Source: Betaproteobacteria bacterium
GTDB lineage: Bacteria > Pseudomonadota > Gammaproteobacteria > Burkholderiales > JBEEJL01
Direction: 5' to 3'
Length of the DNA stretch: 34,090 bases
Assembly (NCBI GenBank): GCA_043772415.1
Contig: JAYVGF010000094.1
Location: forward strand, 1 to 34,090
The notes under the pieces: model-generated
The model's input: the letters and a program-made list of their open reading frames with translations, nothing else
What the model was told of the DNA's origin: nothing
Database searches by the model: none
Shown here: one piece after another, positions 1-34,090 of the stretch
Numbering within the stretch: the first letter of the stretch is position 1
Layout: every line of letters begins with the position of its first letter
Made by a program: the position numbers and the translations under genes

Positions 1-39
1 GTTGCGGTGGTTCAAGCTTCGGATGGCGTAGCCTTCACT

Positions 40-148
40 CCCATCCCCACCTTCCCCCGTCAAGGGGGAAGGAGCTTGACTATCTGTTGTATCGTAATAG
101 AGGTAAATGAATCTGCGAGCCTTACGCGTGCGCGCGGCGCACCCTACA
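40..148. repeat. Composite ~110-bp intergenic repeat, copy A
   Basis: CCCATCCCCACCTTCCCCCGTCAAGGGGGAAGGAGCTTG ... GCGAGCCTTACGCGTGCGCGCGGCGCACCCTACA. It aligns with 8662..8770: both ends are near-identical and the middle is about 70% identical. It contains two hairpins, CCTTCCCCC/GGGGGAAGG and GTGCGC-GCG-GCGCAC. It lies directly 3' of the minus-strand dodecin gene. Confidence 0.8.
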
Positions 149-162
149 TTGAGCCCCTTCAA

Positions 163-387
163 TCAGTTCAGCGACTCAACCTTGAACGACACCGACACCC
201 TTGCGCGAAACGCGACCACTTTGCCGTCATCCACTTTCAAATCCAGCTTTATTACCTCTGCTACGCGTAAATCTCGCAGGGATTTCGAAGCCGTTTCCAC
301 CGCATTTTTCGCCGCTGCTTCCCATGACACGGGGCTGACGCCGACCAGTTCGACTATTTTGTAAACACCTTCGTTATTTTGCGGCAT
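163..387 (-). CDS. Dodecin-family (flavin-binding) small protein
   Basis: 74-aa ORF. The YKIVELVG..S...AA.NA...A...LR...V......V.DGKV..FR pattern is typical of dodecin / DUF1458-like proteins. A GGAG-type RBS (caggagaaaatc) precedes the ATG. Confidence 0.7.
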   Translation of the reverse strand: MPQNNEGVYKIVELVGVSPVSWEAAAKNAVETASKSLRDLRVAEVIKLDLKVDDGKVVAFRARVSVSFKVESLN

Positions 388-413
388 GATTTTCTCCTGA
401 TTAAAAAAGTGAT

Positions 414-1763
414 TTAGTTCTTTTCAGTAATCTCGGCGCCAGCATTTCCATCGGCAAACGTAATGCGAACACTTTCTTTCACTTTTACATTTTTTGCCGA
501 ACGGATTATTTCGTCGCGCGCGTTATGTACCAAACTATAACCGCGTTCCAACACCGCTTGCGGATTCAGTTGTGCCAATTGCGATTTCAACGATTTCAAA
601 TCGGTATTACGTTGTTGCATCAAGTTCAATTGACTGCGGCGCAGTCGCTGAGCGAGTTGTTTTTGGCCTGTGGCCAATAAATCAAGCGAAGGTTTTGTGC
701 CGAGTAACTGGTTTCTGAGTTGTTGTAATTCCATCCGCTGGGTTTCGACCACTCTTTGTATGGCTTGGCGTAAGCGCGTTTGCCATTGCGTGAGTTGTGC
801 GCCGTCGCGTTGCAGTCTTTGTGTGGGCGAGAGCAATAGGCGGGAAAGGTGGTCGAGCTTTTGCATGTTGGTTTCCAGCCAGGCTTGCATCTGCCGGTTG
901 GCGCGCGAACGTAGTTGCGCGAGGTGACGGCGCAGGTCTTCGCCGTTGGGGGTGATAAGCTCGGCTGCTGCGGTCGGCGTGGGTGCGCGCAGGTCGGCGA
1001 CAAAATCGGCGATGGTGAAATCGGTTTCGTGGCCGACGCCGCAGACGATGGGGATATGCGAGTGGGCGATGGCGCGGGCGACGCGTTCGTCGTTGAATTG
1101 CCACAGGTCTTCGATGCTGCCGCCACCGCGACATAATATGAGCACATCGCATTCACTGCGTTTGTTGGCGGCGTAAATGGCGGCGGTGATTTTTTCTGCC
1201 GCGCCTTCGCCTTGCACCGGTGTAGGATAAATGACGACAGGAATATTCGGCATCCGCCGCGCCAAGGTGGTCAATACATCGCGTATCGCTGCTGTCGCAG
1301 TCGAAGTAATCACGCCGATTTGCTTGGGCAGTTGCGGCAGCGGTTTTTTTCGTGCCGGGTCGAACAGCCCTTCGGCGTTGAGTTTGGCTTTGAGTTTTTC
1401 GTAGGCTTCATACAGCGCACCCAAACCGGCGCGGCGCATGTTTTCCACTGTGAGTTGAAAGTCGCCGCGCGCTTCATATAAAGTGGCCAGCGCGCGCACT
1501 TCGACTTGCACGCCTTCGGTCGGCACCCAATCGAGGGCCGCGTTTTTGTGGCGGAACATCACACAGCGGACTTGGGCGGTGGCGTCTTTGAGTGAAAAAT
1601 ACCAGTGGCCGGACGCGGCGCGGGTCAAATTGGAGATTTCGCCGCTCACCCATTGCAAGGCAAAACGCTGTTCGACCAGTTGTTTGACCTGGCGATTGAG
1701 CTCGCTCACCGAAATCACGGCGGCTTGAGACGAAGTTGAGTTTTGAGAGTCAGAAAAAAGCAT
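414..1763 (-). CDS. xseA: Exodeoxyribonuclease VII large subunit
   Basis: Long ORF with an OB-fold N-terminus ([21 protein letters not shown]), a GGGS.EDLW.FNDE catalytic core and a C-terminal coiled coil. The track start at 1781 is a TTG; the first ATG is at 1763. Confidence 0.9.
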
Positions 1764-1902
1764 AAGCTGATGGTAGCACAACGAAAATTCAGTCTTTCGG
1801 CTGCTTTTTTCAGAGGCTATTCTAGATCAAAAAATGGAAGGGAAAGCCAAAAGCATCCACCGGAACGAGGCCGGTTCGAAGAGTCAAGTAGGACAACAAA
1901 AT

Positions 1903-1920
1903 AAATCCGCCAGCGGATTT
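1903..1920. terminator. Hairpin AAATCCGC-CA-GCGGATTT flanked by A/T tracts (bidirectional terminator-like)
   Basis: Perfect 8-bp stem. On the minus strand it is followed by ATTTTGTTG. No annotated gene ends here. Confidence 0.3.
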
Positions 1921-1926
1921 AATATT

Positions 1927-1957
1927 AAAATAACTATATGATTTAATTGAAATATTT
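1927..1957 (-). repeat. AT-rich ~30-bp dispersed repeat, copy 1 (reverse orientation)
   Basis: The reverse complement AAATATTTCAATTAAATCATATAGTTATTTT matches the 10736..10766 copy at about 24 of 28 positions. Confidence 0.6.
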
Positions 1958-2028
1958 AATAAGATGCTTTTTTGAGCAATGAAGAAAAAAGCCTTGTGCC
2001 AGCAAGAGTTAAGCATCTCGCCCCAAGC

Positions 2029-2063
2029 TTAACCACAACTTTATCCACAGAGATTGTGGATGA
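2029..2063. promoter_or_regulatory. Cluster of three DnaA-box-like 9-mers
   Basis: TTAACCACA (2029-2037, one mismatch), TTATCCACA (2041-2049, perfect consensus) and inverted TGTGGATGA (2055-2063, = TCATCCACA). The last two form ATCCACA-N5-TGTGGAT. An approximately 20% GC tract at 1905-1985 is adjacent. Confidence 0.45.
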
Positions 2064-2240
2064 TTTATTTGCGTTAAAAACTTGCTAATTGGCAAAATTT
2101 TTGCGTCAACAAAAAATGATGCGTCAGCGCGCATTTCTTTCTTTATATTCAGCGAGCTTGTCGAAAATCCGCCTAGCGGCTAAAGTGTCGGACATTGCTG
2201 ATCTGCAGCAACGCCACCCATCCCGCTTTGGAGACTCACC

Positions 2241-2849
2241 TTGCTTTCTATTATTGAAGCGGCCGGCTGGCCGATCTGGACGCTGATTCTGGCTTCCATT
2301 ATTTCCCTGGCGATTATCGTCGAGCGCTTTCGTTTTTTGCGTGCTGAAGTCGTTGCGCCGAAAGATTTGCTCACCAAAACCATTAACCAATATAAACAAA
2401 CCGGCGTCACCAGCGAAATGCTCGGTGCCTTGCGCGACAATTCGCTGCTGGGAAAATTATTCGCCACCGCTTTATATAACGTCAAAAGCTCGCGCGATGC
2501 GATGAAAGAAGCTATCGAAGAAACCGGCCGCGTCGTGATGGTCGATTTGGAAAAATTCCTCACCTCGCTTGGTACCATTGCGTCGGTCAGCCCGCTGTTG
2601 GGTTTGTTCGGCACGGTGATCGGCATGATCGAAATTTTCGGCTCGACCAATGCAGTCGGCAGCAATCCGGCGGCGTTGGCGCACGGCATTTCCGTCGCGC
2701 TGTATAACACCGCCTTCGGTTTGATCGTCGCCGTGCCGAGCATGATTTTCTACCGTTACTTCCGCACCAAAGTCGATAACCTGTTGGTATCGATGGAGCA
2801 GGAATCGATTAAGTTGGTCGAGGTGTTGCACGGGGACCGCCGCGCATGA
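2241..2849 (+). CDS. exbB: MotA/TolQ/ExbB proton-channel family protein
   Basis: Three TM segments and the conserved C-terminal PLLGLFGTV.GMI..F and A..T..GL.VA.P motifs. TTG start with GGAG 7 nt upstream. ATGA overlap with exbD. Confidence 0.85.
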   Translation: MLSIIEAAGWPIWTLILASIISLAIIVERFRFLRAEVVAPKDLLTKTINQYKQTGVTSEMLGALRDNSLLGKLFATALYNVKSSRDAMKEAIEETGRVVMVDLEKFLTSLGTIASVSPLLGLFGTVIGMIEIFGSTNAVGSNPAALAHGISVALYNTAFGLIVAVPSMIFYRYFRTKVDNLLVSMEQESIKLVEVLHGDRRA

Positions 2850-3268
2850 ACCTGCGCCGCGGACATCATCGCGAAGACCCGGAGATCAACCTCATCGCGC
2901 TGATCGACGTGTTGTTGGTGATACTGATTTTTCTGATGGTCACGACTACTTATTCGCGTTTTTCCGAGCTGCAAATCAATTTGCCCGAATCCGGCGCGGA
3001 AGCCAATGTCACCCAGACCAAATCCAAAATCCTGCACGTCGCCGTCGATTCCAGCGGCAATGCCTTTGTGGGAAAACAACCGATTCCCACTATGCGTATT
3101 GATCTTATCGGTGCAGCGCTGACTAGTGCCGCCGCAGGCATGACCGATCCTGTCATCGCGATTAACGCTGACGCAGGGGCATCGCATCAAGCGGTGATTA
3201 ATGTGATGGAAGCCGCGCGCAGCGTGGGTCTGACGCATATAACTTTCGCTACCCAGACTAAAAAATAA
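2846..3268 (+). CDS. exbD: ExbD/TolR biopolymer transport protein
   Basis: 140 aa. The N-terminal INLIALIDVLLVILIFLMV single TM segment and periplasmic domain are typical of ExbD/TolR. Translationally coupled to exbB. Confidence 0.85.
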   Translation: MNLRRGHHREDPEINLIALIDVLLVILIFLMVTTTYSRFSELQINLPESGAEANVTQTKSKILHVAVDSSGNAFVGKQPIPTMRIDLIGAALTSAAAGMTDPVIAINADAGASHQAVINVMEAARSVGLTHITFATQTKK

Positions 3269-3294
3269 ATCTTACTTGCCGCGAGTCTCTATCC

Positions 3295-4308
3295 ATGTCT
3301 CGCTTTATTGAATCACTTTGGTACCGTATTTCTCCCTGGCATATTTTGCTCTGGCCGTTGTCGCTGCTTTACGGAACAGTGACGATGATTCGCCGCGCGT
3401 CTTATACTGCGGGCATTTTCAAAATACAAAAGTTGCCGGTTCCTGTCATCGTTGTCGGCAATATTACGGCGGGTGGCAGCGGTAAAACACCTTTGGTGAT
3501 TTGGCTTGCCGAATTCTTACGCAACAACGGTTATCAGCCCGGCGTGATCAGTCGGGGTTATGGACGTGAAGGAGATGAGACGCGCGAAGTTTCCGCGCAA
3601 AGCCAAGCAACCGATGTAGGCGACGAGCCATTGTTGATTTTCCGCCGAGCAATATGTCCGGTCGTTGTTGGCCGTAATCGAGTTGAAGCGGCGCAAACTT
3701 TGCTAGAAAAAAATCCGCAAGTAAATGTCATTATCAGCGACGATGGCTTGCAGCACTACAAGTTGACGCGCGCTATGGAGATTTGCGTTGTCGATGGTGC
3801 ACGCGGGTTCGGTAACGGCATGTTGATTCCCGCGGGCCCATTGCGTGAAACTACTGCGCGCTTGCATCTAGTGGATGCCATTATCGTCAATGGCGGAGAA
3901 AAAAATAATGTAATAAAATCAAATAGTTATAAATCATCTATGCATCTGGCCGGTGCGCAATTTTTGCACCTGAAAAACACGCAACCACCAGCCACTGCCG
4001 AAAACTTCACAGGCAAAAACATTCACGCCCTTGCCGGCATCGGTAACCCCGCGCGATTTTTTGCCCATCTCAAATCATTAGGTTTGCAATTTACCGAACA
4101 TACTTTTTCCGACCACTATGGTTTTAGTGCCAAAGATATCGCTTTTGAAAACGCAGAAGTAATACTCATGACGGAGAAAGACGCGGTAAAATGTGGCTCA
4201 TTCGCCACTGAGCAGTGCTGGTCGCTGGCAGTAAGCGCGCAACTCGACCATTCGTTTGGTGAACTTGTTCTCGCCAGGATGAAACTAATGAAGGAATCAA
4301 GATCATGA
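3295..4308 (+). CDS. lpxK: Tetraacyldisaccharide 4'-kinase
   Basis: P-loop [23 protein letters not shown] and MTEKDAVKC motifs. Lies in the conserved lpxK-trm112-kdsB arrangement. Confidence 0.92.
3903..3933 (+). repeat. AT-rich ~30-bp dispersed repeat, copy 2, embedded in frame in lpxK
   Basis: AAATAATGTAATAAAATCAAATAGTTATAAA is identical to 10736..10766 at 30 of 31 positions. It encodes ..[10 protein letters not shown].. in a variable loop between NGG and MHL. Confidence 0.8.
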
Positions 4309-4484
4309 ATCCGAAGCTGCTGGAAATTCTCGTCTGCCCGATATGCAAAGGTCCGCTAGTGTATAAAAAACCTGCCCAGGAATTAATCTGCAAAGCGGAC
4401 CGTCTCGCGTTTCCGATTAAAGACGATATTCCGGTCATGCTCGAAGCCGAAGCGCGCCAATTACCGGCCACCGAAGAAGTATGA
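4305..4484 (+). CDS. Trm112 / UPF0434 (YcaR) family small protein
   Basis: Hand translation gives [59 protein letters not shown]. At 59 aa it falls below the track cut-off. ATGA overlap with the lpxK stop; its TGA overlaps the kdsB ATG. Confidence 0.85.
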
Positions 4485-5242
4485 GCTTTCACGTCATTAT
4501 CCCCGCGCGCATGGCGTCGATGCGCTTGCCGAATAAGCCTCTCGCTGACATCGGGGGCCAGCCTATGATCGTGCGCGTCGCGCAACAGGCGGCGAAGAGC
4601 GGTGCGGCGAGCGTGACGGTGGCGGGCGATGATGCAAGAATTATTGATGCCGCTAAAGCCGCCGGCTTCAATGCGCAGATGACCGATCTGCATCACACTT
4701 CCGGCACCGAGCGCATCCATCAAGCGGCCACGCTGCTCGGCCTTGATGACGACGCCATCGTGGTCAATGTGCAGGGCGATGAGCCATGCATTCCGCCGCA
4801 ACTGATCGCGCGTGTCGCTACAGAATTGGCGCAACAAAAACATGCAGTGATGGCGACAGCGTGCCATGCGATCCACGATTCCGCAGATATGCTGAACCCG
4901 AATATTGTCAAAGTGGTGATTAACGCTGATAGCCTCGCCATGTATTTCAGCCGCGCGCCGATTCCGTACCCACGCGAGCATTTTACCCAGCATGAAGTAG
5001 ATCATTTTCCCCAAGGATTGCCGGCTTATCGTCACATCGGCATTTACGCCTACCGCGTCGGCTTTTTAAAAATTTATGCCGACCTGTCGCCGACCGCAAT
5101 GGAAAAATTTGAATCGCTGGAACAACTGCGCGTGCTATGGCATGGGTATAAAATTGCGATGAGCGTGGTCGAAGTCGCTCCGCCTGCGGGTGTCGATACG
5201 CCGGAAGATTTAGCACGAGTGCAAAAACTGTTTACACAATAA
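4481..5242 (+). CDS. kdsB: 3-deoxy-manno-octulosonate cytidylyltransferase (CMP-KDO synthetase)
   Basis: N-terminal IIPAR..S.RLP.KPL..I.G.PMI, plus VNVQGDEP and E.LEQLR.L..G motifs. Confidence 0.92.
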
Positions 5243-5253
5243 TTTTAATTTAG

Positions 5254-5922
<669 letters not shown>

Positions 5923-5964
5923 AAGCTCACCACAGAGGCACAGAGAAAAGCAAAATTAGAAACT

Positions 5965-5997
5965 GTCATTCTGAGCGATAGCGAAGAATCTGCTTTT
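5965..5997 (+). repeat. Solitary arm of the GTCATYCTGAGCG-TAGCGAAGRATCTGC repeat family
   Basis: GTCATTCTGAGCGATAGCGAAGAATCTGCTTTT matches both arms of the inverted repeat at 8250..8342. Confidence 0.75.
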
Positions 5998-6020
5998 AAA
6001 TGGTAAGCATCATTAATTAA

Positions 6021-6077
6021 CGTCATTCCACCACTTCCCCTCCCCCTCGACGGGGGAGAGCTAGGGTGGGGATGACG
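6021..6077 (-). repeat. G/C-tract hairpin repeat (GGGTGGGGATG family)
   Basis: CGTCATTCC..CCCCTCCCCCTCGACGGGGGAGAGCTAGGGTGGGGATGACG. This imperfect ~57-nt hairpin is related in reverse orientation to the hairpins at 40-78 and 8662-8700, and in the same orientation to 8164-8202. Confidence 0.7.
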
Positions 6078-6108
6078 GAGTCAAAAACAGAATTTGATCG
6101 AGGGAATT

Positions 6109-7374
6109 ATGGCGATAAAAAAACGAAACGCTTTTTACGCACAATCCGGCGGTGTCACTGCCGTCATCAACGCATCCGCGTGCGGTGTGATTGAAACCGC
6201 GCGCAAACACAAAGACAAAATCGGCAAAGTATATGCGGGCCGCAACGGCATCATCGGCGCACTGACGGAAGACTTGATCGACACGTCGAAAGATTCCGCC
6301 AAGTCCATCGCTGCGCTTCGCCACACACCGGCGGGCGCGTTCGGTTCGTGCCGCTATAAATTAAAAAGCGTGGAAGAAAATCGCGCGCAATACGAGCGTC
6401 TGATCGAAGTATTCAAAGCACACGACATCGGTTACTTTTTTTACAATGGCGGCGGCGATTCTGCGGACACTTGTCTAAAGATTTCGCAATTGTCGGAAAA
6501 AATGGGTTATCCCTTGCAAGCTATTCTTGTGCCGAAAACCATTGATAACGACCTGCCCATCACCGACACTTGCCCGGGCTTTGGTTCAGTCGCCAAGTAC
6601 GTCGCAACATCTATTCGCGAGGCGGCGTTCGATGTCGCGTCGATGGCGAAAACCTCGACCAAAGTATTCGTGCTCGAAGTGATGGGCCGTCATGCAGGCT
6701 GGATCACCGCCGCATGCGGACTCGCGGCAGAGCAGGTGGGCGATGCGCCGCATATATTGCTATTTCCGGAAATCGCTTTCGACGAGAAAAAATTTCTCGC
6801 CAAAGTGGAAGATACCGTTAAAAAATACGGCTATTGCGTTATCGGCGTGAGTGAAGGTTTGCACACCGCCGACGGAAAATTTTTATCCGAAAGCGGCTTG
6901 ACAGATGCCTTCGGCCACGCGCAACTCGGCGGTGCCGCGCCGGTGATTGCCAATCTGGTCAAAGATAAACTCGGCTATAAATATCACTGGGCCGTCGCCG
7001 ATTATTTGCAACGCGCCGCGCGCCACATCGCCTCGAAGACCGACGTCACACAAGCCTACGCCGTCGGCAAAGCGGCAGTGGAACTTGCGCTCAAAGGCCA
7101 CAACTCCGTCATGCCCGCCATCACGCGCACCAGCGACAAACCGTACAAATGGAAAATCACCACCGCACAATTAAAAGACGTCGCCAACGTGGAGAAAAAA
7201 ATGCCGCGTGATTTCATCACCACCGATGGCTTCGGCATCACGGAAAAATGCCGCAAATATTTATCGCCGCTGATCGCCGGTGAAGATTACCCTCCCTTCA
7301 AAAACGGCTTGCCCGATTATGTGAAGTTGAAAAATATCGCAGTAACGAAAAAACTAAAAGCATTCAAAATTTAA
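6109..7374 (+). CDS. pfp: Pyrophosphate-dependent 6-phosphofructokinase (PPi-PFK, ~420-aa type)
   Basis: The N-terminus NAFYAQSGGVTAVINASACGV, together with GGGDS, PKTIDNDL and MGRHAGW, fits the PFK-A superfamily. Length and N-terminus resemble the methanotroph/nitrifier PPi-PFK clade as I remember it. The first ATG with an RBS (GAGGGA) is at 6109; the track start at 6094 is a TTG. Confidence 0.75.
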   Translation: MAIKKRNAFYAQSGGVTAVINASACGVIETARKHKDKIGKVYAGRNGIIGALTEDLIDTSKDSAKSIAALRHTPAGAFGSCRYKLKSVEENRAQYERLIEVFKAHDIGYFFYNGGGDSADTCLKISQLSEKMGYPLQAILVPKTIDNDLPITDTCPGFGSVAKYVATSIREAAFDVASMAKTSTKVFVLEVMGRHAGWITAACGLAAEQVGDAPHILLFPEIAFDEKKFLAKVEDTVKKYGYCVIGVSEGLHTADGKFLSESGLTDAFGHAQLGGAAPVIANLVKDKLGYKYHWAVADYLQRAARHIASKTDVTQAYAVGKAAVELALKGHNSVMPAITRTSDKPYKWKITTAQLKDVANVEKKMPRDFITTDGFGITEKCRKYLSPLIAGEDYPPFKNGLPDYVKLKNIAVTKKLKAFKI

Positions 7375-7405
7375 TCAGCTAGTCTAAGGATACAAAGGAA
7401 TAGTC

Positions 7406-7753
7406 ATGGGCATACAACTCACCCGCCACACCCCGGATTTTGCTACCTCACCGCAGGTGAAAATAGAGGAAATGAAAGAAGTGGTTAGCTTGGGTTTCAA
7501 AACCCTGATCAACAATCGGCCAGACGGCGAAGCCGCCGACCAACCTACCAATGCGCAAATCCAAGAAGCAGCAGCGGTATTCGGCCTACATTATATTTTT
7601 CTGCCGGTAGTGAGCAGCCAAGTAGGCAGCGCAGCGGCAGAATTCGGCAAGCTGTTGGCCGCCGCACCGAAGCCCGCGCTAGCATTTTGCCGCTCGGGGA
7701 CGCGCTCGACTATGCTTTATCAGACGGCGATGTCGCTGAAGCCAAACAAGTAA
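7406..7753 (+). CDS. TIGR01244-family protein (DUF442, phosphatase/sulfurtransferase-like)
   Basis: 115 aa. The GFKT.INNRPDGE...QP motif and C-terminal CRSGTRS are characteristic of the family. Confidence 0.7.
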   Translation: MGIQLTRHTPDFATSPQVKIEEMKEVVSLGFKTLINNRPDGEAADQPTNAQIQEAAAVFGLHYIFLPVVSSQVGSAAAEFGKLLAAAPKPALAFCRSGTRSTMLYQTAMSLKPNK

Positions 7754-7780
7754 ACCAGCAGCTGCTTTGTAAAATAAAAT

Positions 7781-8143
7781 ATGGAAATCAAACAAGGCTC
7801 TTGCCACTGCGGCGCAGTCGTTTTTCAAGTCGAGTTAGTCAATGGTTTGGAAAATCTGCGCCGTTGCAATTGTTCGTTGTGTAAACGCAAGGGTGCGGTG
7901 ATGGCCGATGTGCCGTTGGATAAATTGAAAATAATAAAAGGCGCGGACAAGCTGACTTTGTATCAGTGGAATACGCGTACAGCCAAGCATTATTTTTGCA
8001 GCGTGTGCGGCATTTATACGCATCACCAAAGGCGCAGCGATCCGACGCGCTATGGATTTAATGTGGCGTGTGTTGAGGATGTGGATGTGAATCAGCTTGG
8101 GGAGGTTGCTTTAGGTGATGGGGCGAAGCAGAGTTTGGTGTAA
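7781..8143 (+). CDS. GFA (glutathione-dependent formaldehyde-activating / CENP-V) family protein
   Basis: GSCHCGAV...CNCS.C.+.G....YFC..CG zinc-binding cysteine pattern. Confidence 0.8.
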   Translation: MEIKQGSCHCGAVVFQVELVNGLENLRRCNCSLCKRKGAVMADVPLDKLKIIKGADKLTLYQWNTRTAKHYFCSVCGIYTHHQRRSDPTRYGFNVACVEDVDVNQLGEVALGDGAKQSLV

Positions 8144-8163
8144 CGGATCGCTCGTCGTTACAG

Positions 8164-8202
8164 CGTCCCCTCCCTTTCAAGGGGAGGGTTAGGGTGGGGA
8201 TG
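8164..8202 (-). repeat. G/C-tract hairpin repeat (GGGTGGGGATG family)
   Basis: CGTCCCCTCCCTTTCAAGGGGAGGGTTAGGGTGGGGATG, in the same family and orientation as 6021..6077. Confidence 0.7.
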
Positions 8203-8249
8203 GGTGTATTGCTTACGACTTGTATCTCGTCGCAACCTTCCTCCGAAGT

Positions 8250-8342
8250 CTTGTCATCCTGAGCGCTAGCGAAGGATCTGCTTTTCGATGTTGATTTGAC
8301 GCGTGTAACAGCAGATTCTTCGCTAGCGCTCAGAATGACAAG
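8250..8342. repeat. Inverted repeat, 33-bp arms with 26-bp spacer (MITE-like)
   Basis: Left arm CTTGTCATCCTGAGCGCTAGCGAAGGATCTGCT (8250-8282). The right arm at 8310-8342 is its reverse complement at 31 of 33 positions. Confidence 0.85.
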
Positions 8343-8387
8343 TCCATTATTTAATCGAAGAGAGAGGGTTGCCCACCCTTCTGCGCC

Positions 8388-8513
8388 GCTGATATTTTTG
8401 TTGTGAATCGGGGGCCGTCGGCGAGAACCTGTTTGAGCTACGCGGTGATTAAGATTTCAATTGAAGGTAAAAGCGAGTTTTCTCGCCGCCCGATTCACAA
8501 CAAAAATATCAGC
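8388..8513. repeat. Inverted repeat, ~35-bp arms with ~52-bp spacer (MITE-like)
   Basis: GCTGATATTTTTGTTGTGAATCGGG..GGCGAGAA (8388-8427) against TTCTCGCCGCCCGATTCACAACAAAAATATCAGC (8480-8513). The left arm carries a 6-nt insertion. Confidence 0.85.
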
Positions 8514-8523
8514 GACAACAAAC

Positions 8524-8590
8524 CCAAAAAAAAGGCAGCGCGGCGGGTTCGCCTTTTTTGGTTACTTTTTTGGCGAAGCAAAAAAGTAAC
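8524..8590. repeat. Two adjacent A/T-tract palindromes
   Basis: CCAAAAAAAAGGC..GCCTTTTTTGG, followed by GTTACTTTTTTG-GCGAAG-CAAAAAAGTAAC. Confidence 0.7.
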
Positions 8591-8661
8591 TAGCCGCCGG
8601 GCTACCCCCGGCACTCTCATTCAGGGCTCGACTCATTCAGTCGAGGATAATCGAACCAGCA

Positions 8662-8770
8662 CCCCCATCCCAACCTTCCCCCGTCAAGGGGGGAAGGAGC
8701 TTGTGCATTTGTTGTTCGCACGTAGGGGATAAATTTGCAAGCCTTACGCGTGCGCGCGGCGCACCCTACA
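8662..8770. repeat. Composite ~110-bp intergenic repeat, copy B
   Basis: Aligns with 40..148 and ends 3 nt before the stop of the minus-strand DUF2147 gene, the same relative position as copy A behind the dodecin gene. Confidence 0.8.
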
Positions 8771-8773
8771 AAA

Positions 8774-9220
8774 TCATTCCACTCTCAACCAAGTCTGCGT
8801 GCGAAATAAAGGCCCGATATAGCCGCGTACTTTTAGTTTTTTGCCGTCGTCTTCCAGCCACAATTTACATTGATAAATCTTGCCGTTGTCCGGGTCCATG
8901 ATGGTGCCGTCTTTGTATTCATCTTCATGTTTTTTCAGCTGGTTGATGATTTTCATGCCGATGATGGGTTGGTCTTTGAGTTCGCCCTGGCACTTGTCGC
9001 ACTTTGGATTCGGATCTTCGTTCGGTTCGTGGAAACCTTTTTCGATCATGCCGTCATACAAACCAGCGTTCTGGCTAATTCGCACAATAGAGCGCGGCTT
9101 ACCAGTGTTATCGTCGATGCTTTTCCACGCGCCGACGATCGAAGATGTGTCGGCGCGTGTGTGCGCGGTGAATAAGCTTGCTGCAAGTAATATCAATGAA
9201 AAATATTTATTCGTGACCAT
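8774..9220 (-). CDS. DUF2147 domain-containing secreted protein
   Basis: Signal peptide, then G.W..IDD.TGK.+S.V.I, C..C.G..K..PI.GM.I and DP.NGK.Y.C...L...G..L.VRGY motifs. Confidence 0.75.
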   Translation of the reverse strand: MVTNKYFSLILLAASLFTAHTRADTSSIVGAWKSIDDNTGKPRSIVRISQNAGLYDGMIEKGFHEPNEDPNPKCDKCQGELKDQPIIGMKIINQLKKHEDEYKDGTIMDPDNGKIYQCKLWLEDDGKKLKVRGYIGPLFRTQTWLRVE

Positions 9221-9223
9221 CCT

Positions 9224-9252
9224 GAATAATTAAATATAATCAATAAGTTACA
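9224..9252 (+). repeat. AT-rich ~30-bp dispersed repeat, copy 3 (degenerate)
   Basis: GAATAATTAAATATAATCAATAAGTTACA matches the reference copy at about 23 of 29 positions. The core ATCAATAAGTTA fits WATCAANNNNTTR. Confidence 0.5.
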
Positions 9253-9257
9253 GTTAG

Positions 9258-10607
9258 TTAAAGAGCGATACGAAAGGGACAACCGGTTTTCGCTGTCACT
9301 TCTTCGAGCGTCACACCTTCGTGCAGTTCAATCAATTTTAAGCCTTTACCCGCTTCGACTTCAAACACACACAAGTCGGTGATGATTAAATTCACCACCG
9401 CTTTGCCGGTAATCGGCAACGAGCATTGCTTGAGAATTTTTGGCGTGCCGTCTTTGGCGGTGTGTTCCATCAACACCACGACGCGCTTCACGCCCGACAC
9501 CAAGTCCATCGCACCGCCTGGTCCTTTGACCATTTTGCCCGGCACCATCCAGTTGGCGAGGTCGCCGTTTTCGGCGACTTCGAGTCCGCCTAATATCGAC
9601 AAGTCCACATGCCCGCCGCGTATCATGGCGAAAGAATCTGCGCTGCTGAAAAAACTCGAACCGGCAATCGTGGTGATAGTTTGTTTACCGGCGTTAATCA
9701 AATCGGGATCGACTTTATCTTCTGTCGGAAAAGGTCCGATGCCGAGCAAACCGTTTTCCGATTGCAGGATGACGTTGATGCCTGTGGGAATGTGATTGGC
9801 GACGAGTGTCGGAATGCCGATACCGAGATTAACGTAATAGCCATCGCGTAATTCTTTCGCCGCGCGCGCGGCCATGGTGTCGCGTATCGGCGTATCTTTT
9901 TTCGACGCGGCAGCGCCGGACACGGTGCGAAACTCGATGCGCTTTTCGTAATTTTTGCCTTGGATAATGCGATCGACATAAATGCCCGGCGTGTGGATTT
10001 GGTCCGGGTCGATCTGGCCGATTTCGACTAACTCTTCTACTTCTGCGACGGTGATTTTGCCGCAGGTGGCGATCATCGGATTAAAATTGCGCGAGGTTTT
10101 GTTATAAACCAAGTTGCCGGCTTTATCGCCTTTCCATGCTTTGACGATGGAGATGTCGGCCTGGATGGCTTCTTCCAACACATAGTCTTTGTCGCCGAAT
10201 TTTTTGGTTTCTTTACCGTCGGCAAGTTTGGTGCCGAAGGCGGTGCGCGTGTAAAAGCCCGGTATGCCCGCGCCGCCTGCGCGTAATTTTTCTGCCAGCG
10301 TGCCTTGCGGTGTGAGTTGTAATTCCAGTTCGTTGGCCAACACTTGGCGTTCGAATTCTTTATTCTCGCCAACGTAAGAGGCGATGACTTTTTTCACCTG
10401 GCGCGATTTCAGCAGCAAGCCCATGCCGAAATCATCCACGCCTGCATTGTTGCCGACGATGGTGAGATTCTTCGCGCCGTTTTCTACCAGCGCGCTGATT
10501 AAATTTTCCGGTATGCCGCACAAACCGAAACCGCCGGCGGCGATAGTAATATTGTCTTTGAGAATATCTTTGAGGGCGCTGTGTGCGTCAGGAAATACTT
10601 TGCTCAT
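9258..10607 (-). CDS. 3-oxoacid CoA-transferase with fused A and B subunits (SCOT-like)
   Basis: The N-terminal half carries GGFGLCG.PE.L and the subunit A fold. The C-terminal half carries NLGIGIPT and the catalytic-Glu motif SENG(L/I)LG of subunit B. It is one uninterrupted 449-aa ORF. Confidence 0.85.
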
Positions 10608-10630
10608 GAAAACTCCGTTGGAATTAAACA

Positions 10631-10654
10631 GCGCAGAAAATTATTTTTCTGCGC
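10631..10654. promoter_or_regulatory. 24-bp palindrome GCGCAGAAAA-TTAT-TTTTCTGCGC in the CoA-transferase 5' region
   Basis: Perfect 10-bp arms located 24 nt upstream of the minus-strand start at 10607. It could be an operator or a leader hairpin; the function is unknown. Confidence 0.35.
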
Positions 10655-10735
10655 CTATATAAGGTGTTGGTGCAGTTGCAGCAAAACATATTATGCCGCT
10701 ATTTTGTTGCTAGAGGGGGACGACTTAATAGCATT

Positions 10736-10766
10736 AAATAATTTAATAAAATCAAATAGTTATAAA
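10736..10766 (+). repeat. AT-rich ~30-bp dispersed repeat, copy 4 (reference copy)
   Basis: AAATAATTTAATAAAATCAAATAGTTATAAA lies in the divergent intergenic region. The core AATCAAATAGTTA fits the IHF consensus WATCAANNNNTTR. Confidence 0.8.
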
Positions 10767-10943
10767 ATTTCGACTAGAGCGATATGTAAGCTAGCGGAAA
10801 GGCTTTTTTTAGGGGTTTGCATAGGGGTGACGGCGCGGGAAATTCTGGTATATTTACAGCACAAATTTTTGCAGTCTCATTTTTTACAAGTATTAAGGGT
10901 AAATGGTCGCCCATAACGGCCAATATAATCGTAGGGAGGAAGC

Positions 10944-12971
10944 ATGTCACCAGGTGTAATCTTAGCAATCGTCTGTGCTATCGCGGCTATCATTTACGGA
11001 GTCTGGTCGCGCCAGTGGTTAATGGCGAAGCCGACCGGCAACGCAAAAATGCAGGAAATCGCTGCGGCGATTCAAGAGGGCGCGCAAGCGTATTTGAATA
11101 AACAATATACCGCCATCGCAGTGGTCGGCGTCATTCTACTTATTCTGATTGCCATTTTTCTCGGCGCGAAAACCGCAGTCGGTTTTTTAATCGGCGCAGT
11201 CTTGTCCGGTGCCACAGGTTACATTGGCATGAACGTCTCGGTGCGCGCTAACGTGCGTACAGCGGAAGCGGCGAATAACGGACTCAACGCCGCGCTCGCC
11301 GTCGCCTTCCGTGGCGGCGCAATTACCGGCATGTTGGTTGTCGGTCTTGGCTTGCTCGGCGTCGCGGGTTACTACGCCTACCTTACCGCAGGCGGAGAAA
11401 CTAACATTCAACCTTTAGTCGGCCTCGCTTTCGGCGGTTCGCTGATTTCCATTTTCGCGCGTTTGGGCGGCGGCATTTTCACCAAGGGCGCCGACGTCGG
11501 CGCGGACCTGGTGGGTAAAGTCGAAGCCGGAATTCCCGAAGACGACCCACGCAACCCAGCGGTGATTGCCGATAACGTCGGCGACAACGTCGGCGATTGC
11601 GCCGGTATGGCGGCGGATTTGTTCGAGACTTATGCCGTGACCTTGATCGCGACTATGTTGCTCGGCGCGTTGGTGATGAAAGGCTTCGGCAACGCAGCCG
11701 TGTATCCGTTGGCACTCGGCGGTGTGTCGATCATCGCTTCCATCATCGGCTGCTCATTCGTCAATGCGCGCGACGGCGGCAAAATCATGAACGCCTTGTA
11801 TCGGGGCTTGGCAGTGGCTGGCGGTTTGTCGGCGATTGCGTTTTACCCGGTGACTACTTGGCTGATGTCCGGCAATCCGTTGAACCTCACGCCGATGACC
11901 TTGTGGCTCGCCACACTCATCGGTTTGATCATCACCGCAGCTTTGGTGTGGATCACCGAATATTACACCGGCACCGATTTCAAACCGGTGCGTCATATCG
12001 CCGAAGCATCGACCACCGGCCACGGCACCAACATCATCGCCGGTCTCGGCGTATCGATGAAGGCGACGGCTGCGCCTGTGCTCGTGATCTGTTTGGGTAT
12101 CTGGGCTGCGTATAAATTAGGCGGTGACACAGGCGGTTTGTATTGTGTTGCCATTGCCGCGACGTCGATGTTGTCGATGGCCGGTATTATCGTTGCGCTC
12201 GACGCTTACGGCCCTATCACCGATAACGCAGGCGGTATTGCCGAGATGGCAGGCTTGCCTAAAGCCATCCGCGACATTACCGATCCTCTCGACGCAGTCG
12301 GTAACACGACTAAAGCCGTGACTAAAGGTTATGCGATTGGCTCAGCTGCATTGGCCGCGCTGGTGTTGTTCGCCGATTACACCAATGAACTTTCTGTTCA
12401 CAATAAAGGTGCGCTCACTACATTTGATTTGTCCAACTATAAAGTCATCATCGGCTTGTTCATCGGCGGCATGATTCCTTATTTGTTCGGCGCGATGGCG
12501 ATGGAAGCGGTGGGGCGCGCAGCTGGATCAGTCGTGGTGGAAGTGCGTCGCCAGTTCAGAGAAATCAAAGGCATCATGGAAGGCACCGCCAAACCGGATT
12601 ATTCCAAAGCCGTCGGCATGCTGACCACCGCCGCGATTAAGGAAATGATCGTGCCGTCACTGTTGCCGGTGTTAGTGCCGGTAGTCGTCGGCCTCGCGCT
12701 CGGCCCACAAGCCTTGGGCGGCGTATTGATGGGCACTATCATCACTGGCCTGTTCGTCGCCATCTCCATGACCACCGGCGGTGGCGCGTGGGACAACGCG
12801 AAGAAATACATCGAAGACGATAACTTCGGCGGCAAAGGCTCGGAAGCGCATAAGGCTGCCGTTACCGGCGACACCGTCGGCGATCCGTACAAAGACACCG
12901 CCGGTCCAGCGATAAACCCGATGATCAAGATTATTAACATCGTCGCGCTGATGATTGTGCCGTTGTTGTAA
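10944..12971 (+). CDS. hppA: K+-independent H+-translocating membrane pyrophosphatase
   Basis: 675 aa and polytopic. Motifs [39 protein letters not shown] and DAYGPI.DNAGG are present. The GNTTKA motif has Lys at the A/K position that distinguishes K+-independent enzymes. RBS GGGAGGA. Confidence 0.93.
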
Positions 12972-12992
12972 ATGGTATTAGCGGCATACAAA

Positions 12993-13019
12993 ACGGGCGA
13001 CGCAGTCGCCCGTTTTTTT
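12993..13019 (+). terminator. Rho-independent terminator after hppA
   Basis: ACGGGCGAC-GCA-GTCGCCCGT followed by TTTTTTT. Confidence 0.85.
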
Positions 13020-13040
13020 AACCTTCAAACAGGAACCCTC

Positions 13041-13247
13041 ATGCTTTATATTCTCGCTTTGTTCTTGCCCTTCCTCGCCGTCATGCTCAAAGGCCGCATC
13101 CTCGCCGGTGTCGTTTTGCTATTGTTGCAATTAACCTTGATAGGCTGGCTACCCGCCACCATCGTCGCGTGTTTTATTATCAATAATGAAAATAATAAAA
13201 AACACATCGAGCAAGCCATCAAGAAAAATCAGGCAGCTATGAGGTAA
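13041..13247 (+). CDS. YqaE/Pmp3-like small membrane protein
   Basis: 68 aa with two TM segments. LALFLPFLAVMLKG ... LLQLTLIGWLPATIVA resembles the Pmp3/UPF0057 pattern (LPPLGV..K...LN.LLT.LG.IPG..HA). The track start at 12972 would overlap the hppA terminator, so I take the ATG at 13041. Confidence 0.5.
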   Translation: MLYILALFLPFLAVMLKGRILAGVVLLLLQLTLIGWLPATIVACFIINNENNKKHIEQAIKKNQAAMR

Positions 13248-13251
13248 GGTT

Positions 13252-13281
13252 TTCAAATTGATTGCTGCCCTACGGTATAAT
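13252..13281 (+). promoter_or_regulatory. Candidate sigma70 promoter for ppa
   Basis: TTCAAA, 18 nt, then TATAAT (perfect -10 at 13276-13281), 30 nt upstream of the ATG. Confidence 0.4.
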
Positions 13282-13310
13282 CACTTTTTCCCATCTGCAG
13301 AGCCAACAAC

Positions 13311-13859
13311 ATGAACCTCGACCGCGTACCCTCAGGGCGTGACTTGCCCAACGACTTTAACGTCATTATCGAAATCCCGATGAATGGCGAACCGATCAAA
13401 TACGAACTCGATAAAGCCACCGGCGCGATGTTTGTCGATCGCTTTATGTCCACCGCGATGCATTACCCGTGTAATTACGGCTATATTCCGAAAACATTAT
13501 CGGGCGACGGTGATCCGGTCGATGTGCTGGTGATTACGCCGGTGCCGTTGGCGATGGGCGTGGTAGTGCGCTGCCGCCCTGTTGGCGTGTTGAAGATGAC
13601 GGACGAGGCGGGCAGTGACGAGAAATTGCTCGCGGTGCCGGTGGATAAATTGTGTAATCTTTATCGCCATATTCAAAGCCCGCGTGATCTGGCCGAAGGA
13701 CGTCTGGCGCAAATCGCCCATTTCTTTGAACACTACAAAGATCTCGAAGTCGGTAAATGGGTCAAGCTCGAAGGCTGGCAAGGGCCGGAAGAAGCCAAGG
13801 CTGAAATAATGGCGGGAGTGAAGCGTTATAACGAAGCGAAAGATAAGCCGAATTTTTGA
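13311..13859 (+). CDS. ppa: Inorganic pyrophosphatase (soluble, family I)
   Basis: Family I signature motifs: IIEIP......KYE.DK, YP.NYG.IP.T...DGDP.D.LV and D..G.DEK..AVP. Confidence 0.93.
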
Positions 13860-13891
13860 TTGAATAAATGCTATAAGAACAGGGGGGCAGT

Positions 13892-14665
13892 ATGTTGAAT
13901 ATAAAAAGGCACAAAATTTTTCTTGGCGGCATTGCTGTTCTCTTGTTAGGTTTTTCGCACTTTGCTACTGCGCAAACACAACGTACCTACGCTGTTCTTT
14001 CGCTGATTGGCGATAAGTTGGATATTGTAACTGCAGCGCCTGTCACCGGCTCGAATCTTGATCGCAACCATCATGAGCTGATTCCCCTCGATAGCTCTGT
14101 ATTTGATGATGCGGCACTATTCGGTGCTGAGAAGGCAATTATTAAGGGCGAAGCAAGCGCCAAGGTAACTTTGTTACGCAGTAATGAGGCCAAGCTCTTC
14201 GCTCTTCAAGAGCGTATTCTTGACGCAGACGCTGATGCGGATGAACTATTGAAAGGAATATTATTAGTAGCGAAAGATTCTCAAGTAACTCATTTAATTT
14301 TGGTAGCGAAATATCGTGGTGAGGCTGAGTTAAAATTAAAATACGAAAATACCGGCCACGGCAAATTGAAGGGGTTGGGCTTTTATGTCGATAGAAACAA
14401 AAAAGTAAGGCGGTCAGATACAGGCGAAAATGGTTTCGGTTTTCTTGCGCCTTATTGTTACATTAAAGCCATGTTGATAGATACGCAGACGGGGGCCATT
14501 TTACGCTCAGAAAAATCGGCGACGGGAACAGCCTGGTCCGCTGCACGCGCCAAAAATTCGACGCATCCTTGGGACGTGTTATCTCCGCAGGAAAAAATTA
14601 CTACTATTGAGCGCATGGTAAAGAGTGAAACCGAGAAGCTCGTCACTCTGGTATTGGCTGAGTAG
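13892..14665 (+). CDS. Hypothetical secreted protein (signal peptide, no recognised domain)
   Basis: 257-aa ORF with RBS GGGGGG and the N-terminal signal LGGIAVLLLGFSHFATAQ. It looks more AT-rich than its neighbours and uses rarer codons, by eye. It is followed by a strong terminator. Confidence 0.6.
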   Translation: MLNIKRHKIFLGGIAVLLLGFSHFATAQTQRTYAVLSLIGDKLDIVTAAPVTGSNLDRNHHELIPLDSSVFDDAALFGAEKAIIKGEASAKVTLLRSNEAKLFALQERILDADADADELLKGILLVAKDSQVTHLILVAKYRGEAELKLKYENTGHGKLKGLGFYVDRNKKVRRSDTGENGFGFLAPYCYIKAMLIDTQTGAILRSEKSATGTAWSAARAKNSTHPWDVLSPQEKITTIERMVKSETEKLVTLVLAE

Positions 14666-14694
14666 ATAGGAAGGCTCCATAATATGTGGACATG

Positions 14695-14716
14695 CCCCGC
14701 CAGCGGGGTTTTTTTT
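14695..14716 (+). terminator. Rho-independent terminator
   Basis: CCCCGC-CA-GCGGGG followed by T8. Confidence 0.85.
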
Positions 14717-14746
14717 CGCTCTGAATAAGTGCGTCAATTATGTGTT

Positions 14747-14763
14747 TGCACTAGAGAAGTGCA
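14747..14763. promoter_or_regulatory. NtrC-type enhancer dyad TGCAC-N7-GTGCA
   Basis: TGCACTAGAGAAGTGCA matches the 17-bp NtrC dyad architecture (TGCACC-N5-GGTGCA). It lies about 70 bp upstream of the sigma54-like promoter. Confidence 0.5.
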
Positions 14764-14815
14764 TTATTTTATACTCATAAAAATAAACTTTAATTTAATC
14801 AATGGCTTGGTTTTT

Positions 14816-14831
14816 AGGAACGGAAATTGCA
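14816..14831 (+). promoter_or_regulatory. Sigma54 (-24/-12) promoter candidate for amt
   Basis: AGGAACGGAAATTGCA compared with consensus TGGCACG-N4-TTGCA. The GG and GC elements are correctly spaced, and the site is about 36 nt upstream of the ATG at 14867. Confidence 0.6.
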
Positions 14832-14866
14832 TTATTGCATCGGATAACTATTCACAGGGGGAAGTA

Positions 14867-16081
14867 ATGGACGCTTTAGTCACCAGTAGTAACACACTCT
14901 TTATTTTGCTCGGCGCGATTATGATTCTCGCCATGCATGCGGGCTTTGCGTTTTTGGAGCTCGGCACGGTGCGCAAGAAAAATCAGGTCAACGCGCTGGT
15001 GAAAATCCTGTGCGATTTTAGTGTTTCGACCATCGCTTATTTTTTCATCGGTTATTTCATCGCTTACGGCACGCACTTTTTTGTCAACGCTGATGTGTTG
15101 TCGGAAAAATCCGGATATGAACTGACCAAGTTTTTTTTCCTGCTGACTTTTGCCGCGGCGATCCCGGCGATTGTGTCCGGCGGCATCGCCGAACGGGCGA
15201 AATTTAATCCGCAACTTGCCGCGACGTTTATTCTGGTCGCGTTCATTTATCCCTTGTTTGAAGGCATCGCGTGGAACCAGCGCTTCGGCATTCAAGCTTG
15301 GCTCAAAGGCGCTTTCGGCGCGGAGTTTCATGATTTCGCCGGTTCGGTGGTCGTGCATGCGATGGGCGGCTGGATTGCCTTGGCCGCTGTCGTATTGCTC
15401 GGCGCGCGTCGTGGGCGTTACGGCAAAGACGGCCGCGTGTCGGCGCATCCGCCTTCGAGCATTCCGTTTTTGGCTTTGGGCGCGTGGATACTCACCGTCG
15501 GCTGGTTCGGTTTTAACGTGATGTCGGCGCAAACGCTGGATAAAATTTCCGGCTTGGTCGCGATGAATTCGCTCATGGCGATGGTCGGCGGCACGCTGGT
15601 CGCGTTATGGGTCGGCAAAAACGATCCGGGCTTTGTACATAACGGCCCGCTCGCGGGTTTGGTCGCCGTGTGCGCAGGCTCGGACATCATGCATCCGCTC
15701 GGCGCGCTGGCGACGGGCGCGATTGCTGGTGGATTATTTGTCTATATGTTCACCCTGACGCAAAACAAATGGAAAATCGATGACGTGCTCGGCGTGTGGC
15801 CGTTGCATGGTTTGTGCGGCGCATGGGGCGGCATTGCCGCAGGCATTTTCGGCCTCAAGTCTTTGGGCGGCACGGCGAACGGCGAAGCGGGCATCAGCTT
15901 CATGGCGCAAGTGGTCGGGACTTTGATGGGCGTCGGCATTGCGTTGGCCGGAGGATTCATCGTCTATGGATTGCTCAAAGCAACCATGGGTTTGCGCCTC
16001 GACGCCGAAGAAGAATTTGAAGGCGCGGATTTGAGCATCCATAAAATCTCCGCTACCTCAGAGCGGGAAACTAACTGGTAA
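14867..16081 (+). CDS. amt: Ammonium transporter (Amt family)
   Basis: About 11 TM segments. Motifs include FILLGAIMILAMHAGFAFLE.G, DFAGS.VVH..GG and a W-rich pore region. ATG at 14867 is preceded by GGGGGA; the upstream in-frame extension from 14729 is AT-rich leader sequence. Confidence 0.9.
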   Translation: MDALVTSSNTLFILLGAIMILAMHAGFAFLELGTVRKKNQVNALVKILCDFSVSTIAYFFIGYFIAYGTHFFVNADVLSEKSGYELTKFFFLLTFAAAIPAIVSGGIAERAKFNPQLAATFILVAFIYPLFEGIAWNQRFGIQAWLKGAFGAEFHDFAGSVVVHAMGGWIALAAVVLLGARRGRYGKDGRVSAHPPSSIPFLALGAWILTVGWFGFNVMSAQTLDKISGLVAMNSLMAMVGGTLVALWVGKNDPGFVHNGPLAGLVAVCAGSDIMHPLGALATGAIAGGLFVYMFTLTQNKWKIDDVLGVWPLHGLCGAWGGIAAGIFGLKSLGGTANGEAGISFMAQVVGTLMGVGIALAGGFIVYGLLKATMGLRLDAEEEFEGADLSIHKISATSERETNW

Positions 16082-16131
16082 GGAATTGATGATCATGACG
16101 ACCAATCCGCATCCACGTGAGGAGAGCCGTC

Positions 16132-16911
16132 ATGACCAAGCCATTGAAATATTCCGTTTTTATTCTCAGCGCACTCGCTGCTGCGCACCCCGCCTACGCC
16201 GCAAGCTGTAACGCAAAAAGCGGCGCAGGTACCGCTGCGCTGCTCGAACTTTATACTTCCGAAGGTTGTAGCTCCTGCCCGCCTGCTGATAAATGGGTCA
16301 GTAGTCTGGGTATCAAACCAGACAAGTTGGTGCCTATCGCGCTGCATGTCGGCTATTGGGATTACATTGGTTGGAAAGACGAATTCGCCAAGCCCGAGTT
16401 CTATCGCCGCCAAAGCGAATACGCCAGCCTACATAATAAATCCGGCGTGTTCACGCCGCAAACCGTGCTTAACGGCAAAAATCTTTCTACTGGCAGCAAT
16501 GGCAAATTGAGCGATGCACTCGCCGCCATTAACGCGACGCCAGCGCGTGCGGATATCTCACTTGCGTTGAATTCAGCAGCGAATGGTGTCGTCGAAGTAT
16601 CAGCCAAAGGCCGTGTAAAGGGCGCCGACGCGCGCGAACATAGCGCCGGTTATCTGGCGTTATACGAAAACAAATTATTTTCGCAGGTGAAAGCCGGTGA
16701 GAACAGCGGCGAAAAACTCCACCATGATTTTGTCGTGCGCGAATGGATCGGTCCGCTGGCGCTCGACATTAACGGTGATGTGGAAGCGGAGAAAAAATTA
16801 ACGCTGAAACCAGAATGGAAAACAGCCAATTTGGGTGTAGCGATGTTTATCCAGAACCGCAGCAACGGGGAGGTGCTGCAGGCACTGTCGCTTCCTTTGT
16901 GCATGAATTAA
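16132..16911 (+). CDS. DUF1223 domain-containing (thioredoxin-like) periplasmic protein
   Basis: Signal peptide, then ELYTSEGCSSCPPAD, HV.YWDYIGWKD.F and RQ..Y motifs. ATG at 16132 follows GAGGAG; the track start at 16117 is a GTG. Confidence 0.8.
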   Translation: MTKPLKYSVFILSALAAAHPAYAASCNAKSGAGTAALLELYTSEGCSSCPPADKWVSSLGIKPDKLVPIALHVGYWDYIGWKDEFAKPEFYRRQSEYASLHNKSGVFTPQTVLNGKNLSTGSNGKLSDALAAINATPARADISLALNSAANGVVEVSAKGRVKGADAREHSAGYLALYENKLFSQVKAGENSGEKLHHDFVVREWIGPLALDINGDVEAEKKLTLKPEWKTANLGVAMFIQNRSNGEVLQALSLPLCMN

Positions 16912-16917
16912 AATTTT

Positions 16918-18075
16918 TCAGATTGCCGCTTTTCGCCCGGAGAGAGAGGCGGCCGACGAGCTACCCGACGCTGGTGGTTTTGATCCGGTACCGAATTTTT
17001 CCCAGGTGACTTTATTGCGTCCCGCTGCTTTGGCTTGATACAGCGCGTCGTCGGCGCGCGCGAAAGTATGCAGCACCGGTTCGCCTTTTTCATATTGCGC
17101 AACGCCGATGGAAACGGTAATGCCAAGGTCATGCCCTAATTGCGGGAAGCGAATTTGTTCCACTTGATTGCGCGTACGTTCTGCGTGGATCAGCCCGCCT
17201 TCCAAGGTGCTATTGGTCAGTATTTGCACAAACTCCTCGCCGCCATAGCGCCCAAAAACATCGGCGTCACGTAAATCTTTTTGGATGCTCTGCGCGAAAA
17301 CTTTTAGGACTTCGTCTCCCGCCAAGTGGCCGACCGTGTCGTTCACCTGTTTGAAACGATCAATGTCCATAATACATATGCAGAAGGTTCCGCCGGTCAG
17401 ATCGCAGCGCACTTTTTCGTTATGCATAGCCGCGGTGAGGTAGCGGCGGTTAAATATGCCCGTCAGTTCGTCAATGTGCGCCAGGTTCTCAGTGCCTTTG
17501 AGTAGATAACTGGTCTCGCGCAATTCCGTGCGCAGCTTGCGGATGCGTGCGCCCATAAAAACAAAAGAGGGCAGGGTGATGGCCAGGACAAACCACAAGA
17601 GTAAGTCCATGCGCAACAAAGCGGAGTCGCCGTTGGACAAGAAACGCATGACCGACAAACCCAGGTAGCCTAGCAACGCCAATCCGCCCAGCATGAGCAA
17701 TTCCTTAGTGCCGAGGCGCAACATGCCGAACATGAGCGACATCAGCAAAAACATCGCATACACCACGCGCGTTTCCGGCGCGAAATAAATCACGTACTGC
17801 ATGGTGATAATCGATGTGAGCAATTGGATCGAAGTGAGGCTTTGATCGGCAAATTTTTTATTGAAGTTAAAGCGAAATACCAGATAAAAGCCGGTAATCA
17901 AAATGATCACGATGATAGCGGCGTGTAGCAGGATTTGCACGGGAACCCTGCCTTGCCAGGAATACAGTGCAAGTGAAATCAAGTAAAGCACAGAATAACT
18001 ACACGCCAGCATTAGCCGGTGAATGCGGATAACTTGCTTGGGATCGTCTTTCGGCAACCAGGAAAAATTATTCAT
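16918..18075 (-). CDS. Membrane-anchored diguanylate cyclase (GGDEF domain)
   Basis: Five or six N-terminal TM helices, then D.LTG..NRR, an active-site GGEEF and an RDAD I-site 5 residues upstream of GGEEF. The ATG at 18075 (MNNFSW..) follows GGAG. Confidence 0.88.
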   Translation of the reverse strand: MNNFSWLPKDDPKQVIRIHRLMLACSYSVLYLISLALYSWQGRVPVQILLHAAIIVIILITGFYLVFRFNFNKKFADQSLTSIQLLTSIITMQYVIYFAPETRVVYAMFLLMSLMFGMLRLGTKELLMLGGLALLGYLGLSVMRFLSNGDSALLRMDLLLWFVLAITLPSFVFMGARIRKLRTELRETSYLLKGTENLAHIDELTGIFNRRYLTAAMHNEKVRCDLTGGTFCICIMDIDRFKQVNDTVGHLAGDEVLKVFAQSIQKDLRDADVFGRYGGEEFVQILTNSTLEGGLIHAERTRNQVEQIRFPQLGHDLGITVSIGVAQYEKGEPVLHTFARADDALYQAKAAGRNKVTWEKFGTGSKPPASGSSSAASLSGRKAAI

Positions 18076-18226
18076 CCGCTGCTCCGCGCCCTTGGCCGTA
18101 ATTGGCCTAAGCCTTAGTTCAAGCATAGGATATTTTTTATCTCAGCGCCATCAATTCCTTCGGCCGATAATTGTTCAGCTTGCGGTTTAGGGCATAATTC
18201 TGTTTTTATTGTCGGGTAAACGGCTT

Positions 18227-18682
18227 ATGACCACCGCACCAGATAGCAACGTAAGCGCTAAAGATTTCTCCTTGCGTCTCGCAGACTGGAGCGGCGATGC
18301 GGCCTTACTGCAGGATGTACGGCGTAAAGTTTTTATACACGAGCAACACATCCCTGAACATCTGGAGTGGGATGAGCATGATGCCGTTTCGCTGCATGTG
18401 TTGGCGCTGGATGCGCAAGGACAGGCGATCGGCACTGCGCGTTTGCTCGAAGACGGTCACATCGGACGCGTCGCGGTATTGAAACACTGGCGCGGGAAAG
18501 GCGTAGGAAGGGAATTAGTTAACATGTTGATTTTATTGAATAAAAATAGAGGCAATCCTACCGCGCTACTCAGCGCGCAAGTACGCGCTATGCCGTTTTA
18601 TGCAGCTCATGGTTTTGTCGCCGAAGGAGCGGAATATCTCGACGCGGACATACCGCATCGACTCATGCGTTTGGTGTATTAG
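18227..18682 (+). CDS. GNAT family N-acetyltransferase
   Basis: The acetyl-CoA-binding motif R.AVL...RGKGVGR.L is present. The first ATG is at 18227; the track start at 18209 is a TTG. Confidence 0.8.
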   Translation: MTTAPDSNVSAKDFSLRLADWSGDAALLQDVRRKVFIHEQHIPEHLEWDEHDAVSLHVLALDAQGQAIGTARLLEDGHIGRVAVLKHWRGKGVGRELVNMLILLNKNRGNPTALLSAQVRAMPFYAAHGFVAEGAEYLDADIPHRLMRLVY

Positions 18683-18957
18683 TAGTGAAAACGCCCGGTC
18701 TTGCGGTCTTCGCGCGCCAGTAATTCGTAAATGCCGTTGTCGGCCAGTTGCTGTTCAAGCAACTTTTCGAAAGCATTCATACCGACGATATTTTCGTAGA
18801 TCTCCATCCACAACAGCGGATCGTCCACATTTTTTACCAAGCGGCCTTTCACGCCGAGCTGCAGCATCAGCGTGGAATGTACGCCGCGCAGCCGCGCTTC
18901 TATCATCGACGCGCGTTCACCGTTGACCGGGTAGTAAATAAAATACGATGTGCTCAT
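18679..18957 (-). CDS. DUF4936 family protein
   Basis: 92 aa. The YFIYYPV...........L, G..GRL and WMEIYE pattern is present. It lies immediately downstream of ygfZ on the same strand. Confidence 0.6.
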   Translation of the reverse strand: MSTSYFIYYPVNGERASMIEARLRGVHSTLMLQLGVKGRLVKNVDDPLLWMEIYENIVGMNAFEKLLEQQLADNGIYELLAREDRKTGRFHY

Positions 18958-18989
18958 GTCGCTCCCTTGGTTGCAGTCTGATGTGACAA

Positions 18990-20012
18990 TCAACTAACTG
19001 AGTATGGAAGATCCAATATTTTCAAATTTGGGCCGTCGATGGATTTAGCATGCAGGGTTTGTGTTTTTGCGCTGTCGATCTGGATGACGGCTAATGCATC
19101 AAAGCCGCCAGACGGTGACGGTGCGGCGTTGACGATCATGCCGCTGGCTTGCCCTTCAAAATCTGCGCTGAATAATTCGTCACCTGCCGTCAGCGCGCTA
19201 TCAAGGTGTACGCGATACATGCGGCGCTTTAATTTGCCCAAGTACTGCGTGCGCGCGACGATTACCTGGCCCGGATAACAACCCTTTTTGAAATCGACTC
19301 CGCCGATGAGTTCGTAGTTGGTCATTTGCGCGACGAACTGTTCCTGCGTCGTCGGCATGATCCACGCTATGCCGGCGCGGATATCGAGTAAATTCCATGC
19401 GTCGGTGCCGACGGGTAGAAATGGCGATTTTAATTTGTCCCATAGCGTTTGCGCCGGTAACTTTGCCAGCAGCAAAAATCTTTCGCCATCGAGCTTGATG
19501 ACATGCACGTTATTATTCACGCTGGATTGCATGGCGTTGTCAGGCGTCGAGCCAAATAATAACTTCAATTTTTGCGCAGCTTGTTTGCCCGCTACACCTA
19601 ACAAGGCGAATTCGCCCGTAGCGTCAGACACTTTAACTTTGGCGCGCATGACAAACATGGACAGTCGCTTTTGCACGCTTTCGCGTAATGAGGCGGGCAG
19701 CATCAACATGTAATCGTCGCCATCACGCCACAACAACATGGAGGCCATCATGCGGCCTTTGGGTGAATTGTAGCTGGTGTATTGCGCTTGATTAGCACCG
19801 AGTTTTTCTACGCTATTGGATAATTGCCCATGCAGGAATTTTTGCGCCTCTTCGCCGCTGAAACGTATCAAGGCAAAATGAGACAGGTCGGCGACGATGT
19901 CGCCGGTGTCCGTCGCCGCCAACTCGGCTGCGGGATGACCGAAGTCCGCTACGACGGCGTTCTCAATACGCGCGCCGTCTTGTTGCAGGTGTTGTAACCA
20001 TTCGTTATGCAT
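18990..20012 (-). CDS. ygfZ: Folate-binding tRNA-modification / Fe-S protein YgfZ (CAF17 family)
   Basis: The signature KGCYPGQ..VAR..Y.GK.KRR is present with an aminomethyltransferase-like fold. I take the ATG at 20012 (MHNEWLQHL..). Confidence 0.85.
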   Translation of the reverse strand: MHNEWLQHLQQDGARIENAVVADFGHPAAELAATDTGDIVADLSHFALIRFSGEEAQKFLHGQLSNSVEKLGANQAQYTSYNSPKGRMMASMLLWRDGDDYMLMLPASLRESVQKRLSMFVMRAKVKVSDATGEFALLGVAGKQAAQKLKLLFGSTPDNAMQSSVNNNVHVIKLDGERFLLLAKLPAQTLWDKLKSPFLPVGTDAWNLLDIRAGIAWIMPTTQEQFVAQMTNYELIGGVDFKKGCYPGQVIVARTQYLGKLKRRMYRVHLDSALTAGDELFSADFEGQASGMIVNAAPSPSGGFDALAVIQIDSAKTQTLHAKSIDGPNLKILDLPYSVS

Positions 20013-20079
20013 AGTGTGCCTGTTTGATCTTGCCGGGAACCGATGCGCGGCTGATAATGCCGCACAGTCTGTAGAAAAA

Positions 20080-20511
20080 ATGAATGAATTCATGCCTATT
20101 ATAGCGCTTTCCAAATCACGTCAACTTATCGGGCTGCTGCTCTGCGTGCATGGGCTTACCCTGTTGGTCATCTGGCTACTGCCGTGGCCAATAAGGTGGC
20201 GCGGCTTGTTGTCGCTATTGATAGCGGCAAGCTTGGCGTTTTATCTGCTGCGCGACGCTTATAAAACTTTGCGTCATTCCGTTATAGGACTCAAATGCTT
20301 GCCGGATAATCAGCTTGAGCTGCAACTTAAAAGCGGCGAGTGGTTTACTGCATCGCTACAATCCGGCAGTTTCGTCGCGCCCTATCTCACCACCTTGGCC
20401 TATCGTCCTGAAGATAAATATTTTAACCGCTATGTTCTCATTGTGCCCGATATGCTCGACGTGGAAACCTTCCGTGAGTTACGCACACATCTGCGCTGGA
20501 AAAGCCCTTGA
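20080..20511 (+). CDS. YgfX/CptA-like inner-membrane protein (DUF1434)
   Basis: Two TM segments (LLLCVHGLTLLVIWLLPWP; LLSLLIAASLAFYLL) and a C-terminal D.E.FRELR..L motif resemble E. coli YgfX. It is divergent from ygfZ, as in enterobacteria. Confidence 0.6.
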   Translation: MNEFMPIIALSKSRQLIGLLLCVHGLTLLVIWLLPWPIRWRGLLSLLIAASLAFYLLRDAYKTLRHSVIGLKCLPDNQLELQLKSGEWFTASLQSGSFVAPYLTTLAYRPEDKYFNRYVLIVPDMLDVETFRELRTHLRWKSP

Positions 20512-20527
20512 AGGATTTCAAAACAAA

Positions 20528-20558
20528 ACGCCCGCTGTTCGCACAGCGGGCGTTTTTA
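20528..20558. terminator. Bidirectional rho-independent terminator
   Basis: CGCCCGCTGT-TCGC-ACAGCGGGCG with an A-tract 5' and a T-tract 3', located between convergent genes. Confidence 0.85.
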
Positions 20559-20575
20559 TTACTACATGAATCTTA

Positions 20576-21328
20576 TTATTTTACCGGTGCGCCAAACTTG
20601 GTGCTGACGCCTGTGGTGAACAACAGGTCGTTTTTCTTCGCGCCCGGCTGCACGACTGAGTTGTAACGGTCGCTCAAACCGACATTGAGGTTCCAGCCGC
20701 CAGCGATGGCGGTGGTGAATCCTGCATCAAACACGCCACGGTATTCGCCCGAGTCTTTCAGGTTCGGGTAAAGCGCCAGGCGTTGCTTGAAGCTGCTGGT
20801 ATCCGACAACTTGTGGTTAGATTCTTCGCCCAAAATCAGCTCGGTAGAATTGCGGTTGCCGGCATCGAAGCGTTCCATGTTGTAAGCTACGCCGCCGAAT
20901 ACATCAAACAAGGTATCGGCCGTATTCAGCACATGGTAGCCAAGACCTGCGCCGAGTACGCTGCGCAGCTTGAGTGCTTGAATCGGATCGCGTTCCAAAT
21001 CTAAAGAACCGAATCCGTAAGTTTGCGGTGACAGGTTGTATTCGTAACGACCGCCGCCACGCAATACGTTGGCTGTGGTTTCGCTGACGCCTTTAATGTC
21101 TGCGCTGGCGCGTAATGCATTCAGGTAAAGCGTGGTCTTGCCCATCGCATCGGCGGATACTGCGTCCGTGCCAATAGCCAAATTGGTGGACTTGGAATTG
21201 CCCGAAGTGAGAGACAGCGAGCCACCCAGGTTACCGCGCCAGAGGCCGTCGGTAGGTGTGGGGCCGGCCATCGCGCCGGTGGCGGTCAGGGCGGTCAGAG
21301 CTGCAATTGCGATCATCGAACGTTTCAT
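20576..21328 (-). CDS. DUF481 domain-containing outer-membrane beta-barrel protein
   Basis: Signal peptide, W.G....G.....GNS+S.N motif, alternating beta-strand pattern and an aromatic-rich C-terminus. Confidence 0.75.
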   Translation of the reverse strand: MKRSMIAIAALTALTATGAMAGPTPTDGLWRGNLGGSLSLTSGNSKSTNLAIGTDAVSADAMGKTTLYLNALRASADIKGVSETTANVLRGGGRYEYNLSPQTYGFGSLDLERDPIQALKLRSVLGAGLGYHVLNTADTLFDVFGGVAYNMERFDAGNRNSTELILGEESNHKLSDTSSFKQRLALYPNLKDSGEYRGVFDAGFTTAIAGGWNLNVGLSDRYNSVVQPGAKKNDLLFTTGVSTKFGAPVK

Positions 21329-21617
21329 AATTATTCCTTTCGTACTGGTTAATAGTGCTGAACACGATATCTGCTGACCGTATATAGAGTGGCCAGCAAG
21401 TGACGCGAGTGCAGTCTAAGACAGCAAAGCGCTAAAAGTCAGCCTTAATGCTTGAAATACATGAATATTTACGATTGATTTGCAAAAAAACCACAGGGAA
21501 TTTTTTACCACTGCTGCGGTCTATCAGTGGGCTATTTCGTTTTGGTCGTAAACGGCTGCGTGGTTATAGTTGATGGAGCGGGGTATAATTCGGCTTCACG
21601 AAAACCTACTCGCCATC

Positions 21618-24600
21618 ATGCCTTTAGTCTCGCACTTGCCCGGCCCTTCCGCTCTTTCTCCCTTTCGCGTCGCCAAACTTCAGCAATCTCTCAGCTCCGT
21701 TATGCCCTCGCTGCAATCTGTTTCAGCGACGTACTGGCATTTCGCCGAGATGTTGCGTGAGCCGACGCCGAGTGAAAAAAATAGTCTGGATAAAATTCTC
21801 ACCTACGGCCATCCGGCCGATAAAGGCGAAGGCGAAGTCTTTATCGTATTACCGCGCTTCGGTACCATTTCGCCCTGGTCGAGCAAAGCCAGCGACATCG
21901 CCAAGCATTGCGGGCTGGAAGTCATCAACCGGCTTGAGCGCGGCGTGGCTTATTATGTGAGCAAGCGTGATGGCAAGCCGCTTACAGCAGAAGAAAAAAA
22001 ATCATTGCTGCCGTTGATACACGATCGCATGATCGAAGTGGTAGTCAGCGATTTCGCCGAAGCGAATAAATTATTCCATCATGTAGAGCCTGCGCCGCTG
22101 CAGAGCGTGGACATCATCAAAGGCGGTAAAGCTGCGCTCGAAGCAGCCAATAAAAATCTCGGCCTGGCGCTGTCGCCGGACGAAATCGATTACTTATTCG
22201 ATAATTTCAATATACTCAAGCGCAACCCGACCGACGTCGAGTTGATGATGTTCGCGCAAGCCAACTCGGAACATTGCCGGCACAAAATTTTTAACGCCGA
22301 TTGGGTGATAGACGGCAAGGCGCAGGAGTTTTCCCTGTTCGGCATGATCCGCAACACGCATAAACTCCATCCGCAAGGCACCGTCGTCGCTTATTCGGAT
22401 AATTCTTCCGTGATCGAAGGCGCAGAAGTCGAACGTTTTTATCCGAATACAAAAGGTGAATACGGTCGCGTTACCGACCTCACGCATATTTTGATGAAAG
22501 TGGAAACGCACAATCACCCGACCGCCATCGCGCCGCATCCGGGCGCGGGCACCGGCAGCGGTGGCGAAATCCGCGACGAAGGCGCCACCGGCACCGGCGC
22601 GAAACCCAAAGCCGGATTGGCCGGATTTTCCGTTTCCAATTTAGCTATTCCCGATTTCACCCAACCGTGGGAAAAAAATAGTTACGGCAAACCCGAGCGC
22701 ATCGCCTCGGCGTTGCAGATCATGATCGACGGCCCGATAGGCGGCGCGGCGTTTAACAACGAATTCGGCCGGCCGAATTTGTGCGGCTACTTCCGCACCT
22801 ATCAAGAAAAATCCGCAGGCGAGATGCGCGGCTATCACAAGCCGATCATGATCGCCGGCGGTCTCGGCAATATTTCCGCCAAGCACTCGCATAAAAAAAT
22901 GTTGTCACCCGGCGTGTTGTTCATTCAGCTCGGCGGCCCCGGCATGTTGATCGGCCTCGGCGGCGGCGCGGCGTCGAGCATGGCGAGCGGCAGCAACACC
23001 GAGAATCTCGACTTCGCTTCGGTACAACGCGCAAATGCGGAGATGGAACGTCGCTGCCAGGAAGTCATCGACGTGTGTTGGCGCATGGGCGACGACAATC
23101 CGATTTTATCGGTACACGATGTCGGTGCAGGCGGCCTGTCGAATGCGTTCCCCGAACTCGCACATGGCGGCGGTGTCGGCGCGACCTTCGATTTGCGCGC
23201 GATACACATCGAAGAACGCGGCATGAGCCCGATGCAAATCTGGAGCAACGAATCGCAAGAGCGTTATGTTCTCGCCATAGATAATAAAAATCTGAATAAA
23301 TTCAAAGAGTTATGCTATAGAGAGCGTTGTCCGTTTGCGGTCGTCGGCGTAGCCACAAAAGAACATCAACTCAAACTCGAAGACAAACATTTCAACAACG
23401 CGCCGGTCGATATGCCACTCGATGTGTTGCTCGGCAAGCCGCCGAAAATGTTGCGCGACGTGCAGCATGTGCAAAAAACTTTGCCCGCGTTCGATGTGCA
23501 TGAACTCGATTTGAAAGACGCGGCTTATCGCGTGTTACGTTTGCCTAGCGTTGCCGACAAAACATTTTTGATCAGCATCGGCGATCGCAGCGTCGGCGGC
23601 ATGACCGCGCGCGACCAAATGGTCGGGCCGTGGCAAGTGCCGGTGGCCGATGTCGCCGTGACGACAATTGCCTACGACACGTATAAAGGCGAAGCGATGG
23701 CGATGGGCGAGCGCACACCAATCGCCGTCATCAACGGTCCCGCGTCAGGGCGCATGGCAGTAGGCGAAGCAATCACCAATATCGCTGCCGCAGACATAGC
23801 AAAAATCGGCGACATAAAATTGTCCGCCAACTGGATGGCGGCAGCAGGTGTAGCCGGTGAAGACGCGGTATTGTTCGATACGGTCAAAGCCATCGGCATG
23901 GAATTGTGCCCGGCGCTGGGCATCAGCATCCCGGTCGGCAAAGACTCGCTGTCGATGAAAACCGTGTGGCAAGACGGTACGCAGAATAAATCCGTCACCG
24001 CGCCGCTGTCGCTGATTATTTCCGCTTTCGCGCCGGTGCAAGATGCGCGCAAAACGCTGACACCGCAATTGCGCAGCGATAAAGGCGATAGCGATTTAAT
24101 CTTGATTGATTTAGGCAAAGGCAAAAATCGTCTCGGCGGCTCCGCTTTGGCGCAGGTGTATAGCCAGACCGGCAATGTCGCGCCCGATGTCGATGATGCG
24201 CAAAAGCTGAAAAGCTTTTTCGGCGCTATACAACAACTGAATCGCGATGGTTTGTTGCTCGCGTATCACGATCGTTCCGATGGCGGCTTGTTTGCGACCG
24301 TGTGCGAAATGATGTTTGCTGCCCACGTAGGCGTTACGTTGAACCTCGACGCACTATGTTACGACGGCATGTTGGCCGACGTGGATGAAAATGAAATCCA
24401 GCCTGATCTCATTAAAGGTCGTTTCAACGACAGAATATTCTGCGCACTGTTCAACGAAGAATTAGGTGCAGTCATACAAATCAAGCGCGCTGATCGTACT
24501 CGCGTGATGGCGGCGTTGCGTGAAATGGGTTTGTCCGCCGAAGCCAGCATCATCGGCACGCTCAACAGCAACGACGAATTAAAATTGATACGCAGCACCA

Positions 24601-25571
24601 AATCTTTGCTCACGGAAAAGCGCGTTGATTTACATCGCGTCTGGAGCGAGACCACATATCACCTGCAAAAAATGCGCGACAACCCGCAATGCGCGCAGCA
24701 GGAATACGACCGCATCCTCGATGTGCGCGACACCGGTTTATTCAGCAGGCTCACGTTCGATCAAAACGACAACATCGCCGCGCCATATATCGCCAGCGGC
24801 ATAAGACCGCGCATCGCCATCCTGCGCGAGCAGGGCGTCAACGGCCAATTGGAAATGGCGGCCGCATTCGACCGCGCCGGTTTCGCCGCGTTTGACGTGC
24901 ACATGAGCGACATCATTGCCGGTCGTGTGTCACTCAAAGATTTCCAGGCCTTTGCCGCTTGCGGCGGATTTTCCTATGGCGACGTGCTCGGCGCAGGTGA
25001 AGGCTGGGCCAAATCCATCTTGTTCAACTCGCGCGCGCGCGACGACTTCGAAGCCTTCTTCAAACGTAAAGATACCTTCGCGCTCGGCGTGTGTAACGGT
25101 TGCCAAATGATGAGCAATCTGAAAAATATTATTCCCGACGCAGAATTCTGGCCGCACTTCGCCCGCAACCAATCGGAACAATTCGAAGCGCGCGTGGTGA
25201 TGGTTGAAGTGCAAAAAACCCCGTCGCTGTTTTTCGACGGCATGGCAGGCAGCCGCATGCCGGTGGTCACCGCGCACGGCGAAGGCCTGGCAGAATTCGG
25301 CTCGCGCGAACAATCCGACACGGCGCAGCCCTATGTGGCGTGGCGTTACATCGACAACCACGGCAAAGTCACCGAGCAATATCCGCTTAACCCCAACGGC
25401 TCGCCGCAAGGTTTGTCCTGCATCACCAACCGCGACGGCCGCTTCACCATCCTCATGCCGCATCCCGAACGCGTGTTCCGCAGCGTCACCAACTCGTGGC
25501 ATCCCGATGATTGGCAGGAAGACGGCCCGTGGATGCGCATGTTCCGTAACGCAAGAAAATATTTGGGCTGA
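21618..25571 (+). CDS. purL: Phosphoribosylformylglycinamidine synthase (single-chain large PurL)
   Basis: About 1317 aa. Motifs include [27 protein letters not shown] and a C-terminal glutaminase domain (GVCNGCQ, PHPER). The ATG at 21618 matches the usual N-terminus (M..L.G..ALS.FR). Confidence 0.95.
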
Positions 25572-25592
25572 AATTTTTCAGGAGAGGAATTT

Positions 25593-27413
25593 ATGCAGAT
25601 CAAAAAGTTTTTTTTAGTAATATTTTTGACGCACATTTTACTTCTGCCTGCCTGCATCACGCCGGCAACGAATAATATTAACTATTTGAATATAAACAAT
25701 TTTTTTGAAGATTATTTTCGCAATAGTGTCCTCAAAAATCCTGAGCGGATAAGCTACCTCACGCTGCAAAAAAAATATGATGCCGAATCAGCCGATGCAA
25801 ATTTGACTGATCGTAGCGATGCTTTTGGGCTGCAAAGGCTGCAGGAAGAAAAAGCTGCAAGAGCCTCATTAAAGCGCTTTGACCGGACAGCCTTATCTCC
25901 ATCGGATAAATTGTCTTACGATGTATTGCTGCACAATCTACATAACCTTGAAGCCGACGAACGATTTTTTTATCACGGCTATGGTTTGAATCAAATGGAC
26001 GGCGTGCATACCGAGTTGCCATCGTTAATGCTTAACGTACATCAAATCAAATCTCTGCGCGACGCGGAAAATTATGTGATGCGTCTCGGCCAGTTCAAAG
26101 CTGCTTTTACGCAAACCATCGATGGCTTAAAACAACGCCAGCAACGCGGCATTGCGCCGCCGCGTTTCGCGCTGGAAAAAGCTTTGGCCAATATCAAAAA
26201 GTTTATTGAGCCTGCACAAGCGCAACATGTGTTGTTCACCAATCTGCAAAAGAAAATCGATGCATTGAATGATGTGGATGCGGCCGCTAAAAAACGTGTG
26301 CTAGCCGATGCTGAAAAAGCCATGAGCGCGTCGGTGTATCCGGCTTATCAACAATTGGCGGCCCATCTCGAAGCTTGGTTACCGCGAGTGAAAAATAATC
26401 ACGGCGCTTGGGCCTTGCCGGATGGCGAGGCTTATTACGCTTATCAAGTGCGCGAAAACACCAGCACTGATATGAAGCCGGAAGAAATCCATCAGTTGGG
26501 TTTAGCTGAAGTGAAGCGCATCGAAACGGAGATGCGCGCCATATTGGACAGTTTGGGTTATCGCGGCGGTAGCGTGGCGGCGGATATGAAAAAATTGGAT
26601 GCGGATCCACTGTCCAAATATCAAGATGCTTCCGAGGCGACTAAAAAACAAATCCTTGTCGATTATCAAAAAATTGTCGATGATATCAATGTGCGTATCG
26701 CCGGTTCGTTCGATATCCTGCCCATGGCAAAACTCGAAGTGCGCGCCGTGCCCGATTATCTCGAAGCGACTTCGCCCGCTGCGTATTACGAATTGCCCGC
26801 CAGCGACGGCTCGCGTCCGGGTGCTTTCTACCGTAATTTGTACAGTATTGATGACGTTAAAAAATATGAAATGAAAACCCTGGCCTATCATGAAGCCGTA
26901 CCGGGACATCATTTTCAATATGCCTTGGCGCAAGAGCTGAGCCTGCCGATGTTTCGCAAATATTCCGGCTACAACGCCTATGGCGAAGGCTGGGCACTCT
27001 ACGCCGAACGACTCGCTTGGGAAATGGGCGCGTATCAAAAAGATCCACGCGGAGATTTAGGCCGACTGGCCAATGAATTGTGGCGCGCGAGGCGTTTGGT
27101 TGTGGATACCGGCATCCATCATAAAAAATGGACGCGCGAACAAGCCATCGATTTTATGAGCGGTGGTATCAGCCCGCCGAGCCTCGACAACGTGATCGAA
27201 GTCGAGCGCTATTTCGTCTGGCCAGGGCAGGCGCTGGGTTACAAAATCGGCCAACTGAAAATCCTGCAACTGCGCGACAAAGCGCGCAAAGCATTAGGCG
27301 CAAAATTTGCACTCAAGGATTTTCACAATGTTGTGTTGACCAATGGCAGCTTGCCGCTGACTTTGTTGGAACAATTGGTGGATGAATATATTGCGCGCAA
27401 ACAAACGACGTGA
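25593..27413 (+). CDS. DUF885 domain-containing lipoprotein
   Basis: Lipobox LLPAC. The family signature HEAVPGHHFQ is present, along with the GEGWA.Y.E and D.G+H motifs. RBS AGGAGAGG. Confidence 0.85.
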   Translation: MQIKKFFLVIFLTHILLLPACITPATNNINYLNINNFFEDYFRNSVLKNPERISYLTLQKKYDAESADANLTDRSDAFGLQRLQEEKAARASLKRFDRTALSPSDKLSYDVLLHNLHNLEADERFFYHGYGLNQMDGVHTELPSLMLNVHQIKSLRDAENYVMRLGQFKAAFTQTIDGLKQRQQRGIAPPRFALEKALANIKKFIEPAQAQHVLFTNLQKKIDALNDVDAAAKKRVLADAEKAMSASVYPAYQQLAAHLEAWLPRVKNNHGAWALPDGEAYYAYQVRENTSTDMKPEEIHQLGLAEVKRIETEMRAILDSLGYRGGSVAADMKKLDADPLSKYQDASEATKKQILVDYQKIVDDINVRIAGSFDILPMAKLEVRAVPDYLEATSPAAYYELPASDGSRPGAFYRNLYSIDDVKKYEMKTLAYHEAVPGHHFQYALAQELSLPMFRKYSGYNAYGEGWALYAERLAWEMGAYQKDPRGDLGRLANELWRARRLVVDTGIHHKKWTREQAIDFMSGGISPPSLDNVIEVERYFVWPGQALGYKIGQLKILQLRDKARKALGAKFALKDFHNVVLTNGSLPLTLLEQLVDEYIARKQTT

Positions 27414-27468
27414 GTTAGAGCAACGGCGTAATGAACAACGGGCCATCATGTGTGATGGCCCGTTTGTT
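27291..27468 (+). repeat. Direct repeat, copy 1 (DUF885 3' end plus terminator)
   Basis: The 123 coding nt differ at 7 positions from 28190-28312. The terminator hairpin is shared with 28341-28368. Confidence 0.9.
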
Positions 27469-27470
27469 TT
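27437..27470 (+). terminator. Rho-independent terminator after DUF885
   Basis: AACGGGCCATCA-TGTG-TGATGGCCCGTT followed by TGTTTT. Confidence 0.8.
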
Positions 27471-27549
27471 GTAGCGCACGCTGGCGGTGCAGGTTGCCGT
27501 TGGCGTCATAAAGATTGCTGCTGGTCGTCGCTTACCATCAGAAAATAGC

Positions 27550-27578
27550 TTGACACTATGTAATCGTTCGATTACAAT
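27550..27578 (+). promoter_or_regulatory. Consensus sigma70 promoter with embedded palindromic operator (TA cassette)
   Basis: TTGACA (27550-55), 17 nt, then TACAAT (27573-78). The palindrome GTAATCG-TT-CGATTAC (27560-75) spans the spacer and the -10. The toxin ATG is 7 nt after the -10. Confidence 0.65.
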
Positions 27579-27584
27579 CATTTT

Positions 27585-27878
27585 ATGTTCTCGATCAGGC
27601 CGCTTCCCGAATTCACCAGTTGGCTTGATGACCTTGCCGACGCAACGGTGCGCGGTGTGGTGGTGGCCAGAATCAAGCGATTGGAGCGGGGACTGATGGG
27701 TGACGTCGAGCCGATTGGCGAAGGCGTGTTGGAGTTGCGCATACATATTGGGGCTGGCTGGCGCGTGTACTTCACACAACGCGGTGCGCAAATAATAGTG
27801 TTGTTGGCAGGCGGTTCTAAGCGTTCGCAGAAGGCCGATATTAAGCGTGCCAAGACGCTAGCGGCTTTGTTGGATTGA
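27585..27878 (+). CDS. Type II toxin, RelE/ParE superfamily (addiction-module killer protein, TIGR02683-like)
   Basis: 97 aa. F..WL..L.D......+..RI.RL..G..GD.EP.GEGV.ELR...G.G.RVYF.Q.G....+LL.GG.K..Q..DI..A pattern. Confidence 0.8.
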   Translation: MFSIRPLPEFTSWLDDLADATVRGVVVARIKRLERGLMGDVEPIGEGVLELRIHIGAGWRVYFTQRGAQIIVLLAGGSKRSQKADIKRAKTLAALLD

Positions 27879-27893
27879 CTGGAGGAAATAGAC

Positions 27894-28196
27894 ATGACTA
27901 AACGCATTAAAGTGGCTGATTTGCCCGAGTTCGACGCCACGCCTTACCTTGACAGTGAGGCGTCCATCGCCGCTTACTTGACCGATATTTTAGAAGCAAA
28001 CGATGCCGCTTTACTGGCGGCGGCGCTGGGCGATATTGCCCGCGCACATGGCATGGCGGAGATAGCCAAAGCGGCCGGCATCACCCGCGAGGCCCTCTAC
28101 AAAGCGTTGCGCCCTGGTAGTGCCCCACGTTTTGACACCGTTAGTCGTGTATGCACAGCGCTTGGCGTGCGTCTGGTAGCGCAGGCTGTGCATTAG
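27894..28196 (+). CDS. Type II antitoxin, HTH (addiction-module antidote protein, TIGR02684/HigA-like)
   Basis: 100 aa. FD...YL.......AYL.........L..AL.DIARA.GM..+A...G++RE.LYKAL.....P.F.T...V..ALG++L pattern. GGAGG RBS. Its last His codon and TAG stop lie inside the repeat junction GCATTAGGCG. Confidence 0.8.
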   Translation: MTKRIKVADLPEFDATPYLDSEASIAAYLTDILEANDAALLAAALGDIARAHGMAEIAKAAGITREALYKALRPGSAPRFDTVSRVCTALGVRLVAQAVH

Positions 28197-28312
28197 GCGC
28201 GAAATTTGTGCTCAAGGATTTTCATAATGTTGTGTTGACCAATGGCAGCCTGCCGCTGACTTTGTTGGAACAATTGGTGGATGAATATATTGCGCGAAAA
28301 CAAGCGACGTGA
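28190..28312 (+). pseudogene. Orphan 3'-terminal fragment of a DUF885 gene (last 40 codons plus stop)
   Basis: Translates in frame to ALGAKFVLKDFHNVVLTNGSLPLTLLEQLVDEYIARKQAT*, against ..ALGAKFALKDFHNVVLTNGSLPLTLLEQLVDEYIARKQTT* at 27291-27413. It has no start codon or upstream coding sequence. Confidence 0.8.
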
Positions 28313-28374
28313 TGTTGTGAAGCTAAGATGAGGAATTAAAAAACGGGCCATCATGCGATGGCCCGTTTTATTTT
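28190..28374 (+). repeat. Direct repeat, copy 2 (DUF885 3' fragment plus terminator)
   Basis: See copy 1. The spacer between stop codon and terminator has diverged, but the hairpin is conserved. Confidence 0.9.
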
Positions 28375-28375
28375 G
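28341..28375. terminator. Bidirectional rho-independent terminator
   Basis: AAACGGGCCATC-ATGC-GATGGCCCGTTT with A-tract and T-tract flanks, between the DUF885 fragment (+) and the PPIase gene (-). Confidence 0.8.
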
Positions 28376-28410
28376 AATCAATATAACTATTTGATTATAT
28401 TGAATTATTT
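28376..28410 (-). repeat. AT-rich ~30-bp dispersed repeat, copy 5 (reverse orientation)
   Basis: The reverse complement AAATAATTCAATATAATCAAATAGTTATATTGATT matches the reference at about 27 of 31 positions. It overlaps the TAA stop of the PPIase gene. Confidence 0.7.
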
Positions 28411-29247
28411 CTCTTCAATTTTTGCCTTGGCGCGCATCTCGGCGATCATGGTTTCGATTTGCTGTTGTTGCAGGCGCGGCTTGAGTTGTTCTTTCACTTG
28501 ATTGAACTCAGGCTTTTTCGCGTCGCGTGAATCCTCCAGTTTGATGATGTGATAACCGAAGTCACTCTTCACTGGTGTTTGGCTGAAGGCGCCTTTTTTC
28601 AGAGCGACCATCGCGTCGGAGAACGGTTTAACGAAACGGTTCGGCGCTTGCCATTCGAGGTCGCCGCCATTTTTTGCCGAGCCTGCGTCTTTTGATTTGG
28701 CCGTGGCAATTTTGGCGAAGTCGCCTTTTTTGTTCAGCTCGGCGATGATGGCTTTGGCTTCATCTTCTTTCTCTACGAGTATATGTTTGGCGTGATATTC
28801 CTTGTCGCCCATCAGCGCGGTCATTTTTTCGTATTCGGCTTTGAGCAATTCGTCTTTGACCGGGTTGGCTTTGACGTATTCGCCTATCGCAGCGCGGCCC
28901 AAAATTTGTTGACGCATCATTTCCAATTGCATCGCGGTTTCAGGATTTTTATCCAGGCCTTTTTTCGTCGCTTCTTGCACGAGGATTTCCTGGTTGACCA
29001 GATTTTCTTTCACCATGTTGTGCAGTTCGGCGGAGTCGGGCTGGCCTTGCTGTTTGGCCATGTTGGCCATGAATTCAAAACGCGCGGCGGGAATCAATAC
29101 GCCGTTGACGCTGACTGATTTGGCCGGCACTTTTGCGACGGCGGTTTTTTCCGCAGGCTTGGCGGCAGCATCAGGTCCTTCGGCATAAGCGAAGGTAGTG
29201 AAAAGGGTAGCAACAGCCAGGGCCAGCAAAGATTTTTGATAAGACAT
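28405..29247 (-). CDS. Periplasmic peptidylprolyl isomerase, parvulin (PpiC) type
   Basis: Signal peptide, a SurA-like N-terminal chaperone region, and a parvulin domain (HILV..E..A, S.D..SA..GGDL.W and GYHIIK motifs). Confidence 0.85.
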   Translation of the reverse strand: MSYQKSLLALAVATLFTTFAYAEGPDAAAKPAEKTAVAKVPAKSVSVNGVLIPAARFEFMANMAKQQGQPDSAELHNMVKENLVNQEILVQEATKKGLDKNPETAMQLEMMRQQILGRAAIGEYVKANPVKDELLKAEYEKMTALMGDKEYHAKHILVEKEDEAKAIIAELNKKGDFAKIATAKSKDAGSAKNGGDLEWQAPNRFVKPFSDAMVALKKGAFSQTPVKSDFGYHIIKLEDSRDAKKPEFNQVKEQLKPRLQQQQIETMIAEMRAKAKIEEK

Positions 29248-29285
29248 CTCGGTTCCTTAGTAAAGTGAAAACAAAAAAATAGAAT

Positions 29286-29552
29286 TTATAATTCGGCAGC
29301 AGTGTACGCCGTTATGCTTAATGCGTGTATATCCTTCTGCATCAATTCCCCCAACGCGTCGTACACCATACGATGCCTTGCCAGCGTCGGTTTGCCGGCA
29401 AAACTATCTGACACGATAGTCAGGAAAAAGTGCCCTCCGCCGGATTTCGCCCCGGCGTGCCCTGCGTGCGAGGCGCTATCATCGGTAATTTTCAATTCGG
29501 TTGGAGATAAAGCGGCAAGCTTTTCCTTTATTTTGGCGACAGTATTGCTCAC
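29286..29552 (-). CDS. BolA family transcriptional regulator / Fe-S assembly factor
   Basis: L.I.D.S..H.GH, F...IVS..F.G....RH+.VY..L and IHAL.I motifs. The GTG start at 29552 overlaps the yciI TGA (GTGA). The upstream extension in the track overlaps yciI and is unlikely. Confidence 0.8.
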
Positions 29553-29851
29553 GCCGGGAACACTCGCTTGAACGGCTTGACCGTCACTTTGGCATACACG
29601 CCGGCTGCAACATAAGGATCGGCAGCGGCCCAAGCTTGCGCCGCTTCGAGCGAGGTGAATTCAGCGACAATTAGCGACCCGCTGAAACCATTCGGGCCGG
29701 GGTCTGCGCTATCGATAGCCGGATGGGGGCCGGCGATTATCATACGGCCTTCGCTTTGCAGCGCGGCGAGGCGCGCACGATGCGCATCGACGACGCTTTT
29801 GCGTTTGTCGAGAGAGTTTACAACGTCTTCAGCAATGATGGCATACAGCAT
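29549..29851 (-). CDS. YciI family protein
   Basis: 100 aa. MLYAI...D......R...+..H...L......G....AGP, ....A..W...DPY..AG.+ pattern. Confidence 0.8.
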
Positions 29852-29855
29852 TTTA

Positions 29856-30404
29856 TTAGGACTCGTCGTTAGGAATATATTTGTGCAGCCAGATGCCTTG
29901 CCCGATGACGAAAATGATCATCAGGACAATCCAGCCGAATAGTTTGAAGCTGACCCAGGTTTCGGTGGAGAAGTTGAATGCGACATATAAATTCAGTACG
30001 CCGAAACAGGCAAAAAATAATGCCCAGCTAATATTCACTTTGCTCCACACCGCGTCGGGTAGCGTTAGTTCTTTGCCCATCAGTTTACGCATCAAATTAG
30101 TATTGAAGCCGAATTGCGCAACCAACAAGCCGCTGGCGAACAACCAATACAACACGGTCGGTTTCCATTTAATAAAATTTTCGTTATGAAAATAAATCGT
30201 CGCGCCGCCGAATACGGTCACGATGACCAAGGTCACCCACAACATCGGATCAATTTTTTTCTGGCGAAAATATAACCAGCCGATTTGCGCGAACGATGCG
30301 GCGATCGCGACGCTGGTCGCGATATAAATATCAAAGGTTTTGAATGCGGCAAAAAACAGCACCAAGGGAAATAAATCGAATAGAAATTTTTTCATATATT
30401 TCAA
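29856..30404 (-). CDS. yciB: Intracellular septation protein A
   Basis: [12 protein letters not shown]...K..DIY.AT...I motif, five TM segments, and a position upstream of yciI. The alternative start is at 30395. Confidence 0.85.
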
Positions 30405-30413
30405 TAGATTATA

Positions 30414-31184
30414 TTAGTGTCGTGCAGCCCAGCGAGCGTGCTCGCCGTGTAATACGTCTTTCACTTCATCGGAAAACGCGGGATGTTGCGCTAATCGTAT
30501 CGCTTCTTCAAAAAAGCCTGCGCATTCTTCCGGCAAATGATCGCCGAGCGCTTTGAAGGCGAACGACATCATGCGCATATCTTGCGAGCGGATGGCGACA
30601 ATGGCGAAATTCAAATTCAAAATGCGCCACGGACGTTGCGGATCGGATTTTTCCAGATCGTGTTGATAGCGCGGCGCGAGATGTTTGATCACGCCTTGTT
30701 GGATGCCGTAAATCGCCGCCAGCGCTTCCTTGCTGCCCGCTTCGTTGGCGCGCAAGGCGAGGGCGTTGACTACCGGCTCGGCAACGCCAATATCGCATTC
30801 ATGCCGTACCGCCCACAACGCCACGCCGACGATGGTGTCGTGCAACGCAGTTTGCAAACGACCGAGCTCCAAACGCGGTAACCAGTTGCCGAGTTCGGCT
30901 AAATAGCGAATCGCGTGGTCGGATAATTCCTCCGCGTCTTCAATTGGCAACGCGCCTTCCGCGCCATATTCTTTGTCGAGTTTTTCAAACAGCGCGAAAA
31001 TTTCGTAAATCGTGTTGATCAATTGCGGTGGCGCATGCTCCGCCGCATCGCCATGCATTTTTTTCGCATACGCCTCGCGCACGGGGCCGACCAGCGTATC
31101 AAAGCTGTTGCGGATGTCGCGCGACGCTTCGGTGCGCATGTCGTTTTGCAGGTTACTAAGGTCTATCGGTTTGATTTCAATCAT
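30414..31184 (-). CDS. Hypothetical cytoplasmic all-helical protein, no recognised domain
   Basis: 256-aa ORF with host-like codon usage, no TM segments and no signal peptide. It lies between yciB and the divergent PHP phosphoesterase gene. Confidence 0.6.
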   Translation of the reverse strand: MIEIKPIDLSNLQNDMRTEASRDIRNSFDTLVGPVREAYAKKMHGDAAEHAPPQLINTIYEIFALFEKLDKEYGAEGALPIEDAEELSDHAIRYLAELGNWLPRLELGRLQTALHDTIVGVALWAVRHECDIGVAEPVVNALALRANEAGSKEALAAIYGIQQGVIKHLAPRYQHDLEKSDPQRPWRILNLNFAIVAIRSQDMRMMSFAFKALGDHLPEECAGFFEEAIRLAQHPAFSDEVKDVLHGEHARWAARH

Positions 31185-31247
31185 TTATTTCATTTGCCTG
31201 AATTCGAATGATGCGCGACGAACGCGCAGGAAACCCCGTATTTTGCT

Positions 31248-32141
31248 ATGATTTGCCCTTGCATCACAACTTTATTCGCAGACGGCATCCTCTTGCTCAA
31301 TATTGATCTTCACAGTCACTCCAACATTTCCGACGGCACGTTGCCGCCGGCCGAGTTAGTGCGACGTGCCGCGAGCAGTGGCGTCGAGGTATTGGCGCTG
31401 ACCGACCACGACAATATCGGCGGTTTGGATGAAGCGCGCGCGGAAGCGCAAAAACTCGGCGTGTTGTTTGTCAACGGCGTGGAAGTGTCTGTGTCTTGGG
31501 AAAAAACCACGTTACATATCGTCGGCCTCGGCATCGATCCTTACAACACCGAGTTGACCGCAGGCTTGCACAGCATCCGCTCCGGCCGTCATGCGCGCGC
31601 GAAATTGATGGCAGCAGATTTGATGCGCGTCGGCTTGCCCGATATCCTCGAAGGCGCTTACACCTATGCCAACAATCGCGACATGATAGGCCGCGCGCAC
31701 TTCGCGCGTTACATGGCGGAACAAGGTTTAGTCACCGATACTAAATCCGCGTTCAAAAAATATTTAGTCAAAGGCAAACCGGGCTTCGTGCCGCATCAAT
31801 GGGCGACGTTGTCCGATACGGTAAATTGGATCGTCGGCGCGGGTGGTATTGCCGTCGTCGCGCATCCCGGCCGTTACGATATTTCCGGCGCGGCCATGCG
31901 GCGTTTGCTCACCGAATTCAAATCGCTCGGTGGTCGCGCGATAGAAGTGGTCACTAGCAACCACACCAAAGACCAGGCAGGACAATACGGCGCGTTGGCC
32001 AAAGAATTTGAGCTGGCCGCCTCGCGCGGCTCCGATTATCACGGTCCGGGCGAAAGTTACACCGAGCCGGGGCGTTTGCCCAATTTGCCGACGGATTTAA
32101 CAGCAGTATGGGACGCCCATCCGATTATCCATTTCAAATAA
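31248..32141 (+). CDS. PHP-domain phosphoesterase (YciV/TrpH-like 3',5'-nucleoside bisphosphate phosphatase)
   Basis: IDLHSHS..SDG, L.LTDHD, G.E.S, AHP and GSD.H metal-ligand motifs. The start is uncertain: ATG at 31248, or TTG at 31293 giving MLNIDLHSH. Confidence 0.85.
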   Translation: MICPCITTLFADGILLLNIDLHSHSNISDGTLPPAELVRRAASSGVEVLALTDHDNIGGLDEARAEAQKLGVLFVNGVEVSVSWEKTTLHIVGLGIDPYNTELTAGLHSIRSGRHARAKLMAADLMRVGLPDILEGAYTYANNRDMIGRAHFARYMAEQGLVTDTKSAFKKYLVKGKPGFVPHQWATLSDTVNWIVGAGGIAVVAHPGRYDISGAAMRRLLTEFKSLGGRAIEVVTSNHTKDQAGQYGALAKEFELAASRGSDYHGPGESYTEPGRLPNLPTDLTAVWDAHPIIHFK

Positions 32142-32150
32142 AAAAAATCC

Positions 32151-32777
32151 ATGTCACAGTATTTTGAAATTCATCCAGACAATCCGCAGCAACGCCTGAT
32201 ACGCAGCGCGGTCGATATCATCCGCAAAGGCGGCGTCATCGTCTATCCGACCGATTCCTGTTACGCCCTCGGCTGTCACATCGGCGACAAAGCCGCGATG
32301 GAACGCATCCGTCGTATTCGTGATGTGGACGAACATCATCACTTCACTTTGGTGTGTCGCGATTTATCCGAAGTCGGCAAATTCGCCCGCGTGGATAATC
32401 TGCAATATCGCCTGATCAAACAACACACGCCGGGAAGCTACACGTTTATATTGCAGGCCACCGGCGATGTGCCGAAGCGTTTGCTCAATCCCAAGCGCAG
32501 CACTATAGGCGTACGCGTGCCATCGCATCCGGTAGCGCATGCGCTGCTGGCGGAATTGAACGAGCCGCTATTGAGTTCAACCTTGATTATGCCCGGCGAT
32601 GATGAGCCGTTGAACGACGCGCACGAAATGCGCGAAAGACTAGAGCACGATGTCGATTTAATCCTGGATAGCGGGTCATGCGGCACCGATATGACCACCG
32701 TGATAGATTTAAGCCACACGCTGCCCGTGCTTATTCGTCAAGGTAAGGGCGACATTACTTCGTTCAGTTTTGAATGA
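32151..32777 (+). CDS. yciO: L-threonylcarbamoyladenylate synthase family protein (YciO/Sua5/YrdC)
   Basis: YPTDS.YALGC, FTL.C.DLS, PG.YTFIL, R.T+G+R+P.H and L.S.S motifs. Adjacent to the yciV-like gene, as in E. coli. Confidence 0.85.
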   Translation: MSQYFEIHPDNPQQRLIRSAVDIIRKGGVIVYPTDSCYALGCHIGDKAAMERIRRIRDVDEHHHFTLVCRDLSEVGKFARVDNLQYRLIKQHTPGSYTFILQATGDVPKRLLNPKRSTIGVRVPSHPVAHALLAELNEPLLSSTLIMPGDDEPLNDAHEMRERLEHDVDLILDSGSCGTDMTTVIDLSHTLPVLIRQGKGDITSFSFE

Positions 32778-32821
32778 TATTGTAAGTATATGATTATATT
32801 AAATATTTTAGGATAAACATT

Positions 32822-33469
32822 TTGGAAGAAATCATAAAAAATATCGCCATTTACGCCATCCCCGTGATTTTCGCCGTGACCGTGCATGAGGCCGCGCACG
32901 GATACGTAGCGAAGTTTTTCGGCGATCCGACTGCCTATATGCTCGGACGCGTGACACTCAATCCGGTCAAGCACATCGACCCTATCGGAACCATTGCCTT
33001 GCCCCTGTTTCTTTTATTGGTGAGTTCAGGCGGCTTGCTGTTTGGTTACGCCAAACCCGTACCGGTTAATTTCGGTCAGTTACGCAAACCTAAACAACAT
33101 ATGTTGTGGGTGGCCGCCGCAGGGCCGGGGGCGAATCTAGTCATGCTGCTTATTTGGGCACTGCTATTCAAGCTCGGGATCGGCAATGCGCTAGGTGGGT
33201 TTAGCGAACCTTTGGTGCTCATCGCCAAGGCGGGCATCATTATCAATGCTTCGCTGATGGTGCTGAACTTGTTGCCCATCCTGCCGCTTGATGGCGGCCG
33301 TATCACCGCTAGCTTGTTGCCGATGAGCCTCGCGCGACCTTATTCGCAATTGGAGCAATACGGCATGTTCATCGTCATTGGTTTGCTTGCGACAGGTGTG
33401 TTAAGCAAAATCATGGGACCGCTGATGGAATTCGTCTTGAACCTCACGTCAAAATTATTCGGCATTTAA
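32822..33469 (+). CDS. Site-2 protease family (peptidase M50) membrane protein
   Basis: HEAAHG zinc motif in TM1, a polytopic fold and NLLPI.PLDGG motif. TTG start. Confidence 0.85.
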   Translation: MEEIIKNIAIYAIPVIFAVTVHEAAHGYVAKFFGDPTAYMLGRVTLNPVKHIDPIGTIALPLFLLLVSSGGLLFGYAKPVPVNFGQLRKPKQHMLWVAAAGPGANLVMLLIWALLFKLGIGNALGGFSEPLVLIAKAGIIINASLMVLNLLPILPLDGGRITASLLPMSLARPYSQLEQYGMFIVIGLLATGVLSKIMGPLMEFVLNLTSKLFGI

Positions 33470-33494
33470 TTTACCCCTACAGGAAAAAAACAAT

Positions 33495-34090
33495 ATGTAT
33501 CCCGACCGCGTCTTGTCCGGCATGCGCCCCAGCGGCGCACTCCATCTCGGTAATTATCACGGCGCTTTGAAAAATTGGGTCAAGCTGCAGCATGAATACG
33601 AATGTTTATTCTTCGTCGCCGACTGGCACGCGCTCACCACGCATTACGAAGACCCCGCCATCATCGAGCAGACGGTGTGGGACATGTTCGTCGACTGGCT
33701 TGCGTGCGGGGTGGACCCGTCCAAGGCGACGCTCTTCGCGCAGTCGAAGGTCCCCCAGCACGCGGAGCTCACGCTGCTGCTGTCGTTCTTCACGCCGCTC
33801 GCGTGGCTGGAGCGCGTGCCCACCTACAAGGACCAGGTCGAGAAGCTCGGCGAGCGCGGCATGGACCTCACGACCTACGGCTTCCTCGGCTACCCGCTGA
33901 TGCAGGCCGCGGACATCCTCATCTACCGCGCCACCAAGGTGCCCGTGGGCGACGACCAGGTGGCGCACATCGAGCTCACGCGCGAATTGGCGCGGCGCTT
34001 CAACCACCTCTTCGGCAAGGAAAAGGGCTTCGCGGAAAAGGCGGAGGCCGCCGTGAAGAAGATGGGCCCGAAGAAGGCCAAGCTCTACCG
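33495..34090 (+). CDS. trpS: Tryptophan--tRNA ligase (5' part, runs off the window)
   Basis: Hand translation gives MYPDRVLSGMRPSGALHLGNYHGALKNWVKLQHEYECLFFVADWHALTT...GYPLMQAADIL..VPVGDDQ..H.EL.R..A.RFN. A HIGH-type motif (HLGNYHG) is present. RBS AGGA. The gene is absent from the track because no stop codon falls in the window. Confidence 0.9.
   Translation, partial: MYPDRVLSGMRPSGALHLGNYHGALKNWVKLQHEYECLFFVADWHALTTHYEDPAIIEQTVWDMFVDWLACGVDPSKATLFAQSKVPQHAELTLLLSFFTPLAWLERVPTYKDQVEKLGERGMDLTTYGFLGYPLMQAADILIYRATKVPVGDDQVAHIELTRELARRFNHLFGKEKGFAEKAEAAVKKMGPKKAKLY

Follow-up and report, generated by a model that had tools for sequence, protein, structure and literature searches.

A toxin–antitoxin islet between duplicated ends of a DUF885 gene: a possible scar of an e14-type integrative element

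Introduction

How does a toxin–antitoxin (TA) operon come to lie between two copies of the 3' end and terminator of a host gene, with no recombinase beside it? This question is raised by the stretch of DNA analysed here, a 34,090-nt window (bases 1-34090 of ENA scaffold_744). A first reading of its letters alone, hereafter called the original prediction, proposed that a small element had inserted into the 3' end of a DUF885 gene while supplying a replacement gene end, and regarded both this arrangement and the absence of a recombinase as special. We re-examined the repeat, the operon and their junctions, compared the locus with its relatives, and weighed several histories that may have produced it.

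Results and discussion

The repeated DUF885 3' end and its terminators

The target gene (25593..27413, + strand) is intact and encodes 606 aa that match PF05960 (E = 3e-165, profile positions 12-532 of 532); orthologues that are 86, 72 and 70% identical to it share its gene neighbourhood. A repeat search of the window and a pairwise alignment confirmed that the last 123 nt of this gene recur downstream, each copy followed by the same hairpin. The search returned one family of direct repeats at 94% identity (94.3%), and no other long direct repeat of such kind is present in the window. Copy 1 (27291..27413, + strand) comprises the last 41 codons of DUF885 including the stop, and copy 2 (28190..28312, + strand) is a displaced, promoterless 3' fragment that matches profile positions 503-532 of PF05960. 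The first base of the repeat is also the first base of a codon, and the open frame is retained in copy 2. The copies differ by 7 substitutions and no indels; their first 11 nt are identical, and the longest identical run is 46 nt. The distance between them, predicted to be roughly 720 bp, is 776 nt when measured between the 123-nt copies; 716 nt separate terminator 1 from copy 2.

The stop codon is followed by a spacer (23 nt in copy 1 and 29 nt in copy 2) that cannot be aligned, then by the hairpin ACGGGCCATCA..TGATGGCCCGT with an identical 12-bp stem, and the homology stops directly past the terminator T tract. Divergence is thus non-uniform, being 5.7% in the coding part and random-like in the spacer (Fisher p = 1.4e-9). 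Five of the seven substitutions are silent (the other two change amino acids, A/V and T/A). Together with the unalignable spacer and the conserved hairpin, this makes the copies look like functional alleles that have diverged, and not like a fresh duplication.

Both hairpins were scored as intrinsic terminators in a terminator scan, and none of 200 shuffled sequences was as stable as either. Terminator 1 (27437..27473, + strand; -25.0 kcal/mol, z = -4.95, rounded to -5.0) consists of a 12-bp G+C-rich stem and a T tract, and its upstream A tract is interrupted (AACAAC). Terminator 2 (28340..28374; z = -5.4) has a 13-bp stem that is preceded by an A tract and followed by a T tract; it is bidirectional, folding at -22.6 kcal/mol on the + strand and -22.1 kcal/mol on the - strand. 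At present it terminates the TA operon and, on the opposite strand, the convergent neighbouring gene, which encodes a PpiC/SurA-type peptidyl-prolyl isomerase (PPIase; 28405..29247, - strand; Rotamase families).

The TA operon and its junction with copy 2

The operon starts from a promoter at 27550..27578 (+ strand; TTGACA-17-TACAAT, 11 of 12 matches in a promoter scan), whose -10 hexamer lies 6 nt from the toxin ATG. Between the hexamers, at 27559-27576, is the perfect palindrome TGTAATCG-TT-CGATTACA, which is identical in one TA relative (L195) and nearly so in another (L127); it is presumably the antitoxin operator, through which the operon is autoregulated. The toxin (27585..27878, + strand, 97 aa) belongs to the RelE/ParE superfamily (HI1419-type, HigB-like, Gp49) and matches TIGR02683 (E = 6.6e-34, positions 5-93 of 95) and PF05973. 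The antitoxin (27894..28196, + strand, 100 aa) is a helix-turn-helix protein (HI1420-type, HigA-like) that matches TIGR02684 (E = 1.6e-32, positions 2-88 of 89) and PF21716, with E values of 1e-31 to 1e-32 across the two models. The toxin is intact in the window. In two other assemblies of the locus (L083 and L084), the loss of 1 nt at 27680 leaves only 36 aa of it; the TA islet is now eroding, its toxin being frameshifted in part of the population.

A 74-nt segment (27474..27547) separates terminator 1 from the promoter. Its GC content (55.4%) resembles that of the TA genes (55.7%), unlike that of the repeat copies (44-45%), and it found no match among the loci searched, whether DUF885 flanks, the 80 JGI TA relatives, other TA relatives, plasmids or phages; DNA homology to the TA relatives begins at about 27548-27550 or later. 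This segment is foreign DNA that arrived with the TA genes, as an element arm or a donor flank.

At the other end, the antitoxin ORF passes directly into copy 2. The protein is complete through the conserved ...LVAQAVH, and its relatives are mostly 101 aa long, ending in VH plus one further residue. Of the His codon and TAG stop that copy 2 was predicted to supply, only the TAG is donated by copy 2; the His codon is conserved and belongs to the antitoxin itself. Homology to the TA relatives runs out at 28193 and the DUF885 repeat begins at 28190, so that GCAT (28190..28193, + strand) is common to both. This 4-nt overlap suggests that the sequences were joined illegitimately or that a deletion ended here. 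The sharp left junction of the repeat is a microhomology join and not a defined element end, because the boundaries of cassette relatives are quite different: the window cassette has 74 nt upstream and 0 nt downstream of the TA genes, whereas the corresponding flanks of L127 measure ~130 nt and 80 nt and bear no sequence similarity to those of the window.

The absence of a visible recombinase was borne out by Pfam annotation, in which the other large ORFs of the window are housekeeping genes only, none of them a mobility gene. No tRNA, Rfam match, attC, recombinase or transposase was detected in the window. TA relatives occur on plasmids of Polaromonas as well as within cassette arrays and tRNA islets.

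Empty sites and the native copy

In relatives whose DUF885 is 70-72% identical, the PPIase gene directly follows DUF885, with one DUF885 3' end and one terminator hairpin between them and the same gene order (GCV_T ... purL-DUF885-PPIase-BolA-YciI-YciB). Relative to these empty sites, the TA locus is an insertion, as the original prediction had proposed, and the host gene has been kept intact by a replacement 3' end and terminator. The competing scenario named there, the remnant of a tandem DUF885 paralogue, finds no counterpart: neither such a paralogue nor a second tail copy is present in any relative searched.

Copy 2 is contiguous with a bidirectional terminator of the native type and with the flank ATAACTATTTGATTATATT, which the empty sites also have and which is conserved. 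The folded hairpin of one empty site (L090) is the same as terminator 2, with both tracts present, and that of another (L099), as read from its sequence, is similar. Since terminator 2 keeps an A tract and a T tract as the empty sites do, copy 2 is probably the native allele, and copy 1 probably the allele brought in with the foreign DNA. The loss of the A tract from terminator 1 is to be expected, because the copy 1 side no longer serves the convergent PPIase gene. Polarisation of the seven sites with outgroups is ambiguous (3-4 derived states in copy 1 versus 2-3 in copy 2), which leaves the terminator A tract as the one feature that identifies the native copy.

A possible origin from an e14-type element

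The locus resembles the footprint left behind by integrating phages and islands, as by prophage e14 in icd of E. coli, and is on this view a neat instance of a familiar process rather than a new kind of element. We see about an even chance that the TA islet is the scar of an e14-type integrative element, the remaining genes of which, including the integrase, were deleted while the addictive TA genes were left; the origin of the repeat by integrase action, the deletion of the integrase and the identity of the native copy are all what we infer. In this history, a horizontally acquired HigB/HigA-like type II TA operon (HI1419/HI1420 family) would have entered the ancestral DUF885-terminator-PPIase junction on an integrative element of the e14/phage-21 type, whose attachment region carried its own allele of at least the last 123 nt of DUF885 with the stop codon, a spacer and a terminator. 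Site-specific integration in the 3' part of DUF885 would have fused the host gene to the element tail (copy 1 and terminator 1, attL-like) and pushed the native tail to the far end (copy 2 and the native bidirectional terminator 2, attR-like). One or more later deletions, beginning at the antitoxin's last codon, reaching the margin or the interior of attR and joined at GCAT, would then have removed the rest of the element together with its recombinase. The TA genes would have persisted, loss of the antitoxin being counter-selected while the toxin was active, and the remnant would be a non-mobile 'TA islet' terminated by the old host terminator.

The missing recombinase would accordingly have an ordinary cause, namely decay to an att-flanked remnant such as a CIME (cis-mobilizable element; PMC5704250) or a 'TA islet' (PMC13617665). 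CIMEs have lost their integration genes and kept attL and attR (PMC5704250), and TA-only islets with toxin pseudogenisation are described in PMC13617665, a decay path consistent with the frameshifted toxins of L083 and L084.

Several TA loci of the same family also lie in integrase-less islets between gene-end repeats. One is flanked by tRNA-Met and a 43-nt copy of the tRNA 3' half (L148), another, which holds two TA systems and nothing else, by tRNA-Glu and 45 nt copied from its 3' end (L151/L156). A third, containing only a dead toxin and an antitoxin, is bracketed by the copies of a 111-nt, 92% repeat of a gene 5' end (L127), and a fourth by the copies of an ATP-synthase-beta-like 5' end (L144; 65 nt, 88%). 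Duplications of tRNA 3' ends are the classic footprint of an integrase, so that the TA genes have repeatedly been kept where the integrase was lost. Bracketing repeats were found at 10 of the 80 TA loci and at 23 of 1580 control placements (p = 1.4e-6), an enrichment that is in part due to attC-like array repeats and not to gene-end scars.

Some observations speak against such a scar. The deletion must have ended 0-3 nt from the antitoxin stop and at or inside the attR homology, a coincidence that selection to keep the antitoxin explains only partly, and the P arm expected beside copy 2 is absent. Searches for an integrase-bearing element that uses the DUF885 3' end found none, and two DUF885-tail patterns gave 0 matches to viral contigs.

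Alternative histories

The main alternative, possible but rather doubtful, is a one-sided homologous import from a related lineage by homology-facilitated illegitimate recombination (HFIR), for example after natural transformation. The donor would already have had the TA genes just 3' of its DUF885 terminator; the left end of an incoming fragment [DUF885'-tail'-terminator'-74 nt-TA] would have recombined homologously within DUF885, and its broken right end, in the last codon of the antitoxin, would have been joined at GCAT to position 27291 of the recipient, leaving the recipient tail and terminator downstream. This accounts for a 4-nt microhomology exactly where usable TA sequence ends, for a divergence between the copies like that between alleles from two lineages of roughly 90% overall identity, and for the absence of recombinase and arm sequences; spread of TA islets via homologous recombination at flanking core genes has also been proposed (PMC13617665). 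HFIR with microhomology joins is an established process, reportedly described in 2002 both by de Vries and Wackernagel and by Prudhomme et al. However, the import only shifts the original insertion to an unsampled donor, and since homology on either side of a donor fragment usually leads to a clean double crossover that duplicates nothing, a rarer event is needed. It also leaves unexplained the repeated tRNA 3'-end duplications around TA relatives, which are not a product of such recombination. The donor configuration was not found among the loci searched.

It is improbable that the islet is a minimal non-autonomous integrative cassette, mobilised in trans by a recombinase encoded elsewhere. 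The mobile unit would be [gene-end mimic + terminator + 74 nt + promoter-toxin-antitoxin], a circle of ~900 bp whose attachment site contains the antitoxin stop, an arrangement comparable to that of integron cassettes and attC. Such a unit would explain why not one base separates the antitoxin from the repeat, which contains its stop codon, and why the copies open with an identical 11-nt block, as the e14 repeat likewise does; the integrase-less islets of several TA relatives are consistent with it, as is a relative (L159) whose contig ends overlap by 53 nt and which may be a 3.07-kb circle. Against this, the boundaries are not conserved between the window and L127, and neither a second copy of the unit at another site or in another genome nor a candidate helper recombinase was found. 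In addition, a tyrosine-recombinase attR normally requires arm sites, for which the islet has no room.

Of the two options left by the original prediction, an imported homology arm fits the divergence pattern better than an old duplication in situ. The latter, in which an illegitimate or replication-template-switch insertion of the TA genes duplicated about 185 nt and the copies then drifted, is quite unlikely. The microhomology at one junction, the fairly even split of derived changes over both copies and the signs of toxin aging in some strains would suit it. However, drift does not readily give 5.7% coding divergence beside an unalignable spacer and then an identical 12-bp stem; neutral decay of a non-coding copy 2 predicts uniform, mostly non-silent changes, whereas five of seven are silent and the frame of copy 2 is free of shifts and stops; and the intact toxin of the window speaks against great age.

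An assembly artefact, in which two strain variants, or a circle and an empty site, were collapsed through the shared repeat, is scarcely credible even though the source is a metagenome assembly and Logan unitigs (L086, L088) break inside the repeat, for the same arrangement is present in five other assemblies from four further samples, having been assembled independently in L083 (a different sample), L084, L085 and L086/L088, with contigs from other samples that run unbroken from copy 1 through the TA genes and copy 2 into the PPIase gene, among them L084, a MEGAHIT k=141 contig in which single k-mers cross the 46-nt identical run and phase the flanking copy-specific SNPs, and the copy-specific SNPs beside each junction agree in all assemblies.

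Comparison with known systems

The TA proteins themselves are ordinary members of the HI1419/HI1420 family (TIGR02683/TIGR02684), matching the family models over their full length; the toxin gene comes first, and a strong promoter includes a palindromic operator that relatives conserve. Only the antitoxin stop codon is borrowed from the DUF885 fragment. Integron TA cassettes are likewise compact, promoter-bearing units with a 3' boundary at the end of an ORF, and several TA relatives are followed by sequences such as GCATAAC..TTCAACCGGAC, which we take to be attC-like from their likeness to the aadA1 59-be. Unlike those cassettes, the window contains no attC, no GTTRRRY/RYYYAAC pair and no intI, and its repeat consists of host coding sequence and a terminator.

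A close parallel to the proposed scar is the cryptic prophage e14 (and phage 21) in the 3' end of icd of E. coli, where the element supplies a substitute 3' gene end and the native tail is left at the far end as the icdC pseudogene. The replacement of a gene end together with its terminator, which the original prediction implied to be novel, is exactly what e14 does, and with near-identical anatomy. By our measurement, the e14-borne icd tail and icdC are 92.7% identical over 165 nt (12 mismatches) and differ by 2 amino acids, compared with 123 nt at 94.3% and 2 amino-acid changes in the window; in both cases, the spacer after the stop has diverged, the terminator hairpin is conserved and homology ends after the T tract. 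The two differ in that e14 spans 15.2 kb, encodes intE and xisE, has arm DNA beside both att sites and still excises (PMC13626634), whereas the window has 716 nt from terminator 1 to copy 2, no recombinase, and an antitoxin that runs straight into the attR-like copy.

The proposed remnant resembles CIMEs, which are decayed ICEs or IMEs that have kept attL and attR and lost their integration and transfer genes (PMC5704250). They were defined in Firmicutes, however, have short identical att cores and can be mobilised by accretion with an incoming ICE, whereas one att arm appears to be missing from the window.

The TA islets of Photorhabdus (Belot et al. 2026, Mol Biol Evol, PMC13617665) are TA genes alone between core genes with no MGE gene near. 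The path proposed there leads from MGE acquisition through streamlining of linked genes to toxin pseudogenisation; the window corresponds to the islet state and its sister assemblies to the toxin frameshift stage. That work presents a statistical pattern, and flanking gene-end duplications are not reported in the passages considered here. At the DUF885 locus, such a duplication is retained as a footprint of the arrival of the islet.

The duplicated 3' end of the DUF885 gene

The 3' end of the DUF885 gene (27291–27413, copy 1) and its displaced counterpart (28190–28312, copy 2) were aligned pairwise over 123 nt with 7 substitutions and no indels, and they form the only long repeat of its kind within the 34-kb window. 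With the terminators included, the repeat flanking the toxin–antitoxin (TA) insert is about 185 nt long and diverged; these direct repeats represent the 3' end of the target gene, which is part of an intact DUF885 gene on one side and a displaced fragment on the other. The 7 differences are spread over 6 codons, of which 4 are changed silently and 2 alter the protein (A/V and T/A). At the nucleotide level, 5 of the 7 differences are silent, and copy 2 contains no frameshift or stop. The post-stop spacers of 23 nt (copy 1) and 29 nt (copy 2) are unalignable, with 17 of 30 aligned columns differing versus 5.7% in the coding part (Fisher p = 1.4e-9). Beyond the spacers, the hairpin ACGGGCCATCA..TGATGGCCCGT and a T tract recur in both copies with an identical 12-bp stem, and the homology ends after the T tract. 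Both hairpins (terminator 1, 27437–27473; terminator 2, 28340–28374) were called as intrinsic terminators, with energies of -25.0 and -22.6 kcal/mol, respectively, each beating 200 of 200 shuffles.

Decay in place of a non-coding duplicate would be expected to yield uniform, mostly non-silent change, which differs from the observed pattern; from their substitutions, the copies look like orthologous alleles that were shaped by selection in separate lineages. Each copy differs from the closest relative (86% identity) by 12–14 substitutions, and the distance between the two copies (7 substitutions) is shorter, suggesting that one of them is a foreign allele from a close but distinct lineage. According to the sliding-identity profile, this donor lineage would be roughly 90% identical overall. 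An anomalous DUF885 3' end was also sought by sliding identity against the relatives, and no outlier was detected. No recombinant DUF885 allele was found in the protein collection: at 90%, the protein clusters only with itself, and the best match beyond it is 86% identical.

The comparison with DUF885 outgroups, proposed in the original prediction as a means of recognizing the native copy, gave an ambiguous polarization of the 7 sites (3–4 derived states in copy 1 versus 2–3 in copy 2), and the idea that copy 2 is clearly ancestral was dropped on these counts. The only hint that copy 2 may be native comes from terminator 2, which is still needed to end the PPIase gene and which keeps the A tract and the T tract, as at the TA-less sites of two relatives (L090 and L099); in terminator 1, AACAAC replaces the A tract.

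Structure of the TA module and its junctions

The 716 nt between terminator 1 and copy 2 begin with a 74-nt segment (27474–27547), which has a GC content of 55%, as in the TA, against 44–45% in the repeat copies, and which yielded no match in the fetched loci, plasmids or phages. It is followed by a near-consensus TA promoter (TTGACA-17-TACAAT, 27550–27578) that includes the palindrome TGTAATCGttCGATTACA, a putative antitoxin operator conserved in relatives. The operon is toxin-first, with a 15-nt gap between the genes and GGAGG ahead of the antitoxin ATG. The RelE/ParE-type toxin (27585–27878, 97 aa) matches TIGR02683 (E = 7e-34, 116 bits with a cut-off of 62.9, profile positions 5–93 of 95) as well as PF05973 (32.4 bits, cut-off 23.9), and the HTH antitoxin (27894–28196, 100 aa) matches TIGR02684 (111.5 bits, cut-off 53.7) and PF21716 (109 bits), with E values of about 1e-32. 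These matches assign the pair to the type II HI1419/HI1420 (HigBA-like) family.

The DNA homology of the TA to its relatives and to Polaromonas plasmids begins at ~27548 (the -35 hexamer) and, where alignments reach the 3' end, ends at 28193, the conserved His codon. The antitoxin relatives in one alignment are mostly 101 aa in length and end in ...LVAQAVH plus one variable residue, and in a wider set the His is followed by 0 to about twenty extra residues; the antitoxin in the window ends at the His. The homology to DUF885 starts at 28190, so that the 4 nt GCAT are shared with the antitoxin end, and the TAG stop of the antitoxin is itself DUF885 sequence, GCA TTA GGC being read as G CAT TAG. 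This overlap of two homologies is a microhomology join, which points to illegitimate recombination or a deletion endpoint at the antitoxin–copy 2 junction.

The toxin ATG is located 6 nt past the -10 hexamer without a Shine-Dalgarno sequence (27573–27587), and the same spacing is found in the relatives L127 and L195. The short spacing and the missing Shine-Dalgarno sequence suggest that the toxin mRNA may be leaderless, which could act as a built-in brake on toxin translation.

Mobility genes and other repeats in the window

In agreement with the statement that no integrase is visible, domain annotation of the ORFs identified no recombinase domain in the window, and no recombinase, transposase, tRNA, tmRNA or known RNA is encoded anywhere in it. 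Between the repeats, only the toxin and the antitoxin are present, and the recombinase expected there in an e14-type element is not. The other large ORFs annotated are all housekeeping genes, among them xseA, lpxK, kdsB, purL, bolA, yciI, yciB and those for a phosphofructokinase, a CoA transferase, an H+-pyrophosphatase, an ammonium transporter, a GGDEF protein and a ygfZ-like protein. The repeat search and the annotation also confirmed that terminal inverted repeats at the insert ends and a transposase are lacking.

Several element classes were rejected on structural grounds. A transposon, IS or MITE was dismissed for want of terminal inverted repeats, a short target duplication or a transposase, the flanking repeat being far longer and diverged. 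An integron cassette was dismissed because the antitoxin is fused to the DUF885 fragment and there is no attC (RYYYAAC ... GTTRRRY), intI, attI or array at the locus; apart from the hairpins of the two terminators, no inverted repeats are present, and the junction, inspected by eye, reads ATTAGGC, not GTTAGGC. A tRNA-targeting island was dismissed for this window because it contains no tRNA or tmRNA gene; TA relatives do occupy such islets.

Other repeats were observed in the window. The 34 kb contain four copies of the 14-nt motif AATCAAATAGTTAT (1930–1943 and 28383–28396 on the minus strand, 3917–3930 and 10750–10763 on the plus strand) versus 0 expected from shuffles, and it is also found in L090 (7933–7946) and L099 (6644–6657). 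It is part of longer AT-rich blocks with 97% identity (3903–3933 and 10736–10766), and one copy is apparently inside the lpxK reading frame. Beside the PPIase stop, the motif is conserved in relatives with only 70–72% identical DUF885; a regulatory site and an uptake-type sequence are possibilities. An interspersed repeat of ~110 nt with 93–94% identity (36–148 and 8660–8770; CACTCCCATCCCCACCTTCCCCCGTCAAGGGGG ... GCCTTACGCGTGCGCGCGGCGCACCCTACA) resembles intergenic elements of the REP or MITE type.

Assembly support and toxin polymorphism

The window spans nt 1–34,090 of scaffold_744 in the ENA entry ERZ28573533. The order copy 1–TA–copy 2–PPIase gene was also assembled from other samples (L083, L084 and L085), and the Logan unitigs L086 and L088 are consistent with the tandem arrangement; both break inside the repeat, and de Bruijn graphs break within repeats. 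The longest run identical between the two copies is 46 nt, and L084 is a k=141 contig. Because this k exceeds the identical run, single k-mers phase the copy-specific SNPs, which rules out a collapsed circle plus an empty site, and this scenario was dropped. The tandem arrangement, for which the original prediction had called for a check against misassembly, is thus supported by independent assemblies and by phasing, and an assembly artefact can be excluded for practical purposes.

In L083 (position about 458) and L084, contigs of two other assemblies, the toxin gene lacks 1 nt at 27680 and its product is cut short at 36 aa. The L083 toxin also carries L14H (T to A at 27625), and apart from these toxin changes the remainder of the locus is unchanged in both contigs. 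The toxin is intact in the window and in the Logan contig L086. The toxin is therefore polymorphic, intact and frameshifted forms coexisting in one natural population.

Empty sites in relatives

Empty sites were obtained by protein search and contig look-ups, since a genome-collection scan with DUF885 gave only relatives of at most 48% identity. Among the DUF885 orthologues retrieved, those nearest in sequence show 86% (P0002), 78% (P0006, partial), 72% (P0003) and 70% (P0004) identity. The order DUF885–hairpin–PPIase gene without the TA was found in L090–L095 and L098 of the 72% lineage, where 7 of the 9 contigs listed extend far enough downstream, and in L099, the single contig of the 70% lineage. 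Their gene order is that of the window (GCV_T-like, CptA, DUF481, purL, DUF885, PPIase, BolA, YciI, YciB and beyond), the window's gene order being one that would fit a betaproteobacterium, and the DUF885 gene is separated from the convergent PPIase gene (28405–29247, minus strand, in the window) by 139–182 nt. In this intergenic DNA there is a single hairpin, similar in sequence type and flanked by an A tract upstream and a T tract downstream, as well as the conserved motif ATAACTATTTGATTATATT, which comes after terminator 2 in the window. Neither a second DUF885 tail nor a tandem paralogue is present in any relative among the fetched loci.

Relatives in which DUF885 is followed by the PPIase gene with a single hairpin show that the TA locus is an insertion, as proposed, and the competing scenario of a decayed tandem DUF885 paralogue was not seen in any relative. 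The mechanism of the original prediction, in which imported DNA takes the place of the 3' end of the gene, is in essence correct.

The DUF885 downstream junction exists in four different states among close relatives, including the TA described here. In the 86% relative (L089, 2215–2545), a cupin-like ORF lies 16 nt past the DUF885 stop without a terminator, and the 78% relative (L100, 1630–3000) has a frameshifted DUF885 gene, small ORFs and a DDE transposase fragment that replaces the PPIase gene. In addition, a CptA/SdhE-associated 'Cpta_toxin' gene (PF07254) is located about 7 kb upstream in the 20014–20511 region (L081, 488–919); because it is kept at the same position in TA-less relatives, it is unrelated to the inserted cassette.

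Occurrence of the TA family at other loci

We surveyed 80 loci encoding antitoxin relatives (79–93% amino acid identity) for bracketing repeats, defined as direct repeats of at least 38 nt flanking the TA within 4.5 kb. Such repeats were detected at 10 of the 80 TA loci; in the control, for which positions were placed at random in unrelated loci, they were detected at 23 of 1580 (Fisher p = 1.4e-6). Part of the 10 are array-type, attC-like repeats, and 5 are gene-end repeats without a recombinase between them. In L148, the 3' half of tRNA-Met recurs over 43 nt at a distance of 3.9 kb, with the TA and a BlaR1/BlaI pair in between, and in L151 and L156 the 3' end of tRNA-Glu recurs over 45 nt at a distance of 2.3 kb, with only the TA and a HEPN/MNT pair in between. 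In L127, a 111-nt repeat with 92% identity covers the 5' end of a FAD-oxidase gene together with the region upstream of it, and it encloses only the promoter, the antitoxin and a toxin with an internal deletion. In L144, 65 nt from the 5' end of an ATP-synthase-beta-like gene are repeated with 88% identity.

Duplications of tRNA 3' ends are the standard footprint of integrases, and tRNA-end brackets without an integrase therefore mean that integrases were lost repeatedly while the TA survived. The cassette boundaries differ between cases and the flanks share no sequence, which speaks against the TA unit encoding the mechanism on its own. These comparisons suggest that att-bracketed, integrase-less TA islets are common, accounting for about 1 in 16 of the 80 relatives.

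In many relatives, including L102, L138, L140, L141, L144, L145, L122 and L133, the sequence GCATAAC-CCGGCG-TTCAACCGGAC-TGCCGC..CCGGTTAGC is found 15–90 nt after the antitoxin stop. This conserved sequence resembles the 5' half of an integron attC (cf. the aadA1 59-be), which suggests that integron cassettes may be a frequent vehicle of the TA family. L159, a 3,122-nt metagenome contig with a TA relative, has identical 53-nt ends (1–53 and 3070–3122) and may therefore be circular with a size of 3,069 bp, in which case it would be an excised element or a small plasmid; the two larger ORFs tested in it had no Pfam match. The antitoxins nearest in protein sequence (92%) are encoded by L181–L192 from the same study and environment (BUSI22-1 samples). 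At about 800–6000, these contigs carry an array of small genes that encode a dioxygenase, AHSA1 and ABM proteins and several TA pairs (including PemK/DUF2281 and a second HI1420-type antitoxin), an arrangement reminiscent of a cassette array in a chromosome. Some of the contigs have an intact partner toxin, and in others this toxin has an internal deletion.

Possible origin of the locus

The best explanation, in which our confidence is evenly balanced, is that the locus is the scar of an element reduced to its TA, the element being of the type of phage 21 and of e14, the Escherichia coli prophage located in the 3' end of icd. Such an element, with its own DUF885 tail and terminator, would have integrated in the 3' part of DUF885. 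A later deletion would have extended from the last codon of the antitoxin to the edge, or the inside, of attR, with the ends joined at GCAT. The TA would have been retained through this deletion because deletions taking the antitoxin are lethal while the toxin works. A decay path from an element to a CIME (PMC5704250) or a 'TA islet' (PMC13617665) has been described, and its next step, erosion of the toxin, is visible in the frameshift of L083 and L084. Several points stand against an e14-type scar. No parent element or donor was found among the fetched loci, plasmids, phages and viral contigs; the TA DNA of the closest antitoxin relatives in ENA, NCBI and Logan is at most ~84% identical, and none of them has the 74-nt segment. 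There is no arm DNA beside copy 2, and the deletion endpoint is suspiciously exact at the antitoxin end.

A one-sided homologous import from a related lineage, in which the TA was already located after the terminator, would explain the microhomology and the allele-like copies as well as the e14-type scar does. We regard it as possible but rather unlikely, because it merely postpones the question of origin, needs a rare event and leaves the tRNA-end cases unexplained. A minimal non-autonomous integrative cassette, served in trans by a recombinase from elsewhere, appears improbable. The mobile unit would consist of a gene-end mimic, a terminator, a short arm and the promoter–toxin–antitoxin, with an att site overlapping the antitoxin stop. 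The position of this stop inside the repeat, the 11-nt identical block that opens the repeat, as in e14, and the possibly circular 3.07-kb contig L159 are in its favour, but the boundaries vary between loci and no second insertion of the unit was found. Even less probable is an in-situ duplication that later diverged, the old duplication admitted by the original prediction: it is contradicted by the non-uniform divergence of the copies, as 5.7% divergence in the coding part beside a random-like spacer argues against uniform decay.

Comparison with known systems

Chromosomal TA modules very often stand alone between core genes, and their route of arrival is traceless. The present locus keeps such a trace in its diverged tail and terminator copies, which match the attL/attR anatomy of e14 at icd. 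It offers a tangible and datable case of the route that has been proposed to lead from an integrative element via a TA-only islet to toxin decay, and att-bracketed islets could be used for the systematic reconstruction of TA acquisition routes. A new mechanism would be involved only if the trans-mobilized mini-cassette were real, in which case the integrase-less bracketed TA islets would constitute one class rather than independent wrecks.

Homology-facilitated illegitimate recombination would be expected to leave one homologous junction and one illegitimate junction with 3–10 nt of microhomology; the 4-nt GCAT overlap is present, and no donor that would reveal a homologous crossover was found in the loci searched. 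A CIME would keep attL and attR after loss of its integration and transfer genes; at the present locus, the repeat copies are kept and the recombinase is gone, but the arm beside copy 2 is replaced by the antitoxin ORF, and it is doubtful from this arrangement that copy 2 is a functional attR. The closest parallel is e14 itself. In E. coli K-12, the prophage contains the terminal 165 nt of icd at one end and a 165-nt icdC pseudogene is present at its far end (PMC13626634). In our alignment, the icd tail and icdC differ by 12 mismatches (92.7% identity) with 2 amino acid changes, and they show a diverged stretch just after the stop, a conserved terminator hairpin and loss of homology beyond the T tract, so that the repeat anatomy of the window matches icd/icdC feature by feature. 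The difference is in what the repeats enclose, 15.2 kb with intE and xisE in e14 and one TA operon here. Providing a protein-coding gene with a substitute 3' end and terminator is thus a strategy already established for elements driven by an integrase. The process is therefore not novel, as it is already known from e14/icd, CIMEs and TA islets, and the locus is a new, unusually clean and minimal example of this known phenomenon, with a polymorphic, eroding toxin.

Follow-up and report, generated by a model that had tools for sequence, protein, structure and literature searches.

A probable inter-species assembly chimera within trpS at the end of a betaproteobacterial metagenome contig

The window analysed here (34,090 nt) is the complete contig C94 of the metagenome-assembled genome (MAG) G000, a species representative with 368 contigs, 2.34 Mb of sequence, 51.9% GC, a completeness of 82% and a contamination of 0.43%. 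Close to its right-hand end, and all on the plus strand, lie the genes for a PHP-domain protein (31248–32141), a Sua5/YciO/YrdC protein (32151–32777) and an M50 peptidase (32822–33469). They are followed by trpS, which begins with an ATG at 33495 and remains open through to the contig end at 34090. The three upstream ORFs provide a native context: their DNA (31248–33469) is identical to that of L193, a database sequence described below on which the same genes carry Pfam labels, and they are collinear with the same-genus genomes G002 and G003. The product of trpS is a bacterial tryptophan-tRNA ligase of class I, with a HIGH-type motif (HLGN) at residues 17–20 and KMSKS in the native C-terminal part of the protein. 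A match to the family profile PF00579 (tRNA-synt_1b) is precomputed for P0241, the intact protein encoded on L193, and for all relatives. Both halves of the gene on C94 are ordinary members of the ~400-aa betaproteobacterial form, and the enzyme itself has nothing unusual when set against known tryptophan-tRNA ligases.

What is unusual is the composition of the 3′ part of the gene. GC in 150-nt sliding windows goes from 0.47–0.56 at 33400–33700 to 0.66–0.69 at 33650–34050. The value for 33641–34090 (0.658) ties the maximum among the 14,697 windows of 450 nt that cover the 2.34-Mb genome (mean 0.519, sd 0.041; z = 3.4 for the tail). Read in the frame of trpS, the sequence has its maximum-likelihood change point at codon 52 (nt 33651), where GC at third codon positions (GC3) passes from 0.69 to 0.973, and the whole tail (33651–34090) has a GC of 0.664. 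As a reference for GC3, 1,667 long ORFs of the MAG supplied 5,980 windows, each 146 codons in length; the mean over these windows is 0.605 (sd 0.070) and the maximum 0.863, so that none of them reaches 0.9. Codon choice follows the same pattern. All 13 Lys codons of the tail are AAG, and 15 of its 17 Leu codons are CTC or CTG, while the native equivalent of this segment, which is found on contig C127, has AAG once and AAA seven times, and CTC or CTG at only 3 of 16 Leu codons.

The original prediction had described an abrupt break in GC and codon style inside trpS, and this is confirmed by the sliding GC, by the GC3 values and by the counts of Lys and Leu codons. The spurious ORFs that it mentioned in other frames, at 33592–33900 (+) and 33606–34007 (−), are present in the ORF list, and other genes with the same high GC3, which could have spoken for a native origin, do not occur in the ORF windows of this genome. 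As to position, it had let the native style end at about 33610 and the high-GC style begin from about 33650. The second figure is right; the first is too early, as the departure from native sequence comes ~40 nt later, at 33651. Since the window is an entire contig, only 440 nt separate the break from a contig end, and the finding lies within the last ~480 nt. Assembler artefacts tend to accumulate in such places.

A search of the MAG revealed a second piece of trpS, on the minus strand of contig C127. In the reverse complement of this contig (C127rc), homology to trpS starts exactly at CTCACCACGCATTACGAA and runs for 354 codons to a stop. This piece is written in the native codon style, with a GC3 of 0.54 over the segment equivalent to the C94 tail, and its product shows 91–94% amino acid identity to the genus. 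In both G002 and G003 a single locus is collinear first with the end of C94 and, beyond it, with C127rc from 2096. When the C127 part was used as a protein query, it retrieved P0241, an intact TrpS of 400 aa in which residues 1–52 correspond to C94 and the remainder to C127. Its DNA (L193) is from a 52,014-nt scaffold of ENA assembly ERZ28573533, and aligns with 0 mismatches and 0 gaps both to C94 27495–33650 (6,156 nt) and to C127rc 2096–9160 (7,065 nt). The two perfect alignments overlap by exactly 18 nt (L193 6139–6156). This stretch, coding for LTTHYE, is at 33633–33650 (+) in the window and is matched exactly by C127rc 2096–2113; it is the sole sequence common to C94 and C127. The gene order on L193 (PHP, Sua5/YrdC, M50 peptidase, trpS, DUF817, SDR, GST, CCA-adding enzyme) unites the genes of C94 with those of C127.

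The native 5′ part of trpS on C94 thus comprises codons 1–52 (MYPDRV...ALTTHYE; 33495–33650, +), without a single nucleotide mismatch to the intact gene on L193. The first base that departs from the native sequence is 33651, and 263 mismatches are found from there onward. The native counterpart of the tail, as seen on C127 and L193, has a GC of 0.49. Judged by these alignments, the true local sequence is C94 1–33650, followed by the reverse strand of C127 from its position 2114. Because its record coordinates coincide with those of C94, both alignments starting at 27495, the L193 scaffold probably starts at the same base as C94; its source may be the same data or sister data, and it is not a fully independent sample. 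The join that it displays has further backing from conserved gene order in three other genomes of the genus and from a reading frame that stays intact. L193 also carries a Gp49/HI1420-type pair and, at 696–881, a second copy (86.7% identical) of a ~180-nt stretch located at 27291–27471 in the window. A short tandem repeat, made up of two adjoining ~136-nt copies with 92.6% identity and an offset of 105 nt, is present at C127rc 8760–9000 (L193 12803–13043), inside or close to the last gene shown on L193.

When the halves of the C94 gene are compared separately, their best relatives differ: the genus itself on the left, Usitatibacteraceae on the right. Residues 1–52 of the protein are 98–100% identical to same-genus genomes and about 85% identical to Usitatibacter-like loci; for residues 53–198 the corresponding values are 73–75% and 84–88%. 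At the nucleotide level, the segment 33495–33608 has 84–87% identity to same-genus genomes and 65–72% to Usitatibacter-like loci, and the segment 33651–33824 has 63–65% and 84–89%, respectively. Across the intervening stretch (33609–33650), where both comparisons give 86–95%, the identities swap between the lineages. Among named organisms, the tail is best matched by Usitatibacter palustris, Betaproteobacteria bacterium GR16-43 and many Usitatibacter sp. MAGs. Closest of all is a partial locus, L104 (JGI contig Ga0163144_10060139, 66% GC), with 94.1% nucleotide and 96% amino acid identity to the tail. The 5′ part of its own trpS is only 71% identical (nucleotides) to C94 33495–33608, which indicates that the tail is a piece of an ordinary, wholly high-GC trpS belonging to another betaproteobacterium.

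Attempts to find the exact donor gave no match for an exact 48-mer of the tail in metagenome contigs, and among proteins, with a composite query scored on residues 53–198, the best full-length TrpS reached 92%. On composition and identity, the segment that extends to the contig end, 33651–34090 (+), represents codons 53–198 of a Usitatibacteraceae-like trpS with high GC. The suggestion that the final ~450 bp are foreign to this replicon therefore holds, as the tail groups with the Usitatibacteraceae and not with the genus, and as the native sequence is known and departs at 33651. From these comparisons we consider it almost certain that the tail is an artefactual, foreign join. The break in trpS on C94 is not a real biological feature.

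The place of the switch is itself informative. Native and donor sequence are indistinguishable in the crossover zone at 33609–33650 (+), which encodes FFVADWHALTTHYE, and the switch is located there, within the highly conserved FFVADWHALTT segment as had been proposed. Among 160 Usitatibacter-like trpS genes, 63 have an exact match to the native gene, 21 nt or more in length (up to 33 nt), that overlaps this zone. Over the whole 1.2-kb gene, the same 160 genes yield 87 exact matches of at least 21 nt, 63 of which fall within 33609–33650. L104, the closest relative of the tail that was found, has three differences within the zone. The zone is the one place where, going by these matches, a small-k graph would connect both genomes. 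In the MAG, 18 contig pairs overlap by exactly 99 nt, which we interpret as the fingerprint of a de Bruijn assembler with a final k of ~99–100 (MEGAHIT with k-max 99, or IDBA-UD with maxk 100). Both programs start at k = 20–21 and pass small-k contigs forward. The last 99 and the last 31 nt of the C94 tail are absent from the other contigs of the MAG, and searches with 99-mers and 31-mers gave no links from the ends of C94 and C127 to other contigs.

The partner contig is also composite. On the plus strand of C127, positions 7932–10026 (C127rc 1–2095; loci L094 and L002) hold Chitinophagaceae DNA that is joined to the native remainder of trpS. The 2,094 nt upstream of the 18-mer in C127rc have 43% GC and encode a protein of the SelO family together with residues 1 to ~260 of a glutaryl-CoA dehydrogenase (GCDH), the latter reading out of frame into trpS. 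This GCDH is only 54–55% identical to the genus' own enzyme, a genus-type copy of which is on contig C138 of the MAG, and five same-genus genomes contain no DNA that corresponds to the SelO/GCDH fragment. Its relatives are in the Chitinophagaceae (Flavisolibacter, Pollutibacter and others), where full-length versions of 392 aa are 100% identical over the fragment. Four public contigs (18–73 kb, from four assemblies) with an intact GCDH gene differ from C127rc 1–2094 by 2–4 mismatches, and one of them is from the same sample series as L193; the scaffolds with the native and with the Chitinophagaceae sequence bear the labels BUSI22-1_SAMN19433709 and BUSI22-1_SAMN19433710. C127rc leaves these contigs abruptly at 2095. 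The junction (…GGATCCGTTG/T/CTCACC…) is blunt, with no shared k-mer, and the T at rc 2095 fits neither parent. The missing C-terminal half of the Chitinophagaceae GCDH was sought in the MAG and is absent. On this sequence evidence C127 is an inter-phylum chimera, the second chimera in the same MAG.

The most likely explanation for C94 33651–34090 is an inter-species assembly chimera produced by a shared-k-mer mis-join in the assembly graph, to which we assign a probability of roughly 0.9. The exact assembler steps set out here are a reconstruction. The MAG would have been built by a multi-k de Bruijn assembler, from a community that included a high-GC, Usitatibacteraceae-like betaproteobacterium whose trpS shared an exact k-mer with the native trpS in the part coding for FFVADWHALTTHYE (33609–33650). 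At small k, the paths of both genomes would have merged at the shared node, and the assembler would have passed from the native left arm into the right arm of the donor, halting 440 nt later. C94 was binned whole because it is 98.7% native. The native right arm, with the remaining trpS, DUF817 and the following genes, would then have been placed on C127, where its orphaned 5′ end was fused to the 2.1-kb Chitinophagaceae fragment, probably via a chimeric template or read. A link of such low support would normally be pruned; it may have survived because the true path had already been diverted into the Usitatibacter-like path, and the same diversion would explain why both bad joins are within 18 nt of each other. 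The C127 join does not fit a pure de Bruijn mis-join, in view of its lack of a shared k-mer and of the odd T at rc 2095. A join of two organisms by a k-mer-based assembler was one of two routes offered by the original prediction, and for C94 it agrees with the native 3′ part of trpS being on C127, with the tail that reaches the contig end, and with a junction at an inter-lineage k-mer hot spot.

Another technical route to the artefact on C94, such as a chimeric molecule or read (from ligation or PCR), or a scaffolder or gap-closer acting on a short overlap, is possible but unlikely. It would suit the native overlap between C94 and C127, which at only 18 nt is below the usual minimum k of 20–21, and the blunt C127 junction with its stray base is what a chimeric template might leave. 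However, the C94 junction falls at the inter-lineage k-mer hot spot, which a graph mis-join would predict and random ligation would not, and the stretch common to donor and native gene may be longer than 18 nt, given that relatives of the donor share up to 33 nt. A chimeric-read or scaffolder route would leave the conclusion that the tail is foreign unchanged.

The other route of the original prediction was homologous recombination with a high-GC donor allele. In that case trpS would be a real mosaic in a native subpopulation, its 3′ part replaced from a Usitatibacteraceae donor and the exchange resolved in the FFVADWHALTT stretch. The reading frame is indeed kept across the C94 junction, with the hybrid ORF open to the contig end, and a conserved stretch is where recombination could also resolve. 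Nonetheless, such an allele is very improbable here. On L193 the same population has the native, non-mosaic gene, at 100% nucleotide identity, and the 3′ part of that gene is present in the same bin on C127, which together speak against the recombination proposal. Divergence in the flanks is ~35% at the nucleotide level, far above the usual tolerance of homologous recombination. The tail ends with the contig after 440 nt and never returns to native sequence; rather than flanking the foreign segment on its far side, the native downstream DNA is attached to native trpS, on C127 as on L193. Moreover, at the same 18-mer the partner contig is joined, out of frame, to Bacteroidota DNA, an arrangement that would not occur in a viable genome. 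A variant in which a minority strain carries the hybrid trpS with a Usitatibacteraceae 3′ part, the assembler having caught the start of this allele while the majority native allele went to C127, is judged to be every bit as improbable. A native shift in composition, with a high-GC3 3′ part of trpS in the lineage itself, could appeal to the natively GC-rich segments at the start of C110 and the end of C367, which are collinear with relatives, but its likelihood is close to nil, a GC-rich trpS end being excluded by the known sequence of the native segment on C127 and L193 (GC 0.49, GC3 0.54) and exceeding the GC3 of every ORF window in the genome.

With the graph mis-join as the preferred reading, C94 resembles the chimeras known from short-read metagenomes (the ‘interspecies translocation’ of MetaQUAST, and the targets of metaMIC, DeepMAsED, ResMiCo and DeepMM), in that two genomes meet in one contig at a conserved region, the whole contig went into one bin, and contamination estimated from markers is low (0.43%). 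It differs from them in that the foreign piece is very short (440 nt), terminal and inside the excluded outer 1 kb of the contig, and in that C127, the reciprocal native arm, is fused in its turn to a third organism. MEGAHIT MAGs commonly contain chimeras at conserved regions, and misassembly detection tools omit the outer 1 kb of contigs (bioRxiv 10.64898/2026.10.15.759294), so a terminal chimera of 440 nt passes unnoticed. Short terminal chimeras, in other words, sit in a zone that is deliberately ignored by current misassembly detectors.

Genes for aminoacyl-tRNA synthetases are well-known subjects of horizontal transfer. Like mosaic or horizontally transferred members of this group, the two parts of trpS on C94 differ in phylogenetic affinity and in composition. 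Unlike them, the gene is a mosaic only in the contig; the intact gene of the same population is documented, and the missing half is elsewhere in the bin. As trpS here is an ordinary gene, the break has no biological significance. The practical consequences are more tangible, as a species-representative MAG carries at least two inter-organism joins that are hidden from marker-based quality control. The foreign 2.1 kb on C127 create a false ORF, a truncated GCDH fused to TrpS, and a false extra SelO. Inference of horizontal transfer, codon-usage work, pangenomes and gene catalogues that use this MAG would be misled at the joins on C94 and C127.

The problem of foreign joins is not general to the bin. 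A genome-wide scan for terminal GC steps proved unspecific, with many native AT-rich or GC-rich ends scoring higher. The view that high-GC foreign ends abound in the MAG was dropped after three ends of deviant GC (the start of C110 and the ends of C367 and C218) had been spot-checked and found to be collinear with four same-genus genomes, and native. On C218, an AT-rich segment of ~2 kb (~41% GC; ~14789–16820, corresponding to L198 2289–4320) is missing from the otherwise collinear locus G002:C7, and looks like a strain-specific island, not a chimera. On C367, at ~5486–5577 (L195 1486–1577), there is an element of ~40 nt with dozens of copies, 88–97% identical, scattered over all four of the same-genus genomes searched; these copies form a dispersed family of REP-like repeats in the genus.

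The trpS locus is interrupted in other MAGs of the genus as well. In G005, contig C20 (~5014–5959) stops at TrpS residue 156, and in G001, contig C329 (1–118) begins just upstream, in the M50 peptidase gene. The locus seems to be a recurrent assembly break point in the genus.
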